The translations under genes were made by a program, and so were the position numbers. The notes under the pieces were generated by a model. That model had not been told where the DNA came from. It did not search any database and saw nothing but the letters and a program-made list of their open reading frames with translations. A stretch of DNA of 63,864 bases, filler included. It is 8 parts of 8 records of this genome, joined end to end, with 100 filler letters (N's around TTAATTAATTAA, not from the genome) between each part and the next. Parts side by side here need not be neighbours in the genome. Positions count along the whole stretch, not along the records: positions 12,485 to 20,601 come from SRR31156797_42593; 7 more parts are not named here. One strand, 5' to 3'. Shown here one piece after another: positions 1-63,864 of this stretch (positions within the stretch are counted from its first letter, which is position 1; every line of letters begins with the position of its first letter).

Positions 1-96
1 CGCCGCTGTAATCGGGGACGAAAGCTGCAACAAACCACTGGCCATAGGCCGGGAAGGCGCAGCCGGTAGAAAGATCCGAAAGTCAGAAGACCTGCC
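1..96 (+). promoter_or_regulatory. Cobalamin (AdoCbl) riboswitch, 5' truncated
   Basis: Conserved B12-element motifs in order: CCGCTGT, CCACTG...GGGAAGG and the B12 box AGTCAGAAGACCTGCC. Lies upstream of a TonB/ExbBD operon. Confidence 0.92.
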
Positions 97-172
97 TGAG
101 CGATAAAGTGAGGCCGTACTTGCGAGGACAGCAGCCGGCCTTTTCGTCAATCTGAGGATAAAAAAGGGACAT

Positions 173-204
173 CCCGGATCGTATGTATACGGTCCGGGTT
201 TTAT
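173..204 (+). terminator. Leader intrinsic terminator (riboswitch expression platform)
   Basis: CCCGGATCGTAT-GT-ATACGGTCCGGG hairpin followed by TTTTAT, between the riboswitch and the first CDS. Confidence 0.7.
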
Positions 205-269
205 ATTATGGAAGGGCAGCGTCCCTGTTTGCTTTATTTATTTATGTCTGTGATTTAGGAGAATGTTGA

Positions 270-1043
270 ATGTTTATCAATTTTCCCAGGACCCTTTTTC
301 TACCCACTGTGCTCTTCTTTTTTTTCATACCGGTGGTGATGGCCGGCGAAACCGAAAAGCGGATCGAACAGCCTGTTCGACAAGCCATCGACACACGACA
401 GGCCACACAAAAGTCCCAAGAGAAATGGCGCGAAGATCGCGAGAAACTCAAGGAGAAGTTTGAACAGCTCGAAGTGGAAAACGAGCGTCTTGCACACGAA
501 GTCAGGGAATTGAAGCATCGGGTGGAAGCCGGTCAAACACGGATTGCTGCCAAAGAGAAGCAACTGGCTGACATCGACCAGATATCAAGCCAGATCGAGC
601 CTTTTGTCCACGAACTGATCACTGAACTGAAATCCGGTCTGGACGTCGGCTATCCTTTTCTGACCAAGGAGAGAACGCAGCGGATCGAAAAACTGGAGCG
701 ATTGGCGGTGGCCTCCGATGTCCCCATCAGCGAAAAGTATCGAAAAGTGATGGAAGCTCTTTTGATTGAAGCGGAATACGGAACCACGATCGAAACCTAC
801 CAGGAAACCATATCCGTCGACGGCCAGCCCTTGCTGGCGGACATTTTCCGGCTGGGTCGCATCAGCCTCTTCTACCAGCGTCTGGACCAGACGCACTGCG
901 GTTTTTACAATGTCGCCGCTGGCTCCTGGGAAGCGCTTCCCAAAAAAGACAATCTGCCGATCCGGTCTGCCGTCGATATGGCGGCAAAAAGAAAACCGGT
1001 TGAACTGCTCACGCTACCGGTGGGAAGGCTGGTGTCCCAATGA
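270..1043 (+). CDS. DUF3450-family TonB-system associated protein
   Basis: Signal peptide, coiled coil, PF..ER..RI and LGRI.L.YQ motifs. First gene of an ExbB/ExbD/TonB cluster. Confidence 0.8.
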   Translation: MFINFPRTLFLPTVLFFFFIPVVMAGETEKRIEQPVRQAIDTRQATQKSQEKWREDREKLKEKFEQLEVENERLAHEVRELKHRVEAGQTRIAAKEKQLADIDQISSQIEPFVHELITELKSGLDVGYPFLTKERTQRIEKLERLAVASDVPISEKYRKVMEALLIEAEYGTTIETYQETISVDGQPLLADIFRLGRISLFYQRLDQTHCGFYNVAAGSWEALPKKDNLPIRSAVDMAAKRKPVELLTLPVGRLVSQ

Positions 1044-2503
1044 AGAGACGACAGGCGAAAAACCATTTAGAGCGTGTCGTCCCGCACGTATTTGTCTGCT
1101 TTTTCCTCCTCTTACCCCTTGCGTCCAACGGAAATGCCGAGGACATGAGGGTCTTGCAGGTCCAGGCGCGCGAAACCCGACAGGAACTGATCGACAAGGC
1201 AGCAAAAGAGAAAGCCGACGCCCAGCAAGCGGCCGCAGAAAGCCGCGAGAAAATCCTGCGGGAAAGAGCATCGTTGGAAAAAGCAATTGCCGAACTTGCA
1301 TCGCTTAATACCGGCTTGAAAAAGGAGAGTATAACCCTGTTGGAAGAGAGCCAACGCTTAGAAAAACAAGAATCCCTGCTCATTGAAAAACTGCAACAAA
1401 CCGACAGGATGATCGATGAGCTGGTCGGCGCCATACGGGTCAGCGCCAAAGATGTAGATGGCTTGATCGTACAAGACCCACAAACGTCCATGAATAAAAA
1501 TCCCGAATCCTTTCTGGCGTCGGTTGCGCAAGAGAACCATTTTCCCGGCATGAGCGATGTTCGCGCATTGGCCCAGGGTCTTTTGGACCAGATCGCCATC
1601 TCCGGACAGGTGTCCGTTAAAAGAGGCACCCTCATTGACAGGTCCGGCCATGAGACCGAGGCCGACATCCTCTTTGTCGGGCCATTTACGGTCATCTACC
1701 GGCTCGGTGACGAATTCGGTTTCTGCAACTATTCCGAAAACGGGAGAAAGCTCTATGCCCTTTCCCGACTGCCATCAGCCCGGTTGCAAAAACAGATTGC
1801 ATCCTATTTATCCGGAAAAAGCAACGCTGTACCTATGGATATCTCCCGTGGCGGCGCATTGCGTCAACTGACCCATGAACTCAAGCTTTGGGAGCAGATC
1901 CCCGAAGGCGGTCCAATTGTCTGGCCCATTCTTGCCATTTTTGTATTAGGGGTGCTGATCGTTTTCGAAAGGGTGATTTTCCTTTTACGCAGGCATCTTA
2001 AGGGAGATCCACTGATTCGCAACATCGAAAAATGGTGTGCTGAAGATAACCTTCAAAAGTGTTTAGAGGGCTGTGAGCCTTACAAGAAAAAACCAGTAGC
2101 CCGTGTGATCAGCGCCGGCCTGAACTCCTGCCAGATGCAACGGGAAGAGATGGAAAACGCCCTGCAGGAAGCCATTTTGAAAGAGATCCCCCCCATGGAA
2201 CGGTTTCTTTCCACCCTGGGAATGCTGGCAGCCATCGCTCCCCTGATGGGACTGCTGGGAACCGTCACAGGCATGATCGACACCTTTCACGTCATCACCC
2301 TGCATGGCACCGGAGATCCGCGTCTGATGTCCGGCGGAATATCCGAAGCCCTTGTCACCACCATGCTCGGCCTCACGGTGGCCATTCCCCTGATGCTTTC
2401 CCAGACCCTGCTCAGCCGCGCCGTAGACAAAAACATCGGGGAAATGGAGGAGAAGGCGGTGGCACTGGTCAATATTATCCACAAAAACAGGATTTCGGCC
2501 TGA
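1040..2503 (+). CDS. Large MotA/TolQ/ExbB proton channel protein with periplasmic N-terminal extension
   Basis: [14 protein letters not shown]...[10 protein letters not shown] motif; ATGA overlap with the upstream gene. Confidence 0.9.
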
Positions 2504-3111
2504 TGGATCTCTTCGCAGCCTTCTACTTTCGGCTGGAAGCGTATCTCGCCGCTGGCGGCATCGCCATGGGACCGCTGGTCGTTATCAGCCTGGTAATGTG
2601 GCTGTTGATCGTTGAGCGGGCTCTCTTTTTTCGGCGGCTTCACAGGAAGAACATGCCCCTTGTAAAAGCCCTCGATCACATTCGCGACAACCGGTTGCCC
2701 GACCCCAATCGGTACAGGGGGGCCATCTCTTTGCTGGTGGCACGGTTTATAGAGCGTCGCAGCAACAACCGCCAGTTGGACCGCTTTATTCTCGATGAAA
2801 CGGTGTTGACCCTGAACCAGTCCCTGAACGACAATCTGGCGCTGATCGGTGCACTTGCTGCCATTGCGCCTTTGTTGGGGCTGTTGGGAACGGTGACGGG
2901 AATGATTGGCGTCTTCGACGTTCTCTCCATTTTCGGTACGGGGAATTCCAGAGGGATGGCAGGCGGGATTTCCGAAGCCCTGATTACGACCCAAACCGGC
3001 CTTCTGGTTGCCATTCCCGGTTTGTACATGAAGGGTTTTTTGGACCGTCGGGCCCTGAATCTGAAACAGCGTCTGGCCAGAGCCGGGTATTACCTGCGCC
3101 GGCAAATTTGA
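2503..3111 (+). CDS. exbB: MotA/TolQ/ExbB proton channel protein
   Basis: [14 protein letters not shown]...GISEALITT motif. Confidence 0.88.
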
Positions 3112-3156
3112 GGAGCGGTAAACAGTGAACAGTAATACGAAAACAGGAAAGAGATA

Positions 3157-3576
3157 ATGCTGAACATCTCCGCCGCCCGTCGCAAAAATCGCTCAACAGC
3201 GGAACTGAACATCGCTCCGTTGATCGATATGGTTTTTATTCTGCTGATCTTTTTCCTGGTCAACACCTCCTTTGTAAAAGAGACGGGGATCGAGGTCTCC
3301 AGACCCACGGCATCCACGGCGGTGGTAAAAAACAAGGCGACGATTTTGATCGCCATCGACCAGAACAACCGCGTTTTTATGGATCACAGGGAAATCGATC
3401 CCCGCGCTGTACGGGCCAACGTGGAACGCGCTCTGGCGGAGAATCCCGAAGGTTCCGTCGTTGTCGTGGCCGACAAAGCCAGCAGCACGGGAACGGCTAT
3501 CCAGGTGATGGACGGATGCCGCAGGGCAGGAGCGACAACAGTCTCTCTGGCGGCCAGCGTACCGCAGGCCGGGTGA
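3157..3576 (+). CDS. exbD: Biopolymer transport protein ExbD
   Basis: LNIAPLIDMVFILLIFF transmembrane segment with the conserved Asp; ADK...VMD motif. Confidence 0.92.
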   Translation: MLNISAARRKNRSTAELNIAPLIDMVFILLIFFLVNTSFVKETGIEVSRPTASTAVVKNKATILIAIDQNNRVFMDHREIDPRAVRANVERALAENPEGSVVVVADKASSTGTAIQVMDGCRRAGATTVSLAASVPQAG

Positions 3577-3708
3577 TCGCAAGCATCAGGCAATAGGAAT
3601 TTGGACGGAAAGGCGAAAGAGGAAAGAAAGGAAGCGGTTCCTCTCTTTCCCCTCTTCTTCTCTTCATCGTCCCTCTTTTTTGATAGACAATGAGATAGAA
3701 CGCAATCG

Positions 3709-4413
3709 ATGTCAGCCCAGACCAAACACTATGACTATTTCGAGTTCCTGACACGTCGCACCTGGCTGACCTGGCTGTGGTCAGGTCTTGTGGCCATCGG
3801 ACTGAACCTTGGCATGTTCCTCCTTCTGCCTCTCATGGTTGATCCGAACCCGCCAAAATCAAACTTGGAGGAATTGATTCCCCATGTAAACGTGATTCGG
3901 ATCAAAAAGCATGATACGCACGTCCGCCACAAACCTGTCGAGCCGCCGAAACCGCCCGAAGTCAAACCGAAACAGGCGCCGCAGAAAGCACCCAACCGGC
4001 AGATTTCTAAAAAGCTGGCCTTGCCTTTCGAAGTGAGCCCCCGTCTTCCCACCGGACCGAACAGTTTGACACTTCCACCGTGGGAAGGGGTTCCCCTGGT
4101 GGACGTAAACGTACTTCAAGGAACCTTTGAAGTGGGGCAGTTGGACGGGCCCTTGACCTCCCTGGCAAGAATCCCGCCGGTCTATCCCCTGCGGGCCAGA
4201 CGCCGGGGTATCGAAGGATGGGTAAAGGTCGCCTTTATCGTGGACAGCACCGGAAAGGTGGGTGACATCACCATTTTGGAAGCCGAACCCGCAGGTCTTT
4301 TTGAAAGCAGTGTCGAGCAATGTGTCCGTAGTTGGCGATTCAGCCCCGGTACGATTGAAGGACAACCCGTCCGGGCAAAAGTGGAAACCATCATTCGGTT
4401 CGAGTTGGAATGA
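3709..4413 (+). CDS. tonB: Energy transducer TonB
   Basis: N-terminal TM helix, Pro/Lys-rich linker and C-terminal PVYP..ARRRGIEG.V domain. Confidence 0.92.
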   Translation: MSAQTKHYDYFEFLTRRTWLTWLWSGLVAIGLNLGMFLLLPLMVDPNPPKSNLEELIPHVNVIRIKKHDTHVRHKPVEPPKPPEVKPKQAPQKAPNRQISKKLALPFEVSPRLPTGPNSLTLPPWEGVPLVDVNVLQGTFEVGQLDGPLTSLARIPPVYPLRARRRGIEGWVKVAFIVDSTGKVGDITILEAEPAGLFESSVEQCVRSWRFSPGTIEGQPVRAKVETIIRFELE

Positions 4414-5700
4414 AAAACATCATGTGCAACCTTTGCCTTCTTTTAGTGGCGATCCTTTTGGGCATGCCTGCGCAAAGCGCATTTGCAAAACAGGGAAGCC
4501 GTCAGGAGAAGGACTTGCCTTTGTCTGCCCGCATCATCCTTGTAAAGGTCAGCCCCATGATGCAATCCCGGAAATACGCGCAGGCCATCGAAACGATCCT
4601 TGCGTTTCAGGCAAAAGGCGGCCCTTTGGTTTCCAAAGATCAAGGGGACCCCAAAGGGTATCACCATCCGGAAATCTATTTTACCCTGGGAAATTGCTAT
4701 CTTCTGCAGGAGAACTTTGACCAGGCAATTGACGCCTACCGGAGAGCCTTGGAACAGAACAACCAACTTTCGACGGCCTGGTTGAATCTGGCAAAAAGCT
4801 ATTATGAGACAAACCGCCTTGCGGATGCTGCGGACTGTTTTGAAAAAGGGTATGAAACCGCCACGAAAAAAAACCCCGAAACCCTTTACTACAGTGCCGC
4901 ATCTCACATGATGGCCGGTAACAACAAACGGGCCATAAAAATTTTCAATCAGCTTTTCAGCAAACATCCGGACGCCATACGGCCGGAATGGAAAGAGCAC
5001 CTGGTGCACGCCCTTCTTGCAACGGATCAACCGCGCATCGCCCTACCCTATATCCGTGAATTGGCCCGGTCCTATACGGGCGACAAACAGATTCAATGGC
5101 AGGAGATTCTGCTCTATCAGTACCTCCAACTTGGCATGCGAAAAGAGGCATTGACGCTGGCACGAACGTTGACCCGTCAGAACCCCACGGTAGAGAAATG
5201 GTGGAAAGCGCTGGTGCATGTTCAACTGGATGCGGGCCGTCAGGAAGAAGCATTGATGGCCATGACCATCTACTCTTTCCTTTCGCCGCTGTCCATGGAA
5301 GAAAAAAAGCTGCTTGCCGATCTTGAACTGCAGGAGGGCATTCCCACCAAAGCAAGGCCACTATATGAAGCGGCGCTGAACGAGAAGCCGCAAAAGGAAA
5401 CCCTGCAGCGTCTTGTTGCAGCGTACCGGCAGTTAGGAGAATCGGAAAAGGCGCTGTCGGCCATTAACAAGTTCAACCCGGACGCCCAAGATGAAGAACT
5501 GCTCTTATTGCTGGGCGAATTGCACTATTCACGGGAAAACTTCGATCGGGCAGCTGCATTTTATAGAAAGGCTGCACAGCAAAAGGGGAGACAGGTTGGG
5601 CGTGCTTGGCTCATGGCCGGATATTCGGCCTGGCAGGGGGAGGACATCAACGCCAGCAAAAAAGCCTTTAAGAAGGCCTCTGCCTATTCAAAACAAAGAG
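4410..5700 (+). CDS. Secreted tetratricopeptide repeat protein (3' truncated by contig end)
   Basis: Signal peptide and multiple TPR-like helices; usual last gene of this Ton cluster type. Confidence 0.82.
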
Positions 5701-5800
5701 NNNNNNNNNNNNNNNNNNNNNNNNNNNNNNNNNNNNNNNNNNNNTTAATTAATTAANNNNNNNNNNNNNNNNNNNNNNNNNNNNNNNNNNNNNNNNNNNN
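5701..5800. other. Artificial contig spacer
   Basis: N-run containing TTAATTAATTAA (stops in all six frames). Confidence 0.99.
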
Positions 5801-5831
5801 AGGGTTTAAGAATCCCAAACTTTTTTATTAA

Positions 5832-5937
5832 GCTTCGCATATAGCTCGGCTAGGCGAATTTCAAAACAAGACCGCAATATCTTTCGAGATATTGCGGTCT
5901 TATTTTGAAAGTAGGCTTTATAAACTATATGCGAAGC
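5832..5937. repeat. Nested inverted repeat (REP-like or terminator)
   Basis: GCTTCGCATATAG (5832-5844) and CTATATGCGAAGC (5925-5937) enclose a 24-bp near-perfect stem at 5859-5910 with a TTCG loop. Confidence 0.75.
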
Positions 5938-5981
5938 ATATTGAGATTTTTTGAAAGGGCTGGGGTCTGGGGAAGGCATTC

Positions 5982-7088
5982 TTAATGCAAAATACTTTGA
6001 TACAAGGTCATGGTCCTTTTCAGGAAATCTTCTCCGGAAAGCTGGGACATGGTCCTTTTGTGCTCTGTGAGCAGCCTTTCACGAAATTCAGGGTCATTGA
6101 TCGCTTCGGTAAGCTTAAGTGAAAGCAGGTTGACATCCTGCGGGGGCACAAGTGCTTCCTGCGGCAGGAGGTCCGGCATTACCCCGACTGAGGTTGAAAT
6201 GAGCGGTCTTTCACTGGCCATGATTTCCAGAGCTGCACGGGCAATGGTCTCGGACCAGAGTGAGGCTATAACCCCGATATCCATGGCTGATATGCAGGCA
6301 GTCACATCCTCGCATTTTCCGCTGATGGCGGTGATATCGGTCAGGCCGTTATCGGTCAGCCATGTATCAACTTCATGTTTGCTGGTGGCTGTGGGAAAGC
6401 CGATCAGGAAGAGCTTGATACTTTTACCGTGCACATTGTTACGGGTTTTAGCCAGAGCCTCAATAAGTTCTTTCTGGCCTTTAACCCGGTCAAACCGTCC
6501 GAGCATGCCGATGACAACATCATCTTCACTGAAACCGAATTTATCCCTTACCTGTTGACGTCCTTCAGGGTCGAAACAAAAAAAATTACTGTCCACACCG
6601 CCGTGAATTAACCAAAGGCGGTTCTCGGCCAATTCCATTTTATTCAGAAAATGGTCGGCCATTCTTTTATTGGTTACCACCACGGCATCCGCAACTTTGG
6701 AATGCAGGTAGCGGTTAAAGAAATCGCTTTTGGGGAGGCGCTGGTCTCCTCTGGTCCTGACTAATTTGTAGCCCATACCCATCTTGCGCAGGATTCCCCA
6801 CCAGAAGAATGCTTCCCCTCGATGGCAATTGACCACTTGCGGTTTGTGCTTTTTGATCAGGGAATAAACCTGTGCACAGGCCTTGATGAGTTTATGCGGA
6901 TGGGCGGAGTTCAGCTCTATTGTTTGAACATTAAGTCCCATCTCAATAGCTTTTTCCTCGGTCTCAGAGCCGGGAACTGTGATGAGAAGGACTTCATGTC
7001 CGGCATCCTGCAGAAGTTTGCTCAAGTAAAGGGCATACCATGATGTGGCATTGAACCAGCGGACGTTGATAACTTGGAAAATTCGCAT
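5982..7088 (-). CDS. Glycosyltransferase family 4
   Basis: GT-B features: GRFDRVKGQ, SLWSETIARAALE (E-x7-E). Start taken at MRIFQV. Confidence 0.9.
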   Translation of the reverse strand: MRIFQVINVRWFNATSWYALYLSKLLQDAGHEVLLITVPGSETEEKAIEMGLNVQTIELNSAHPHKLIKACAQVYSLIKKHKPQVVNCHRGEAFFWWGILRKMGMGYKLVRTRGDQRLPKSDFFNRYLHSKVADAVVVTNKRMADHFLNKMELAENRLWLIHGGVDSNFFCFDPEGRQQVRDKFGFSEDDVVIGMLGRFDRVKGQKELIEALAKTRNNVHGKSIKLFLIGFPTATSKHEVDTWLTDNGLTDITAISGKCEDVTACISAMDIGVIASLWSETIARAALEIMASERPLISTSVGVMPDLLPQEALVPPQDVNLLSLKLTEAINDPEFRERLLTEHKRTMSQLSGEDFLKRTMTLYQSILH

Positions 7089-7265
7089 GTGAGTATATGA
7101 TATTCCGTAAAAAACTAATGGGTCCGGCAAAATAACCGATATTCAATTTGTCAGATAAAAAATCCGAGCTTAAGCAGCTATACACAGCCTATGTTTTTTT
7201 ATTAACATGATCAAATACGTTTTGATATGGATATGAATTTTTATTGTAATAATACAGGTGATTAA

Positions 7266-8147
7266 TTGGAAAGTTTAAAAAAATCTCCCAAAGTGTCCGT
7301 GATTATACCTACTTACAACCGAGCTGAACGGGTTTGCAGGGCTGTTGATTCGGTTCTGGCTCAGAAGTTTACGGATTTTGAATGTCTGGTGGTGGATGAC
7401 GGTTCCACTGATGATACTGCGGAGAGGTTAGCGGAGTATAAGGATTCCCGTCTGAAGATTCTTCGGCAGGAGAACAAGGGGGTTTCCGCTGCACGTAATT
7501 TTGGTATTGCAGCTTCATATGGCAATTTTATCGCTTTGCTTGATTCTGATGATGAATGGGTGCCGGAAAAGCTTCAAAAGCAGATCCCGTTTATGGAGGA
7601 AGCAGGTTTTGAAATAAGCCAGACAGATGAGATCTGGATTCGAAAGGGGAAGCGGGTCAACCAGTGTAAAAAGCATGAAAAACCGGAAGGGATGTTTTTT
7701 GATCGTTCACTTGAAATGTGCATGGTCAGTCCTTCTTGTGTTCTTTTCAGCCGTAAATTCTGGGATGAATTGGGACCTTTTGATGAAGATATGCCTGCGT
7801 GTGAGGATTATGACCTTTGGCTCCGGGCCGGGATTAAGTATCCGGTAGGGCTTTTGCGCGAGCGTTTGACCATCAAACATGGCGGACGGCCCGATCAATT
7901 ATCCAATAGCGTAGGGTGTTTGGATTTATACAGAATATACGCTATAGTAAAATTGCTTCAAGTCGGAATCCTTTCTGAGGAAGAGCGGAGCATGGCACTT
8001 GTTGAATTACAGCGTAAAGCCGGTTTTTATCTTGGCGGATGCAGGAAGCGGGGGCGTGATGAACAGGCTGTGCGAATAGAGCGTTTGGTGCAGCGTATTA
8101 TGGCTGGAGAGACGGTTCTGTCAGCTGAAATTATTGAAAATGAATAG
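7266..8147 (+). CDS. Glycosyltransferase family 2
   Basis: VSVIIPTYNR, VVDDGSTD, ARN.G, LDSDD and EDYDLW motifs. Confidence 0.93.
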   Translation: MESLKKSPKVSVIIPTYNRAERVCRAVDSVLAQKFTDFECLVVDDGSTDDTAERLAEYKDSRLKILRQENKGVSAARNFGIAASYGNFIALLDSDDEWVPEKLQKQIPFMEEAGFEISQTDEIWIRKGKRVNQCKKHEKPEGMFFDRSLEMCMVSPSCVLFSRKFWDELGPFDEDMPACEDYDLWLRAGIKYPVGLLRERLTIKHGGRPDQLSNSVGCLDLYRIYAIVKLLQVGILSEEERSMALVELQRKAGFYLGGCRKRGRDEQAVRIERLVQRIMAGETVLSAEIIENE

Positions 8148-8180
8148 GGCCGGGATATTTTTAATATGCTCCGGCCCTTG
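8146..8180. terminator. Hairpin between convergent GT2 and moaE
   Basis: AGGGCCGG...CCGGCCCT inverted repeat. Confidence 0.6.
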
Positions 8181-8190
8181 AATGATTTTA

Positions 8191-8553
8191 TTAGGCGAGA
8201 ACTTCTTTTTTACTAAAAGCTTCGGCTTTGACTGTATCAAGTAGGCTGGAGAGGCAGGCCTTGACGTTTTCGCGGATATCGCCTGCTACAATGAGAAACA
8301 GTACGTCATCGCCGGGTTTGAAAACACCTTCATTGGCGTGGGTGACAATTTTATAAATCCCGGGAAGTTTTTCATGCTCCTGACGGATTTGTTCAATTTT
8401 AGCATGGTCGGTCTTGATTTCGATTCCGGTTACTTTTTCACGGGTACCTCGCGACCAGCCGCGGACGACTCCGTTATGGATCAGGATCATACCGACATTT
8501 TCGGCGAATTCAGGGTCCTGTTTGAGTTCTGCAATTTTTTTTGAAATGTCCAT
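8191..8553 (-). CDS. moaE: Molybdopterin synthase catalytic subunit MoaE-family protein (short deltaproteobacterial type)
   Basis: GMILIHNGVVR...GDD...VAGDIRE...K.E motifs; GGAGG RBS. Confidence 0.8.
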   Translation of the reverse strand: MDISKKIAELKQDPEFAENVGMILIHNGVVRGWSRGTREKVTGIEIKTDHAKIEQIRQEHEKLPGIYKIVTHANEGVFKPGDDVLFLIVAGDIRENVKACLSSLLDTVKAEAFSKKEVLA

Positions 8554-8582
8554 AGTACCTCCGTAAGTAAGGAGTTGTTGTT

Positions 8583-11222
8583 TTGTATTCGATTTCAAGC
8601 TTATTTGAAAAATTCCCAGTTGTCAGCCATTCACGCATGGTAAATCGTGGATTCGGTGTCTGGATGGTCTGGGGCGAGACTCTCGAAGACTCCATTGTTC
8701 GCAGTATGCGTGATTTCGGCGGTATGCTCATGAGCGAGGAGCATAATCAGGCCTATTGGTTTTTTTTCAGTGATGATGTTTTCCGGGTTGTAGCCCGTCT
8801 TGAAATCTGGGCCAGACTCAATCCTATGCCTGTATACATTCAGGTTATGCCGGCAACACTTCTTGTGGATTATAATCTCGATCTGTCACTAAAAGTTGAT
8901 GGTGAATTTACTAATCAGGAAACAGCTCTGCCTACAGAGTTTGAGATTATTATTCATCCTAAACTTTCCGATTCGGTAAAGGCTATTGCCGGATTGAATC
9001 TGGAAGACACCAGAACCCCTACCGGAATATCCAAATCCGGCTGGCAGGCTTTGGTTCCGGATCAGGGGTTGGGCTACGACTCCCTGCAGAACTGGTATTT
9101 TATTCTTATTCCGGTGGGTAATCCATCGGACAAGGAATTCATTAAAGGCTGGCGTTCGTTCTTTTCAGAAGTTCAGGTGATGCTCCAGAGACTGGGGATT
9201 CAGTATATCACTTCCGATGTTAAGGTTATCCTGCCCATTGCTTCTTTTTCTTTGCTCAGGACTTTTCTGCGAGAATTGCTCATGCTCATCAACCGGGTCA
9301 GGAGTAACGAGCAGACCGAGGAAGTCTCTTATTGGCCCTCTGTTATGGCTTTGGTTCCACAGATGAATATGAGCTTCAACGATGAGGTTATCCGCAAAGT
9401 CAGCCTTGACTGGGATAAGCTCACTCCAGATTGTCCGCACTTGCGTTATCGGGATGCATTTCTGCTCGGTAGTGATTTTGCGGTAAATGAAGTCCGTTTC
9501 GGCAGCGAACAGGAAAATGTGGACGGATGGTGTCATGTCAGTCTTAAGCAAGGCATTAATGATACCAGTTCGGCAGCTATTTCTGTAACCATTTCCCGTC
9601 GGGTTTCTGTCGGGGAAATGGATGATTGTTTTTACTGCGGTATGAAAAATCACCATCCTTCGGAGTGTCCCAGCCGGAACCTGCAAGGGCTTGATCCGGT
9701 GGTCTGGAAACAGCTGGCGGCTATTGATAATGATAAGTTCAATGAGGGGTTTCAGAACATTGATTTGCAGATGCAGGGTAAGGATAATGTAGTCGAAGAA
9801 TTTTCTAGAATCCTGCACAAGGGTAAGGGATATGAGGGGATTGTCACCCGGGCTCTGTTTGCAATTAACGCCATATCACAGCTGCGCACTTTGTATATGG
9901 TCTGGCGTTGCCGGGGCAAGGATTGGCCCCTTGGAATCAAAGACCAAGGTCCTGAAGAGGGCGAACTTATCTGGTCCGCTTTTGAGGCCATGCAAAACGG
10001 TGCCAGAAGCGAAGCTGAGACCTTGATTAAAAATGCTATGATCCGGTTCAGCCGTAGTTTTCAGCCGCGCTCGCTGATGGCTTTTTATGAACTTGAGGGT
10101 GGCGATCTTGAACAGGCATATTTCTATTGGCAGGAAGCTGAAAGGCTCTGCTACTCACCATTACAACAGGGATATTTCGTCTACCTGCAGGGCAGAATGC
10201 AGGAAGTTCTGGGCGAGTTCGGTGAGGCTAATGATATCTATAAAAGAGCACAGAACATGTGTCCGGAATGGCTCGAACCGCAGTATCGGCGGGCAGTGTG
10301 TATGGTTAAGATGGGGTTTGCGGAGCAGGCCATTTCCACCTTTCAGCATATTATTGAAAGGGACCCGCACTATTTTAACAGGGTGGCAATCGATCCTGAA
10401 CTTGACCGAGGCAGACTGACTGTTTTGCAAGAAATGGGAGAACTCTGGGAAATTGCCGAAGCTGAGGCCAAGGAAGTAGCTTCGGGTATGGATACTCTTT
10501 CTTCGGATATTGCACAGTGGTTTGAGGAAGGGCATGAGTTTGCTGATGAGGCCGCCCGGTTCATGGACCGTATGAACAAGCTGGCCAAAATCAAAAACTA
10601 TGTCGCCTTCAGGCAACTGACCAGCGGTATTGCCCGTCTAACTGAGGAAATTGAGAAGCGTGTTGAATATGAAATTAAGGTTATCAACAAGAAGCTTGAA
10701 ATCTACCGTGAGGAATTGTTGGATGTTCAGCGTGAGGCTTCATGGTTTCCATTCCCGAAACTGCTGACTGAATTCAACAGTGACTTTAACTATTGTGCGG
10801 ACAAAATTTATTGGATCAAGACCCAGCAGCTTAATATTGCTGAAACATTTCGTAAGACCCAGCGTTATCTGGACCGCATTGATGATCGTTTAAGAAAACT
10901 CAGGAAAAGGTTGGTAACACTTCGAGTCATCCGCGATTCAACGTTGTTTATCATGCTTTTAGGAAGAAGTTTCATTTGGTTGGAAGTTGTTTTTCTCGGG
11001 TTGGCTTTGTTGTGCATCCCTATGTTGATCTACTACTCAAATAATTTTCAATCGAATTTTATTGTTGATATGATTATTCGCCAGAAATGGGAGTTTCAGA
11101 AGGGATTGATCCTGATCCTGAGTATTCTGGCGTTAGCCATCGCGGCTTTCCGAGCTGCTGTAGTTTTTGAAAAGAAAAAGAGAGAACTCTTTCTCATTGA
11201 TGATGGTAAGGATGATGATTAG
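8583..11222 (+). CDS. Large TPR-containing protein with CCHC motif and two C-terminal TM helices
   Basis: 879-aa ORF, TTG start with AAGGAG RBS, TPR-like helices in the middle, coiled coil and C-terminal hydrophobic segments. Confidence 0.8.
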   Translation: MYSISSLFEKFPVVSHSRMVNRGFGVWMVWGETLEDSIVRSMRDFGGMLMSEEHNQAYWFFFSDDVFRVVARLEIWARLNPMPVYIQVMPATLLVDYNLDLSLKVDGEFTNQETALPTEFEIIIHPKLSDSVKAIAGLNLEDTRTPTGISKSGWQALVPDQGLGYDSLQNWYFILIPVGNPSDKEFIKGWRSFFSEVQVMLQRLGIQYITSDVKVILPIASFSLLRTFLRELLMLINRVRSNEQTEEVSYWPSVMALVPQMNMSFNDEVIRKVSLDWDKLTPDCPHLRYRDAFLLGSDFAVNEVRFGSEQENVDGWCHVSLKQGINDTSSAAISVTISRRVSVGEMDDCFYCGMKNHHPSECPSRNLQGLDPVVWKQLAAIDNDKFNEGFQNIDLQMQGKDNVVEEFSRILHKGKGYEGIVTRALFAINAISQLRTLYMVWRCRGKDWPLGIKDQGPEEGELIWSAFEAMQNGARSEAETLIKNAMIRFSRSFQPRSLMAFYELEGGDLEQAYFYWQEAERLCYSPLQQGYFVYLQGRMQEVLGEFGEANDIYKRAQNMCPEWLEPQYRRAVCMVKMGFAEQAISTFQHIIERDPHYFNRVAIDPELDRGRLTVLQEMGELWEIAEAEAKEVASGMDTLSSDIAQWFEEGHEFADEAARFMDRMNKLAKIKNYVAFRQLTSGIARLTEEIEKRVEYEIKVINKKLEIYREELLDVQREASWFPFPKLLTEFNSDFNYCADKIYWIKTQQLNIAETFRKTQRYLDRIDDRLRKLRKRLVTLRVIRDSTLFIMLLGRSFIWLEVVFLGLALLCIPMLIYYSNNFQSNFIVDMIIRQKWEFQKGLILILSILALAIAAFRAAVVFEKKKRELFLIDDGKDDD

Positions 11223-11246
11223 TCTGAGTGTTTTATTTAAATTTAA

Positions 11247-11282
11247 GGCCTTTCCGGTAAGTTTCCGGGAAGGCTTTTTTTT
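11247..11282 (+). terminator. Rho-independent terminator
   Basis: GCCTTTCCGG...CCGGGAAGGC stem followed by T8. Confidence 0.8.
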
Positions 11283-11305
11283 GTGGAGAATTGAAAAATA
11301 ATCTT

Positions 11306-11321
11306 TGGTACGCTTGGTGCA
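11306..11321 (+). promoter_or_regulatory. Putative sigma54 (-24/-12) promoter
   Basis: TGGTACGCTTGGTGCA with exact GG-N10-GC spacing, about 40 nt upstream of the ATG at 11363. Confidence 0.6.
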
Positions 11322-11362
11322 AAACCTATGTTTAGAAAATATTTTTTTGACAGAGGTAAGAC

Positions 11363-12352
11363 ATGACCAATGTGACCAATGATATTGCCGCGATGATGAA
11401 GATGCTGGGGAATGTTTCCGGAACAGGTGGAGACAGTGCCCCCAATCTTGCCGCCATGAAAGGGAAGGCCGGAGCTTTTGATATGGAGCTCATGATGGCA
11501 AATAAAATGTTTTCAGGTGGTTCCGATGATGGCTTTTCTGCCAACAGCATGGATATGGGCGTCATGAATGATGTTCTTATGCTGGAAGCCCTTACCGCGC
11601 TCAATTCTATTAAGGGATTACAGGGTGGATCTGGCATGCAGAATGCTCAGGCCATGAATTCTTATCGCGCTAATCCCGTTGCAGCGGACAGTCTGTCTGT
11701 CAAAAAAATGGATTCTCCGGTTGTGTCCGGCAATCTTTCCGCAAAATTCGAATCCGGCTCCAAGGGAGTTTCCGCCATCGGTTATGACCGGGTGGGCGGC
11801 ACTTCTTACGGTAAGTATCAGATAGCCTCCAAGACCGGAACCATGGATAAATTTATCCAGTTCCTTAAAGATAAAGCTCCTGAAATAGCCAATAAGTTGC
11901 TTGGTGCCGGACCTCCCGATACAGGGTCCAAAAAAGGTGAAATGCCTGATCTCTGGAAACAACTCGCTGATGCCGATCCTACTGGGTTTGAAAAATTGCA
12001 GCATGACTTTATTCAGGGCAGTCATTACGATCCAGCAGCCAAGATGATTCTTGAAAAGACCGGGATAAATATGAATTCCCTGCCTGCGCCGGTTCGTGAA
12101 GTGCTTTGGTCTACCTCAGTACAGCACGGTCCCACTGGAGCTTCTCGCTTGATTGCCAAGGCTATCGACAAGCTGGCTGCCAATGCTGAAAGCAAAGGCT
12201 TCCCCGCCGATCTGGTCAAGGAAATATACGGCGAACGCAAAGGGCAGTTTTCCTCATCCACTGAGCGGGTCCAGAAAAGTGTAGCCAACCGCTTCAATCA
12301 GGAACAAAATATGGTCCTGTCCATGCTTAACGGAATTTCTAAGACGGCTTAA
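11363..12352 (+). CDS. Protein with C-terminal lysozyme-like (putative muramidase) domain
   Basis: LSAKFESG...GGTSYGKYQI (catalytic Glu plus GxYQ) and WSTSVQHG motifs; low-complexity Met/Gly-rich N-terminus. Confidence 0.65.
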   Translation: MTNVTNDIAAMMKMLGNVSGTGGDSAPNLAAMKGKAGAFDMELMMANKMFSGGSDDGFSANSMDMGVMNDVLMLEALTALNSIKGLQGGSGMQNAQAMNSYRANPVAADSLSVKKMDSPVVSGNLSAKFESGSKGVSAIGYDRVGGTSYGKYQIASKTGTMDKFIQFLKDKAPEIANKLLGAGPPDTGSKKGEMPDLWKQLADADPTGFEKLQHDFIQGSHYDPAAKMILEKTGINMNSLPAPVREVLWSTSVQHGPTGASRLIAKAIDKLAANAESKGFPADLVKEIYGERKGQFSSSTERVQKSVANRFNQEQNMVLSMLNGISKTA

Positions 12353-12384
12353 GAAAGCCTCCGGCGGCCCTTCGGGGACCAAAG

Positions 12385-12484
12385 NNNNNNNNNNNNNNNN
12401 NNNNNNNNNNNNNNNNNNNNNNNNNNNNTTAATTAATTAANNNNNNNNNNNNNNNNNNNNNNNNNNNNNNNNNNNNNNNNNNNN
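12385..12484. other. Artificial contig spacer
   Basis: N-run with TTAATTAATTAA. Confidence 0.99.
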
Positions 12485-12832
12485 CCCCCAAAAAAAAATA
12501 AATATCATTTTCACCTTGGCCATAGACCTTCAGGTCAAAAAAATAATATCAAAAGTTTTCTCCTGGGCGCAGCTCCGGACATATAATTAATATTATTTTT
12601 GCTTTGAGCAACCCAAACCTGACCCTAAAAAATATTCTGACCTTATCTCGGAAATCCAAAAAAATCTTAGCCCAGTTGGATATCGCAAAAAGAAGAATTG
12701 GCAAGGCTTTTCTGTCTTTTTTGCTTGATTCGTTAAATAAACTGTGATTGTATGAAATCGATTATTCAACCGACTCTTTGTTCTATTAAAGGATCGAAGA
12801 AATAATCGAAATTATTAACATAGAGATATATC

Positions 12833-13036
12833 ATGCCAAAGACTATATTGCATAAATCGATTAAAGAGCTGTTTCAAGATGTTCCATTCTTGACGCAAGC
12901 AGATGTCGCAAAGAAGACAAACAAGGATAAAGTAAGGATTGCCGGCTTTCTCGATGCAATGGTGGAATATGGTGATTTGGCGGTCAAGAAGGTGGGGAAC
13001 TCCAAGGTTTATTATTTGAAAAAGCAAAGTAATTGA
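12833..13036 (+). CDS. Small winged-helix protein, probable regulator of the R-M operon
   Basis: 67 aa: LTQADVAKK..helix..G.L...KVGNSKVYYL wing pattern; ends 6 nt before the MTase start. Confidence 0.65.
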   Translation: MPKTILHKSIKELFQDVPFLTQADVAKKTNKDKVRIAGFLDAMVEYGDLAVKKVGNSKVYYLKKQSN

Positions 13037-13042
13037 TAAGAG

Positions 13043-14785
13043 ATGGATTTGAAAGAAGTTATAAAAGGCCTTCAAACACCTGAGAAACATGATTCTATTT
13101 GTTTTGCCAGGTCATTTACTTATGCTGTTCTAAAAGAATATTGGGATAGGTATCGGGATTCCTTAGCAACTATTAGCAAAAAACAAATCCGAAAACTTTT
13201 CAAAGAGATCAAGATAAATGAACAAACTTCGTTAGATCAAGAGATTTCTGCCAAAAAAATAGGATCTCAGTTGTGCACTAATGATGTTGTTAAAGCTGCG
13301 TATTATATTGGTAGCGTGTATACTGCTTTGTTACCGCCAAAATACAGATCTCAACATGGAATCTATTTTACACCACCTGCTTTAACTAACAGATTGATTG
13401 ATACTGCTGAAAAAGCAGGCGTTAAGTGGAAGACGGCAAAGGTATTGGACCCTGCTTCAGGCGGAGGAGCTTTTATTGCTCCTGTAGCGTTGCGGAAAAT
13501 CGAAGCACTTAAGAAACTATCTCCTCAACAGACAGTTGATCATATCAGAAAAAATCTTCATGGATTTGAGATTGATCCCTTCTCGGCATGGTTATCCCAG
13601 GTGTTCCTTGATATGGTCCTCTTAGAAATCTGTTGTTCGGTCAAGCCGATGCTTACACTTCCAAAGTGTGTCAAAATAATAGATTCTCTGGATACAAAAC
13701 CTAAAAAACCAAGGTATGACTTAGTGATAGGGAATCCCCCTTATACTAAGATCAAACTTGAACCAAAGAAGCGTGAAAAATATGAACGTAGCTTGTATGG
13801 ACATGCCAACATGTACGGGCTTTTTACAGATCAGGCTCTCCATTACACAAAAAATGAAGGAGTGATAGCTTATATTACTCCAACAAGTTTTTTATCAGGG
13901 CAGTATTTCAAAAAGCTTAGGGGCCTGCTTGGTAGCCAGGCACCACCAACTAATATTGATTTTGTAAATGACCGTTCCGAGGTTTTTGCAGGTGTTTTGC
14001 AAGAGACTTTACTTGCCACTTTTGTGAAGGGTGGTAAAAAAACGGTAGGGACTTCGAATACGCTGAGAATTAATTCTCCAGAATCTTTAGAAGTGATTGA
14101 AGCTGGGAAATACCGAATTGATCTCAAAGCTACTGATATCTGGATCATTCCGAGGACAATAGAGCAGTCTGAACTCGTTTTACAGATGGCTAAAATGCAT
14201 GAGCGGTTGAGCACTTATGGGTACACTGTAAAGACAGGGCCTCTTGTTTGGAACAGACATAAAGAACAGTTACGAAAAGTGTCTAAAAATGGTTCTTTCC
14301 CAATTATTTGGGCTGAGTCTGTAACAAGAGATGGAAAATTCAAGTTTAGAGCTGAAAAAAAAAATCATGTTCCTTATTTTAAAGTTGGTGAAAAAGACCA
14401 ATGGCTGATGGCCTATGAACCTTGCATAATTTTACAAAGGACTACGGCTAAAGAGCAGCAAAGGCGGCTAATTTCTGCGTTAATTCCCCAAAATTTCATG
14501 AAGAAACACAAATCAGCTATAATTGAGAATCATTTAAACATGATCAAACCAATTAAAAAACAGCCTGAAATTTCACCAAAAACATTGCATTTTATTCTTA
14601 ACAGCGAAATAGTAGACCAGGCTTTTCGATGTATCAATGGTTCTGTGGCAGTCTCTGCGTATGAACTTGAATCACTGCCTTTCCCTTCTTTAGAGACAGC
14701 GAGGAGAATTGAAAAAATGATTGGCGATAAGGTTGATAAAAAACTAATCTCTCAAGAGATTGAAAAAGGATATATTGATGACTGA
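13043..14785 (+). CDS. Type II N6-adenine DNA methyltransferase, gamma class (M.BsuBI/M.PstI-like)
   Basis: GIYFTP, LDPASGGGAF (motif I), GNPPY (motif IV), FR..NGS..VSA.EL C-terminus; coupled to a BsuBI/PstI-like REase. Confidence 0.9.
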   Translation: MDLKEVIKGLQTPEKHDSICFARSFTYAVLKEYWDRYRDSLATISKKQIRKLFKEIKINEQTSLDQEISAKKIGSQLCTNDVVKAAYYIGSVYTALLPPKYRSQHGIYFTPPALTNRLIDTAEKAGVKWKTAKVLDPASGGGAFIAPVALRKIEALKKLSPQQTVDHIRKNLHGFEIDPFSAWLSQVFLDMVLLEICCSVKPMLTLPKCVKIIDSLDTKPKKPRYDLVIGNPPYTKIKLEPKKREKYERSLYGHANMYGLFTDQALHYTKNEGVIAYITPTSFLSGQYFKKLRGLLGSQAPPTNIDFVNDRSEVFAGVLQETLLATFVKGGKKTVGTSNTLRINSPESLEVIEAGKYRIDLKATDIWIIPRTIEQSELVLQMAKMHERLSTYGYTVKTGPLVWNRHKEQLRKVSKNGSFPIIWAESVTRDGKFKFRAEKKNHVPYFKVGEKDQWLMAYEPCIILQRTTAKEQQRRLISALIPQNFMKKHKSAIIENHLNMIKPIKKQPEISPKTLHFILNSEIVDQAFRCINGSVAVSAYELESLPFPSLETARRIEKMIGDKVDKKLISQEIEKGYIDD

Positions 14786-15857
14786 TATGCACCCGCTGCT
14801 GACCTGGGAAGAGATTCATACTCGTTTAGAAATGATTTTTCAGGAAGGTATCCCAAACAGAGGATATTCTATCCGGGAGATGGCTGCTAAGACTGTATTC
14901 ACCATGATTTATATCGGAGCAATCGAGAAAAATGATATTTGGCTCCGACCTGACCAGGTTACTAAAATGACTGATGAACAAGCGGCCTTGGATTCCAACC
15001 AAGATCGTGCAAATTGGCTGAAATCGTCTATGAAACCCTCCAAAGTGTCCATAGACGGTAGGTGGTATGCTCAAAACACCCGTGAACCAATCCGGGATGA
15101 AACAATAAGACAGGGCCTTGCCTTGCTTGGAGCGGTTGTTGAAAAAACAGATCTACCAACGACATCCCCCAAAGGTCGTTATGCTTTACAGCTTGATTTT
15201 TCACTATTATTTCAACCCGATTTGGATGAGAGTAAACTGCAAGACCGAATTAGAAACTGGCAGACAAATAATCTATCTGCTGGTGCTCTTGCCAGGGTCA
15301 CCCTTGTGAGGAAAGCTGCAGTGGCAACAACTGGCGGGATTTTAACCACTTTTCCAAATGGCGAAACTAGAAGATTAGCTGCTGGCCCAAGTTCTATCAT
15401 TTCAAAAGCTGTTATTGAAGATTTCGCTCCAAACTACTTAATAAAACCCGCTGTTTTATGGTTGAGTGAGAGCGCTACAAAAGAGGACCGCCGAGATGCG
15501 GATCTTGCTGATGCTTTGGGCCTAAAAATAGAAGTTGATAAAAATCTTCCTGATATCATTCTTGTAGATTTAGGACCAAAAGATCCTTTGATCATTTTCA
15601 TTGAGGTGGTCGCATCAGACGGGCCAGTAAATGAAGTGCGAAAGAAAATATTTCTGAGGCTGGCAACTGATGCAGGATTCAAACAAGATCAGATAGCTTT
15701 TATAACAGCATATAAGGATCGTGAAGATCCTGCATTCAAAAAGACTTTCTCAGTGCTGGCTTGGCAATCTTTTGCCTGGTGCATGTCTGAACCAGAAAAA
15801 ATAATAGGATTGCATGTAATTCAGCAAGGACAGCACCTTACAGATTTGATTACTTGA
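14778..15857 (+). CDS. BsuBI/PstI-family type II restriction endonuclease
   Basis: WYAQNTREPIRDETIR, TTSPK.RY, PDIIL...FIEVVASDGPV...R (PD-ExK-like) and LAWQSFAW motifs; overlaps the MTase stop. Confidence 0.88.
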   Translation: MTDMHPLLTWEEIHTRLEMIFQEGIPNRGYSIREMAAKTVFTMIYIGAIEKNDIWLRPDQVTKMTDEQAALDSNQDRANWLKSSMKPSKVSIDGRWYAQNTREPIRDETIRQGLALLGAVVEKTDLPTTSPKGRYALQLDFSLLFQPDLDESKLQDRIRNWQTNNLSAGALARVTLVRKAAVATTGGILTTFPNGETRRLAAGPSSIISKAVIEDFAPNYLIKPAVLWLSESATKEDRRDADLADALGLKIEVDKNLPDIILVDLGPKDPLIIFIEVVASDGPVNEVRKKIFLRLATDAGFKQDQIAFITAYKDREDPAFKKTFSVLAWQSFAWCMSEPEKIIGLHVIQQGQHLTDLIT

Positions 15858-16038
15858 GATAATTAGACAAAGAATAACAGAAAAGTAAGAATAACAAATT
15901 AATTGACTACCATTTGATTTGCGGCAATAATCCTTTTCGTAGCGGGTATGATTTCAGTCCTATTCCTATGGATTCCAATTTTTATAGGGAATTCTTTAAT
16001 TTCAATGTTCTGCAATTATTATTCAAGGAGCATCTTTC

Positions 16039-17895
16039 ATGAGGCTAAAAAGAGTTAGGCTAAAGAATTTTCGCTGTTATAGAGAAGAAGCAACCTTCAA
16101 TATTGATGACCTCACGGTTTTTGTTGGTAGAAATGATATCGGCAAATCAACTCTTCTTGATGCCCTTCAGATCTTTTTTGAAGAGGGCAAAATTGATGCT
16201 GATGATGCTACAATCAACGGCGATAAAGAGGACGTTCGAATAGTTTGTGAATTTGAAGACTTTCCAGAAGATATCGTAATTGACACGGATTATCCAACTT
16301 CATTGGAAAAAGAATTCATGCTCAACGAAAAAAAACGGTTGGAAATTCACAAAGTTTACAACGGTGCCTTGAAAACTCCGAAACTAAAGTCAACGATAGC
16401 CGTTGCAATGCATCCAACAGATCCTGATGCAAGTGATTTGCTTCTCTTAAAAAACAAAGGACTTAAAGAGCGGGCAAAAAAAATTGGTGCGAGTCTTGAT
16501 GGTATAGATCAGAAAATAAATTCTAAGCTGAGGCAAGTAATTTGGTCTTCTATTCCGGATTTAAAAATCAGTAAGTCTGAGATTCCACTTGCTAAAGAAA
16601 CCGCCAAAACAGTTTGGGATCAGCTTAAAAAATACATGCCTAGTTATGCACTTTTTAAATCAGACAGGCAGAGTACAGACCAAGACATAGAAGCTCAAGA
16701 TCCTATGAAACAAGCCATTAAAGAAGCCATTAAGACCCAACTTGAAGAGCTCTCCGATATTGAAGACAGAGTAAATCAGCAGGTAACAGAGATAGCAAAT
16801 AAAACGGTTAAAAAATTACAAGAAATGGACCCTGAGCTTGCAGAGCAATTAACGCCCAGGTTTTCAACACCTGCATGGGCAAACGTTTTCAAAGTAAGTT
16901 TAACAGGCGATGACCAGGTCCCCATAAACAAACGGGGAAGTGGTATACGTCGATTAATCCTTTTAAATTTTTTCAGAGCGAAAGCAGAAAAGGCCGCACA
17001 TGAGAAGGGTGCGCCTAAAGTTATTTATGCGATAGAAGAACCGGAGACAAGTCAGCACCCAAACAATCAAAAAATGCTTATGAAAGCATTCCATGAGCTG
17101 GCTGCTAATCCGGATTGTCAAGTGATTTTGACAACGCATAATCCTGCTCTTGTTCGGAACGTACCGAGCAATTTGATTCGTCATATCTGCCATTCTGAAG
17201 ATAAAGAATGCCGAGACATACTTTATGGTGATGAGACCATCTATGACTCATTGATAAAGGAGCTGGGGATATTACCGGATCATGATGTAAAATTATTCAT
17301 TGGTGTTGAGGGAATTAACGACATCAACTTTTTGAAAAGAATGTCAAAAGTTTTAAATGGAAACGGTCTTGAAGTCCCAGATTTAGATGATCTTGAAAAA
17401 AAGGGACAAATTATTTTTATACCATGTGGCGGTAGTAATCTGTCTCTATGGGCATCAAGATTAGCGGGCTTAAACAGACCGGAATTTCACCTCTTTGATA
17501 GAGATGTTGAACCGCCAAAAGTATCAAAATATCAATCCGTAGTAGATTCAATAAATGAAAGAGATAATTGCATAAGTAGTCTGACCGAAAAACGAGAGAT
17601 GGAAAATTATATTCATCCCGATGCGATAGCGGCAGTGAAACCAGGCCTTAATGTATCATTCGACCCCTTTGATGACGTACCTGCAGTAGTTGCGAAAGCG
17701 GTACATGAAATCTCAGATTCAACAAAGTTGTGGGACGAAGTCAAAGAAAAGAAACAAAAGGAAAAAGCTCGTAAGGCTAAGGTGTGGTTAAATCAAGAAG
17801 CTGTGGCGAATATGACACCCGAACTGTTGCAAGCAATTGATGAAAATGGTGAAGTGATTGGATGGTTTCAAACCATTTCCAAATTCACTGAATAA
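16039..17895 (+). CDS. OLD-like ATP-dependent nuclease (ABC/AAA_15 ATPase fused to a TOPRIM domain)
   Basis: Walker A GRNDIGKS, RGSG signature, Walker B IEEPE..QHP, TTH, then VEGIND, FDRD and REMENY TOPRIM motifs. Confidence 0.85.
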   Translation: MRLKRVRLKNFRCYREEATFNIDDLTVFVGRNDIGKSTLLDALQIFFEEGKIDADDATINGDKEDVRIVCEFEDFPEDIVIDTDYPTSLEKEFMLNEKKRLEIHKVYNGALKTPKLKSTIAVAMHPTDPDASDLLLLKNKGLKERAKKIGASLDGIDQKINSKLRQVIWSSIPDLKISKSEIPLAKETAKTVWDQLKKYMPSYALFKSDRQSTDQDIEAQDPMKQAIKEAIKTQLEELSDIEDRVNQQVTEIANKTVKKLQEMDPELAEQLTPRFSTPAWANVFKVSLTGDDQVPINKRGSGIRRLILLNFFRAKAEKAAHEKGAPKVIYAIEEPETSQHPNNQKMLMKAFHELAANPDCQVILTTHNPALVRNVPSNLIRHICHSEDKECRDILYGDETIYDSLIKELGILPDHDVKLFIGVEGINDINFLKRMSKVLNGNGLEVPDLDDLEKKGQIIFIPCGGSNLSLWASRLAGLNRPEFHLFDRDVEPPKVSKYQSVVDSINERDNCISSLTEKREMENYIHPDAIAAVKPGLNVSFDPFDDVPAVVAKAVHEISDSTKLWDEVKEKKQKEKARKAKVWLNQEAVANMTPELLQAIDENGEVIGWFQTISKFTE

Positions 17896-17992
17896 AGTTA
17901 ACGATTTTCGATTTCCATGAAAATAGGCACAGACTCGTGGGGAATTCACCCTAAATGTTTAATGGAACCCAAAGTCCGGAAAACATGGCCGT

Positions 17993-18012
17993 CACCACCA
18001 TTTTTGGTGGTG
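17993..18012. repeat. Perfect inverted repeat CACCACCA-TTTT-TGGTGGTG (copy of the type-B repeat)
   Basis: Seen directly, just past the stop of the C5 MTase. The same motif recurs at 19021, 19051 and 19115. Confidence 0.85.
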
Positions 18013-18020
18013 GCACCTGG

Positions 18021-18806
18021 TTAATTGTTTACGGCCTGGGCTTTTTGCTTATCTCTTTGCCTTTGTGCCCGTTTACGGCAAGCTGGACTATCATACTTTG
18101 CCCGGCCATAAACAACACGACCGCAGCCGCATGAACAACGGTTTACAGGTTCGGCTTGAATTATTTTTGTTTGGTCTTTTTTTTTATAAAAGTCTTTCAG
18201 GATAAGGCTTGCCAGATAGCGGCCTAAAGGCAGCGGCACACCGTTGGCAATGGCCTTTTTTTTACCTTCCAGGGAAAAAAAAGGAATGTCAAAATCTTTG
18301 GGCAGACCTTGAATATCACAACATGCCCGGAAGGATCGGGCATCGTTGCCCACAACTGCCCCGCCCGAAACATTACCTTTCTTTCCTTTTATCGGGTCAA
18401 GCAATTGACCAGATAAAGAACCGAATATAAAATGGCGGTTCCTGGAAAAATCCGTAAACCAGGACAAGTCTAATTCAAATCGTTGTTGTGTGTAGCCGTC
18501 TATTTGAAAATTGGGAAAGCCCGCGACATTTTCACATAAAAACCACTGAGGCCGGGCAGCGGCCACAACCCGGCAGTATTCTTTTAACATCTCATCGCCG
18601 TATCCAGTAGGGTTACGGTTCAATTTTGAAAAATCTTGACAGGGAGGGCCACCGATTACACCGTCAAAGACACCTGGTGGCGGGGTGAAATTGCGAATAT
18701 CTCCTCCGGTGATCAGATCCGGGGAGCGAACAACACAAAACCCATTTTTTTCAAAACCCATTCCAAGCATGTCAATCCCGGGAAATAATGATAATAGCAG
18801 TTTCAT
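18021..18806 (-). CDS. Minimal DNA (cytosine-5) methyltransferase with C-terminal Cys-rich (putative Zn) tail
   Basis: SLFPGID (variant motif I), GGPPCQDFS (IV), ENV (VI), R.R (VIII), QGLP..F (IX), ANGVP (X). Only about 30 aa between VIII and IX. Tail CSCGCG...YDSPACRKRAQR. Confidence 0.85.
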   Translation of the reverse strand: MKLLLSLFPGIDMLGMGFEKNGFCVVRSPDLITGGDIRNFTPPPGVFDGVIGGPPCQDFSKLNRNPTGYGDEMLKEYCRVVAAARPQWFLCENVAGFPNFQIDGYTQQRFELDLSWFTDFSRNRHFIFGSLSGQLLDPIKGKKGNVSGGAVVGNDARSFRACCDIQGLPKDFDIPFFSLEGKKKAIANGVPLPLGRYLASLILKDFYKKKDQTKIIQAEPVNRCSCGCGRVVYGRAKYDSPACRKRAQRQRDKQKAQAVNN

Positions 18807-18829
18807 GATTTAAAAGTATCATGAAAAAT

Positions 18830-18996
18830 TGTGACTTGTCCAGGACAAAAACCGTGACAACCCGGGGAAAAGAAATGTGACCGAGCTCAGCTAAATTTTG
18901 TGACTGCCCTGGAGGAAAAACCGTGACGCATCGATCGCAAGTTATGTGACCCGCCGGCAAATAAAAGTGTGACTATCCGGATACGAAAAATGTGAC
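18830..18996 (+). repeat. Array of 8 YGTGAC anchors at exact 23-bp period with variable palindromic spacers
   Basis: GTGAC starts at 18831, 18854, 18877, 18900, 18923, 18946, 18969 and 18992. Each is preceded by an A/T tract; the 18-nt spacers all differ. Confidence 0.93.
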
Positions 18997-19020
18997 CTCA
19001 AAATTGAAATTTCCGATTGT

Positions 19021-19141
19021 TACCACCATTTTTAATGGTGTTGGATCCGTCACCACCAAAAATGGTGCTGCAGGAGAAATTTTTTTTAAACTCGATTAAA
19101 AAATTTCTGGCCATTACCACCATTTTTGGTGATAATGGCCA
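19021..19141. repeat. Three YACCACCA-N4-TGGTG-type inverted-repeat units upstream of the adenine MTase
   Basis: TACCACCATTTTTAATGGTG (19021), CACCACCAAAAATGGTGCTG (19051) and TACCACCATTTTTGGTGATA (19115, inside a larger TGGCCATTA...TAATGGCCA palindrome at 19108-19141). Confidence 0.85.
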
Positions 19142-19142
19142 T

Positions 19143-19826
19143 ATGAAAACTAAAAAAACATATCCAGGGGGGAAGGCAGGGAACGGGGTTTATCAGTCAA
19201 TTATTAACCTCATGCCCCCGCATGATACTTATATTGAAACTCACTTGGGCGGTGGTGCGATCCTTCGGAAGAAACGCCCTGCTGTTCGAAACATTGGTAT
19301 TGACATTGATTCTGCTGTAATTGATTGTTGGTCACAAAATCAGGCGTTGAATTTCAAGCTGCATAATGGGGATGCTGTAAAATTTTTGAAGCGGGAAATT
19401 TTTACAGGTCGAGTATTAGTCTATTGTGATCCTCCGTACTTGAAGAAAACCCGAAAAACCGGGAAAATATACCGGTATGAATACACCGAAAAACAACATA
19501 TAGAACTTTTGGATTGTATTAAAAAATTAAACTGCATGGTGATGATTTCCGGATATTATTCTGATCTGTATGCTGAAAAATTGGACGGGTGGAACGTCCG
19601 GACATTCCAGGCTCAAACCAGGGGAGCGAAACCAGCCACGGAATATGTTTGGTTTAATTTTGAGGAACCGATTTTGCTTCATGATCCGAAGTACATAGGC
19701 CGAGATTATCGGGAAAGGGAACGGATTAAAAAGAAGGCTGTTCGATGGGTTAAGCGGTTTGAAGCTCTTCCTAAACTTGAAAAGCAAGCTATTATGGTTG
19801 CTTTAAAAAAAAGTGGGATATTTTAA
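19143..19826 (+). CDS. Minimal Dam/D12-class N6-adenine DNA methyltransferase
   Basis: YPGGK (motif X), YIETHLGGGA (I), GIDID (II), YCDPPY (IV), MISGY and TEYVW. Very short segment between II and IV; basic helical C-terminal tail. Confidence 0.85.
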   Translation: MKTKKTYPGGKAGNGVYQSIINLMPPHDTYIETHLGGGAILRKKRPAVRNIGIDIDSAVIDCWSQNQALNFKLHNGDAVKFLKREIFTGRVLVYCDPPYLKKTRKTGKIYRYEYTEKQHIELLDCIKKLNCMVMISGYYSDLYAEKLDGWNVRTFQAQTRGAKPATEYVWFNFEEPILLHDPKYIGRDYRERERIKKKAVRWVKRFEALPKLEKQAIMVALKKSGIF

Positions 19827-20024
19827 AAAAATATCCCTTCCTTTTATAAAACGCCGTAGGCGTTCAATCAGTCTTGATGATTTTTGAAAAAAATCTACCT
19901 TATCTCCTGGGAGCAATAGAAAACCCCGAAAGGATATTTTTCCTCCGAGGTTGGGTTACAGTGCAAGCCGCAGTAAGCGGCTTGCTTCAGTTATGGGCGA
20001 AGCCCATCGAATTTTTTTAAAAAT

Positions 20025-20261
20025 TTAGCTATCGTTATTATCTATTTCATCTAGACATTTTTTTAATTCTTCATCAATAATATGTAGCTTTACCCGAAGG
20101 GCTGAAACTTCTTGCTGTAATTTTCTTTTCTGCTGCCCTAATCTTATAAAATTATTTACAACATGGGCCACCAATCCGGTCCCTGTCCGAATTTTAAGCT
20201 CCTTTTGCAAATTTGCAATCTGTTTAAGCGTATCTTTATCCCGGATTTGAACAATCCGCAT
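20025..20261 (-). CDS. Small hypothetical protein (possible ribbon-helix-helix plus coiled coil)
   Basis: 78 aa with G-rich RBS; N-terminal beta-like MRIVQIR, two helices, then a heptad-rich tail. Confidence 0.5.
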   Translation of the reverse strand: MRIVQIRDKDTLKQIANLQKELKIRTGTGLVAHVVNNFIRLGQQKRKLQQEVSALRVKLHIIDEELKKCLDEIDNNDS

Positions 20262-20601
20262 ATAATATCCCCCCCAAGGCAATAAAAAAGGTCAAAACAG
20301 GCTCCCGCTGTTCTGAGAACCTGTTTTGACCTTTTACCCTAAAACGCCTGATTTTATCAAACGCCCTTGCTTCCGGGTTTAGGAAGCATAACCCTTCTGC
20401 CCAAGGGGTTTGATACCATTTAGGGTAATTATGAATGAAAGTCAATCTTTTTAGGGCAAAAATGCTACCATTATTTTTTATTACAATTTTTAAAAAAAAA
20501 TTAAATATGCCACGATATAAAAAATATTTAACAGGGCATGATCTTGATTTTAGACCCCAAGTTCAGGATATGGCCGCATACCAGATGTTGTGGTTGGGGA
20601 T

Positions 20602-20701
20602 NNNNNNNNNNNNNNNNNNNNNNNNNNNNNNNNNNNNNNNNNNNNTTAATTAATTAANNNNNNNNNNNNNNNNNNNNNNNNNNNNNNNNNNNNNNNNNNN
20701 N
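20602..20701. other. Artificial contig spacer
   Basis: N-run with TTAATTAATTAA. Confidence 0.99.
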
Positions 20702-20970
20702 CCGATTTCATCAAGACCTCGACCGGCAAGGTCGAGGTGTCGGCAACGCCGGAAGCCGCCGAAGCCATGCTCGGCGTCATTAAAAGGATGGGAAAACCGG
20801 TCGGGTTCAAGGCAGCCGGCGGCATTCGCACGGTCGAGGACGCCGCCCTCTATCTGGCCCTGGCCGATCGCATCATGGGCCCGGACTGGGTTAGCCCAAA
20901 AACCTTCCGGTTCGGCGCCAGCGGTATTCTCTACGACCTGTTGATCAACCTTCCAGACGCGGATACCTGA
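20702..20970 (+). CDS. deoC: Deoxyribose-phosphate aldolase (5' truncated)
   Basis: [18 protein letters not shown] and FRFGAS motifs. Confidence 0.92.
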
Positions 20971-20974
20971 GCCC

Positions 20975-22303
20975 ATGCTGCCGCAGGAAATCATCCGCCG
21001 CAAACGCGATGGCGAAACCTTGGACGAACACGAAATCGCCCAGTTCGTCAAAGGCATCACCGATGACTCGATCAGCGAAGGACAGGCCGCCGCTTTTGCC
21101 ATGTCGGTGTTTCTCAAAGGCATGGGGCGCGAGGAAACCGTCGCCCTGACCCGCGAAATGATGAACTCGGGCACCGTGTTGGATTGGCCGGCCAAGGGGC
21201 TCGACGGCGCCATCCTCGACAAACATTCGACCGGCGGCGTCGGTGACAAGGTCAGCCTTATCCTCGGTCCGCTGATCGCCGCCTGCGGCGGTTATGTGCC
21301 GATGATCTCCGGGCGCGGCCTGGGCCATACCGGCGGAACCCTCGACAAACTCGACAGCGTTCCCGGCTATGACACGGCGCCGGACATCGATACCCTGGAC
21401 CGTGTCGTCAGAGATGCCGGCTGTGCCATCATCGGTCAGACCGCCGATCTGGCGCCGGCCGACCGGCGTCTGTATGGAATCCGCGACGTTACGGCGACGG
21501 TCGAATCGATCCCGTTGATCACGGCATCGATCCTGTCGAAAAAGCTGGCCGCCGGCCTGACCGGTCTGGTCATGGACGTGAAAACCGGATCGGGCGCCTT
21601 TGCCTTCACCTTCGAAATGGCCCACGACCTGGCGACAAGCATCGTCGAAGTCGCCAACGGCGCCGGTCTGGCGACGTCGGCCCTGATCACCGACATGAAC
21701 CAGGTTTTGGGCGACTCGGCCGGAAACGCGGTGGAAGTCATGGAATGCATAACCTACCTGAAGGGTGGGTATCGCGATCCCAGGCTGCACGAGGTGACAA
21801 TGGCCCTATGTGCCGAACTGCTGGTTACCGGCAAGATCGTTCCATCTTTGGAAAACGCGCGGGCGATGCTGAATCGCATGCTTGATTCCGGCGCCGCCGC
21901 CGAACGGTTCCAGCGCATGATCGCCGGTCTCGGCGGACCGGCCGATTTCCTGGAACGCGCTGCCAAATACTTGCCAACCGCCCCGGTCATCATGCCGGTC
22001 CAGGCAGACAAAAGCGGCTTCGTCGCCGCAATGGACACACGGAGCATCGGTATCGCCATCATCGAACTGGGCGGCGGCCGCCGCCGGGCCGACGATACCA
22101 TCGACCATGCGGTCGGGTTGAGCCGGGTCTGCCAGATCGGCGATGAAGTCGGTCCCGGAAAACCCCTTGCAGTCGTTCACGCCAACAGCGATCACGACCT
22201 GCAGCGTGCCGCCGACCGACTTTGCGCGGCGATCGAAATCGTCGAGACCGCGCCGGCGATCAATCCAACCGTCATTCAACGTGTCGGCATGGCGGCATCA
22301 TGA
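20975..22303 (+). CDS. deoA: Thymidine phosphorylase
   Basis: [26 protein letters not shown] and SILSKKLA motifs. Confidence 0.95.
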
Positions 22304-23517
22304 CCCGCGCCATCGTCCTGATGATGGATAGCTTCGGTATCGGCGCCGCCGACGATGCCGAACGGTTCGGCGATGCCGGGTCCGACACCCTGGGCCATAT
22401 CGCCGCCGAATGCGCGGCCGGAAGAGCCGATACGGACGCACGGTCCGGGCCCTTGCGCCTGCCCAATCTGGTCAAGCTCGGCATTGCGCACGCTGGCCTT
22501 GCCAGCAGCGGCAAGGTCGCCGCCGGGCTTGATGCCGATGGCGAACCCGAAGGCATCCATGGCTTTGCCGCCGAACGCAGCAAGGGCAAGGACACGCCGA
22601 GCGGCCATTGGGAATTGGCCGGGCTGCCGGTCTTGTTCGACTGGGGCTATTTTCCCGATACCCGGCCAAGCTTTCCGGCCGAACTGACCGAAGCCCTCAT
22701 CAGGGAAACCGGTGTACCCGGCATCCTTGGCGACTGCCACGCCTCGGGCACCGATATCATGGCCGAACTGGGCCAGGCCCATGTCGAAACCGGCAAACCG
22801 ATTTGCTACACCTCGGCCGACAGCGTCTATCAGATCGCCGCTCATGAGGGGCATTTCGGTCTCGAACGCCTATACGAAGTTTGTCTGATCGCCCGCAAAT
22901 TGGTCGACGATTACAATATCGGCCGTGTCATCGCCCGTCCCTTCATCGGGGATACGGCCGACGGTTTCAAGCGGACCGCCAATCGCAAGGACTACGCCAC
23001 GCCGCCACCCGGACCGACCCTGCTCGATCATGTTTCGGAACACGGCGGTTCGGTTTTCTCGGTCGGCAAGATCGGCGATATCTATGCCCACCGGAACACC
23101 GGCACCGAGATCAAGGCAAGCGGCCACGAAGCCTTGGGGAACGCAACCCTGAACGCCATCGATCAGGCCGGCGACGGGTCCCTTGTTTTCACCAATTTCG
23201 TCGATTTCGACATGCTGTTCGGCCATCGCCGCGACGTCGCCGGTTACGCTGCCGCGCTTGAAGCCTTCGATGCCTGGCTGCCGACATTCCGAACCCGCCT
23301 GTTTCCCGGCGACCTTGTCGTCATTACCGCCGATCACGGTTGCGATCCGACCTGGCGGGGAACCGACCATACGCGCGAACATGTACCGGTCCTGGCCTTC
23401 GGCCCCGGCATTGAGGCGCGACCCATCGGCAAACGCGACAGCTTCGCCGATATCGGACAGTCCATTGCCGCCCATCTCGGCCTGCCGACCATGGAACACG
23501 GCACATCCTTCCTTTAA
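22300..23517 (+). CDS. deoB: Phosphopentomutase
   Basis: [36 protein letters not shown] and HTRE motifs; ATGA overlap with deoA. Confidence 0.95.
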
Positions 23518-23567
23518 GCTGCTCGGTCAAGAAAGCATGGCAAAATAAAAAAACGCACGAGGAATAC

Positions 23568-25184
23568 ATGAGCCAAACGGTATCCGATGCCATCGCCGCC
23601 ACCCTGTACGATCGCGGTGTGCGATTCGCCTTCGGGATTCCGGGAAACGACGTGCTCGATCTGGTCCGCGCCTGCGAGGAACACGACATTGAATTCATCC
23701 TGGCCCGCAGCGAACCGGCCGCCGCCTTCATGGCCGACGCTGTCTTCCAGTTGACCGGCAAACCCGCCATCCTGATCGTCGCCTTCGGACCCGGCGTGTC
23801 GAACGTCGGCGCCGGCCTGGCCAGCGCGTTGATGGAACGTACGGCGATGATCGTGTATTCCGGCGAACTGGCCGGAAATCGCTTCGGCATCTATAACCAC
23901 CAAGCCTTCGACCATTTGGCCTTCGCCGCCCCGATCACCAAGCTGGCGACGCATTTGAACCCGGATCGCGCCGCCCAACAGACGGCGCGCGCGCTCGATC
24001 TGGCGATGGCGGCTCCGGCCGGGCCGGTGCTGATCAACTGTCCGGCCGACGCCACCCGTTCGGCCCGCCGGGACGAACCCGATTTCCCGGCCATTTCGGT
24101 ATCGCCGCAATGTCTGTCGGCGCCGGCCGCGGAAGAAATCAAGGCACGGATCGCCTCCGCCGAACGTCCCCTGGCCCTGGCCGGCCGCGGCAGCATCGAC
24201 GGCGCCGTTCCCAGCGCCCTGGCCGCCTTCCTGACCTCGTGGGGAATGCCGGTCCTGACCAGCTACAAGGCCAAGGGCGTCATCGACGATCATCACGACC
24301 TTTGCCTTGGCAGCGTCGGGTTGAGCCCGATCGTCGATGCCGAGAACCTGGCATTGATCGCCGAAGCCGATCTTCTGGTCCTGGCCGGGTTCGATCCGAT
24401 CGAACTGCGCGACGCCTGGCTCGATGCTTGGCTGCCCGATCTGCCCTGCGTTTCCATTGACACCTCGGTCCAGACCCACCGCATCTTTCCGGTCGGCACC
24501 CAGGCCGTCGGCGATATGGCGGCGATCCTTGCTCAGGTCAGCCGCGACAAACCCGTCGACAATCCCTGGCCGGCCGCGCGCTTGGCCGATTTCCGCACCA
24601 GGGTCGCGGCGATCGTGCGTCCACGCGATCCGAAAGGCGCGATCAGCCCGGCGGCGCTGTTTGCGGCAATCAGCGAGGCCGCCCAGCCGGACTGGATCAT
24701 GACGACAGATGTCGGCGCCCACCGCATCCTCGCCAATCATGCCATTTCCTGCCAAACGCCGGGACAGTTGGTGCAATCGAACGGGCTTTGCTGCATGGGT
24801 TACGCCATTCCGGCCGCCATCGGCGCCCAGTTGGCGGCGCCTATGCGTCCCGTCATCGCCATGCTGGGCGACGGATGCGCGTTGATGAGCCTGGGCGAGC
24901 TTGCCATCGCCGCCGAACGCGACCTGCCCATCGTCGTCGTTATCCTGAACGATTCGTCCCTGTCGCTGATCCGGCTCAAGCAATCGAAAATGCAGCTTGA
25001 ACGGCGCGCCGTCGATTTCGGCGAAACCCGATTCGATCGCATCGCCGAGGGCTTCGGCATGACCGGCCAACGCGTCGACACCTTAAAGGCGTTCAAACAG
25101 GCGCTTGCCCACGCCGTTTCGACGCGACGACCGACGATCATCGATGCCGTCGTCGATCCGGCCGAATACTGGGATCAGATGTAG
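23568..25184 (+). CDS. Thiamine pyrophosphate-binding enzyme (acetolactate synthase-like superfamily)
   Basis: FGIPG, E..AAFMA and GDG...N TPP-binding motif. Confidence 0.88.
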   Translation: MSQTVSDAIAATLYDRGVRFAFGIPGNDVLDLVRACEEHDIEFILARSEPAAAFMADAVFQLTGKPAILIVAFGPGVSNVGAGLASALMERTAMIVYSGELAGNRFGIYNHQAFDHLAFAAPITKLATHLNPDRAAQQTARALDLAMAAPAGPVLINCPADATRSARRDEPDFPAISVSPQCLSAPAAEEIKARIASAERPLALAGRGSIDGAVPSALAAFLTSWGMPVLTSYKAKGVIDDHHDLCLGSVGLSPIVDAENLALIAEADLLVLAGFDPIELRDAWLDAWLPDLPCVSIDTSVQTHRIFPVGTQAVGDMAAILAQVSRDKPVDNPWPAARLADFRTRVAAIVRPRDPKGAISPAALFAAISEAAQPDWIMTTDVGAHRILANHAISCQTPGQLVQSNGLCCMGYAIPAAIGAQLAAPMRPVIAMLGDGCALMSLGELAIAAERDLPIVVVILNDSSLSLIRLKQSKMQLERRAVDFGETRFDRIAEGFGMTGQRVDTLKAFKQALAHAVSTRRPTIIDAVVDPAEYWDQM

Positions 25185-25187
25185 GGA

Positions 25188-26195
25188 TCAGTCGGCTTCG
25201 AACAGCTTCAGGGTCGGATGGTCGCGGCCCAACCGCCGGCCAAGTTCATGCCACGCCCGCTTTCGCACTTCGGCGACCCACTGTTTCTTGTCCGCCGGTG
25301 GCAGGCGGGAAAAGGCAACACCCCTTTCCTCCAACGATTTGCGAAGGCCCGCTTCGTGCGCGTCCGCCGATGCCGCCAATGCGTCCGAAGCCTGCGTCGC
25401 CGCTCGCATCCAGGCGGCACGGCGGTCTTCGGGCAATCCCTGCCAAAGCGTTTCACGGACAAGAAGGGCGAAACTATCGAACTGATGGCCACTGGCAAGC
25501 ACGGTCAGGTCCGGTAAATCCGTCATCGCCGAAAGCTCGGCCAAAGACATTTCGAAAGCATCGATGCCGCCGTCCTTCAGTTCCGAAATCAAAAACCGCT
25601 CCGAAACCGGCACCGGATGCGCCTTTGCCGCCAACGTCACCGCTGCCGACATCGGATTCGGCAGGGTGCGGATGCGAAGGTCCGCAAGGTCGGCCACCCC
25701 CTGGATACGTTTTTCGCCGATCACCAGATGCCGGGCGCCGTCAGGGAAAATCTCGATAACACGCACCCCCGCAAGCTCGATCAGGCGCCGGTTCCAGGTC
25801 TGTTCGCATGCTTCGTTCCGCCAGATCCGGAGAAGATCCTGCGGACCGGCGAACAGGAAACCGGCCTTGAAGATCATGAATTCGGGGACGGTCCCGGCCA
25901 CCACGTCCGTCGGCACGGTCGCCAGATCGAGCCGCTCGGCCTTAAGCAGGGCAAACGCCTGGCGCGCATTCTTCGGCTTGTCCGGTCCGACCGCGACCGT
26001 GGTCGAATCCTTATCGGCATTCGCCGCGTCGACAAAGGCGGCAATGCCCCCTTCGATCGTTTCCGGCATGTCCGGTGATAGTCCCAGGGTCAGATCCGCG
26101 GCAATTGCACCGGAACCGGCAACAAACATGGCTGCGACACCGAGCCGAGACATCAATCGAACCAACCGAAGGAACGGGCGCCGGGATGCCGTCAT
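25188..26195 (-). CDS. dctP: TRAP transporter substrate-binding protein (DctP family)
   Basis: Signal peptide, G.RH, DL.DLRIR and L..G.ID..E motifs. Confidence 0.75.
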   Translation of the reverse strand: MTASRRPFLRLVRLMSRLGVAAMFVAGSGAIAADLTLGLSPDMPETIEGGIAAFVDAANADKDSTTVAVGPDKPKNARQAFALLKAERLDLATVPTDVVAGTVPEFMIFKAGFLFAGPQDLLRIWRNEACEQTWNRRLIELAGVRVIEIFPDGARHLVIGEKRIQGVADLADLRIRTLPNPMSAAVTLAAKAHPVPVSERFLISELKDGGIDAFEMSLAELSAMTDLPDLTVLASGHQFDSFALLVRETLWQGLPEDRRAAWMRAATQASDALAASADAHEAGLRKSLEERGVAFSRLPPADKKQWVAEVRKRAWHELGRRLGRDHPTLKLFEAD

Positions 26196-26324
26196 CTCTC
26201 CCCCTTTATCCGCAAGGCCCGGAAACCATACCGGCTGGGCCGTCGATTTCCACCCCGAAAGATACAGGCAGGCCAATTTGTGGGAATGCATGCGATAGTC
26301 GCGAACCACCGGCCGGAAAGTGCT

Positions 26325-26946
26325 CTAGCCGTCGAGCGCCCGGCGCACTGCGATGCCGAGTTCGTCCATATTGTAAGGCTTGTGGAGAAGGGTTCGGGTT
26401 AATTCCGATGCAACATCGTTGCCGCGGGCGGCCTCTTCGCGTTTCCGCGTGAAGCCGCTGGTCAACAGAACCTTCAGATCGGGCCGGATTTTCAATCCGT
26501 CGGCGGCCAATCGATAGCCGTCCATGCCGCCGGGCATGATGACGTCGCTGAATAACAGGTCGATCCCGGCATCGTTCTGAAGGATATCGAGTGCCTGAAC
26601 GCCGGTGGCGGCACTTACGGCCCGATACCCCAGGGAATCGAGGATCCTTACCGCGGCGTCGGCCAGATCCTGTTCGTCGTCGACGACCAGAACGGACTCG
26701 CCCCGGCCGCGCGGGGTTTGGCGCTTGCCCGCCTCGGTGATTTCGGCGGCCATTTGACCTTCAGCCCGGGGCAGGTATATACGGACCGTCGATCCCGAGC
26801 CCAGTTCCGAATAGATCTTCACATGGCCGCCGGAACGCTGGACGAACCCGTAAACCATGCTCAGGCCGAGCCCGGTACCCTTGCCGGACTCCTTGGTGGT
26901 GAAGAAGGGTTCGAAAACCCGCTTCAGGGTGTCCGGCGCCATGCCG
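26325..26946 (-). CDS. Hybrid sensor histidine kinase/receiver (5' truncated)
   Basis: FEPFFTTK..GKGTGLGL HATPase followed by a REC domain (VVDDE, SDVIMPG, KP). Confidence 0.92.
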
Positions 26947-27046
26947 NNNNNNNNNNNNNNNNNNNNNNNNNNNNNNNNNNNNNNNNNNNNTTAATTAATT
27001 AANNNNNNNNNNNNNNNNNNNNNNNNNNNNNNNNNNNNNNNNNNNN
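26947..27046. other. Artificial contig spacer
   Basis: N-run with TTAATTAATTAA. Confidence 0.99.
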
Positions 27047-27102
27047 TTAAACGCAAGCACACCGGCGAAGGCGATACCGGCAGTCAGAATTCGGCTGATC
27101 AT
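27047..27102 (-). CDS. N-terminus of a secreted protein (truncated)
   Basis: GGGAGG RBS and signal-peptide-like MISRILTAGIAFAGVLAF. Confidence 0.45.
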
Positions 27103-27314
27103 GATTGCCCCTCCCATCGAGGACTTCGGTTTGGTGCCTAAACCAGACTCCTCGTGTACTTGATTTTGTGGATTCGGCGGTGATATTGCAACTGCGCCCG
27201 GCGGATCATTTATTCGGGATGCCGGGATTTCGGATGATAAGGCCAAAATAAATGTAGATTCGGAAGGACACCCGCTGAAAGCCGATTGCCGAAAGTCTTC
27301 AGCAACCTGTTAAT

Positions 27315-27566
27315 TCAGACAGTCTTCATTTTGCGCCTTTTCGACTGACGCCGGTCGGCATTCCCCCACGGGCACTTCTGTCTCCCCCCGCCGCCGCCGA
27401 CGCGCCGATCGGGATCCGGTCGAAAACCAAAACCCGAACGCCGGTCCTCGCCGGAGCGCCGTTCTTCGTTCGATCGTCGGTCTTTCTCCCGGCGGCGGTC
27501 TTCACCGTCTTCGGATTCGGTGGCCGCGTGAGGGCCCGTTTCCAATGTCGGATCTCTGCTCATCAT
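27315..27566 (-). CDS. Small protein with tandem (D/E)RR repeats
   Basis: EDRRREKDRRSNEERRSGEDRR...DRR...DRR. Confidence 0.55.
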   Translation of the reverse strand: MMSRDPTLETGPHAATESEDGEDRRREKDRRSNEERRSGEDRRSGFGFRPDPDRRVGGGGGRQKCPWGNADRRQSKRRKMKTV

Positions 27567-27948
27567 GCTCTTAAACCAACCACATCTGGTGCCCGGGTCG
27601 ATCAAGTTCTGTTCTCGAATACCAGATTATTTGGTTTCCGTTGCCAAATTGTAAAGTCTGTATAGGGTTTTTCAGGTCGATATTCAATTTCTGCGATTAA
27701 ATGCCGAAATGTTGCTAATAAATGGATTTTCTGGGATTTTCCTGCTGTATGGCCCATTCGTCGAGACCCGGTGTATTTGACCGTGTTGACAAGCCGAGAG
27801 CGGGCCTCGGACAATGGCTCTACTTCTCATCGTCCGATCGGAGTTGGACAAAGCGCCTGCCGAAGGACGTTTGAGGCGGAGCGAGTCCTGGTTGGCAAAG
27901 GGATCGGGAGTGTGGCCGCACCCGGTTCGAGATGGAGGACAAAAGGCG

Positions 27949-28257
27949 ATGGCCGATGCCGTGACCCGGGCGATCGATGTTCTAAATGATGCCCTTTCGC
28001 GCGATCGCGAGGCCGTGACCCGGCTTGTCAATTTACGGGCCGAATGCAACGAGGCATTGGCATCCCATCCCTTGATCCGGGTCGGCATTTATGGCGGCGT
28101 CTACAGGGTCGGGGTTCTTGGCTTGCTCAACGCGGCGCTGGGCGACAGTCCCAGCGGCGTCATCGGCGCCCGAGGAACGACCAACGAGGCCGGCATATTT
28201 CTGATCATCCATGAGTTTATCGACCTGCGCAAAGATCGCCTCGATGTTTTGACCTGA
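27949..28257 (+). CDS. Hypothetical protein
   Basis: GGAGG RBS; 102 aa; CNEALA.HP...VG.LGLLN pattern. Confidence 0.6.
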   Translation: MADAVTRAIDVLNDALSRDREAVTRLVNLRAECNEALASHPLIRVGIYGGVYRVGVLGLLNAALGDSPSGVIGARGTTNEAGIFLIIHEFIDLRKDRLDVLT

Positions 28258-28366
28258 ATATGCCGACCCGGTTCGTCCCGAAGGTTATCGGCGGGAACGG
28301 GAAATCGCCGGAAACCCTTGTATCCGGGGTGGGTTTTGGGCATTCTCCGGCATCCCGAACCACGAC

Positions 28367-29992
28367 ATGAATGAAAGCAAGCCGCCGATGACCGACAATC
28401 GCGTCTACCTCTACGACTGCACCCTGCGCGACGGTGCCCAAACCCTGGGCGTCGATTTCAGCGTTCTCGACAAGCAGGTGGTATCGAGGGAACTCGACAA
28501 GATCGGTATCGACTACATCGAAGGCGGCTGGCCCGGCGCCAACCCGACCGACGACGCCTTTTTCAACGACCTGCCGAAACTGGAGCGCGGCCGGATCACC
28601 GCCTTCGGCATGACCCGCCGATCGGGCCGCAGCGCCGACAACGACCCGGGGCTTGTCGCCCTATTCACCAATCAGGCGAAAACCGTTTGCCTCGTCGGCA
28701 AGACATGGGATTTCCAGGTCGAGGTGGCCCTTGGCATCGGACTCGACGAAAACGTCACCATGATTGCCGACAGCGTTACGTCGGGAGGCAAGCGTGTCGA
28801 CGAGGTCATATTCGATGCCGAGCATTTTTTCGACGGCTACAAGGCCAATCCGGACTACGCGATCGAATGCATCAAGGCGGCTTACGACGCCGGTGCCCGC
28901 TGGGTGGTTTTGTGTGACACCAACGGCGGTACCCTGCCGCACGAAATCGAAGAGATCTGCACGGCGGTGATGAAACACATCCCGGGCCCGAACCTGGGCA
29001 TCCACTGCCACGACGATACCGGCAACGCGGCCGCCAGCAGCCAGGCCGCGGTTCGTGCCGGCGTGCGGCAAGTTCAGGGTGCGCTCAACGGCCTTGGCGA
29101 ACGGTGCGGCAATGCCAACCTGATCACGATCATTCCGTCACTGGTGCTGAAAATGGGTTTCGAGACGGGGGTATCGGCCAGCGACCTGACCCAATTGACG
29201 CATCTGTCACGCCTGTTCGACGAACACCTGAACCGGGCGCCGAATCGCAGCGCGCCTTATGTCGGCGAAACCGCCTTTGCCCACAAGGGCGGCCTTCACG
29301 CGTCCGCCGTCGAGAAGGATCCGCGCTGCTACGAGCACATTGTTCCCGAACTGGTCGGCAACAGGCGCCACATCGTGGTTTCCGATCAGGCCGGCCGTTC
29401 GAGCATCCTGGCGAGGCTTCGCGACATTGGAATCGATGTTCCCGCCGACGACCCGAAGCTGGTCGATCTTTTGGGAACGGTGAAGGCCCGGGCATTGGAA
29501 GGCTATGCCTACGACGGCGCCGAGGCCAGCTTCGAACTGCTCGCCCGCCGCGCCCTGGGCGAGGTGCCCGATTATTTCAGGCTGACCAGTTTCCGCGTTC
29601 TCGACGAACGGCGCTGGAATGCCATGGGCGAACTGATCACGCTGTCGGAAGCGACCGTCAAGCTTGAGATGAACGGCGAACCGCACATGGCGGTGGCCGA
29701 AGGCAACGGCCCGGTCAACGCCCTGGATGCCGGTTTGCGCAAGGTTCTGTTGCCGCTTTATCCTGGGCTCGAGGATCTGCGCCTGGTCGACTACAAGGTG
29801 CGCATCCTGACCCCCAACGACGGCACCCGTGCGGTCACCCGGGTGATGATCGAATCGGCCGACAGCAAGGGCGAAGTCTGGTCGACTGTCGGCGTTTCCA
29901 CCAACGTCATCGACGCTTCCTACAATGCCCTTTTCGACAGCATCGCCTACAAGCTATTCCACGCAGGTACGGTGCCGGTTGCCGAGGACTAG
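28367..29992 (+). CDS. cimA: Citramalate synthase
   Basis: YDCTLRDGAQ, YIEGGWPGANP, DAEHFFDG, HCHDD and AHKGGLH motifs plus a LeuA-type regulatory domain. Confidence 0.92.
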   Translation: MNESKPPMTDNRVYLYDCTLRDGAQTLGVDFSVLDKQVVSRELDKIGIDYIEGGWPGANPTDDAFFNDLPKLERGRITAFGMTRRSGRSADNDPGLVALFTNQAKTVCLVGKTWDFQVEVALGIGLDENVTMIADSVTSGGKRVDEVIFDAEHFFDGYKANPDYAIECIKAAYDAGARWVVLCDTNGGTLPHEIEEICTAVMKHIPGPNLGIHCHDDTGNAAASSQAAVRAGVRQVQGALNGLGERCGNANLITIIPSLVLKMGFETGVSASDLTQLTHLSRLFDEHLNRAPNRSAPYVGETAFAHKGGLHASAVEKDPRCYEHIVPELVGNRRHIVVSDQAGRSSILARLRDIGIDVPADDPKLVDLLGTVKARALEGYAYDGAEASFELLARRALGEVPDYFRLTSFRVLDERRWNAMGELITLSEATVKLEMNGEPHMAVAEGNGPVNALDAGLRKVLLPLYPGLEDLRLVDYKVRILTPNDGTRAVTRVMIESADSKGEVWSTVGVSTNVIDASYNALFDSIAYKLFHAGTVPVAED

Positions 29993-29996
29993 TCCG

Positions 29997-30794
29997 GTGG
30001 CCGGGACGAATGGAACCCTGAAGGGTGAAATGTATCGCGGAAGTGCCGCCGAAGGCGCGCCGGTAATCGTTCTGATCAAACCGCAATTGGGCGAGAACAT
30101 CGGCATGGCGGCGCGCGCCATGCTCAACTGCGGGCTGGGTGAGATGCGCCTGGTGGCGCCGCGCGACGGCTGGCCCAATCCGGCGGCGGTGGCGGCGGCA
30201 TCGGGGGCGGCGCTGGTGCTCGACAACGCCCGCGTTTTCGATACCACACAGGAAGCCATATCCGATTTGAATCTCATATATGCGTCGACGGCGCGCTCAC
30301 GCGACATGATCAAACCGGTCGTCACACCGCGCCGGGCGGCCGATGAAATCCGCACCGCCCATGCATCGGGGGATCGGGCCGGGATTTTGTTCGGGCCGGA
30401 GGCCAAGGGCCTCAACAACGACGACGTGTCACTGGCCGACGCCATCCTTTTGGCGCCGCTCAATCCCGGGTTTTCATCTTTGAACCTGGCCCAGGCGGTC
30501 CTTCTGATTGGGTATGAATGGTTCCAGGCCGGTCTCGATGTGCCGGACCGCGAACTGGTCATGCCGGCCGATACGCGTCCTGCCAACAAGCAGGAACTGG
30601 CCTATCTGTATGAGCATCTCGAATCCGAGCTCGACGCCTGCGGATTCCTGCATGTCGAGGAAAAGCGCCCGATCATGGTGCGCAACCTTCGCAACATGTT
30701 TCAGCGTGCCAAACTGACCGAACAGGAGGTCCGTACCCTGCGCGGCGTTATCGTCGGATTGGTTCACGGCAAAAGGCGGCGCGGCGAAAGCTGA
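29997..30794 (+). CDS. trmJ: TrmJ/LasT-family tRNA methyltransferase (SPOUT)
   Basis: PQLGENIG..ARAM.N, FGPE..GL.N and SLNLAQAV motifs; GTG start assumed. Confidence 0.85.
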   Translation: MAGTNGTLKGEMYRGSAAEGAPVIVLIKPQLGENIGMAARAMLNCGLGEMRLVAPRDGWPNPAAVAAASGAALVLDNARVFDTTQEAISDLNLIYASTARSRDMIKPVVTPRRAADEIRTAHASGDRAGILFGPEAKGLNNDDVSLADAILLAPLNPGFSSLNLAQAVLLIGYEWFQAGLDVPDRELVMPADTRPANKQELAYLYEHLESELDACGFLHVEEKRPIMVRNLRNMFQRAKLTEQEVRTLRGVIVGLVHGKRRRGES

Positions 30795-30862
30795 TTGCTT
30801 CGAAGTTGCTGACCCGGGTCAGACGCGTTCCGACAACCAGATGGCCAGGCGTTTCGGCCGGT

Positions 30863-31402
30863 TCATTTGCCGAGCCCGCGAAGGCCGGTCCGGGCAAACA
30901 GAAGCGCCGCTACGCCGTAGACCAGATAGACGCCGACATTGTAGGTGGCCATGGAAATGCCGAAGACGGTCCAGTCCACTTCGTCGCATGGCTTTTCGCC
31001 GAGTGTGCCGAGATCCTGGGTCAGGTTGTCGAAGGACATAGACGAAATGTCCGTGGCGCTGGCGGCGCAGAACTGCGAACCCCACCAATGCTGTTCGACA
31101 CCGACGTGATAGAAGGCCAGTCCGGAACCGCCGAGCAGGATCACCCCGACCAGGCCCAGGATCAGCCAGCGCAACGGCGATTCGGCGCCGCCGACCATGG
31201 CCAGCAAGGCGACGGTCCCGGCCACTCCGTAGACGATCTGCTGATAACGGCACAGCGAACAGGGCTGAAATCCGAAGACGTGCTCGGCGATCAAGGCGAC
31301 AGACAGCGTACCCAGGCAGACGAGGCCGACGGCAAGGGGTGACAGGCGTTGCAGGGTATCGCCAGGAAATAGCTGATTGATACTCGGGGAGTTTTGAGTC
31401 AT
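30863..31402 (-). CDS. dsbB: Disulfide bond formation protein B
   Basis: PCSLCRYQ, YHVGVE and a second Cys pair; four TM helices. Confidence 0.85.
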   Translation of the reverse strand: MTQNSPSINQLFPGDTLQRLSPLAVGLVCLGTLSVALIAEHVFGFQPCSLCRYQQIVYGVAGTVALLAMVGGAESPLRWLILGLVGVILLGGSGLAFYHVGVEQHWWGSQFCAASATDISSMSFDNLTQDLGTLGEKPCDEVDWTVFGISMATYNVGVYLVYGVAALLFARTGLRGLGK

Positions 31403-31445
31403 TGCCTGAAAAATATAGTGCGGTCAGCGCACGCGAGCCAGCGTT

Positions 31446-32027
31446 CTAGATCAGGAATTTCACGGCGACGAATCCGCCGACAAGCAGCACGACGAACAAC
31501 ACCGCCAGCAGGTTCAGGTATTTTTCGATGAAAAGGCGGATCGGTTCGCCGAAGTACCACAACAGACCGGCGACCATGAAGAACCGTAATCCCCGCGCCA
31601 ATACCGAGGAAACCATAAAGACCGCAAAATCCAGGCCGGTCAGGCCGCTCAGAATGGTGATCACCTTGTAGGGGAAGGGAGTCACACCGGCAATGAAAAC
31701 GGCCCAGGCGCCCCACTCGTTGTAATAATCCTTGAACTGTTCGAACTTGGGCGCATAGCCGTAGAATTCCAGCATCGGACGGCCGATCGCCTCGAATGCG
31801 CCCCAGCCGATGGCGTATCCGAGGCCGCCTCCCAAAACGGAAGCCACCGTGCAAAACGCGGCGATGCGCCAGGCCTTGGCCCGGGCGGCCAGCACCATCG
31901 GGATCAGCATGACGTCCGGCGGTATGGGAAAGACCGAACTTTCGATAAAGGATACCGCAGCCAGTGCCCACAAGGCGCGCGGATGGGCCGACAGCTTCAG
32001 GGTCCAGTCGTAAAGTCCGCGCAGCAC
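31446..32027 (-). CDS. DedA/YqaA-family membrane protein
   Basis: ESSVFPIPPD, TPFPYK and RGLRF motifs. Confidence 0.88.
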   Translation of the reverse strand: MLRGLYDWTLKLSAHPRALWALAAVSFIESSVFPIPPDVMLIPMVLAARAKAWRIAAFCTVASVLGGGLGYAIGWGAFEAIGRPMLEFYGYAPKFEQFKDYYNEWGAWAVFIAGVTPFPYKVITILSGLTGLDFAVFMVSSVLARGLRFFMVAGLLWYFGEPIRLFIEKYLNLLAVLFVVLLVGGFVAVKFLI

Positions 32028-32175
32028 GTTTCGGTGTTCCTTCCATTTCCGGGGGCTTGGTGCGGCGCCTCTTTAGCAGGACGGGAGCGCCGGGGCAACG
32101 GAAGGAATGGCGCACCCGCCAACTTGTTGACGGCATTGTCCGGGCGCTGTATTGAGGGGCTCCTTCATGGTGTGC

Positions 32176-32262
32176 GCCCCGGTGGCGGAATTGGCAGACG
32201 CGGCAGACTCAAAATCTGTTTTCCTTATGGAAGTGGGAGTTCGAGTCTCCCCCGGGGCACCA
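32176..32262 (+). tRNA. tRNA-Leu (CAA)
   Basis: GCCCCGG/CCGGGGC acceptor stem plus ACCA, D-loop GGAATTGGCAGAC, anticodon arm GCAGA-CTCAAAA-TCTGT, long variable arm and GTTCGA T-loop. Confidence 0.96.
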
Positions 32263-32451
32263 TTTTCCCGATGACATTGATCTTGTGCGAGGCCAGGCCT
32301 GGGTACGGCCTGTTTCTCGGGTCATGCTCAAAACAAGTAACCGCGCGAAAATATCAAACCGAACACCCATCTTGGTGTTTCATCGCCCCGATCAGGTTTT
32401 ATTCTCCGGGAAAAGCTTCTCGTCCCCTGGCGGAGGGAAGGAAATACGACG

Positions 32452-32763
32452 ATGGCACCAATCCAGAAATTTTTGATGTATATGGTGGCTTTGGTTGTGG
32501 TGCCGGTATCCGGTGCTGTCATGGCGCAGCAATTTGTCGGCAACACGGTGCAGATCGCCGGCCTCGAGATTTCCGCCTCTATCGATGAAAACGGAACCTG
32601 GCGCGGGCAACACCTGCCGAACGGCGCCAAAAGCGGCAAATGGTGGCTCAGCGACAACGGCGTGCTGTGCTCAAAGCCGGACGTCGCAGAAACCAAGGTA
32701 AATTGCGATATCGTTCGATCCGTTGGCGAGCCCGATTTCAAGGGAAATTCGAGAAAGCTCTAG
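32452..32763 (+). CDS. Small secreted hypothetical protein
   Basis: Signal peptide; G.WW...LC beta-rich pattern. Confidence 0.5.
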   Translation: MAPIQKFLMYMVALVVVPVSGAVMAQQFVGNTVQIAGLEISASIDENGTWRGQHLPNGAKSGKWWLSDNGVLCSKPDVAETKVNCDIVRSVGEPDFKGNSRKL

Positions 32764-32816
32764 GCAAATCGCTCTAGGCATAATATTTGGATCGAACGAA
32801 TAAACAGGAGCGCACG

Positions 32817-34088
32817 ATGGCAAGGTTTTGGCGCAAACAATTATTTGCGATGGCGGCTTCGGTATTGGTTTTGTCCGCCTGTAACGAACCGGCGGCGCCG
32901 GTGGCCGAGGTGGTCAGGCCCGTTCAGGCCGTCAAGGTCGGAGAAGCAAGCGAATTGCTGGGTCGGTCCTTGCCGGGGCGTGCCAAGGCTGCCCAGGAGG
33001 TCGATCTTTCTTTCCGCGTCGGCGGTCCCTTGATCTCCTTGCCGGTGAACGTCGGCGACGAGATCGAGGCCGGAGAGATGCTGGCCCAGATCGACCCGCG
33101 CGATTACGAGGTGCGGGTCCGTGACGTCGCCGCCCAATTGGCCCAGGCAAAGGCGACCCTGGCTTCCATGCGAACCGCCCGGCCCGAGGAAATCCGCCAA
33201 CTTGAGGCGGCCATGAAACGGGTCGAGGCGGTGCGCAACCGGGCACAGGCCGAACATGATCGCATCATGGAAATCGTCAAGGCCGATCCCGGCATCGTCA
33301 CCAAAACCAGGGTCGACCTCGTCACCGAAAACCTCGATACGGCCCTGGCCGAGTATGAAGCGGCCGAGGAAGCGTTGAAAATCGGCCAGGCCGGCGCCCG
33401 CAAAGAAGACATCACAGCCAAGGAGGCCATGATCCGATCTTTGCAGGCTACGCTCGATTCGGCGACAGACCAGGTCAAATACACCGCCCTTGTCGCGCCT
33501 TTCAGCGGCACCATCGCGGCCACTTTCGTCGAGAATTTCGAGGAAGTCCGGGCCGGTCAGTCGATCGTCCGGCTGGTCGATACCTCGCGCATTGAAATGA
33601 TCGTCAGTGCGCCGGAAAGCATGGTTGCCTACCTACCCTACGTCAATGAGGTGATGGTCAGATTCGACGCTTTTCCCGATACCGAGATTCCGTCCAGGAT
33701 AACGGAAATCGGTAAAGAGGCGTCGGAAACGACGCGGACCTATCCGGTTACCCTGGTCATGGATCAGCCACCGGGAGTCACCATTCTTCCTGGCATGGCC
33801 GGCAAAGCCTACGGTACCCAGGAAATAGCGGCCGAATTGGGTCTGATCGGGCTGGAAGTTCCGGTCAGTGCCGTTTTTTCGCCCGATGGCGCCGGCAAGA
33901 GCTTCGTTTGGGTTATCGACGAGGATGCCATGACGGTGGCGCGGCGCGAAATCGAAACCGGCGATCTGTCGGATACCGGAATTCGCATTCGCGAGGGTTT
34001 GGAGATCGGCGAATGGGTCGCGACGGCAGGTGTGCATTATCTGCGAGAAGGGCAAAAGGTTCGCCTCCCCGACGCGCAGGATGGCTAG
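32817..34088 (+). CDS. RND efflux periplasmic adaptor (lipoprotein)
   Basis: LSAC lipobox, LSFRVGG lipoyl half, long hairpin, APFSG and TRTYPV motifs. Confidence 0.92.
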   Translation: MARFWRKQLFAMAASVLVLSACNEPAAPVAEVVRPVQAVKVGEASELLGRSLPGRAKAAQEVDLSFRVGGPLISLPVNVGDEIEAGEMLAQIDPRDYEVRVRDVAAQLAQAKATLASMRTARPEEIRQLEAAMKRVEAVRNRAQAEHDRIMEIVKADPGIVTKTRVDLVTENLDTALAEYEAAEEALKIGQAGARKEDITAKEAMIRSLQATLDSATDQVKYTALVAPFSGTIAATFVENFEEVRAGQSIVRLVDTSRIEMIVSAPESMVAYLPYVNEVMVRFDAFPDTEIPSRITEIGKEASETTRTYPVTLVMDQPPGVTILPGMAGKAYGTQEIAAELGLIGLEVPVSAVFSPDGAGKSFVWVIDEDAMTVARREIETGDLSDTGIRIREGLEIGEWVATAGVHYLREGQKVRLPDAQDG

Positions 34089-34091
34089 ACC

Positions 34092-37000
34092 ATGAACCTT
34101 GCCGCAATGGCCCTCGAAAAGCGGGTCGTTACCTATTTTACCGTCTTCCTGATCGTTCTTGCCGGTATCGGCAGCTTTTTCAGACTTGGGCAGCTGGAAG
34201 ATCCGGAATTCACCGTCAAGACGGCGGTGGTGGTGACATCCTATCCAGGCGCCAGCCCACAGGAAGTTGAACTGGAAGTCACGGATCGAATCGAGCTTGC
34301 TGTACAGGAGATGAAGGAACTCGACTATCTGGAATCCGAATCCCGGGCCGGCCTTTCGGTCGTCAAGGTCAACATCAAGCCCGAATACTGGGCCGACCGC
34401 CTGCCCCAGGTTTGGGATGTATTGCGCCGCAAGGTGCGGGACGCCCAGCCCACACTGCCGCCGGGTGTCGACGAACCGATGGTCACCGACGACTACGGCG
34501 ACGTATACGGGTTCCTGCTGGCGGTAACCGGCGATGGCTTCAGCTATGCCGAGCTGGAAAGCTATGTTGACGAGCTTAAGCGTGAACTCAGCCTGGTTGC
34601 AGGTGTCGCCAGGGTCGATCTTTGGGGCGTGCAGGACCGCGTCATCTATATCGATGTGGCCGAGACGCAGTTGTCGCAAACCGGATTGTCGGATTCCAGC
34701 CTGGAAACGACGTTGCAACAGCAGAACATGGTTGTCGACGCCGGCAGCGTCGATCTGCAGAACCGCCGTTTTCGGATTTCACCGACCGGTGAATTCGACA
34801 CGCCCAAGGATATCGAAAGTCTCGTCATCCGGCCGTCGCTTACCGATTCGTTGCAAAACGCCTTCGATCGGAACGGTATTGCCCGCGTGACCGAGCTTGT
34901 CCGCATCGGCGATATCGGAAAGGTGAGGGAAGGATACAAAAACCCGCCGGCCAACCTCATGCGATTCAACGGGGAAACGGCAATCGGCATCGCCATGACC
35001 AATATTCCCGGCGCCAATATCGTTGAAATCGGCCAAGCGATCGACGCCAGACTGGCCGAATTGCTGACGCAGATGCCCATCGGCATCGAGATCCATCGGG
35101 TTCATTGGATATCCGACGTTGTTAGTGATGCGGTCAACGGCTTCATGGTCAATTTTGCCGAAGCTGTGTTGATTGTCCTGGTCGTGCTGACGCTGGCCAT
35201 GGGCTGGCGTATGGGGTTGATCATCGGGTCGTCGCTGATCGTCACCATCTTGGGCAGTTTCATCCTGATGGCGATGTTCGGCATCGATTTGCAGCGCATG
35301 AGCCTGGGCGCGCTGGTCATTGCGCTCGGCATGATGGTCGATAATTCCATCGTCGTCGCCGACGGGTTCGTCGTGCGAATACAACAAGGCATGGACCGCA
35401 AGAAGGCCGCGATCGAAGCGGCCGGTTCTCCGTCATGGCCGCTGCTGGGGGCGACGGTGGTTGCGGTCATGGCGTTCTATCCGATCTTCGCGTCGATCGA
35501 AAACGCCGGCGAATACTGCCGTACCCTGTTCATTGTCGTGGCTATCTCGCTTTTGACCAGTTGGGTCGTGTCGATGACCCTGACGCCCCTGCTATGCCTC
35601 GACATGTTGCCGTCGCCGAAGCCGGGGACCGAGCGGAAAGACCCGTATGACAGTTTTTTCTATCGCAGGTTCCGGGATCTGTTGCGACGCGCCGTCGCCG
35701 GTCGATGGCTGACCCTGGGTGGAATGGTCGCCTTGTTGGTGATCTCCGTCGTTGGTTTTGGCCAGGTCAAACAGCTGTTTTTCCCGGATTCGTCCATGAC
35801 CAAGTTCATGATCGATGTTTGGGCACCGGAAGGAAACCGCATACAAAATCTCGCCGTTGACCTAAAACGGGCCGAAAAGAAACTGCTGGCCGACGATCGC
35901 GTCGCCGAGGTTGCGGCCTTCATCGGGCAGGGGCCGCCGCGCTTTTACCTTCCGGTCGAACCGGAAAGCCAGAACCCGGCCTATGCGCAGTTGATCGTCA
36001 ACGTCCATGATTACCGCGATATTGACGCTGTCATCGACGACATGGACCCATGGTTCCGCGAAACCTACCCCTATGCCCTGATACCGCAGCGCAAATATGG
36101 CGTCGGACCAAGCATTACCTGGAAGTTCGAGCTGCGCATCATCGGTCCGGCGGTGGCTGATCCCGGCCGGCTTCGCTCCGCCGCCGCGAAGGTCGAGGCT
36201 GTCCTCGCCGACAGTCCCTACGTCTCCGCCCAGACCACCGACTGGCGCCAACGGGTCAGCAAGGTCGTTCCCACTTTCAACGACGAGCGGGGGCGCTGGG
36301 CCAACATCACCCGTGACGATGTTGCACAGACTACGAAACGGGCTTTCGACGGACGCACGATCGGGTTGTACCGCGAACAGGACGACCTGATTCCGATTGT
36401 GCTCCGCCATGCCGAGGCGGAACGCCGCAATGTCGGCGGCATCGACCTCCTGCAGATCAAACCGTCCATGGGAACCAGCACCGTTCCCCTGTTGCAGGTA
36501 ACGGACGGCGTTATCATGGGATGGGAAGACCCGGTTATCGTGCGCAGGGACCGCCGGCGCACCATCACCGTCCAGGCCAATCCCACCTTTGGTGTCACCC
36601 TGCCAACTCTCAGGGCTTCGCTGATTGATGACATCGAACGCATCGACCTTCCGCCCGGCTATCGCATGGAATGGGGCGGCGAAACCGAAGCCTCTGCCGA
36701 TGCCCAGAAATCCCTTGTGCCGGGTGTGATTCCGGCATTTATCGTCATCGTCTTTATCATCGTGGTGCTGTTCAACGCCTTTCGCCCGCCGGTCATTATC
36801 CTGTTGACCATGCCCTTCGCCCTGATCGGTATTTCAGTCGGGCTTTTGGGAACCGGGACGCCGTTCGGGTTCATGGCCTTGCTGGGCGCCATGAGCCTGA
36901 CCGGCATGATGGTCAAGAACGCCGTCGTGCTGCTCGATCAGGTCGATATCGAAATCGCCAGTGGCAAAGACCGATATGAGGCGGTGATGGAATCCGCCCT

Positions 37001-37187
37001 GTCGCGCCTGCGTCCCGTTGTCCTGGCGGCGGCGACGACGGTATTGGGTGTTATCCCGCTTCTTCAGGATGTGTTCTGGGTTGGCATGGCGGTCACCATC
37101 ATGGCCGGACTGACCTTCGGCACGGTCCTGACCATGGTGCTGGTGCCGGTTCTTTACGCGGCGCTGTTCCGCGTGAAGGCTGCGTAG
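34092..37187 (+). CDS. RND efflux permease (AcrB/AcrD/AcrF family)
   Basis: 1031 aa; EDPEF, YPGASP, ALGMMVDNSIVV, G..VKNAVVL and RLRPV motifs. Confidence 0.95.
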   Translation: MNLAAMALEKRVVTYFTVFLIVLAGIGSFFRLGQLEDPEFTVKTAVVVTSYPGASPQEVELEVTDRIELAVQEMKELDYLESESRAGLSVVKVNIKPEYWADRLPQVWDVLRRKVRDAQPTLPPGVDEPMVTDDYGDVYGFLLAVTGDGFSYAELESYVDELKRELSLVAGVARVDLWGVQDRVIYIDVAETQLSQTGLSDSSLETTLQQQNMVVDAGSVDLQNRRFRISPTGEFDTPKDIESLVIRPSLTDSLQNAFDRNGIARVTELVRIGDIGKVREGYKNPPANLMRFNGETAIGIAMTNIPGANIVEIGQAIDARLAELLTQMPIGIEIHRVHWISDVVSDAVNGFMVNFAEAVLIVLVVLTLAMGWRMGLIIGSSLIVTILGSFILMAMFGIDLQRMSLGALVIALGMMVDNSIVVADGFVVRIQQGMDRKKAAIEAAGSPSWPLLGATVVAVMAFYPIFASIENAGEYCRTLFIVVAISLLTSWVVSMTLTPLLCLDMLPSPKPGTERKDPYDSFFYRRFRDLLRRAVAGRWLTLGGMVALLVISVVGFGQVKQLFFPDSSMTKFMIDVWAPEGNRIQNLAVDLKRAEKKLLADDRVAEVAAFIGQGPPRFYLPVEPESQNPAYAQLIVNVHDYRDIDAVIDDMDPWFRETYPYALIPQRKYGVGPSITWKFELRIIGPAVADPGRLRSAAAKVEAVLADSPYVSAQTTDWRQRVSKVVPTFNDERGRWANITRDDVAQTTKRAFDGRTIGLYREQDDLIPIVLRHAEAERRNVGGIDLLQIKPSMGTSTVPLLQVTDGVIMGWEDPVIVRRDRRRTITVQANPTFGVTLPTLRASLIDDIERIDLPPGYRMEWGGETEASADAQKSLVPGVIPAFIVIVFIIVVLFNAFRPPVIILLTMPFALIGISVGLLGTGTPFGFMALLGAMSLTGMMVKNAVVLLDQVDIEIASGKDRYEAVMESALSRLRPVVLAAATTVLGVIPLLQDVFWVGMAVTIMAGLTFGTVLTMVLVPVLYAALFRVKAA

Positions 37188-37209
37188 TCGATTCGTTTGG
37201 GATCGGGTG

Positions 37210-38229
37210 CTAGTCGATTTCGTCGAAAAGCCGATCGATCTCGGACTGGTGATTTTGTTTGGTTTCGTCGTCCAGGAACGAAGCGTCGAAGGCATTGCGC
37301 GCCAGCTGCCGTAAATCGGTGGCATCAAGGTCCAGGGCCTTGGCAACCTGTAGATAGTTTTCCGTGATGTAGCCGCCGAAATAGGCCGGGTCGTCGCTGT
37401 TGATCGTGGCCTTGAGGCCCGCTTTCAGCATGCGCTTCAACGGATGGTGCCGAAGGTCCGTCACCCCCCGCAACTTCAGGTTCGAAAGCGGGCAAACGGT
37501 CAGGGCCAATCCGCGTTCGACGATATCGCGGACCAGAGCCGGGTCCTCCATCGCCCTGTTGCCGTGATCGATGCGCTCCACGGCCAACAGATCAATGGCT
37601 TCGCGCACATAGTCGGGCGGTCCTTCCTCGCCGGCATGGGCGACGACATGAAAGCCCGCTTGGCGGCTGGCCGCGTACAGTTGTTCGAACTTCGATGGCG
37701 GATGGCCCAACTCGGACGAATCGAGCCCGACTCCGAAGATGCGCGATTTGTGGGATTTGGCGATGTCGAGAATACGGAAGCCGTCCTCTTCGCTGAGGTG
37801 CCGAAGAAAGCTCATGATCAGGCGATGCGATATGCCGAAACGCGCCCTTGCCTGTTCCAGCGCATCGCAGATGCCGCCGACCATCGTCGGGAACGCGATG
37901 CCGCGTTCCAGATGCGCCTGCGGATCGAAAAAGATCTCGACATGGACGACGTTTTCATCCCGGCACTTTTCCAAGTAATCCATGGTCAGGTCGAAGAAGT
38001 CCTGACGCGTCCGCAGCACATTCATGCCCTGATAGTAGATGTCGAGGAAATCCTGCAGATTCGAGAACTGATAGGCGGCGCGTACGGCCTCGACCGAATC
38101 GAACGGGATTGCCACACCATTGCGCTTGGAAAGCTCGAACAGACGCTCGGGCTCAAGACTGCCTTCGATGTGCAGGTGAAGTTCCGCCTTCGGCATGCGG
38201 CGGATGAGATTTGCCAATGTCGGTTCCAT
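37210..38229 (-). CDS. Adenosine/adenine deaminase
   Basis: PKAELHLHIEG, AHAGEEG, RIDHG, CPLSN and NSDDPAYFGG motifs. Confidence 0.93.
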   Translation of the reverse strand: MEPTLANLIRRMPKAELHLHIEGSLEPERLFELSKRNGVAIPFDSVEAVRAAYQFSNLQDFLDIYYQGMNVLRTRQDFFDLTMDYLEKCRDENVVHVEIFFDPQAHLERGIAFPTMVGGICDALEQARARFGISHRLIMSFLRHLSEEDGFRILDIAKSHKSRIFGVGLDSSELGHPPSKFEQLYAASRQAGFHVVAHAGEEGPPDYVREAIDLLAVERIDHGNRAMEDPALVRDIVERGLALTVCPLSNLKLRGVTDLRHHPLKRMLKAGLKATINSDDPAYFGGYITENYLQVAKALDLDATDLRQLARNAFDASFLDDETKQNHQSEIDRLFDEID

Positions 38230-38315
38230 AATCAGTAATCTCATATGGAACCGGAGAATTCAAGCGCAAGTCAATTGCGACTTCGGATTGTTCTCGTAGG
38301 ATCTTCTTATCGCAG

Positions 38316-38984
38316 TTATGCGGCGCCAAACCCGGGAATGCGAAGGCGTCGTTCCAGGTGCCGAAGCAAAAAGGTCGCTATAGTCACAAGCGCCAGATAA
38401 TAAAGCCCGGCGATAAAAAAGGTCTCCGTGAAGCGATAGGTCTCGGAAGCGACGCCGACCGCATGATTGAACAATTCCATGCAGGTGATAACGAAGGCCA
38501 GGGACGAATACTTGATCAGGTAGATGATCTCGTTGCTGCACCCCGGAAGGGCGCGGCGCACCGCCTGCGGCACGACGATCCAGACCAATGTCTTGAAGGT
38601 ACTGAAGCCCAAGGCGTGCGCTGCCCGGAACTGGCCCTGTTTGGTCGCCAGCAGGCTGCCGCGGATATATTCGGAATGATAGGCGCCGCTGCACAAAATG
38701 AAACCGACCAAGGCAGCGCTGTAGGGGTCCAATGCAATACCGACCTTCGGGAGCCCGTAATAAATGAAAAACAACTGCAAAACCAGCGGCGTTCCGCGGA
38801 ACAGGGCGGCATATCCATTCGACACCCTCTTGACCCATCCCCGTGCATGGGTTCGCAGGCTGCCGACGACAATTCCCAACAACAGGCCCAAAACCGCCGA
38901 TGGCACGATGAGCTGAAAGCTCAACAACAAGCCGTTGTTAAGGGTCGGGACGACCCTTTCCGAATAGAAGGCGAAATTCTCCAT
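38316..38984 (-). CDS. Polar amino acid ABC transporter permease
   Basis: FRGTPL, AY.SEYIRG and IKYSSL motifs. Confidence 0.92.
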   Translation of the reverse strand: MENFAFYSERVVPTLNNGLLLSFQLIVPSAVLGLLLGIVVGSLRTHARGWVKRVSNGYAALFRGTPLVLQLFFIYYGLPKVGIALDPYSAALVGFILCSGAYHSEYIRGSLLATKQGQFRAAHALGFSTFKTLVWIVVPQAVRRALPGCSNEIIYLIKYSSLAFVITCMELFNHAVGVASETYRFTETFFIAGLYYLALVTIATFLLRHLERRLRIPGFGAA

Positions 38985-38991
38985 CCCGCCC

Positions 38992-39753
38992 TCACTGAAG
39001 ATCGGAAAGGTGGTTGGAAAATTCCAATGACCGGGTTCCCGACCCTGGCGCCAGAAGATCGACTGGGCGTCCTTGTTCGATGATCTCTCCTTCCTGCATG
39101 AAGACGATCTCGTCTGCTATGGTCCGGGCGAAGCCGACCTGATGGGTGGCCATGACCATGGTCATGCCGGCGGCGCGCAAATCCCGGATGACGTTCAAAA
39201 CCTCGCCGACCAGCTGTGGATCCAGTGCCGACGTCGGTTCGTCCAGCATGATCACCTGCGGGTCCATGGCCAGCGCCCGGGCGATCGAAACGCGTTGTTT
39301 CTGTCCGCCCGACAGCTCGGCCGGGTAATGTTCGGCGCGGTCCTGAAGACCGACCCGGGCCAGTTCCTGTCGGGCCCGTTCCTGGGCCTCCTTCTTGTGG
39401 ATGTGCTTCACCTTGCGAAGCGCGATCGACACATTCTCCTGTGCTGTCAGGTGGTCGAACAGATTGAAGTCCTGGAAGATCATGCCGACCTGCTGGCGGA
39501 GCGCGTAGAGCTCTCTTTTCGACCGCGTATTGATCTCTCTTCCATCCAGGAAATGGCTGCCGGCGTCGGGTTCGATCAGGTGGTTCATGCATTGAAGGAA
39601 GGTGCTTTTGCCGCCGCCCGACGGTCCGATCAGCACCTTCAGTTCGCCCTTGTGCAGGCTCAGCGACACCGACTTCAGAATGGCGGTGCCGTTGAAGGCC
39701 TTGCAGATGCCCTCGACGCGGAAAACCGGTTCGTTTTTGTTCGTATCGTTCAT
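38992..39753 (-). CDS. Polar amino acid ABC transporter ATP-binding protein
   Basis: GPSGGGKS, LSGGQKQRV and DEPTSALDP motifs. Confidence 0.94.
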   Translation of the reverse strand: MNDTNKNEPVFRVEGICKAFNGTAILKSVSLSLHKGELKVLIGPSGGGKSTFLQCMNHLIEPDAGSHFLDGREINTRSKRELYALRQQVGMIFQDFNLFDHLTAQENVSIALRKVKHIHKKEAQERARQELARVGLQDRAEHYPAELSGGQKQRVSIARALAMDPQVIMLDEPTSALDPQLVGEVLNVIRDLRAAGMTMVMATHQVGFARTIADEIVFMQEGEIIEQGRPVDLLAPGSGTRSLEFSNHLSDLQ

Positions 39754-39754
39754 T

Positions 39755-40426
39755 TCAGGTCGTTCCATAACCGCGTATCGCAACCTTACTCTCAAGCGCC
39801 TGGAGAGCTCTGATTCCCGCCCAGGTAAGGGCGATGTAAAGAAGTGCCGCCAGTGCATAGAGCGTCATGTGTTCGTATGTTCTGGAGGCAACAAAGTGGG
39901 TTCGCGCCATGATATCCAGCGTTCCCAGCACAAACGCCAGCGCCGAGTCTTTCAACAAGATCGAATACTCGTTCGACCAGCCGGGAAGGGACAGGCGCAG
40001 AGCCTGTGGCAGAATGATGAGGCGGATGGTCTGGCTATCGCTCATGCCGACCGCACTGGCGGCCCGGAACTGACCGTGCGACAGCGTCAGGATAGACCCC
40101 CGGAAAATCTGCGATTGGTAGGCACCGCTGGCCAAGCCCAACACCACCGCCGTCGCCGTCAGGGGATCCACATTCAGGCCAACCAGCGGGAATAGTCCGA
40201 AATAGAACATGAACATGAGAACCAGAATCGGTGTCCCGCGGAAATACCAGACGTAAATGCTGGCCATCCACCCGAGCATCTTGTGGCCATAGACCTGGGC
40301 GACCGCCAGCGGAACGCCAATGACCAATCCCAGCGCCATGCCGCCGACCACGGCCGTCACCGTTACCCCGACCCCGCCGAGCAGGTAGGGGATGGCGTTG
40401 ATCATGACATCAAGGGTTTCCAGCAT
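39755..40426 (-). CDS. Polar amino acid ABC transporter permease
   Basis: FRGTP, AYQSQIFRG and LKDSAL motifs. Confidence 0.92.
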   Translation of the reverse strand: MLETLDVMINAIPYLLGGVGVTVTAVVGGMALGLVIGVPLAVAQVYGHKMLGWMASIYVWYFRGTPILVLMFMFYFGLFPLVGLNVDPLTATAVVLGLASGAYQSQIFRGSILTLSHGQFRAASAVGMSDSQTIRLIILPQALRLSLPGWSNEYSILLKDSALAFVLGTLDIMARTHFVASRTYEHMTLYALAALLYIALTWAGIRALQALESKVAIRGYGTT

Positions 40427-40540
40427 TCCGTTCCTTTATGGCGACGTCGCCCGGTATTGATCTCGGCCAAAAAAAGGTGAAGGCGCGGACGGTCTTGGCC
40501 GCGCCTTGCACCCTGTTTATTCCCGAAATGGGATTGGTTC

Positions 40541-41281
40541 TTACGGCTCGTACTTTTCGAGCAGTTCTTTCCAGTACGGATCCTTGCGAAGCATCTTGTA
40601 GCCGTCATTGAGCTTCTGATGGATGTCCGTATCGGCTGGGCGGGTGGCGCAGCCATAGGCATCGACATCGCCGAAGGCGGCGACGATCTTGACCGGCTTC
40701 TTCTCCATTGCGTCCTTGGCAGGCGCGTCGTTCATGGCGGCGGCATCGATGCGGCCGTTGAGAACGTCCTCGACCGACATCGGCGCCGAATCGTACAGGC
40801 GGAACTTAAAGTTCCAGCCCTTTTCCTTCATCGTGTCCTGAAGCCATTTCAGCTCCGACGTGCCCTGCTGAACGCCCAGGGTGATCCCGCCGGTGAGAAT
40901 CTGCTCCTCGGTGATCGTCGAATCCTTCTTGGCGACGAACTGGTTGCGGTGTTCCCAGTAGGGATCCGTGAAGTTGACGACTTTGGCGCGTTCGGCGGTA
41001 ATCGTCATGCCCGAGCAGATGAAGTCGATCTTTTTGGCGACCAGGTTCGGGATGATGCCTTCCCAGGCCACCGGCTGATGCGTGACCTCGAAGCCCATCT
41101 TCTTGGCGATCCAGTCGACGGCGTCGACGTCGAATCCGCTCGGCTTGCCCGACTTGTCGACATAGGCGAACGGCGGGAAATTGGCGTCGATACCGTTGAT
41201 CAGGGTTTTACCGATGGCCGGGCTGTTGAGCGCGGCCAGCGCAACGATGCCAGCCGTGATGGCGGCGATTTTTTTGATCAT
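40541..41281 (-). CDS. Polar amino acid ABC transporter substrate-binding protein
   Basis: Signal peptide, FPPF, GFDVD, MTITAER and GVQQGT motifs. Confidence 0.93.
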   Translation of the reverse strand: MIKKIAAITAGIVALAALNSPAIGKTLINGIDANFPPFAYVDKSGKPSGFDVDAVDWIAKKMGFEVTHQPVAWEGIIPNLVAKKIDFICSGMTITAERAKVVNFTDPYWEHRNQFVAKKDSTITEEQILTGGITLGVQQGTSELKWLQDTMKEKGWNFKFRLYDSAPMSVEDVLNGRIDAAAMNDAPAKDAMEKKPVKIVAAFGDVDAYGCATRPADTDIHQKLNDGYKMLRKDPYWKELLEKYEP

Positions 41282-41497
41282 GACCCTCTATCACTCCCAA
41301 GTTTTTTTGCGGACGGACATTATCGCCTAAAAAGACGAAAATCAAACGAAGGCGGTATTTTGCATGCCATCGCCCAAAGCGCCGTATGGGTTAAGACCGT
41401 CGCCGGAGTTTCGGCGGCAAGACTATGGGCGAAACGGCGGCCAATATGCTCTAATCGGATGAACCAGACCTTCACGGCAAAAAACAAGGGGGGAAAA

Positions 41498-42069
41498 ATG
41501 AAGGGTGTTGATGCAATCGCCCGGATTCTAAAGGCTGAGGGCGTCGAGTTCTTTACCTGTTTTCCGATGAATCCGATTCTGGATGCCGCCGCAAATCTCG
41601 AAATTCGGCCGGTCGTGGCACGCAACGAGCGCGTTGCGCTGAACATGGCCGACGGCATTTCGCGTATGAGCGGCGGCCGCCGTATCGGCGTTTCCGTCGT
41701 CCAGTACGGACCCGGTACCGAGAACGCCTTTGCCGGAGTTGCCGAAGCCTTCGCCGATTCGACGCCGATTCTCGTCCTTGCCGGTGCCAACGAACGCTCG
41801 ACCCTGGGCGTTTCACCGAACTTCAATTCGGGTCGCAACTACCGCTGCATTTCGAAATGGTCGGAAAGCGTAACCGATATCGATCGCATCCCGCAGATGA
41901 TGCAGCGGGCCTTTTCGCTGTTGCGATCGGGCAAAGGCGGACCGGTGGTGCTGGAGTTTCCCCAAGACATCATGGGTGCCGAATTTCCGGATGGCGATTT
42001 CGAATACCATTCGACGGCACCTTCCCGCCCGGCACCCGATGCAGGCGAAGTTTCTGTATTGCTTGATCG
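41498..42069 (+). CDS. Thiamine pyrophosphate-requiring enzyme (3' truncated)
   Basis: ILKAEGVE, ER.A..MADG, QYGPG.EN and GPV.LE.P.D motifs. Confidence 0.85.
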
Positions 42070-42169
42070 NNNNNNNNNNNNNNNNNNNNNNNNNNNNNNN
42101 NNNNNNNNNNNNNTTAATTAATTAANNNNNNNNNNNNNNNNNNNNNNNNNNNNNNNNNNNNNNNNNNNN
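42070..42169. other. Artificial contig spacer
   Basis: N-run with TTAATTAATTAA. Confidence 0.99.
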
Positions 42170-42271
42170 CGCGCGAGGGGTGGAACAACCCCGCATTAAT
42201 GGTGTTTCTTAATATTACGGAGACTGGAAAAAATAACCATTTATGGACTGACACTATTTAACGGATCTTTT

Positions 42272-44068
42272 ATGGAATTTAGTATAGCCCTGCGAAAACA
42301 ATACTTAATCGCCCTGGCCCTGGCCTTGGCGGTCTTTTTGCTGTTTTCGCCGGCCGCATCTGCTGAAGAACCGGGAGATTTAAAATACACCGCCAATATT
42401 GAAGGCGTTGAAGATGAAGAACTGACACAACTGATTATGGCGGTTTCAGACGCTTATAAGTACAAGGACCGGAAGACGGCTTCTTTGAGCATGCTTCGCC
42501 GCCGGCTTAAAAATGATTTACCGAATATAACAAAGGCGCTTCATTCCAGGGGATACTTCAAGTCTGAAATTAATTTTGAAATCGATACTGAAGCAAAACC
42601 CATCGCCGTAACATTTAAAATCGATTTAGGGCCGCGCTTTCTTTTTAAGGAAATATCCCTCAAACTGGATGAAAAGGCGGATGAGCGGCCGGCCTTGCCG
42701 ACGCCGGAAAAAATAGGCCTTGAAAAAGACGGCCCGTTCCGGTCCGGCAAAGTTCTGGACGCTCAAAAGGAAATTATCAGTTACCTGGGCGACAGGGGAT
42801 ATCCTCTGGCAAAGGTGACCGGCAGGCGGGTGCTGGCCGATCATGCCGACGACGCTATCAGTGTATACTTTAAAATAGATCCCGGCCCCAAGGCCTGGTT
42901 CGGCCCGACTGAAATTACCGGCCTGACGACCGTTGAAAAAACAGTGATAAACCGGAATGTCGCCTGGCAGGAAGGCGATCTTTTCAAAAAGAATTTGCTG
43001 ACCAGGGCCAGGACTAAAATAATGCAAACCGGACTATTTTCCATGTTGGCTGTATCGCCTGGAGAAATTAAAGAAGACGGCCGGCTCCCGGTTCTGATCG
43101 ACCTCAGGGAAAGAAAACATCGAACGATCAGGGCCGGATTGGGATACCAGACGGACAGCGGCCCTGAAGTCCGCTTCAAATGGGAACACCGCAATTATTT
43201 TGGCGAAGGCGAAAACCTGTTTGTATCATTGCTGGCCAATGAAATTAAGCAGGAACTAAAGAGCGGGCTTACAATACCCTATTTTCATCACCCCAAACAG
43301 ACCCTGACCATTGACGCCTCGCTTACCAATGAAGATTCAAACGCCTATAAGAAAGTTGAAGGGAAAACCTCGGCCATTGTCGAAAGGATGTTATCAAAGA
43401 CGACCAAGGTCGGTTTGGGCGCGGGGTATAAACTGAGTCAGCTTGAAGAAGATGATGAAACATACGGCTTCCTCTATTTTCCGGCCTTATTCAATTATGA
43501 CAGCCGGGACGACCTGCTCGATCCGAAGAAGGGAATTGGATTCAATATATGGGCGGCTCCGCACATGGACACGTTGGGCAGTGATGTTACTTTTGTAAAA
43601 TTTCAGTCAACCGTTACCAATTACTGGGAAGTAGTAAAACCGGGCAGGACGATCCTGGCTTTCCGCTTTCTTTTCGCCACTATCCAGGGCGCCTCGTTAA
43701 GCGACGTGCCCAGCAATGAAAGGCTGTACGCCGGCGGCGGCGGGTCTATCAGAGGGTATGCCTATCAATCCGCCGGCGACCTGGTCGACAAGGATCCTGT
43801 GGGCGGCTTGTCCAAGCTGGAATTATCCGGAGAAATCAGGTACAGGTTCTCGGAATCAATGGGCGTGACCGCGTTTTTGGATGGAGGGCGTAGTTTTGAC
43901 ACCGAATTCCTGGACCTGGAACAGGAACTATTTTGGGGCGCAGGACTCGGATTCCGGTATTACACCCCCATCGGGCCGATCAGGCTGGATGTGGCCGTTC
44001 CCCTGGACAGACGTGAAGGTTTCGATGATTCCTATCAAATATACGTCAGTATAGGCCAGTCATTCTAG
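42272..44068 (+). CDS. tamA: Autotransporter assembly complex protein TamA (Omp85 family)
   Basis: POTRA-like N-terminus, YAGGGGSIRGY, TPIGPIRLD and C-terminal SIGQSF. Confidence 0.92.
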   Translation: MEFSIALRKQYLIALALALAVFLLFSPAASAEEPGDLKYTANIEGVEDEELTQLIMAVSDAYKYKDRKTASLSMLRRRLKNDLPNITKALHSRGYFKSEINFEIDTEAKPIAVTFKIDLGPRFLFKEISLKLDEKADERPALPTPEKIGLEKDGPFRSGKVLDAQKEIISYLGDRGYPLAKVTGRRVLADHADDAISVYFKIDPGPKAWFGPTEITGLTTVEKTVINRNVAWQEGDLFKKNLLTRARTKIMQTGLFSMLAVSPGEIKEDGRLPVLIDLRERKHRTIRAGLGYQTDSGPEVRFKWEHRNYFGEGENLFVSLLANEIKQELKSGLTIPYFHHPKQTLTIDASLTNEDSNAYKKVEGKTSAIVERMLSKTTKVGLGAGYKLSQLEEDDETYGFLYFPALFNYDSRDDLLDPKKGIGFNIWAAPHMDTLGSDVTFVKFQSTVTNYWEVVKPGRTILAFRFLFATIQGASLSDVPSNERLYAGGGGSIRGYAYQSAGDLVDKDPVGGLSKLELSGEIRYRFSESMGVTAFLDGGRSFDTEFLDLEQELFWGAGLGFRYYTPIGPIRLDVAVPLDRREGFDDSYQIYVSIGQSF

Positions 44069-44069
44069 T

Positions 44070-47000
44070 ATGACCGACGGTGTGAAAAAAAAATCCCTGG
44101 CCTGGCGGGCGGGCCGCATCGCCATCGGGCTTTTTATTGCCGCAATTGCTTTTATTTTACTTGCCCTGGCCGCCCTGCAAACCGGTTATGTAAAAAAGCG
44201 CCTGGCTAATACAATATCCCACTTGGCTTCAAGCGAAAATTTCAAGCTCGAACTTGAAGGTCTTGACGGCGCCTTGCCCTGGAGCATCCGGCTGGACAAG
44301 TTGATTCTGGCCGATAAAGAAGGGGAGTGGCTGACCGGGGCTGATCTGAAAATAGATTGGGAAATGAAGGCTATTTTAAGGGGCCGATTATCCTTTTCCT
44401 TAATAGGGGCGGATGAACTTGTCTTTCATCGGCCGCCTCAAAGTGAAGAAAAGAAGGAAGAAAGCAAACCGTTCAGCCTGGACGACCTTTATCTGCCGCC
44501 GGTTTCCATAGGCGAACTTTCCGTAAAACAATTCAGAACAATGTATCCCGAAGGGGTGCCCCGTGATTTTTCCATAAAAGGCGGGCTTGAATCAGGTACC
44601 GAAAAGGCCCATGTGAAATTGGCCGTGATCGGTCTGGACGGACCAGCGGATGAACTGAATGTTGCGGCCGGCCTTGCCGGAAAGCCGGCTGAATTATCCG
44701 TCCGTGCGGTTTTTAAGGAAGAACCAGAAGGTATAATAGGAAAACTTCTTTTTCCCGATGTAAAGACGCCCGTGGATGTTGAACTGACTGGAAAAGGCCC
44801 CCTCGAAGATTGGAGCGGCCGTCTGAAAGTGGATATCCCGGAATTCGGCCTTTTAAAAACCGCCATAACCATGGCTAAAGCGGAAGGCCTGGCTTTGGGT
44901 TTGAAAGGCGATCTTGAAGCTGAAAAGGTAATTCCCCCTAAACTGTTCGAACATACCGGAGGTAAGGTTGAATTCGATATCAAGGCTGGTTTAAGCGAAA
45001 AAAATCTGCTGACCATTGACCATTTCAAGGTTTCAAATGAAAAAATACAGGCAGGATTAAGCGGCCGGCTCGACCTGGAAACCGACGCCGTTGATGCTTC
45101 TTTATCTTTAAAATCCGAAACCTTGCCGGCCCTGGCCTCTAAATACGGCGTCGCTTTGGATGCGACCCCGGAAGTTAAAGTTCACGCAACCGGAACCATT
45201 GACCAACCTGAAGTCCAATTATTAACCGGGACATCTAAAGTTGGTTACGATGGGCGGTCTGTTGAAAATTCAAAAATAGCATTGGCTGTCTCATTGCCGG
45301 CTGCTCTCAACAAAGGATTTTCAGGCCTTATAGCGTCCGGAAAAATATCTCTTAATGGACTGGTCGTTCCCGAGGCGCAAATTCAAAACCAGGGTCTGGA
45401 TATTGAATTTACTGCATCAAGTGAAAAATTCGATCGAATCATGATTCAAAAGCTTTCTTTGGACGGCTGCGGTCTAAAGGCGAATATCAATGGTGATTTT
45501 TGGGTTGAAGGCTTGAAGCTGGACGCCCGGGCCGGGATTGCCGTCCCGGAAATCAAACAAATAGGGCCTGTAGCCGCGACCGGTCTGTCCGGAAGCGTGG
45601 TATTGGAAGCCGACGTAAGAGGAAACCTGGATGAACCGGACCTGTCCTTTGATATTAAGACTGATGTATCAAGCCTGGGCGGCTTGCCCGAACAGGCCTT
45701 GATAATGGCCGGTAAGGACATCAGCTTGAAAAGTAGGGGCAGGTTCAAGGGGGGCGTGGTTGAATTGCCTTCAGTGGAAATCAATGGGGCTTCAACTTTA
45801 ACCGCTAACGGCCGAGTCGACCTGAATATGAAAGGGCTCAACCTTGACTGGCGTCTTCAGGCCCCGAAACTCCCTGTTCTGGTAGATAAATACGGCCTTA
45901 AAATATCGGGAATAAAACCAATCCAGGGAAAAATTAACGGATCGTTTGATAAATTCGCCCTGGAAACGAAGATATCCTGCGCGGGCCTTGCCTACGACAA
46001 ATTGCAGTTTCAAAACTTAAGCGCCGGCATCAAGGCCGGGATCGCGTCGGGCAATGTAAACGGCAATCTGGCTTTAAAAGCTCTAAGCGGAAAGGAAAAA
46101 ATCAACTTATCAACTAAATTTACGGTCAGTGAATCAAAAGCGGGCGTCAGTGAACTCAAGTTGAATGTTCCGGGAACCAGGGTATCGGCGGATTTGTCCA
46201 TGGCCCTGAAATCAAAGCTCGCTGACGGTCGGGCCCGGTTAAAATCCAATGATCTGGCCGGCCTGTATTTTCTGACCGGGCAAAGACTGGCCGGATCAGC
46301 AGAAATAAAAATCGATCTAAAAGGCAAAAGCGGGCGGCAGAGCGCGGATGTTTCTTTGGCCGCCGGCGCCCTGGCCTGGAATGATCTGGATATCAGGAAA
46401 ATATCACTGCAAGGATCTTCAGGCGATCTATATAATCCGGCCGCAGCCAGGGGAAAATTGAAAATAAACGGATGCAGGTACGCCGAATACGACCTGAAGA
46501 CGGTCCGGGCCGACCTGACCGGCAGCGGCCGGGGCGCGGCTTTTAAAATCAAGGCCCGCGGCAAGGCCTTGAAACCTTTTAGCCTTGATACAAGGGGCGA
46601 GATATCAGTAGACAGGCAAGATGTTGAATTAACACTAAAATCACTGTCCGGCGCCTTTGGAGATCAGCGTTTTAAAATGAAAAAGACAGCCAAACTGTCA
46701 ACCGGCGGCGGAAGATCGAGGATTGAAAACCTTGATTTTCGGCTGGGAACCGGTTCCTTGATAGGCAGCGGGGAACTGTCTCCCAAGACAGTCAAGGCGA
46801 ACTTTAAATTGAAAAAAATCCCCCTCTCCTTAACCAGGGGGCTCAGCCCGGTTAACTTGAGCGGCAGGATTGACGGGTCGCTGTCTGTCAGCGGCCCGCC
46901 CGGGAAGCCGGATATAAAGGCCGGCCTCAAAGTCAAAAAGCTCAAGCCTTCCACTGAAGACTTGTCGTTTCCTGAAACAGACCTGGCTGTGGAATTGGAC

Positions 47001-48413
47001 TGGCGCGGGCAAACCATGTCCGTGCGGGCGAATTTGACCGGCCTGGGCAGAGAACCCGGACAAGTGGAAGTATCCCTGCCGGCCGCCCTGAGTCTGCAGC
47101 CCTTTTCATTTCAATTGAATGAAAAGGGGCCGCTAAGCGGAAAAGCGGTGCTCGGGCTTAACCTGGCCATGCTTTCGGATGTCATCGGGCTTGACGGCCA
47201 GGAAATAAAGGGGCAGGCTAACCTGGATGTTTCAATCGGCGGTTCCGTGGCCGCACCCATGCCGTCAGGCAGTATTTCAATTAAAGACTGCCGGTATGAA
47301 AACTTCATAACCGGCACGGTTCTGGAAAACGCGACTGCTGAAATGTCGGCCCGGGATTATAAATTTGTAGTCGACAAGCTTACCGCCACGGACGGGGACA
47401 AGGGCCGGTTGAACGGCAGTGGATCGTTCGGATTCGATCCGAAAGGCAAATTCCCATTTGAGATAAGGCTGGATATGGATCATGCTTACCTGGTTCGTCT
47501 GGATGTGATCTCCGCCGCCGGAACCGGTTTTGTCGCTTTAAAGGGCAACTCCGAGAGAGCTGACGTTCAGGGAAAGATAACCATTGACCCGGCCGAAGTT
47601 AATATACCGGATCAACTGCCCCCCGGAATAACCGACCTTGAAGTAGAAGAAATCAATAAAAAGGACGGCAAGCCGGCCAAAACCAAAAAAAAGAAACAGG
47701 GCTCGTTCGGGCTTGGCCTGGATTTGAGAGTGGATGTACCGGGGCGTTTTTTCGTTCGAGGCCGGGGCCTGGAATCCGAATGGAAAGGAAACGTGACCCT
47801 GACCGGAACCTCGGAAAAATACTCTGTCCGGGGCGAACTGGATATTATAAAAGGCCGTTTCAATTTTTTGGACCGTTTGTTCAATCTTGAAGAAGGAACC
47901 CTGTCCCTGGCCGGCGGTTCTCCTCCGTCCCCATTTATCAATGTGAAAGGCAAGACCAAATTCAGCGACATCACGGCTGAAGTTACCCTTTCCGGCCCCG
48001 TGGAAAAACCGGAAATAAAACTGGAATCAGACCCTGCTCTCCCCCAGGACGAGATATTGGCCCGGATTCTTTTCGGACGTTCCATGGATACCATGACCCC
48101 GATTCAGGCCATTCAACTGGCCCAGGCGGTCAGAACCCTTACCGGCGGCGGAGGGCCGGGCATAATGGACAAGACCAGGAAAGTTCTCGGTGTGGACCGC
48201 CTTGAGCTTAAACAGGGCGAACAGGGCGGGACCGCGGTTGGCGTGGGCAAGTATCTTAATGAAAAAGTGTATGTGGAAGCGGAAAAGGATTTGGATAAGG
48301 GCGGAGACAAGATTACAGTGGAAATTGAACTCAGCCCCGAATTCAGCCTGGAAAGCGAAGTCGGTTCCGACAGCCGGGGCGGCGTCATGTTCAACTGGAA
48401 GCACGATTACTAA
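44070..48413 (+). CDS. tamB: Translocation/assembly module TamB
   Basis: 1447 aa, N-terminal TM, repetitive beta-rich body and DUF490-like C-terminus (S.P.LPQDEILA..LFG, GKYL). Confidence 0.9.
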   Translation: MTDGVKKKSLAWRAGRIAIGLFIAAIAFILLALAALQTGYVKKRLANTISHLASSENFKLELEGLDGALPWSIRLDKLILADKEGEWLTGADLKIDWEMKAILRGRLSFSLIGADELVFHRPPQSEEKKEESKPFSLDDLYLPPVSIGELSVKQFRTMYPEGVPRDFSIKGGLESGTEKAHVKLAVIGLDGPADELNVAAGLAGKPAELSVRAVFKEEPEGIIGKLLFPDVKTPVDVELTGKGPLEDWSGRLKVDIPEFGLLKTAITMAKAEGLALGLKGDLEAEKVIPPKLFEHTGGKVEFDIKAGLSEKNLLTIDHFKVSNEKIQAGLSGRLDLETDAVDASLSLKSETLPALASKYGVALDATPEVKVHATGTIDQPEVQLLTGTSKVGYDGRSVENSKIALAVSLPAALNKGFSGLIASGKISLNGLVVPEAQIQNQGLDIEFTASSEKFDRIMIQKLSLDGCGLKANINGDFWVEGLKLDARAGIAVPEIKQIGPVAATGLSGSVVLEADVRGNLDEPDLSFDIKTDVSSLGGLPEQALIMAGKDISLKSRGRFKGGVVELPSVEINGASTLTANGRVDLNMKGLNLDWRLQAPKLPVLVDKYGLKISGIKPIQGKINGSFDKFALETKISCAGLAYDKLQFQNLSAGIKAGIASGNVNGNLALKALSGKEKINLSTKFTVSESKAGVSELKLNVPGTRVSADLSMALKSKLADGRARLKSNDLAGLYFLTGQRLAGSAEIKIDLKGKSGRQSADVSLAAGALAWNDLDIRKISLQGSSGDLYNPAAARGKLKINGCRYAEYDLKTVRADLTGSGRGAAFKIKARGKALKPFSLDTRGEISVDRQDVELTLKSLSGAFGDQRFKMKKTAKLSTGGGRSRIENLDFRLGTGSLIGSGELSPKTVKANFKLKKIPLSLTRGLSPVNLSGRIDGSLSVSGPPGKPDIKAGLKVKKLKPSTEDLSFPETDLAVELDWRGQTMSVRANLTGLGREPGQVEVSLPAALSLQPFSFQLNEKGPLSGKAVLGLNLAMLSDVIGLDGQEIKGQANLDVSIGGSVAAPMPSGSISIKDCRYENFITGTVLENATAEMSARDYKFVVDKLTATDGDKGRLNGSGSFGFDPKGKFPFEIRLDMDHAYLVRLDVISAAGTGFVALKGNSERADVQGKITIDPAEVNIPDQLPPGITDLEVEEINKKDGKPAKTKKKKQGSFGLGLDLRVDVPGRFFVRGRGLESEWKGNVTLTGTSEKYSVRGELDIIKGRFNFLDRLFNLEEGTLSLAGGSPPSPFINVKGKTKFSDITAEVTLSGPVEKPEIKLESDPALPQDEILARILFGRSMDTMTPIQAIQLAQAVRTLTGGGGPGIMDKTRKVLGVDRLELKQGEQGGTAVGVGKYLNEKVYVEAEKDLDKGGDKITVEIELSPEFSLESEVGSDSRGGVMFNWKHDY

Positions 48414-48593
48414 TTGGCCGGGTTACGTAAATCAACTTATTCTTGTCATAGTGAGTCCTTTATCCCTATTCCCTATTGACGATTTGCTTCCCCCGGTATA
48501 ACAGAATAATAACGGCCTGAATGGGACCGCATGACCGGATCCAGCGGATGCACATCCGGTAAAAATATAAGAAGAGGATTTTTAAGACGCCCC

Positions 48594-49796
48594 ATGGCGA
48601 GATTTCTTTTAGCCGGCATGATTGCCCTGATGGCGGCCCAGGTATTGGGCCTGCTCATTTGGAAACGACGCCTTTCCGGCCGCCCCAGGGCTAGAATATT
48701 ACTCTTTTCCGCCTTTGTGATCGCCAACCTCCCCTGGATATATTTTTTTAAAAACTTCGGCGCCGACCAGCTGCCTCCGGGCTGGGTTACATCTTTCGTC
48801 ATCCGGCCTTTTGTCACCTGGCAAAGCGGGACGATTCTGTGGCTCCTGGTCGGTTCAATCCTGACTGTTGCACTATTACTGGCCTACAGGCTGCCAAAAC
48901 GCATCTTCAGTCTTATCAAAAAAAAGCAAACTGACAATAATCCTTTGCCGGATAAGGAGCGCCGTAATTTCCTCATAGGCACGGCCAGAACAGCTGTCTG
49001 GACCGGCGTATTTGTATCAACCGGTTACGGACTGGCCCGCGCTTCCTGCCCGCCCCTGGTCAAGGAAATTGACCTGCTAGTCCCCGGACTCCCTAAAGAA
49101 TTGGAAGGCTTGAGAATAGCCCACCTGTCTGACCTGCACGTGGGGTTATGGACATCCATAGATGAAATCGCCGACAGCCTGGCATTGACCCGGGACCTGA
49201 AACCGGATCTGGTCGTGATGACCGGAGACCTGATCGACCACAAGCCGGAATACAGTCTTGAACTGGTCAAATTGACCCCATTGTTGGACAAGGTTCCTCT
49301 CGGTGTTTTCGGCGTCATCGGCAACCATGACGTCTATACCGGAGCTGATAAGGTTACGGCCTCATTGGAACAGGGCGGCATAAGAATGCTGCGCAACAGA
49401 TTCCAGGAATTGAAAAAAGAGGGCCTACCCCTGACTTTAATCGGCGTTGACGATCCGGGCCGTCGTTGGACCGGCTCCGGGGGAACTTTACCTTTGGATA
49501 AGGCTTCACAAGGAAGGCCTGAAAGCGATTTTCCAATATTGCTGGCCCATCGCCCCACCGCATTTGATCAGGCCCGTAAGGACAAACTGCCATTAACCCT
49601 GTGCGGCCATACCCATGGCGGACAATTCGCCCTGCCCGGCGGCCCCAACCTGGCTGACGCGGCTTACGAATACACCAGGGGCGTATATAGAAAAGAAGAC
49701 TGCCTGGTTCACGTTTCACCGGGCATCGGCTCTGTCGGCCTGCCATTCCGCCTCGGCGTCCCCGCCGAAATCACCATCCTACGCCTCAAATCCTGA
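48594..49796 (+). CDS. Membrane-anchored metallophosphoesterase (YkuE-like)
   Basis: DLH, GD, GNHD, H and GHTH motifs; N-terminal TM helices. Confidence 0.9.
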   Translation: MARFLLAGMIALMAAQVLGLLIWKRRLSGRPRARILLFSAFVIANLPWIYFFKNFGADQLPPGWVTSFVIRPFVTWQSGTILWLLVGSILTVALLLAYRLPKRIFSLIKKKQTDNNPLPDKERRNFLIGTARTAVWTGVFVSTGYGLARASCPPLVKEIDLLVPGLPKELEGLRIAHLSDLHVGLWTSIDEIADSLALTRDLKPDLVVMTGDLIDHKPEYSLELVKLTPLLDKVPLGVFGVIGNHDVYTGADKVTASLEQGGIRMLRNRFQELKKEGLPLTLIGVDDPGRRWTGSGGTLPLDKASQGRPESDFPILLAHRPTAFDQARKDKLPLTLCGHTHGGQFALPGGPNLADAAYEYTRGVYRKEDCLVHVSPGIGSVGLPFRLGVPAEITILRLKS

Positions 49797-49886
49797 AATC
49801 CTACTATTGTGTCTCAGAAGTTCACTGGAATTATAAAGGTCTTAAATCTGTCATTGCGAGTAGCTGAGCTACATCTACAGTGTAGC

Positions 49887-49986
49887 NNNNNNNNNNNNNN
49901 NNNNNNNNNNNNNNNNNNNNNNNNNNNNNNTTAATTAATTAANNNNNNNNNNNNNNNNNNNNNNNNNNNNNNNNNNNNNNNNNNNN
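49887..49986. other. Artificial contig spacer
   Basis: N-run with TTAATTAATTAA. Confidence 0.99.
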
Positions 49987-50946
49987 GGCCCCTCGGGCTG
50001 CGGCAAGACGACCCTGCTCAACATTGTTTCCGGCTTGCTGGTCCCCAGCAGGGGCAAGGTCCTCTACGATGGGAAAGACGTTACGGCATTGCCCCCTGAA
50101 AAACGTAACATCGCCCAGGTCTTTCAGTTTCCGGTGCTCTACGACACCATGACGGTTTTCAACAATCTCGCATTTCCCTTGCGGAATCGAGGAATCCATG
50201 AAAACGCGGTAAAAAAACGTGTTATGGAAGTCGCCGAAATCCTGGATCTTACCCCTTTCCTCAACAGGCGGGCAGCGGGATTGGCAGCCGATGCCAAACA
50301 GAAAATCTCCCTGGGCCGTGGGCTGGTCAGAAGCGATGTGGCGGCCATCCTTTTCGATGAGCCGCTGACGGTCATCGATCCCCAGATGAAATGGCACCTG
50401 CGGCGAAAGCTCAAAGAGATCCACGAGGAATTGAAGCTGACCTTCATTTATGTGACCCATGACCAAGTGGAAGCGTTAACATTTGCCGATCAGGTGGCTG
50501 TGATGTTCGAAGGGGAAATGGTACAGATCGGTTCTCCCCAGGACCTTTTTGAAAATCCGGAACACAAATTCGTGGGTTACTTCATCGGAAGCCCCGGAAT
50601 GAACTTCCTGGAATGTACCATTGCAGGAAACAAAGCAAGGGTTAACGGCATCGGCATTGAACTGGACGGGGAAACGGCGGCAAAGGGCAATAATGCCCGG
50701 GGCAAACTGGAACTCGGCATTCGGCCCATGTATCTGGAGGTGCATGGGGAATCCGGCGAGCACAGGGTAAAAGCCGCGGTCAAGGGCGTTGAAGATCTGG
50801 GAAGCTACAGGATTGTGACCCTGGGACTGGCGGGTCAAACCTTGAAAGCTCGATTGCCTGAAAGCAAACCGCTTCCCGGGGAAGGGGTTTGGCTTGCCTT
50901 CCCGCCGAAATGGACCAAGCTGTTTGAAAACGAACGGCTGATTTAA
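49987..50946 (+). CDS. Carbohydrate ABC ATP-binding protein, glycerol-transporter type (5' truncated)
   Basis: GPSGCGKT, degenerate signature LAADAKQK and DEPLTVIDP. Confidence 0.88.
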   Translation, partial: GPSGCGKTTLLNIVSGLLVPSRGKVLYDGKDVTALPPEKRNIAQVFQFPVLYDTMTVFNNLAFPLRNRGIHENAVKKRVMEVAEILDLTPFLNRRAAGLAADAKQKISLGRGLVRSDVAAILFDEPLTVIDPQMKWHLRRKLKEIHEELKLTFIYVTHDQVEALTFADQVAVMFEGEMVQIGSPQDLFENPEHKFVGYFIGSPGMNFLECTIAGNKARVNGIGIELDGETAAKGNNARGKLELGIRPMYLEVHGESGEHRVKAAVKGVEDLGSYRIVTLGLAGQTLKARLPESKPLPGEGVWLAFPPKWTKLFENERLI

Positions 50947-50967
50947 TGAGTTGAGGGGGTAACCCGA

Positions 50968-51843
50968 ATGGAAAAATGGCCGAATAACAGGGCTTGGCTG
51001 CTGGTGCTACCGGTTTTTGTCATCGTCGCCTTCAGCGCCATCATTCCCTTGATGACCGTGATCAATTATTCGGTCCAGGATATTTTTGGGCCGGGGCAAA
51101 GTGTTTTTGTGGGCACCGAATGGTTCCGGGAAATGCTGGCCGACAAACGCCTTCATGACGCCCTGTGGCGCCAGTTCTTGTTTTCAGGGCTTGTATTGTT
51201 GATTGAAATGCCCCTGGGCATCCTCATCGCTCTGGCCATGCCGAAAAAAGGCTGGGGAGTTCCCTTCTGTCTGGTGACCATCGCATTGCCGCTCTTGATC
51301 CCGTGGAATACCATCGGGACCATCTGGATGATCTTTACCCGTCCGGATATCGGTCTGTTCGGCGCCGGAATGAACAACCTGATCGGCATCCCCTTTGATC
51401 ATACGGATAATTGGCTCGATGCCTGGATCACCGTCATGTTGATGGAGGTCTGGCACTGGACCCCGCTGGTGACGCTTTTGGCCTATGCGGGGCTACGTGC
51501 CATTCCCGAGGCCTACTACCAGGCAGCGCGAATTGACGGGGCCTCGGCCTGGTCCACCTTCCTTTACATCCAGTTGCCCAAAATGCGCGGCGTACTCACC
51601 ATCGCCTTTCTGCTCCGTTTCATGGACAGCTTCCTCATCTACGCCGAACCCTTTGTACTCACAGGGGGCGGCCCGGGCAATTCCACCACGTTCCTTTCCA
51701 TCTATCTGGTCAAAATCGCCCTTCTGCAATTCGACCTGGGACCGGGCGGGGCCTTTTCGCTTATCTATTTTGTTATCGTTCTGCTGTTCAGCTTTATCTT
51801 CTACCAAGCCCTTCAGCGGGTCGGAAAAGGAGAAAAGGTATGA
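50968..51843 (+). CDS. Carbohydrate ABC permease (glycerol-type)
   Basis: VWHWTP and YQAARIDGA EAA loop. Confidence 0.9.
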   Translation: MEKWPNNRAWLLVLPVFVIVAFSAIIPLMTVINYSVQDIFGPGQSVFVGTEWFREMLADKRLHDALWRQFLFSGLVLLIEMPLGILIALAMPKKGWGVPFCLVTIALPLLIPWNTIGTIWMIFTRPDIGLFGAGMNNLIGIPFDHTDNWLDAWITVMLMEVWHWTPLVTLLAYAGLRAIPEAYYQAARIDGASAWSTFLYIQLPKMRGVLTIAFLLRFMDSFLIYAEPFVLTGGGPGNSTTFLSIYLVKIALLQFDLGPGGAFSLIYFVIVLLFSFIFYQALQRVGKGEKV

Positions 51844-52643
51844 AAGGAAAGAAAAAAGTCGTAGGCCTTGTCATCTACTTTCTCCTGTTGCTCATGCCCA
51901 TCTACTGGATGCTCAACATGAGCCTCAGATCCAACGCCGACATCCTGGCATCCTTTGCTCTGTATCCCAAAGACCTCACATTCATGAATTACATGAAGAT
52001 CTTTACGGATTCATCCTGGTACATGGGATATGTCAATTCCATGATCTACGTGGCCATGAATACGGTCATATCGTTGTTCGTGGCCCTTCCCGCGGCCTAC
52101 GCCTTTTCACGCTACCGGTTCGTGGGCGACAAACAGATGTTTTTCTGGTTGCTTACCAACCGTATGGCGCCGGCGGCTGTTTTTGCGCTCCCCTTTTTCC
52201 AGCTCTATTCCACAATCGGTCTCTTGGATACCCATTTTGCGGTGGCGCTGGCCCACTGCCTGTTCAATGTGCCGCTGGCGGTGTGGATACTGGAGGGCTT
52301 CATGTCCGGGGTCCCCCGGGAGATTGATGAGACCGCCTTTATCGACGGGTATAGCTTTCCCCGCTTCTTTATCACCATCTTTATCCCGTTAATCAGGTCC
52401 GGGGTCGGCGTTACCGCCTTCTTCTGTTTCATGTTCAGCTGGGTGGAGCTGCTGCTGGCCCGGACATTGACGGTGACCGAGGCAAAACCGATCTCGGCAA
52501 TCATGACGCGGACCATCAGCGCCACCGGTCTCGATTTCGGTCTCTTGGCCGCTGCCGGTATTCTGACCATTGTTCCGGGCGCCATGGTGATCTGGTTTGT
52601 ACGCAATCATATGGCCAAGGGTTTCGCCATGGGCCGGGTATAA
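51840..52643 (+). CDS. Carbohydrate ABC permease (glycerol-type)
   Basis: EIDETAFIDG and FSWVELL motifs. Confidence 0.9.
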   Translation: MKGKKKVVGLVIYFLLLLMPIYWMLNMSLRSNADILASFALYPKDLTFMNYMKIFTDSSWYMGYVNSMIYVAMNTVISLFVALPAAYAFSRYRFVGDKQMFFWLLTNRMAPAAVFALPFFQLYSTIGLLDTHFAVALAHCLFNVPLAVWILEGFMSGVPREIDETAFIDGYSFPRFFITIFIPLIRSGVGVTAFFCFMFSWVELLLARTLTVTEAKPISAIMTRTISATGLDFGLLAAAGILTIVPGAMVIWFVRNHMAKGFAMGRV

Positions 52644-52655
52644 GGGAGGACAACC

Positions 52656-52940
52656 ATGAAGCTTACGCTGGAGTGGATGGAATGGACCGTGCCCACGGGC
52701 ATTCTCTGCGGCGCCATTATTCTCACGGTAATCGCCATGACCATATGGCAAACCGTATCTCCTTCCTTGGAACGTCGCGGTTTCCTACCCATCCCCACTA
52801 CGCCCGGAGATCGCCTTTTCATCGGCATTTTGAGCAGTGTTTACATCTTTTTTGCTTGGATCGGATTGACCCAGTTTGCCCTCTGGATACTGCTGATGGT
52901 TGTGGTGTGTTGGATTGTTGTCGTGATGATTTGGGGATAG
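52656..52940 (+). CDS. DUF2160 small membrane protein
   Basis: WM.WT, R.GFL...T..GDRLFI motifs; position between permease and SBP. Confidence 0.82.
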   Translation: MKLTLEWMEWTVPTGILCGAIILTVIAMTIWQTVSPSLERRGFLPIPTTPGDRLFIGILSSVYIFFAWIGLTQFALWILLMVVVCWIVVVMIWG

Positions 52941-53117
52941 GAATCACATTCAAAAACGCGGACCGGAAGGAGGTGGTGCGACATCAAAGAGATGGGGCTG
53001 ATCCGATAAAGCCTCTGGTTTGTCCTGCTTGTTTTCCTGACCTGAATGGCTCAATGGAGAACGCAAATGGGCGGGGCCCGTGAGATGAACCCAATCGATT
53101 TGAAAGGAGCAACGGCA

Positions 53118-54845
53118 ATGAACAAGAAAAGAACCCTTTTTTGCATAATTTCAGCCCTGGCACTTATTTTTCTCAGCGTTCCCTGCTGGTCTTCGCCGCA
53201 GATGGACGCTGCCAAGAAATGGGTCGACAAAGAGTTTCAGCCCTCCACCCTGACCAAAGATCAACAGATGAAGGAAATGGAATGGTTTATCAAGGCTTCA
53301 GCCCCCTTTAAGGGGATGAATATCAAGGTCGTCTCCGAGACCATTCCGACCCACGAATATGAGGCAAAGGTTCTCACCAAAGCGTTTGAAGAAATTACCG
53401 GCATCAAGGTCTCCTTTGATTTGATTCAGGAAGGGGATGTGGTCGAAAAGCTCCAGACCCAGTGGGCTTCCGGTAAAAACATCTATGACGGCTGGGTGAA
53501 TGATTCCGACCTCATCGGCACCCACATGCGTTACGGCTTTGTCGTACCCTTGAGCGATTTCATGGCCGGCGAGGGAAAAGACGTGACCCTGCCGACCCTG
53601 GACATCGACGATTTCATGGGGAAATCCTTCACCACCGGTCCGGACGGAAAACTCTATCAGCTTCCCGACCAGCAGTTCGCCAACCTCTATTGGTTCCGTT
53701 ACGACTGGTTCAAACGTCCGGACTTCAAAAAGAAATTCAAGGAGATTTATGGCTACGAGCTGGGCGTTCCCGTCAATTGGTCCGCTTACGAGGATATCGC
53801 CCAGTTTTTCACCGAAGTTGTCAAGGAAATCGATGGAAAGGCCGTTTACGGTCACAACGACTACGGCAAAAGGGCCCCGGATCTGGGCTGGCGTTTTACG
53901 GACGCCTGGCTTTCCATGGCCGGTGTCGGCAGCAAAGGCCTCCCCAACGGCAAGCCGGTGGACGAATGGGGCATCCGCGTTGAGGGTTGCACCCCCGTGG
54001 GATCCAGCGTTTGCCGCGGCGGCGCCGCCAACAGCCCGGGCGCCAAGTACGCACTCCGCAAATACATGGAGTGGCTGCGCAAATACGCGCCTCCCGGTTG
54101 CCTGGGATTGGATTTCTACACCTACCTGCCGATCCTGGCCAAGGGGAATGTGGCCCAGCAGATCTTCTGGTACACGGCTTTCGTGTCGGACATGGTCAAA
54201 CCGGGCCCCACGGTCAACGCCGACGGAACCCCCAAATGGCGCATGGCCCCATCCCCCCACGGCCCCTACTGGGAAGAGGGGATGAAGCTGGGCTATCAGG
54301 ACTGCGGATCCTGGACCTTCATGAAGAGCACGCCCCTGGATCGCCGCAAGGCCGCATGGCTCTTCGCCCAGTTCTGCGTGGCCAAGACCACCTCCCTCAA
54401 GAAGGCCTTGGTGGGGTTGACGCCCATCCGTGACAGCGACATCAGGAGCCAGGCCTTCACCGACAGGGCGCCGAAATTGGGCGGACTGGTGGAGTTCTAC
54501 CGCAGCCCGGCCAGGGTCGCCTGGACCCCCACCGGCACCAACGTGCCCGATTACCCCAAACTGGCCCAGCTGTGGTGGCAGAATGTGGGGGAAGCGGTTT
54601 CCGGTGAGGTGACCGTGGACAGGGCCATGGACAACCTGGCCCGCGAGCAGGATAAAGTCATGAAGCGCATCGAACGCGCAGGGGCGCAGAAAGAATGCGG
54701 TCCCAAGCTGAACGAATGCATAGATCCCAATGTCTGGCTGAACAAGCCCGGATCACCCAAGGCGAAGGTTAATGAGAAGCCCAAAGGGATAACGGTTGAT
54801 TACGACCAGCTCATTCAGGCCTGGCGGGAAGGGCGTGTGAAGTAA
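53118..54845 (+). CDS. ABC substrate-binding protein, glycerol-type (GlpV-like)
   Basis: EFQPSTL, QLPDQQFANLYWFR, GYQD.GSWT and PTGTNVPDYPKLAQLWW motifs; AAGGAG RBS. Confidence 0.88.
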   Translation: MNKKRTLFCIISALALIFLSVPCWSSPQMDAAKKWVDKEFQPSTLTKDQQMKEMEWFIKASAPFKGMNIKVVSETIPTHEYEAKVLTKAFEEITGIKVSFDLIQEGDVVEKLQTQWASGKNIYDGWVNDSDLIGTHMRYGFVVPLSDFMAGEGKDVTLPTLDIDDFMGKSFTTGPDGKLYQLPDQQFANLYWFRYDWFKRPDFKKKFKEIYGYELGVPVNWSAYEDIAQFFTEVVKEIDGKAVYGHNDYGKRAPDLGWRFTDAWLSMAGVGSKGLPNGKPVDEWGIRVEGCTPVGSSVCRGGAANSPGAKYALRKYMEWLRKYAPPGCLGLDFYTYLPILAKGNVAQQIFWYTAFVSDMVKPGPTVNADGTPKWRMAPSPHGPYWEEGMKLGYQDCGSWTFMKSTPLDRRKAAWLFAQFCVAKTTSLKKALVGLTPIRDSDIRSQAFTDRAPKLGGLVEFYRSPARVAWTPTGTNVPDYPKLAQLWWQNVGEAVSGEVTVDRAMDNLAREQDKVMKRIERAGAQKECGPKLNECIDPNVWLNKPGSPKAKVNEKPKGITVDYDQLIQAWREGRVK

Positions 54846-54946
54846 AAAAAATGTGAACTTGTTTTTTGGGGCCGCCCCCGTTGAATATACTTTTGGGGCC
54901 GCCCCATTTTTTTGCGGGCCTTGATCATCGTTCCGGCCATTTGCCG

Positions 54947-54992
54947 CCCGGGGTTGAAACCCCAGGCTATTACCTACCGTCCCTACGGGACT
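54947..54992. repeat. REP-like double hairpin
   Basis: CCCGGGGTTGAAACCCCAGG followed by GTCCCTACGGGAC, in a convergent intergenic region. Confidence 0.5.
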
Positions 54993-55036
54993 ATAATTGC
55001 CGGGTGGCCGGAACGATGATCAAGGCCTTTTTGCGC

Positions 55037-56092
55037 CTATCGTCTCCCCGAATAGAACACCTTGATTTTCGTGAGGGTTTCCAAATATGTTTCTTTATAC
55101 ACCAGATCCGGATAATTACCCATTTCTTCCATGAGCGGTTTGATGTACGGCATAACGTTAATGCCGTAGTTATTTTTGCCCGCTTTATCCGCCTGATAAA
55201 TCATCAGAATCGAATAATAGGAGGCCAGAAGCCGCACCTTCAATCCCCGCCGGAACATATACGCCCTGCCACCGGTGGTATTGAGGAAAAAACCCGCATA
55301 GCGATAGAGCACATCAAAAGAAGGCCTCACGTCTCCGGGGTTTGGGCATCCCTCGCCCAACATGGCCCATTGGTAAAACATGCCCATATTATCTTCCAGC
55401 GTATCCCGGTCGTTGGTAATCACCTGTTTGATCAGACGCAGATCCTTTTTATCCAGTGCACGACAGAAAAAATATATGTTTTTAACCATAATGGCGGGAT
55501 CAACCCCTTCACCGGCGGGAATGGGCGGCTTGGCCGCCAGTCGTTCCATGATCTGCTTGAAACGGGCATCGGTGGTCTCTCCCAGTTCCAATCGTTGAAT
55601 ATATTTTTTCGTATCCAGATACTGAAAAAAATCCTTCACATGCCGGTTAATGAGGTCGCAATAACGTGTCCGACGGGCGTCTTCACCCTTTATTTCAGGG
55701 TCTTTCTCCTGGGGTGAACTTTTCATGAAAGGCTTTTTATCACGGGATTTAAACTGGTACTCCACCATTTCCCCGGTGGATGGCGGTTTTAGAAAAGTCT
55801 CCTTTTCACTGATACCGCCATCCGGTGTCCGGTCAGCCTGCACATCCCCGCCTTTTAAGGGTTTGTCGGCAGTATCCGGGGCAAGACCCCGTTGACCGGA
55901 AGTATCTTTGGCAAGACCGTCTTTTTCCCTTTCAACCCGTGCGCTTTCTTCGGATACGGACACCTCCACAGTCACCAACTCTTCTCCGGTTTCAGGCTGC
56001 GCATACTTATACCAACCATAACCCCCGGCTGCCAGGGCACCTATCCCCATCAGGACCCACAACCAGACAAGACCTCCTTTTTTTCCGCCCAT
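55037..56092 (-). CDS. Membrane-anchored hypothetical protein
   Basis: N-terminal TM, acidic linker and helical C-terminal domain; AGAGGAG RBS. Confidence 0.7.
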   Translation of the reverse strand: MGGKKGGLVWLWVLMGIGALAAGGYGWYKYAQPETGEELVTVEVSVSEESARVEREKDGLAKDTSGQRGLAPDTADKPLKGGDVQADRTPDGGISEKETFLKPPSTGEMVEYQFKSRDKKPFMKSSPQEKDPEIKGEDARRTRYCDLINRHVKDFFQYLDTKKYIQRLELGETTDARFKQIMERLAAKPPIPAGEGVDPAIMVKNIYFFCRALDKKDLRLIKQVITNDRDTLEDNMGMFYQWAMLGEGCPNPGDVRPSFDVLYRYAGFFLNTTGGRAYMFRRGLKVRLLASYYSILMIYQADKAGKNNYGINVMPYIKPLMEEMGNYPDLVYKETYLETLTKIKVFYSGRR

Positions 56093-56323
56093 GCTAGTCT
56101 CCTCTATGTTGATTCATTGCGGTTCGGCCTTTACTCAAGCGGCATCTTTTCATATCGTTCACGACCTTCAATATAAAGGTGCGTTTCCAGATGAAAGACC
56201 TTGTCCATCATTTCCTCCTAGGGAATTGTTTTGAAACGGAAATATACAAAAAACGCGGAAGATAATCAATAATGAAAGTCGGAAGTGCTGTTTACCCGGA
56301 AAGGGAAAAACCGCGAACGGATA

Positions 56324-56722
56324 TTATTTCTGGAGCAACCCTTTAAGTTTATCGAACGGGTTATGGGTGAATGCGTCATCTTTTTTATCGTCGACCTCGG
56401 CATCGGCCCCTTCCAGATAATCCAGATGACGGCGATGTTCGTTGTCATGACAGTAGATACAGAGGTTTTCCCAGTTGCTCCCGTCGGGGGGGTTGTTTTC
56501 GTGGTCGTGGTCCTTATGGTGAACCGTCAATTCATGTACATTCCGGTTCGTGAACTCTCTGGCGCAACGGGCGCACACCCAAGGGTGAATCTTGAGAGAC
56601 TGTTCGCGGTACCCTTTATGTTTCCCGGCCTGATTCTGACGGGAACGGTTCAGAAAGGCCTCCACCTCCTCAGCTTTGCTCTTTTTTTTCTGCCCTTTAT
56701 CGGGCGCGAAGTTACGTCCCAT
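56324..56722 (-). CDS. yajD: YajD-family HNH protein
   Basis: YREQSLKI.PWVC.RC, LTVHHKDH.H.NNP.DGSNWE.LC.YCHDNEH and THNPF motifs. Confidence 0.88.
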   Translation of the reverse strand: MGRNFAPDKGQKKKSKAEEVEAFLNRSRQNQAGKHKGYREQSLKIHPWVCARCAREFTNRNVHELTVHHKDHDHENNPPDGSNWENLCIYCHDNEHRRHLDYLEGADAEVDDKKDDAFTHNPFDKLKGLLQK

Positions 56723-56757
56723 GGATTTTTCCTCACGCTTTCGCTGAAATAAAAAAA

Positions 56758-57363
56758 TCAGATATTAACCACCTTGTCGGCCAATTGCATGGCTGTTACG
56801 ATGTCTAACATATTTGTGGTCTCTCCCACCATCTTTTTTTCGAGGAGATTAAAATGGGTAAGGCAGGTACCGCAAACCAGGATATAAATCCCCCTCTCCT
56901 CCAGTTCTTTCAGCACCGGCAGGACTTCCGAATCAGAAATGGTCATTTTTACACCGTTGTTGACAAAAACCAACCGCCACAGCTCATCTCCCATCTCCTT
57001 CAGTGTGTTCAGAAAACTGACCATGAGTTTCAAGCCCAGTTCATCATCCCCGAGGCCCATTCGATCGGTTCCCACCATGACCATGATTTTCCGCTTCACC
57101 TCTTCCGATTCGGCGGTTTCAACGGGTGCGGGTTTTAAACCGGTCTCTTCTCCCCCATAACCCATCACATGGAAATCACTCCCTTCTTTGCTATCAGACA
57201 CCGCAAAACCCTGATATTCCAGAAACCGGGCGACATTCTGTTTTGCCGCTTCATTGTCCACCATAACACACAGTTTTTCAGGTTGTTCCCGCTCAATTAA
57301 TTCCTTGGTTTTCAGTACCGGCGCGGGACAAGCCAAACCGCGGCAATCGATTTTTGTGCTCAT
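56758..57363 (-). CDS. yedF: Selenium metabolism protein YedF (TusA plus DsrE-like domains)
   Basis: IDCRGLACPAPV, G.GDDELG..L, CGTCL and TNM.DI motifs; next to selD. Confidence 0.9.
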   Translation of the reverse strand: MSTKIDCRGLACPAPVLKTKELIEREQPEKLCVMVDNEAAKQNVARFLEYQGFAVSDSKEGSDFHVMGYGGEETGLKPAPVETAESEEVKRKIMVMVGTDRMGLGDDELGLKLMVSFLNTLKEMGDELWRLVFVNNGVKMTISDSEVLPVLKELEERGIYILVCGTCLTHFNLLEKKMVGETTNMLDIVTAMQLADKVVNI

Positions 57364-57422
57364 TTGATTCTCCTTTTGAAAGGGAGGCACGAGTGCCCGC
57401 CCCTGCTCTCCGCCTTCATCCC

Positions 57423-58472
57423 CTATTGGACAAATATCTTTTCCACGGACATGTTTATGACGTCCCCGATGATCACCGCCTCCGGAACGCCGCCATTTTT
57501 CAACATTCGAACCAGTGATTCGGAAACGTCTCCGGGAACGCAGATCAGAAGCCCCCCGGACGTCTGGGGGTCAAACAGAATATCCCGGGCAAATCGATCA
57601 ACCGACGGTGCAAATTCCACCATACCCTCGCGGAATTCCCGGTTCCGATAAGCCCCCGCCGGAATAAACCCCATTTGAGCATATTCCTTTGCTTCCGGTA
57701 TCATGGGAATCTTATCTCCCGGAAGGCGAATGCTGCACCCGGAACCGATGACCATCTCCGCCAGGTGCCCCAAAAGGCCGAACCCGGTGATATCGGTGCA
57801 GGCATGGACCGGAAAATGGCTCATGATCTCGGCCGGCTTCCGGTTCAGGGCAGCCATGAGATTCGTGATCCGCTCAACCACTTCCGGCGATGCAAGGCCC
57901 CCTTTGATGGCCGTATTGACGATCCCGGTTCCCAGGGGTTTGGTCAAAATCAGTTTATCCCCCGCCTTAAGATTTTGCTTGGTGAGAACACGGTCCGGAT
58001 GAATGAAACCGGTGACGCTCAATCCGTATTTCAGTTCCGGGTCTTCCACGCTGTGGCCGCCCACCAGGACCACCCCGGCCTCCTTGAGCTTGTCCACCCC
58101 ACCCTGAAGAATATCCCGAAGGATTGAAATATCCATTTTATCCAATGGAAACCCAACCAGATTCATGGCGGTCTTGGGAACGCCCCCCATGGCGTACACA
58201 TCGCTTAAGGCGTTGGCCGCCGCAATCTGCCCGAACCAATAGGGATCATCCACGATGGGGGTGAAAAAATCGACGGTCTGGATCAGTGCCAGATCATCAT
58301 TTACACGGTAAACACCCGCGTCGTCGGCCCGGTCGAGGCCTACGATCACATTTTCATCCGTTGGAAATACCATTCCACAAAGTGCCCGATCCAGGTCCCC
58401 CGGCGGCAGTTTGGAAGCTCAGCCGGAACCTTTCACGGTTTCCGTAAGACGAATTTCTTTTTTCCCGGTCAT
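57423..58472 (-). CDS. selD: Selenide, water dikinase (selenoprotein; in-frame UGA18 read as Sec)
   Basis: Frame extends upstream through TGA at 58419-58421 to MTGKKEIRLTETVKGSG-U-ASKL. DDAGV, TVDFFTP, DITGFGLLGH and DPQTSGGLL motifs. Confidence 0.93.
58382..58412 (-). promoter_or_regulatory. Putative bacterial SECIS hairpin
   Basis: Just 3' of the UGA: UGCCG-CCGGG-GGA-CCUGG-AU-CGGGCA can form a stem with a G-rich apical loop. Confidence 0.6.
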
Positions 58473-58650
58473 TTTTTTCTCCCTGGAATTTGGTCCACAG
58501 GAATTGACGATTTCATAACTTAACCTCCCCATGCGTTCTTTTCAATCTGGAATTTCCGATAGTAAAACCGAATGCAAAAGGGATTGACGATGCAAAAAAA
58601 TGTGGATCATCGCGGATTATCGTGAATTTGTCATGTTTGGTATATATCCC

Positions 58651-58750
58651 NNNNNNNNNNNNNNNNNNNNNNNNNNNNNNNNNNNNNNNNNNNNTTAATT
58701 AATTAANNNNNNNNNNNNNNNNNNNNNNNNNNNNNNNNNNNNNNNNNNNN
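58651..58750. other. Artificial contig spacer
   Basis: N-run with TTAATTAATTAA. Confidence 0.99.
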
Positions 58751-59610
58751 CCAAACAGCCGTTCCATGAGGTAACCTAAGGATTCCGGCCGCATGTCGTC
58801 CAGGTTCGTTTCAAGAACAACCACCGTATCCGTCCGGTTCCCACGTTCCTCATGACCGATGATGATGCGAAGCAGGTTCGGGCGATCCGGCAATTCCCGT
58901 GAGCCGACCCCGTAACCGACATGTTCAACCACCATGGTCGGCATGGGACCAAAGGCATCCGCCAAACCCGTGGCCAGGGCCGCGCCCGTGGGCGTAACCA
59001 TTTCCTGTTGAACACCCGAATTAAGTACGGGAACCCCTTTTAAAAGCGCCAGAGTGGCCGGCGCGGGGACGGGGATTCTCCCGTGGGCGGTCTTGACAAA
59101 GCCGGATCCCAGGGGCAGGGGGGAAACCACCAGCCGTTCGATCCCCAGGTTTTCAAGGGCATACACCGTGCCCACAATATCGATGATGGAATCAACGGCG
59201 CCCACCTCGTGAAAGTGAACCTGGTCGGGCGGCAGATCATGAATATGCCCTTCGACCCGGGCCAGGGATTCAAAAATAGCCATCGATTTTTTCCTGACGG
59301 AGTCTGTTAAATCGCCCCGGTCCATGACCTCGCCTATGGCTTTCAGACCTCTATTTTTATGGCCGTTTTTTGGGTGTACATGTTTTTTGTGCCCAATTTT
59401 TTTATGATGGGCTTCATCCAGATGAACCACAAAACGCGTGCCTGAGATCTGGTTCCGCGTCTCTCGCTTTAACGCAATTTCGTAGCCGTGAAAAGGGAGG
59501 GTATGAAGGCATTGTTTTAGTTGGTCAAAGGAGAGTCCCGCGTCCAGAAGGGACCCCAGAAACATATCCCCGCTTAAACCGGAGAAGCAATCCAGATAGG
59601 CTGTTTTCAT
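58751..59610 (-). CDS. larC: Nickel-pincer cofactor biosynthesis protein LarC (3' truncated)
   Basis: DCFSGLSGDM, His-rich insert, HFHEVGAVDSI.D, PVPAPAT, TPTGAA and ETNLDD motifs. Confidence 0.92.
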
Positions 59611-59642
59611 AAATCACTCAAAAAGCATAGGGTTAGAACCAC

Positions 59643-59674
59643 AAAAAGCCCTGCCCGGCTGGGCAGGGCTTTTT
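59643..59674. terminator. Rho-independent terminator (symmetric)
   Basis: AAAAAGCCCTGCCC-GGCT-GGGCAGGGCTTTTT, just after the Fe-S gene stop. Confidence 0.85.
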
Positions 59675-59693
59675 GATTGCTAGATACGGGTTT

Positions 59694-60842
59694 TTACAGG
59701 GCCTCGGCAATCAGTTCGGAGACGTCCTTGATCTCGATCTCATCTTCCTTGTTAACGGTCTTTCGGCTGTCTTCCAGCATGGAGATACAGTAGGGGCACG
59801 CCGTGGCCAGGATGGTGGCACCGGTTTCAATGGCTTCGTGTATCCTCAGGTCGGAAAAACGCCATTCCGGCGGAGTTTCCATCCAGAGCCGTCCACCTCC
59901 GGCGCCGCAGCAAAGACTTTTATTCCGGCTCCGTTCCATTTCCACCAGGTTGTCGCCCGTGGCGGCATTGATCAACGCCCGGGGTTCATCATACAGTTCG
60001 CTGTGGCGGCCCAGGTAACAAGGATCGTGGTAGGTGACCTTTTTGTCCAGAGTCTTGGAGAGTTTCACCGTTCCCTTCTCGATTAGTTCCGCCAAAAGCT
60101 GGGTATAATGAACCACCTCAAATTCGCCACCGAACTCCGGATATTCCTGGGTATAGGTATAATAGCAATGGGGCGAAGTGGTGATAATCTTTTTAACCCC
60201 TTTGTCCTGATACAATTTGATGTTCTTCTGCGCCATGTTCATGAAGAGTTCTTCATCGCCGATCTTTCGAACCGATTCCCCACAACAGTTTTCGTCTTCG
60301 CCGATGACACCGAAACTGACGTCGGTAGCTTGAAGAACCTTGACCATGGCTTTGGCGATGTTCTGGCTTCTAGGATCGTAGGCGGAGGTGCAGCAGACGA
60401 ACAAGAGATATTCGGTGTTTTCGTCAAACACCGGTACATCCAGACCTTCCATCCAGGCGGTTCTTTTTTCCCGGGGCTCGGACCAGGGGTTGCCGTTACT
60501 GTGAACGCTTCCCGTGGCGGTTTTCAATACGCCGGGAATGGTGCCTGCCTCGGCCATCATGCCCCTCATGGCCTTGACCACATCGATGATGGTCACACCC
60601 CTGGGGCACTTCAAAACACAGGTATTACAGGTGGTACAACCGTACAAGACGTCATCCGATTCGTACCCTTCAACGCCCAGCTGGGCCATGCGGATCAATT
60701 TTCGGATATTGAAGGGGCCGTCAACAATACGCCAGGGACACGATCCCGCGCACATGCCACACTGCATACAAAGGTTCAGTTTTTCAGCCCCCATGGCCAC
60801 AAGGACTTCATTTACTTCATAAAACGGGGTTAACGCTTCCAT
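59694..60842 (-). CDS. HdrD/GlpC-like Fe-S oxidoreductase with CCG domains
   Basis: Two CxxCxxCxxxCP motifs and two CCG domains (CCGE...SPHC; HDPC...CCGAGGG...CPYC). Confidence 0.9.
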   Translation of the reverse strand: MEALTPFYEVNEVLVAMGAEKLNLCMQCGMCAGSCPWRIVDGPFNIRKLIRMAQLGVEGYESDDVLYGCTTCNTCVLKCPRGVTIIDVVKAMRGMMAEAGTIPGVLKTATGSVHSNGNPWSEPREKRTAWMEGLDVPVFDENTEYLLFVCCTSAYDPRSQNIAKAMVKVLQATDVSFGVIGEDENCCGESVRKIGDEELFMNMAQKNIKLYQDKGVKKIITTSPHCYYTYTQEYPEFGGEFEVVHYTQLLAELIEKGTVKLSKTLDKKVTYHDPCYLGRHSELYDEPRALINAATGDNLVEMERSRNKSLCCGAGGGRLWMETPPEWRFSDLRIHEAIETGATILATACPYCISMLEDSRKTVNKEDEIEIKDVSELIAEAL

Positions 60843-61172
60843 TACTTAAGGTGCTCCTTTCGGTAAAAATTTATAGCATTCAATTCTTCGGAAAGAAAGA
60901 GGTCAAAACAATCGGATTTTTTTAACAAATGCAACTATTGATGTCAACAGGGGAATGAATTCCGCTTAAAATGATAAAATCGCCAGCTTTAAACCACCAC
61001 AATCTGCTGGATATTGACTTTCCCCCTTGTAAAACTTAAATTAGTAAACGTTTGCATAAACAATTCTAAACAGTCCCTTCAAAAGAGGGGTTGCAGCAAT
61101 TTATATGAATTTAAATTATTTTGTGAAGAAAAATTACCCTTCTTAAAATCTTTCCAAAGGAGGAATTTGATA

Positions 61173-63755
61173 ATGAGATTTGATAAATTTACGTTAAAAG
61201 CACAGGAAACCATACAAAATGCACAACAATTGGCCGAACGGTTCGGTCATCAGCAGATGGAACCGGAACATATCGTCAGGGCCATCCTGGACCAGAAAGA
61301 AGGGGTCGTTCCCCCTTTGCTGGGAAAAATCGGCGCAGACCGGAATCAGCTGGCAGGCGCTTTTGAAGCGGCCCTTGAAAAACTGCCAAAAGTATCCGGC
61401 GGAGGTTACGGCCAGGCGTACCTGTCCCAAAGCGCCAAGGCCATGCTGGACCGTGCTTTTGCCGAGGCGGAACAGGTCAAAGATGAGTTTGTGAGCCTTG
61501 AGCATATCCTGATCGCGGCGACCGAAGAGAAACAGGGCGAAGCGGCGCGCCTGCTGGCCGCTTCGGGGGTCACCCGTGATGCCATCCTGAAGGCGCTGGT
61601 GGATATTCGAGGAGGGCAGCGCATCACGGACCAGAACCCTGAAGACAAATACCAGGCCCTTGAACGGTTCTGCACGGACCTGACCGCCATTGCTTCAAAG
61701 GGAAAACTGGACCCGGTCATCGGAAGGGACGGGGAAATTAGAAGGATCGTGCAGGTTTTGAGCCGAAGGACCAAAAACAATCCCGTGCTCATCGGAGAAC
61801 CCGGTGTGGGGAAAACCGCCATTGTGGAAGGGCTTGCCCAGCGCATCATTCAGGGCGATGTCCCTGAAACCCTCAAAGATAAACAGGTAGTGGCCCTTGA
61901 CATGGGGGCACTGATTGCCGGTGCCAAGTACCGGGGGGAGTTCGAGGACCGCCTGAAAGCCGTGCTCAAGGAGGTGACCGATGCCGAGGGGCAGATTGTC
62001 CTTTTCATTGACGAGATGCACACCCTGGTGGGTGCGGGTGCCGCCGAAGGGGCCGTGGATGCCTCCAATATGTTGAAACCGGCCCTGGCGCGCGGGGAAT
62101 TGCGGTGCGTGGGTGCCACCACCATCAAGGAATACCGAAAATACATTGAAAAGGATGCGGCGTTCGAGCGGCGGTTTCAGCCGATCATGGTGGAAGAACC
62201 CACCGTGGAAGATACCATCTCCATCCTCCGGGGGCTGAAAGAAAAATATGAAGTGCACCACGGGGTCCGCATCAAGGATTCGGCCCTGGTGGCTGCGGCA
62301 ACGCTATCCAACCGGTATATCACGGACCGTTTTCTGCCGGATAAAGCCATTGATCTCATAGATGAAGCCACCAGCCGGCTCCGCATTGAGATCGACAGCA
62401 TGCCCGCTGATATCGACAATATGCAGCGAAAGATCACGCAGCTGGAGATCGAAAAAGAGGCGTTAAAAAAGGAGAGGGACAAGGCCTCAAAGGAGCGGCG
62501 CCAGAAGATCAAGGATGAGCTGAAGAGTTTGAAATCCCAGACCGAAGAGATGACCCAACACTGGAAGAAAGAGAAAGAAGCCATCCACAGAATTCAGAGC
62601 ATTAAGGAGCGGATGGAATCGACCAGGTCCGAGGCCCAGATTGCGGAACGGGATGGGGATCTCGCCCGGGCGGCCCAATTGAAATACGGGCAGCAGACCG
62701 AGCTGGAGAAGACCCTGGCGGAAGAAAACAGGAAACTGGAGGAACTCCAGAGCGGGCAGAAAATGCTCAAGGAAGAAGTGGACAGTGAGGATATTGCCGA
62801 GGTGGTGGCGAAATGGACCGGAATCCCCATATCGCGGATGATGGAGGGTGAAAAGGAAAAACTGCTGCAGATGGAGGAGAGGCTTTCAAGGCGGGTGGTG
62901 GGGCAGCAGAAAGCCATCGATGCGGTGGCCAATGCGGTACGCCGTGCCCGTTCCGGGCTTCAGGACCCCAATCGGCCCATCGGATCCTTTATTTTCCTGG
63001 GACCCACCGGCGTGGGCAAAACGGAACTGGCCCGAACCCTGGCACAGTTCCTCTTTGATGACGAGCAGTACATGGTTCGGGTCGACATGTCCGAATACAT
63101 GGAGAAGCACTCGGTGGCAAGGTTGATCGGTGCGCCCCCGGGATATGTGGGCTATGAGGAGGGCGGCTATCTCACCGAGGCCATTCGGCGGCACCCCTAT
63201 TCGGTGGTCCTCTTTGATGAAATTGAAAAAGCCCACCCGGACGTGTTTAACGCCCTGCTTCAGATTTTGGACGACGGCCGCATGACCGACGGCAAAGGGA
63301 GAACGGTGGATTTCAAGAATACCGTGCTGATTATGACCTCCAACGTGGGCAGCCACATCATTCAGGAGATGCAGGGAAAAGATACTGGGGAAATGGAGAA
63401 GCGGGTGATGGAAGTCCTCCGGGCCACCTTCAAACCAGAATTTCTAAACCGCATCGATGAGATCGTCACTTTCAATTCCCTGGGACCCAGTGAGATTAAA
63501 AAAATCGTTGGGATACAGATCGGTTTCCTGGCCAAACGCCTGGAAGACAATAAAATCACCCTGAAGCTGACAGATGCGGCCGAGACTTTCCTGGCCGAGA
63601 CCGGTTTTGATCCTGTTTACGGGGCCCGGCCGCTGAAGCGGGCCATTCAGCATTACATCCAGGATCCGCTGGCCATGAAAATTCTTGAAGGATCGGTGAA
63701 AGAAGGGGACCAGATTAACGTGGATATGAAGGACGGAAAAATCATCTTTTCGTAA
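61173..63755 (+). CDS. clpB: ATP-dependent chaperone ClpB
   Basis: Two AAA+ modules ([16 protein letters not shown]), coiled-coil M domain and [17 protein letters not shown] before MRFDKF. Confidence 0.97.
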
Positions 63756-63864
63756 AAATAAAACTGCCCATTGCCTCTTTTAAGGCAATGGGCAGAAATC
63801 CCCTTCTGAATACGACGGGAAGTTTTTTGGTGCCATGACCACCCCCTGTCCAAAACTTCCCAAA

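What the first reader, a model, noticed from the sequence alone, without database searches (positions are those of the whole stretch)
18830..18996. Exact 23-bp-period array of YGTGAC anchors with variable spacers between two divergent DNA methyltransferases
Seen: GTGAC starts at 18831, 18854, 18877, 18900, 18923, 18946, 18969 and 18992, giving eight copies and seven intervals of exactly 23 bp. Each copy is preceded by a pyrimidine and an A/T tract. The 18-nt spacers are all different: ttgtccaggacaaaaacc, aacccggggaaaagaaat, cgagctcagctaaatttt, tgccctggaggaaaaacc, gcatcgatcgcaagttat, ccgccggcaaataaaagt, tatccggatacgaaaaat. The array starts about 25 bp upstream of the C5-MTase start codon. Strict spacing with divergent content is not what a decaying tandem duplication gives, and it is not a CRISPR or typical iteron layout. 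Inference: it is a phased multi-site docking platform (about 2.2 helical turns per unit) for the adjacent MTase. This could be the core of an undescribed MTase-plus-array system.
Basis: partly seen in the sequence, partly recalled or inferred. Interest (0 to 1): 0.92.

Follow-up and report, generated by a model that had tools for sequence, protein, structure and literature searches.

The report
Anchored restriction-site array beside a methyltransferase
A phage-type DNA methyltransferase that lacks the usual sequence-reading domain sits beside a strictly spaced row of GTGAC anchors, each followed by a different classical restriction-enzyme site whose methylatable C lies exactly five bases after the anchor; I found no description of this conserved arrangement.

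Summary
In detail: 8 GTGAC at exactly 23 bp (7 adjacent pairs; 0.05 expected by chance). Every spacer holds a classical type II restriction palindrome: CCAGG, CCCGGG, GAGCTC/AGCT, CCTGG, ATCGAT/CGATCG, GCCGGC, TCCGGA. The fifth base after each anchor is always C. The same grammar (GTGAC-N4-C inside a restriction-like palindrome) recurs beside homologues of the adjacent C5 methyltransferase in phage and prophage contigs. It takes several forms: 23-bp arrays, 24-bp in-frame arrays inside the methyltransferase ORF, and compact two-strand clusters. The enzyme has only about 20 aa where M.HaeIII has a roughly 107-aa target-recognition domain. It also carries an invariant Cys4 plus basic-helix tail. 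Homologues with the tail have GTGAC-N4-C clusters (39 of 54); those without it mostly do not (5 of 77). The neighbouring D12 amino-methyltransferase has a parallel array of hairpin anchors with A or C at +5 in BamHI, PstI, KpnI, XhoI and PvuII-type sites. Best reading: anchor-directed methylation of a linked catalogue of restriction sites. Methylation itself is inferred, and the biological payoff is unresolved. I found nothing like this in print.

The parts
18021..18806 (-). C5 cytosine DNA methyltransferase, 261 aa, essentially without a target-recognition domain, with a C-terminal Cys4 plus basic-helix tail (C224, C226, C228, C243, R244 K245 R246)
   Evidence: Pfam PF00145, 7.6e-15. Profile against solved structures: best match M.HaeIII, where profile positions 138-158 span what is 169-276 in 1dct. 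AF2 model pLDDT 92.2 with the M.HaeIII/M.HhaI fold. Invariant tail residues across 47 homologues.
18831..18996 (+). Array of 8 GTGAC anchors at 23 bp. Seven units hold CCAGG, CCCGGG, GAGCTC/AGCT, CCTGG, ATCGAT/CGATCG, GCCGGC and TCCGGA. The inferred target C (5th base after the anchor) is at 18840, 18863, 18886, 18909, 18932, 18955 and 18978. The 8th anchor has A at +5.
   Evidence: grammar conserved in other loci
18815..18842 (-). Promoter-like site (TGGACA-16-GATACT) facing the C5 methyltransferase gene. Its -35 overlaps the CCAGG palindrome of unit 1.
   Evidence: Consensus scan: 2 sites found against 1.3 expected in shuffles, so this is weak evidence.
19024..19053 (.). Hairpin anchor CACCA-TTTTTAA-TGGTG followed by TTGG-A inside GGATCC (19043-19048, A at 19045). 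On the bottom strand a GTGAC anchor (19053-19049) puts the C paired with G19044 at +5, so the BamHI-type site is anchored from both sides.
19054..19073 (+). Hairpin anchor CACCA-AAAA-TGGTG followed by CTGC-A inside CTGCAG (19068-19073, A at 19072)
19108..19141 (.). 34-bp palindrome TGGCCATTA-CCACCA-TTTT-TGGTG-ATAATGGCCA containing the third CACCA/TGGTG hairpin. It overlaps a promoter-like site (TGGCCA-17-GATAAT) just before the D12 methyltransferase ATG. T, not A or C, is at +5 on both sides.
19143..19826 (+). Small D12-class amino (N6-A/N4-C type) DNA methyltransferase, 227 aa. It is a frequent partner of the C5 enzyme and is sometimes fused to it.
   Evidence: Pfam PF02086; PHROG 56. tblastn matches at E<=1e-5 in 29 rows, 25 of them printed; some rows are the same record fetched twice. 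Fusions in 8 of 10 long library proteins tested.
17993..18012 (.). Fourth CACCA-N-TGGTG hairpin, 12 nt beyond the stop of the C5 methyltransferase gene, followed by GTGG-C in GGCACC. A bottom-strand GTGAC (17995-17991) here has A, not C, at +5.

Best explanation
The array is the cis target set of an anchor-directed DNA methyltransferase. The adjacent 261-aa C5 enzyme has the catalytic core but almost no target-recognition domain. Instead it carries a conserved C-terminal zinc-binding knuckle plus basic helix. I infer that this tail reads GTGAC and holds the core so that it methylates the cytosine five bases 3' of the anchor on the same strand, whatever the sequence context. Evolution has placed a different restriction-enzyme site at that spot in each unit, in the register that puts a methylatable C of that site at +5. 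The result is a linked catalogue of restriction sites that is kept at least hemi-methylated, and therefore uncleavable, wherever the element goes. The neighbouring D12 amino-methyltransferase does the same with inverted-repeat (hairpin) anchors and A or C at +5, read outwards from both sides of each anchor. Shown here: the array, its grammar, its conservation, its linkage to this enzyme family, the missing recognition domain, and the conserved tail. Inferred: that the tail binds GTGAC, that C+5 is methylated, and that the purpose relates to restriction. The payoff of carrying pre-methylated restriction sites is not settled. My ranking: (a) sites that look like modified self DNA to host restriction enzymes, acting as uncleavable decoys or cis sensors, about 20-25%; (b) a gene-level poison-and-antidote linkage that makes loss of the methyltransferase lethal under restriction, about 15-20%; (c) autoregulation, for the few sites that overlap promoters only.
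For: Array real and non-random: 7 matches against 0.05 expected. Each of 7 spacers holds a perfect restriction-type palindrome, with C at position 10 in 7 of 7. Across 29 loci (159 units, 125 internal, duplicate arrays removed), position 10 is C in 117 of 125, T in 7 and G in 1. A palindrome of 5 or more covering position 10 occurs in 102 of 125, against a shuffled mean of 51.7 and maximum of 66. The T exceptions sit where a close relative has C or a site is otherwise intact (L164 against L165), as deamination of m5C would give. Both registers of one site occur: GCCGGC in L125, CCWGG inner and outer in the window. L159 carries a 1-nt-shifted copy of its ACCGGC unit that phage GXT1010 lacks. 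Linkage: the C5 methyltransferase is the only gene shared by all 22 loci compared. In 6 loci the array has a 24-bp period and lies in frame inside the linker before the tail. Elsewhere there are compact clusters with convergent GTGAC-N4-site-N4-GTCAC pairs, so both strands have C at +5. Tail and anchor co-occur: 54 homologues with core and tail have a mean of 5.35 GTGAC-N4-C within the ORF +-400 bp (control pattern 0.39), and 39 of 54 have 3 or more. The 77 complete homologues without the tail have a mean of 0.94 (control 0.55), and 5 of 77 have 3 or more; two of those five are truncated ORFs of 104 and 168 aa. Missing recognition domain. Invariant C224, C226, C228, C243, R244, K245, R246. Whole phage records: GTGAC-N4-C counts of 29, 33, 14, 15 and 37 against 7, 14, 0, 2 and 14 for the reversed pattern. 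In the low-GC record G003, all 3 CCWGG, 3 of 4 CCGG and 2 of 2 GGWCC are anchored, and in G004 4 of the 8 GCWGC sites are. Parallel system: in L162, 6 hairpins give A or C at +5 on 11 of 12 sides, inside GGTACC, CTGCAG, AGTACT, CTCGAG, GGATCC, TGGCCA and CAGCTG. The window has 4 CACCA/TGGTG hairpins (6 pattern matches against 0.18 expected).
Against: No methylation data and no binding data exist; every biochemical step is inferred from sequence. Among tail-bearing homologues, 15 of 54 have fewer than 3 GTGAC-N4-C within 400 bp and 6 have none. The terminal anchor of arrays often lacks C at +5 (C in 15 of 34). The third window hairpin has T at +5, and the bottom-strand GTGAC at 17995 has A. Cis-only methylation has no obvious benefit. 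In the window contig and in three high-GC phage records the catalogued sites are common and not avoided outside the arrays (for example 22 CCWGG and 24 CCGG elsewhere on the 8.1-kb contig; CCGG 347 observed against 336 expected in G001), so the arrays cannot protect those genomes. Some units are methylatable on both strands, which fits poorly with a hemi-methylated decoy. The cognate methylation positions I compared with (KpnI, PstI, XhoI, BamHI, PvuII, HaeIII, AluI, HpaII/MspI, Dcm methyltransferases) are recalled, not looked up.
Confidence: 0.55

Rival explanations
1. Programmable target list. The array does not merely get methylated. It specifies, through a transcript or another template mechanism, which sites the domain-less enzyme methylates throughout the genome, much as a CRISPR array specifies targets.
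For: Tight linkage or embedding of the arrays in the methyltransferase gene, like an instruction set travelling with its enzyme. Catalogued sites are abundant and not avoided in the window contig and in three high-GC phage records, which would make sense if they were protected genome-wide. In-gene anchors lie on the sense strand in 14 of 16 cases, judged on my own crude ORF map; 4 of these are in the methyltransferase gene itself.
Against: The invariant base is C on the anchor strand, so a unit looks like a substrate, not a complement. For a paired guide the target C would sit at varying distances (my geometry argument, not a computation). The hairpin anchors in L162 are used in both directions on both strands, and GTGAC units occur on both strands; this fits double-stranded DNA recognition, not a transcript. 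In the two low-GC phage records catalogued sites are strongly avoided (CCWGG 3 against 16.5 expected; GCWGC 8-10 against about 36). No Rfam match and no RNA data.
Confidence: 0.07
2. Ordinary protein-binding repeat (operator, iteron or centromere) for a regulator, Rep or Par protein, or for autoregulation by the methyltransferase without catalysis at +5. The restriction palindromes would be incidental.
For: A 22-23-bp period with A/T-rich spacers is typical of iterons (recalled). Promoter-like sites overlap unit 1 and the third hairpin. Replication and partition genes are neighbours in some loci: P2 gpA-type Rep, ParA-like protein, telomere resolvase.
Against: Only 5 bases are conserved per unit. 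C at +5 (117 of 125) and palindromes over it (102 of 125 against 51.7) are not explained. Arrays occur 3' of the gene and inside the ORF, where they cannot be operators. Period is not conserved. No Rep or Par gene is shared across loci.
Confidence: 0.06
3. The enzyme is a non-specific cytosine methyltransferase for DNA to be exported, comparable to the non-specific adenine enzyme M.EcoGII. In this reading GTGAC clusters are only high-affinity loading or buffering sites that soak up leaky enzyme near its gene.
For: Missing recognition domain. [quoted passage not shown] No site avoidance in the high-GC records.
Against: It does not explain why each unit holds a restriction palindrome in a fixed register. 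It also does not explain register-shifted duplicates or avoidance of the sites in the low-GC phages.
Confidence: 0.12
4. Artefact: a decayed tandem repeat, a chance pattern, or a synthetic polylinker contaminating the assembly.
For: The density of cloning-type sites (SmaI, SacI, ClaI, BamHI, PstI, NdeI types) looks like a vector polylinker. The contig is a GC outlier among its neighbours in the window.
Against: The same grammar with different sites occurs in dozens of independent viral and genome contigs and in a cultured corticovirus, Pseudoalteromonas phage GXT1010. Chance expectation is 0.05. Spacers share about 40% identity and TRF finds nothing.
Confidence: 0.01

Closest known systems
Multispecific C5 methyltransferases of Bacillus phages (SPR, phi3T, rho11s, H2); properties recalled, and one reference seen cited in a review
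   Same: A phage-borne orphan C5 enzyme that covers several restriction specificities (GGCC, CCGG, CCWGG, GAGCTC, GCNGC), presumably against host restriction.
   Different: Those enzymes carry several recognition domains in tandem and act on all such sites. This one has about 20 aa in place of a recognition domain. The list of sites is written in the DNA next to anchors, not in the protein.
Non-specific or semi-specific orphan methyltransferases of prophages, for example M.EcoGII (review passages)
   Same: Small, prophage-borne, little or no intrinsic sequence reading, no partner nuclease.
   Different: No anchor motif or linked site array is described for them in the passages I saw. Here a conserved tail co-occurs with GTGAC-N4-C clusters.
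Engineered zinc-finger, TALE or dCas9 methyltransferase fusions for targeted methylation (recalled)
   Same: A DNA-binding module tethers a catalytic domain so that a base at a fixed offset is methylated regardless of local sequence.
   Different: Those are man-made. This would be a natural version with its own set of target sites.
Methylation-site clusters as phage cis elements: the P1 pac site with seven Dam sites, and the Mu mom promoter (recalled)
   Same: Clusters of methylatable sites near phage genes whose state is set by a phage or host methyltransferase.
   Different: Those clusters repeat one site (GATC). Here every unit holds a different restriction site, and the repeated element is the anchor.
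Plasmid and phage iterons
   Same: Direct repeats about 22-23 bp apart with A/T-rich flanks near replication genes.
   Different: Iterons conserve most of the unit and bind Rep. Here only 5-6 bases are conserved, the rest is a site catalogue, and the linked gene is a methyltransferase.
CRISPR arrays
   Same: A constant short element alternates with variable 'spacers' next to the gene of the enzyme concerned. Arrays differ between relatives by whole units.
   Different: The repeat is 5 nt (or a 14-20-nt hairpin for the D12 type), and the spacers are 9-18 nt palindromic restriction sites, not captured foreign DNA. No cas gene was among the gene clusters shared by the 22 loci compared; I did not search for cas genes directly. 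Both strands are used.

Membership tests
C5 cytosine DNA methyltransferase (PF00145) | Catalytic motifs: FxGxG (I), PCQ (IV), ENV (VI), QxRxR-type (VIII), motif IX, GNxVP (X) | tested here: met
   Pfam hit 7.6e-15. P55 C56 Q57, E92 N93 V94, R122, R124, N188 and V190 are invariant in 47 sequences. Fold matches M.HaeIII and M.HhaI, TM about 0.62-0.66.
C5 cytosine DNA methyltransferase (PF00145) | A target-recognition domain between motifs VIII and IX that reads the site | tested here: not met
   Profile positions 138-158 bridge what is residues 169-276 in M.HaeIII. The Pfam match covers only residues 44-98.
Multispecific phage C5 methyltransferases | Several recognition domains in tandem in one polypeptide | tested here: not met
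   261 aa in all, with no room for them.
Type II restriction-modification system | A cognate restriction endonuclease gene next to the methyltransferase | tested here: not met
   The C5 methyltransferase is the only gene shared by 22 loci. The BsuBI/PstI-type nuclease at 14760-15857 has its own methyltransferase at 13043-14785 and is absent from the other loci.
CRISPR array | Repeats of about 23-50 nt, spacers of similar length, cas genes nearby | tested here: not met
   5-nt constant element and 18-nt spacers. Pfam and PADLOC scans of the neighbours name no cas protein.
Iterons / replication origin | Repeat conserved over most of its length; linked Rep gene | tested here: not met
   Mean spacer identity 0.40. 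No Rep gene on the window contig. Rep is a neighbour in only some loci.
Tandem repeat (duplication decay) | Units alike over their whole length | tested here: not met
   TRF finds nothing at 18831-18996 even at minimum score 30.
Anchor-directed methyltransferase plus site array (the class proposed here) | m5C at +5 of GTGAC that depends on the anchor and on the tail | not testable with these tools
   Needs a methylome or in-vitro assay. Only indirect support: C invariance, T as the main exception, and tail-anchor co-occurrence.
D12-class amino methyltransferase (PF02086) | DPPY catalytic motif and SAM-binding motif | tested here: met
   Pfam 2.4e-07 over residues 69-130. CDPPYL and HLGGGA are read directly in the translation.

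The most novel reading that the evidence does not exclude
The arrays are a heritable, editable programme for a recognition-domain-less methyltransferase. Each unit would tell the enzyme which base of which restriction site to modify, and the enzyme would apply this to the whole genome, not only to the anchored copy. That would be a DNA-encoded, CRISPR-like specificity list for anti-restriction, extended by adding or register-shifting units.
Probability: 0.07. Interest if true: 0.98.

Novelty: categorically new. Interest (0 to 1): 0.88.

Why it matters
If anchor-directed methylation is confirmed, it would be a natural methyltransferase whose specificity is split in two. A fixed anchor is read by a small tail, and a context-blind catalytic core acts at a fixed offset. 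Two unrelated enzyme classes (C5 and amino) appear to use the same +5 rule. It would also reveal a new kind of cis element in phages and prophages: deliberately kept catalogues of restriction sites in genomes that otherwise purge them. That raises a concrete open question in the phage-host arms race: what does a phage gain from carrying pre-modified restriction sites? The family is not rare. A profile search found 377 cluster representatives at E<=1e-30, and a cultured host-phage pair exists (Pseudoalteromonas phage GXT1010), so the question can be tested directly. Such enzymes could also serve as compact tools for placing m5C, m6A or m4C at chosen bases.

Tried and rejected
Single-protein search of viral contigs for relatives found none; a 6-sequence alignment then worked. 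Tandem Repeats Finder: nothing at the array. Rfam at permissive threshold: only sub-threshold chance hits. Sequencing runs: one DNA holder that may be the source sample and no RNA holder listed; I did not use read laying because contigs cannot show transcripts or methylation. Earlier findings of this scan: none.

Literature: five full-text searches and term look-ups in two papers (PMC11954522; PMC12707154) found no description of GTGAC arrays or anchored methyltransferases. One search call failed on a too-long term and was re-worded. Supplements were not available, so motif tables of methylome papers could not be checked for a GTGAC-N4-C motif.

Site-avoidance test of cis-only against genome-wide protection: inconclusive. 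Catalogued palindromes are more avoided than others in the two low-GC records (mean z -1.9 and -2.4 against about -1.0). They are not clearly different in the three high-GC records.

Guide-RNA and box C/D-like 'N+5' ideas were set aside because of strand geometry and the bidirectional use of anchors. A cassette bounded by outward-facing polylinkers was rejected because anchor orientation relative to the gene is inconsistent. A stand-alone tail-like protein near distant arrays was not found. Plasmid collection: only 2 weak relatives.

Rows dropped before the unit statistics: L002, L011, L059, L099, L118, L142, L146, L148, L292. These are true tandem repeats, other registers or uncertain cases; L148 fits the grammar if read with GTCAC as the anchor.

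Full report
**What is there.** The window is a chain of contigs joined by N44-TTAATTAATTAA-N44 linkers. The finding lies on an 8.1-kb, 39.5% GC piece at 12485-20601. That piece carries, in order:
- a BsuBI/PstI-type restriction-modification pair (13043-14785 and 14760-15857);
- an AriA-like (PARIS) ATPase (16039-17895);
- a 261-aa C5 methyltransferase on the minus strand (18021-18806);
- a 336-bp intergenic region;
- a 227-aa D12-class methyltransferase (19143-19826);
- an unassigned 85-aa ORF.

GTGAC occurs 8 times at exactly 23 bp from 18831 to 18996. GTGAC-N18-GTGAC matches 7 times against 0.05 expected, and no shuffle out of 100 reached 7. The word itself is not enriched in the window.

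The seven spacers each contain a perfect restriction-type palindrome: TTGTCCAGGACAA, CCCGGG, GAGCTC plus AGCT, CCTGG, ATCGAT overlapping CGATCG, GCCGGC, and TATCCGGATA. The fifth base after each anchor is C in all seven. The rest of the intergenic region holds three CACCA-N4-7-TGGTG hairpins, followed by GGATCC, CTGCAG and TGGCCA/CATATG. A fourth hairpin lies just past the stop of the C5 gene. Together these give 6 pattern matches at 4 places against 0.18 expected.

**Recurrence.** A scan of public collections for four GTGAC at 23 bp returned many true tandem repeats. It also returned, in roughly 15 of the 41 viral stretches (judged by eye from the printed spacers), arrays with divergent spacers full of CCWGG, ACCGGT, ATCGAT, GCWGC, GGCC, GGGCCC, GCCGGC and GAGCTC. 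At least five of these lie beside a 43-58% identical homologue of the window's C5 enzyme.

I then fetched 160 homologue loci with an alignment. These show three styles of the same grammar:
- exact 23-bp arrays, in 10 of 160 loci;
- 24-bp arrays lying in frame inside the ORF, in the linker before the C-terminal tail, where GTG-ACN reads Val-Thr (L164, L165, L245-L248);
- compact clusters with 14-bp units on both strands, including convergent GTGAC-N4-CCWGG-N4-GTCAC pairs.

The position of the array relative to the gene varies: divergent upstream, co-directional upstream, downstream, or internal. Further arrays lie kilobases away near terminase-like or structural genes. The methyltransferase is the only gene shared by all 22 loci compared. 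The neighbours are phage replication and partition genes: P2 gpA-type Rep, telomere resolvase, a ParA-like protein, and a PAPS-reductase-like protein. A cultured example is Pseudoalteromonas phage GXT1010 (Corticovirus). There the homologue is annotated 'hypothetical protein' and a 4-unit array sits just upstream. The metagenomic relative L159 has the same array plus two whole extra units, one of them a 1-nt register-shifted copy of the ACCGGC unit.

**Grammar.** I analysed 125 internal units from 29 loci, after removing duplicate arrays and dropping nine loci of other kinds (listed under Tried and rejected).
- Position 10 is C in 117, T in 7 and G in 1.
- The base before the next anchor is a pyrimidine in 103.
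- Positions 17-22 are A-rich.
- A palindrome of at least 5 covers position 10 in 102 units, against a shuffled mean of 51.7 and maximum of 66.

The T exceptions look like decayed sites (L164 against L165), as expected if C+5 is 5-methylcytosine. This is only weak evidence.

**The enzyme.** The catalytic motifs are intact. However, where M.HaeIII has residues 169-276 this family has about 20 positions. The AlphaFold model is confident (pLDDT 92.2, pTM 0.88) and matches the M.HaeIII and M.HhaI cores. After a poorly ordered linker come a small beta-hairpin and a long basic helix. These carry four invariant cysteines and an invariant Arg-Lys-Arg.

Tail and anchors co-occur. The 54 homologues with core and tail have a mean of 5.35 GTGAC-N4-C in the ORF +-400 bp, against 0.39 for a control pattern, and 39 of 54 have 3 or more. 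The 77 complete homologues without the tail motif have a mean of 0.94 against 0.55, and 5 of 77 have 3 or more; two of those five are truncated ORFs of 104 and 168 aa. A profile search of 1.84 billion representatives found 377 at E<=1e-30. Of 10 long ones tested, 8 are fusions with a D12-class domain.

**A parallel system.** In L162, upstream of the D12 gene, six CATAG-N10-CTATG hairpins are separated by 8-13-nt spacers. The fifth base outward from each stem end is A or C on 11 of 12 sides. These fall inside GGTA*CC, CTGCA*G, AGTA*CT, CTCGA*G, GGA*TCC and GGATC*C, TGGC*CA (both strands) and CAGC*TG. In the window, TGGTG-TTGG-A lies in GGATCC and TGGTG-CTGC-A lies in CTGCAG. The BamHI-type site also has a bottom-strand GTGAC that puts its internal C at +5. 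From memory, these are the positions methylated by the cognate methyltransferases (KpnI, PstI, XhoI, BamHI, PvuII). Because each anchor is used in both directions, recognition most likely happens on double-stranded DNA or a cruciform rather than on a transcript. Other loci show similar hairpin-plus-site runs with other stems, which I inspected only by eye.

**Whole phage records.** GTGAC-N4-C is enriched over its reversed control in all five records fetched: 29, 33, 14, 15 and 37 against 7, 14, 0, 2 and 14.

In the two low-GC records most GTGAC carry a pyrimidine at +5 (G004: C 15, T 9 of 26). Restriction palindromes are strongly under-represented there. A large share of the survivors are anchored: G003 has all 3 CCWGG, 3 of 4 CCGG and 2 of 2 GGWCC anchored, and G004 has 4 of the 8 GCWGC sites anchored. 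In-gene anchors lie on the sense strand in 14 of 16 cases on my crude ORF map.

In the three high-GC records and on the window contig the catalogued sites are common and not avoided.

**Interpretation.** The simplest mechanism that fits everything is tethered methylation. The tail reads GTGAC, and the context-blind core modifies the C at +5. The D12 enzyme does the same from hairpin anchors. The units are substrates. They are built so that the base a cognate modification enzyme would mark is the one at +5. Both registers of a site are sometimes provided, which points to selection by restriction enzymes for keeping these sites uncut.

What the element gains from owning such sites is unresolved. 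Cis protection cannot shield genomes that carry hundreds of unanchored copies, yet the sites are clearly kept on purpose. I rank the possibilities as follows:
- uncleavable 'self-looking' decoys or sensors;
- a gene-level poison-and-antidote linkage;
- local autoregulation at the promoter-overlapping sites;
- with low probability, a true specificity programme.

I found nothing comparable in print. No RNA or methylation data were available.

Noticed in passing
window 17993-18012, 19024-19141; L162 2114-2283; also L166 5690-5800, L167 about 4520-4545, L168 1462-1700: A second array class serves the D12 amino-methyltransferase. Inverted-repeat anchors (CACCA/TGGTG in the window, CATAG/CTATG in L162, ATCG/CGAT-type in L166 and L167) are followed by 6-bp restriction sites with A or C as the fifth base, read outwards on both strands.
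   Followed up: partly
window 5701-5800, 12385-12484, 20602-20701, 26947-27046, 42070-42169, 49887-49986, 58651-58750: The window is a chain of separate contigs joined by N44-TTAATTAATTAA-N44 linkers. The pieces differ strongly in GC (about 0.38-0.45 against 0.58-0.66), so neighbouring genes across linkers say nothing about each other and the bin may be mixed.
   Followed up: partly
window 16039-17895 (+): 618-aa AAA_15 ATPase, best PADLOC match AriA of the PARIS system (7.5e-67), also Old and GajA-like. It lies beside a BsuBI/PstI-type restriction-modification pair (13043-15857). This looks like a defence hotspot of a prophage or satellite, and these genes are absent from the other methyltransferase loci.
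   Followed up: partly
proteins P0003, P0013, P0028, P0044, P0047, P0048, P0085, P0124: Natural fusions of the tail-bearing C5 enzyme with a D12-class domain, in either order. This supports the two enzymes being a functional pair.
   Followed up: partly
L332 (MK424903.1) about 3330-3362 and 4255-4283: In phage GXT1010 the array-plus-methyltransferase cassette is bracketed by two near-identical GGCCGC...GCGGCC terminator-like hairpins. This may mark how the cassette was inserted.
   Followed up: no
L005, L008, L012, L015, L019, L021, L022, L026, L028, L031, L038, L040, L043, L044 and others: A different family of 23-bp-spaced GTGAC repeats with a conserved CG..ATTCCG....ATC body, often at contig ends in Beta- and Gammaproteobacteria. 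It may be the terminal repeats of a transposon. It is unrelated to the restriction-site arrays.
   Followed up: no
G002 14516-14645 (+) and 22059-22114 (-); G003 8265-8415 and 28635-28775: Paralogous copies of the same array occur twice within one phage record, once inverted and once direct, several kilobases apart.
   Followed up: no
G003 and G004: Many isolated anchors are followed by ..TA-C-AGG (for example GTGAC AGTA C AGG), a context that is not a classical palindrome. Its meaning is unknown.
   Followed up: no

What the first reader, a model, noticed from the sequence alone, without database searches (positions are those of the whole stretch)
18836..18991. Every array spacer carries a restriction-site-like palindrome and a C fixed 5 nt after the anchor
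Seen, spacer by spacer: (1) TTGTCCAGGACAA, centred on CCWGG; (2) CCCGGG; (3) GAGCTC and AGCT-C-AGCT; (4) CCTGG; (5) overlapping ATCGAT and CGATCG; (6) GCCGGC; (7) TATCCGGATA. All seven have C at +5 (18840, 18863, 18886, 18909, 18932, 18955, 18978), so the consensus is YGTGAC-N4-C. Established: in spacers 2, 6 and 7 that C is the inner C of CCGG (M.HpaII target), in 4 the inner C of CCWGG (Dcm target) and in 3 the C of AGCT (M.AluI target). Inference, two models. (a) The TRD-poor MTase docks on GTGAC and methylates at a fixed offset, producing a panel of methylated R-M sites that act as decoy or bait for restriction or modification-dependent enzymes. (b) The panel reads the host's methylation or restriction state and switches the divergent MTase promoters. 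Caveat: the column was noticed post hoc, n=7, and the spacer cores are GC-rich.
Basis: partly seen in the sequence, partly recalled or inferred. Interest (0 to 1): 0.88.

Follow-up and report, generated by a model that had tools for sequence, protein, structure and literature searches.

The report
Restriction-site panel beside a minimal methyltransferase
Next to a very small DNA cytosine methyltransferase lies an array of evenly spaced GTGAC motifs, each followed at a fixed distance by the target cytosine of a different common restriction system; the same design recurs in phages and looks like an undescribed way of coupling a methyltransferase to a DNA-encoded list of restriction sites.

Summary
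Window 18830-18996 holds 8 YGTGAC anchors at an exact 23-bp period. All 7 spacers have C at +5 and a restriction-site palindrome.

The same design occurs in 18 other loci: Desulfospira, Kiloniella, a cultured Pseudoalteromonas corticovirus and about ten uncultured phage contigs. There, C is at +5 in 79 of 84 unique units, and a palindrome covers it in 77 of 84. Examples are CCWGG, CCGG, GCCGGC, GCWGC, GGCC, AGCT, TCGA and CACGTG. Lone GTGAC motifs show no such C.

Arrays track one subfamily of 261-aa C5-methyltransferases. These have a tiny target-recognition region and a conserved C-terminal zinc ribbon. Arrays were found in 9 of 13 records with the ribbon and 0 of 14 without.

Best reading (0.4): the ribbon docks on GTGAC and the catalytic pocket takes the +5 cytosine. 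The array would then be a tethered operator-plus-substrate panel, probably a gauge that sets methyltransferase expression. No methylation data exist.

Docking alone does not explain why the spacers list heterologous restriction sites. The boldest reading still allowed is a CRISPR-like specificity catalogue. Seven literature searches found nothing like it.

The parts
18830..18996 (+). Array of 8 YGTGAC anchors at an exact 23-bp period. Seven spacers (starting 18836, 18859, 18882, 18905, 18928, 18951, 18974) each carry a restriction-site palindrome with C at +5. The last anchor has no site.
18840..18978 (+). Column of seven +5 cytosines (18840, 18863, 18886, 18909, 18932, 18955, 18978), the proposed catalytic target position
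   Evidence: replicated in other loci
18021..18806 (-). 261-aa C5 DNA methyltransferase (P0001): motifs PPCQ and ENV, very short variable region, C-terminal Cys4 zinc ribbon plus basic helix
18060..18137 (-). Coding stretch of the zinc ribbon (CSCGCGR...ACRKRAQR), invariant Cys224/226/228/243; proposed reader of GTGAC
   Evidence: no Pfam family
18815..18842 (-). Predicted sigma-70-type promoter of the methyltransferase: -35 TGGACA overlaps the CCAGG of unit 1, the first anchor lies in the spacer, -10 is GATACT, and the ATG follows about 8 nt later
   Evidence: same layout in L001; not predicted in L160 or L023
17993..18012 (.). Fourth copy of the inverted repeat CACCACCATTTTTGGTGGTG, just past the methyltransferase stop codon
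19020..19142 (+). Second panel: three inverted repeats (ACCACCA-N5-TGGTGGT type) and one AT-rich inverted repeat, separated by GGATCC (19043), CTGCAG (19067), CTCGAT and TGGCCA (19108, 19135); it runs up to the start of the D12-like methyltransferase
   Evidence: parallel panels in L008, L254, L270, L033
19143..19826 (+). 227-aa D12-class (amino) DNA methyltransferase P0002, conserved partner gene in L001, L008, L016, L025, L026
20025..20261 (-). Small conserved ORF (78 aa) of unknown family, also present in L001
13043..15857 (+). Context on the same 8.1-kb contig: N6-adenine methyltransferase (13043-14785) and BsuBI/PstI-family endonuclease (14760-15857); not conserved beside the array in L001-L004

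Best explanation
The array is a cis-acting docking-and-substrate panel for the adjacent zinc-ribbon C5-methyltransferase. Every step of this mechanism is inferred.

- The C-terminal zinc ribbon and basic helix bind each YGTGAC anchor.
- This places the catalytic domain, which has almost no target-recognition domain of its own, over the cytosine 5 nt downstream.
- That cytosine is flipped and methylated whatever its context.
- Because the +5 C is embedded in the recognition sites of widespread m5C-sensitive restriction systems, the array becomes a strip of such sites. Each is marked, or probed, on one defined cytosine of the top strand.

My preferred purpose is a methylation gauge that feeds back on methyltransferase expression. 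An anchor lies inside the predicted methyltransferase promoter, or on its GTG start codon. Occupancy of the anchors would depend on whether the +5 cytosines are already methylated, by the element's own enzyme or by host enzymes of the listed specificities.

What is shown: the array, the +5 C, the site vocabulary and the association with the ribbon-bearing enzyme. What is inferred: binding, methylation and feedback.
For: (1) Geometry. C at +5 occurs in 7 of 7 window units and in 79 of 84 independent unique units. No other spacer column is comparably fixed. Lone GTGAC motifs in the same contigs have C at +5 in 47 of 210 cases.

(2) Offsets. The same site occurs at two offsets, so that a C always lands on +5: CCWGG at 4-8 and 5-9, CCGG at 4-7 and 5-8, GCCGGC at 3-8 and 4-9. 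Both GCAGC and GCTGC are present. This fits a strand-specific, position-specific act on that base.

(3) Association. Relatives of P0001 without the ribbon carry a GTGACx3 array in 0 of 14 whole records. Ribbon-bearing relatives found by protein similarity alone have arrays in 9 of 13 records (Fisher p 1.5e-4). In the 6.1-Mb Desulfospira genome the only such array is the one beside the gene. Of 5 viral records found through the array alone, 3 hold the enzyme, and the other 2 are 6-9 kb fragments.

(4) Enzyme. The AlphaFold model has pLDDT 93. It gives a C5-methyltransferase core with no regular structure between strand 123-130 and helix 159-165, then a linker and a Cys4 ribbon with a long basic helix. 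The best structural matches are M.HaeIII, M.HhaI and DNMT3.

(5) Nucleic-acid-level selection. In L259-L262 the period becomes 24 bp, so that arrays stay in frame. One array ends on the GTG start codon. Another lies inside the ORF, in the linker before the ribbon, and still carries CCWGG/CCGG with C at +5.

(6) Regulation. The predicted -35 TGGACA runs through unit 1, with the anchor between -35 and -10, in the window and L001.

(7) Exceptions. The 5 exceptions at +5 are T (3), A and G. Three T would fit m5C deamination, but this is weak.
Against: - There are no methylation, binding or expression data. No RNA run holds the locus.
- Four of 13 ribbon-bearing enzymes have no array in what was examined: G006, G026, G027, and L270 within +/-2.5 kb.
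- Arrays also lie 7-37 kb from the gene, next to lambda-type large terminase genes, in either orientation. A pure promoter gauge does not explain this.
- Docking alone gives no reason for the spacers to be genuine restriction sites. It also gives no reason for 6-bp palindromes to extend to 8 bp in 23 of 50 cases.
- The promoter prediction failed in L160 and L023.
- The +5 C could be a contact base of a longer bipartite motif rather than a substrate.
- Four variable-spacer chains found by the same scan do not follow the rule: L027 3 of 4, L031 1 of 3, L033 0 of 3, L057 0 of 4 C at +5. I left them out as different repeat types (GTGAC recurs inside their spacers, or the site sits at the 3' end of the spacer).
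Confidence: 0.4

Rival explanations
1. Specificity catalogue. The array is an information store, read as DNA or as a processed transcript, that programmes the recognition-poor methyltransferase. The enzyme would then methylate, genome-wide, each listed site on the cytosine marked by the +5 position. One 261-aa enzyme would give the phage protection against many restriction systems.
For: - It explains the content. The units list the commonest m5C-type targets, and related genomes keep the site cores while reshuffling, gaining and losing units.
- Separate units exist for the outer and inner C of one site, and for GCAGC and GCTGC.
- Most arrays have one more anchor than sites, as CRISPR arrays have one more repeat than spacers.
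- Arrays behave as autonomous modules in any orientation and position. Some end in terminator-like hairpins on the sense strand: L160, L023, L044, L004.
- The sites are abundant in high-GC phage genomes, so they would need protection.
Against: - No mechanism is known by which 4-8 nt could guide a methyltransferase on duplex DNA.
- The fixed element is the C of the array strand itself. Its mirror position in a paired target would vary between +4 and +9.
- Arrays occur inside the enzyme's own ORF and antisense within late operons. That is awkward for a processed RNA.
- CCWGG is depleted in the low-GC phages that list it: L008 2 seen against 11.5 expected, L023 0 against 4.8, L040 2 against 9.2. 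Depletion suggests these sites are not protected genome-wide.
- Rfam gives nothing, and no transcript data exist.
Confidence: 0.1
2. Operator array of a separate DNA-binding regulator. A different protein binds GTGAC, for example the small conserved ORF at 20025-20261 or a host factor. The adjacent sites are methylation-sensitive switches, written by host or phage methyltransferases, that tune its binding. The methyltransferase itself does not dock.
For: - The anchor lies inside the predicted promoter.
- A small conserved ORF accompanies the module in the window and L001.
- Repressors that bind arrays of short direct repeats are well known (recalled).
- Some ribbon-bearing enzymes lack arrays.
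Against: - The small ORF was found only in L001 among all loci and has no family match.
- The array follows the ribbon-bearing enzyme across very different phages, where no other shared gene was seen.
- A reader of methylation need not place the C at one exact offset in every kind of site.
Confidence: 0.15
3. GTGAC (a GTSAC-type site) is simply the methyltransferase's own recognition sequence. The array would then be a cluster of its target sites, as in methylation-controlled promoters. The +5 C and the palindromes serve something else.
For: - Five-base recognition would fit a small recognition region.
- Clusters of cognate sites in methyltransferase promoters are known (recalled).
Against: - It leaves the two strongest features unexplained: the +5 C (79 of 84) and the site vocabulary (77 of 84).
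- GTGAC/GTCAC is neither enriched nor avoided outside arrays.
- All anchors point the same way, although GTSAC is symmetric apart from its centre.
Confidence: 0.1
4. Generic iterons: replication-origin, partition, packaging or recombinase arm-type sites that happen to lie near methyltransferase genes.
For: - The direct repeats are regular.
- Some arrays lie by terminase, ParB-like or integrase genes.
- The lambda Int arm-site consensus contains GTCAC (recalled).
Against: - No Rep, Par or integrase gene lies on the window contig or in L001.
- Such sites have no reason to carry a different restriction site in every spacer.
- Arrays occur inside an ORF.
Confidence: 0.05

Closest known systems
Multispecific C5-methyltransferases of Bacillus phages (SPR, phi3T, rho11s, H2) (recalled, not tested here)
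   Same: They are phage-borne, orphan and aimed at several restriction systems at once. Their targets (GGCC, CCGG, CCWGG, GCNGC, GAGCTC) overlap the array's vocabulary.
   Different: There each specificity is a protein target-recognition domain, lined up in a larger enzyme. Here the enzyme has 261 aa with about 28 unstructured residues where the recognition domain should be, and the list of sites is written in DNA beside the gene.
Methyltransferases that repress their own promoter (M.SsoII/M.Ecl18kI, M.MspI, M.EcoRII) and methylation-sensitive R-M promoters such as CfrBI (recalled)
   Same: They combine an extra DNA-binding part on a C5-methyltransferase, an operator in its own promoter and a cytosine target overlapping a promoter element.
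   Different: Those use one operator or one cognate site. Here there are 4-13 phased anchors, each with a different heterologous restriction site, and arrays also lie far from the gene.
Engineered zinc-finger, TALE or dCas9 methyltransferase fusions for targeted methylation (topic of PMC3404938, seen as a search listing and abstract only)
   Same: A sequence-specific DNA-binding module tethers a weakly specific C5-methyltransferase, so that it modifies a cytosine at a set distance.
   Different: Those are artificial. This would be a natural case that comes with its own array of docking sites.
CRISPR arrays
   Same: Both have constant repeats alternating with variable, information-rich spacers. 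Both mostly have one more repeat than spacers, show unit turnover between relatives, and occur in phages.
   Different: The anchor is only 5-6 bp and the spacer 17-18 bp, of which 4-8 bp matter. The spacers match restriction sites, not invaders. No cas genes were seen.
Arrays of short direct repeats bound by ribbon-helix-helix repressors or centromere proteins (omega heptads, ParR/parC) (recalled)
   Same: They consist of many phased copies of a 5-7 bp motif bound cooperatively.
   Different: Those repeats abut one another and their spacers carry no information.
DNMT3A/3B catalytic domains
   Same: They are structural neighbours with a minimal recognition region.
   Different: They are eukaryotic, CpG-directed and targeted by chromatin-reading domains.

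Membership tests
C5 cytosine DNA methyltransferase (PF00145) | Catalytic motif IV (PCQ) and motif VI (ENV), with a family profile match above threshold | tested here: met
   PF00145 scores 55.6 bits against a cut-off of 22. GGPPCQ and CENV are visible in the translation. C56, E92, N93 and V94 are invariant in 47 homologs.
C5 cytosine DNA methyltransferase (PF00145) | Methyltransferase fold | tested here: met
   The model has pLDDT 93. Foldseek's top hits are M.HaeIII and M.HhaI, with E 4e-12 to 1e-9 and TM 0.62-0.67.
C5 cytosine DNA methyltransferase (PF00145) | Catalytic activity on DNA cytosine | not testable with these tools
   No methylome or biochemical data are available.
Multispecific phage C5-methyltransferase | Several target-recognition domains in tandem between motifs VIII and IX | tested here: not met
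   The protein has 261 aa. Only residues 131-158, without regular structure, separate the core strands from the next helix.
CRISPR-Cas | Repeats of about 21 nt or more, with adjacent cas genes | tested here: not met
   The conserved repeat is 6 nt. No cas domains appear among the neighbours scanned.
Type II restriction-modification pair | A cognate endonuclease gene conserved next to the methyltransferase | tested here: not met
   The BsuBI/PstI endonuclease, its N6A methyltransferase and the AAA_15 gene of the window are absent from L001-L004. The phage loci show no endonuclease next to the gene.
Plasmid or phage iterons / partition centromere | An adjacent Rep or Par protein gene, and repeats of near-identical sequence | tested here: not met
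   No such gene lies on the window contig. Mean pairwise spacer identity is 0.40.
Known RNA family | A match to an Rfam covariance model | tested here: not met
   Only four sub-threshold miRNA-model hits (E 0.3-0.5) were found on the 8.1-kb contig.

The most novel reading that the evidence does not exclude
The arrays are a DNA-encoded, evolvable catalogue of restriction sites that programmes a recognition-domain-less methyltransferase, analogous to a CRISPR array for modification. Each unit would specify one site and, through the +5 register, which cytosine in it is methylated throughout the phage genome. A second scaffold (inverted repeats separating CTGCAG, CTCGAG, GGATCC, TGGCCA, CAGCTG) would do the same for the neighbouring amino-methyltransferase.
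Probability: 0.1. Interest if true: 0.97.

Novelty: categorically new. Interest (0 to 1): 0.86.

Why it matters
If the docking model holds, this is a natural tethered methyltransferase. A tiny catalytic core would be aimed by a zinc ribbon at a set distance from a 5-bp anchor, which is the design people build with zinc-finger and dCas9 fusions.

The unexplained part is more interesting. Unrelated phages keep, next to minimal methyltransferases, a DNA list of the restriction sites most often met in bacteria, and relatives edit that list.

- If the list is a sensor of host or own methylation, it is a new kind of epigenetic regulatory element in the phage-host arms race.
- If it is a specificity catalogue, it would be a new principle of sequence recognition and a compact programmable methylation tool.

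Either way it is directly testable, because one carrier is a cultured phage (Pseudoalteromonas phage GXT1010) and two are cultured bacteria.

Tried and rejected
- **Own genome:** none is held for the window.
- **Earlier findings of this scan:** two look-ups returned nothing.
- **Sequencing runs:** no RNA holder is listed. The only holder is a DNA run that may be the source of the assembly.
- **Rfam:** no family matched.
- **Tandem Repeats Finder:** it missed the array.
- **Literature:** seven full-text searches found nothing describing such arrays. Only listings and abstracts were read. Supplements are closed, and subscription journals are not covered.
- **Decoy or bait purpose, rejected as the main purpose:** the listed sites are common elsewhere in the high-GC phage contigs. 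In L026, for example, GCCGGC occurs 45 times outside arrays and GGCC 173 times.
- **Natural polylinker, rejected:** I considered that host endonucleases might excise the methyltransferase cassette at the array. The same sites occur inside the gene, including CCCGGG at about 18777-18782 plus CCGG and CCTGG within 18650-18720.
- **Array protects itself from cleavage, rejected:** one site appears with the outer C at +5 in one unit and the inner C in another.
- **Site avoidance:** there is no general pattern. Only CCWGG is depleted, in four low-GC contigs.
- **Failed locus scans:** Only L161-L177 were true relatives. Scans with P0013 and P0037 found nothing.
- **Rows dropped before the unit counts:** L025, L026 and L036 (arrays identical to L014/L016). 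Also L027, L031, L057 and L033 (other repeat types; C at +5 in 3 of 4, 1 of 3, 0 of 4 and 0 of 3). Also the roughly 130 loci whose spacers are near-identical true tandem repeats.
- **Not used:** Complex prediction and the ESM atlas, because no protein-protein claim is made.

Full report
**The observation**

Window 18830-18996 contains eight YGTGAC motifs at an exact 23-bp period. GTGAC-N18-GTGAC occurs seven times in the window, all here. Shuffles give a mean of 0.05, and 0 of 100 reach seven.

Taken alone the window is only suggestive:
- An invariant column arises in 1.6% of whole-spacer shuffles, and in 0.5% when only the GC-rich first 12 nt are shuffled.
- Five of seven spacers hold a perfect 6-bp palindrome, which 10 of 20000 shuffles reach.

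Tandem Repeats Finder does not see the array.

**The setting**

The window is a chain of contigs joined by N-TTAATTAATTAA-N linkers. The array lies on an 8.1-kb contig (12485-20601) with GC 0.39. That contig carries:
- a PstI-family restriction-modification pair;
- an AAA_15 ATPase;
- a 261-aa C5-methyltransferase, P0001, on the minus strand at 18021-18806;
- the array;
- a block of inverted repeats;
- a 227-aa D12-class methyltransferase, P0002, at 19143-19826.

Only the two small methyltransferases, the array, the inverted repeats and a 78-aa ORF recur in the closest relative, L001 from Desulfospira joergensenii.

**Replication in other genomes**

Relatives of P0001 in Desulfospira, a Desulfobacteraceae MAG and Kiloniella laminariae all have GTGAC arrays beside the gene. 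The site cores are conserved between them, for example TTGTCCAGG, GCATCGATCG, CCTGG, GAGCTC and CCGG variants. Their order and number differ.

I then scanned for four GTGAC motifs at 23-bp spacing. Most are true tandem repeats with near-identical spacers. The chains with variable spacers are nearly all of the window's kind.

I dropped several rows before counting:
- duplicates L025, L026 and L036;
- four chains of another repeat type, with C at +5 in 3 of 4 (L027), 1 of 3 (L031), 0 of 4 (L057) and 0 of 3 (L033).

After that, 78 unique inner units from 16 loci have C at +5 in 73 and Y before the anchor in 77.

A replication set excludes units shared with the window and adds phage GXT1010 and two more Kiloniella arrays. 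It gives C at +5 in 79 of 84 units, against a background C frequency of 0.29 (p about 2e-36). A palindrome covers +5 in 77 of 84, against a shuffle mean of 43.5 that none of 2000 shuffles reaches.

The vocabulary is narrow: CCWGG, CCGG and its six-base forms, GCCGGC, GCWGC, GGCC, GGGCCC, AGCT/GAGCTC, TCGA/ATCGAT/CGATCG, CACGTG and CGCG. From memory, these are the usual targets of m5C restriction-modification systems. In most of them the +5 C is the base the cognate enzyme methylates. That is recall, not a call result.

Three further details matter:
- The same site occurs at two offsets, so that either its outer or its inner C falls on +5.
- Both GCAGC and GCTGC occur.
- Six-base palindromes extend to eight bases in 23 of 50 cases, against the 25% expected.

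Lone GTGAC motifs in the same contigs have C at +5 in 47 of 210 cases, which is no preference.

**Link to the enzyme**

P0001 has the PCQ and ENV motifs. Its high-confidence model (pLDDT 93) shows a C5-methyltransferase core. It has no regular structure where the target-recognition domain should sit (131-158), then a linker, a Cys4 zinc ribbon and a long basic helix. Its closest solved folds are M.HaeIII, M.HhaI and DNMT3. The ribbon has no Pfam family.

Counts for the association:

| Group of P0001 relatives | Records with an array |
|---|---|
| Without the ribbon (L163-L170, L172-L177), whole records searched | 0 of 14 |
| With the ribbon, found by protein similarity alone | 9 of 13 |

- The nine with arrays are Desulfospira, the MAG contig, Kiloniella, GXT1010, G012, L259, G029, L261 and L262.
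- The four without are G006, G026, G027 and a Methylomonas plasmid.
- Fisher's test gives p = 1.5e-4. L260-L262 are close relatives of one another. For five of these records only the fetched locus was read.

In the 6.1-Mb Desulfospira genome the sole array is the one beside the gene. Conversely, three of five viral records found through the array alone hold the enzyme elsewhere, and the other two are short fragments.

**Where arrays sit**

Arrays take many positions relative to genes:
- upstream and antisense to the methyltransferase (window, L001, L044, GXT1010);
- upstream and sense (L021, L023);
- downstream and sense (L008, L002, L016);
- on both sides of the two-methyltransferase module (L016, L026);
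- 7-37 kb away from the gene.

Three of the remote arrays lie next to lambda-type large terminase genes, in either orientation.

In L259-L262 the period is 24 bp, so the array stays in frame. One copy ends on the GTG start codon. Another lies inside the ORF, in the linker before the ribbon. It still carries CCAGG and CCGG with C at +5. That argues for selection at the nucleic-acid level and for tolerance of 23 or 24 bp.

In the window and L001 a predicted promoter for the methyltransferase uses TGGACA, the complement of unit 1, as its -35. The first anchor sits between -35 and -10. The scan predicts nothing comparable in GXT1010 or L023.

**What it most likely is**

The simplest physical reading is that the ribbon docks on GTGAC and the recognition-poor catalytic core acts on the cytosine held at +5. 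This accounts for:
- the invariant C;
- the two offsets of one site;
- the strand asymmetry;
- the restriction of the rule to arrays;
- the link with the ribbon.

An anchor lies in the promoter or on the start codon. I therefore favour a feedback gauge, in which occupancy depends on methylation of the listed cytosines and sets methyltransferase output. I give this 0.4.

This reading does not explain why the spacers must be true restriction sites, why unrelated phages keep and edit the list, or why arrays sit by terminase genes.

The reading that explains the content best is a specificity catalogue for the enzyme. I hold it at 0.1 for four reasons:
- It lacks any known mechanism.
- It fits poorly with arrays inside ORFs.
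- It fits poorly with arrays lying antisense in late operons.
- It fits poorly with CCWGG depletion in the low-GC carriers.

I rejected three other ideas. A decoy is unlikely because the sites are common elsewhere. A natural polylinker fails because the sites occur inside the gene. Self-protection fails because of the offset variants.

**A parallel panel**

Upstream of P0002 homologs there is a second scaffold: inverted repeats separated by six-base sites.
- L008 has CATAG-N10-CTATG repeats with CTGCAG, CTCGAG, GGATCC, TGGCCA and CAGCTG between them.
- Kiloniella, the Methylomonas plasmid and L033 show the same repeat with CTGCAG, CTCGAT, GATATC, GGTACC and CCGCGG.
- The window has ACCACCA-N5-TGGTGGT repeats with GGATCC, CTGCAG and TGGCCA.

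One caution applies. The window's TGGCCA doubles as a predicted -35, and it reads TTGCCA in L001.

This suggests a general habit of minimal phage methyltransferases. I did not quantify it.

**Novelty**

Seven full-text searches, read as listings and abstracts only, found no description of such arrays. Subscription journals and supplements were not covered.

The nearest known things differ in kind: self-repressing methyltransferases, multispecific phage methyltransferases, engineered tethered methyltransferases and CRISPR arrays. I rate the feature categorically new. The caveat is that its function is inferred, not shown.

Noticed in passing
window 5701-5800, 12385-12484, 20602-20701, 26947-27046, 42070-42169, 49887-49986, 58651-58750: The window is a chain of contigs joined by N44-TTAATTAATTAA-N44 linkers. 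The array contig (12485-20601, GC 0.39) differs sharply in composition from its neighbours (GC up to 0.64). It may be a mobile element or come from another organism in a bin.
   Followed up: partly
window 19020-19142; L008 10010-10190 (- strand); L254 1-120; L270 about 2130-2520; L033 3400-3560 and 3780-3800 (- strand): A second kind of restriction-site panel lies upstream of D12-class methyltransferase genes. Inverted repeats (ACCACCA-N5-TGGTGGT, or CATAG-N10-CTATG) are separated by six-base sites such as CTGCAG, CTCGAG, GGATCC, TGGCCA, CAGCTG, GATATC, GGTACC and CCGCGG. In L008 the base 3 nt before the next repeat is the A of CTGCAG and of CTCGAG, and the inner C of GGATCC.
   Followed up: partly
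L260 2191-2267 and 2899-2975 (also L259, L261, L262): These GTGAC arrays have a 24-bp period and stay in frame. One ends on the GTG start codon of the methyltransferase. Another lies inside its ORF and encodes a VT-x6 repeat linker before the zinc ribbon, while keeping CCAGG/CCGG with C at +5.
   Followed up: partly
L010 2471-2636; L014 about 1255-1445; L029 12169-12218: Arrays remote from the methyltransferase gene lie next to lambda-type large terminase (gpA) genes, in either orientation.
   Followed up: partly
L033 3579-3652 (- strand): A variant array has RGTGAC anchors, with the restriction site at the 3' end of the spacer instead of at +5 (GGCGCC, CGGCCG, GAGCTC, CGATCG, then CTCGAG). 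No methyltransferase lies on this 4.7-kb fragment.
   Followed up: partly
window 17993-18012: A fourth copy of the inverted repeat CACCACCATTTTTGGTGGTG sits just after the stop of the C5-methyltransferase. Its half-site TGGTGGTGAC contains the GTGAC anchor.
   Followed up: no
G015 (Kiloniella laminariae) contigs C8 8145-8379 and 27968-28156, C9, C12, C31: Several related arrays occur in one genome. A 377-bp contig is nothing but an array, and three contigs end in the same first three units, so the arrays seem to break the assembly.
   Followed up: partly
window 13043-17895: A complete PstI-family pair (N6A methyltransferase plus BsuBI/PstI endonuclease) and an AAA_15 ATPase lie beside the module. 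A CTGCAG site lies in the second panel at 19067. None of these genes is conserved beside the array in relatives.
   Followed up: partly
all arrays: Six-base palindromes in the spacers extend to eight bases in 23 of 50 cases (expected 25%). The first unit, TTGTCCAGGACAA, is a 13-base palindrome. I have no explanation for this.
   Followed up: no
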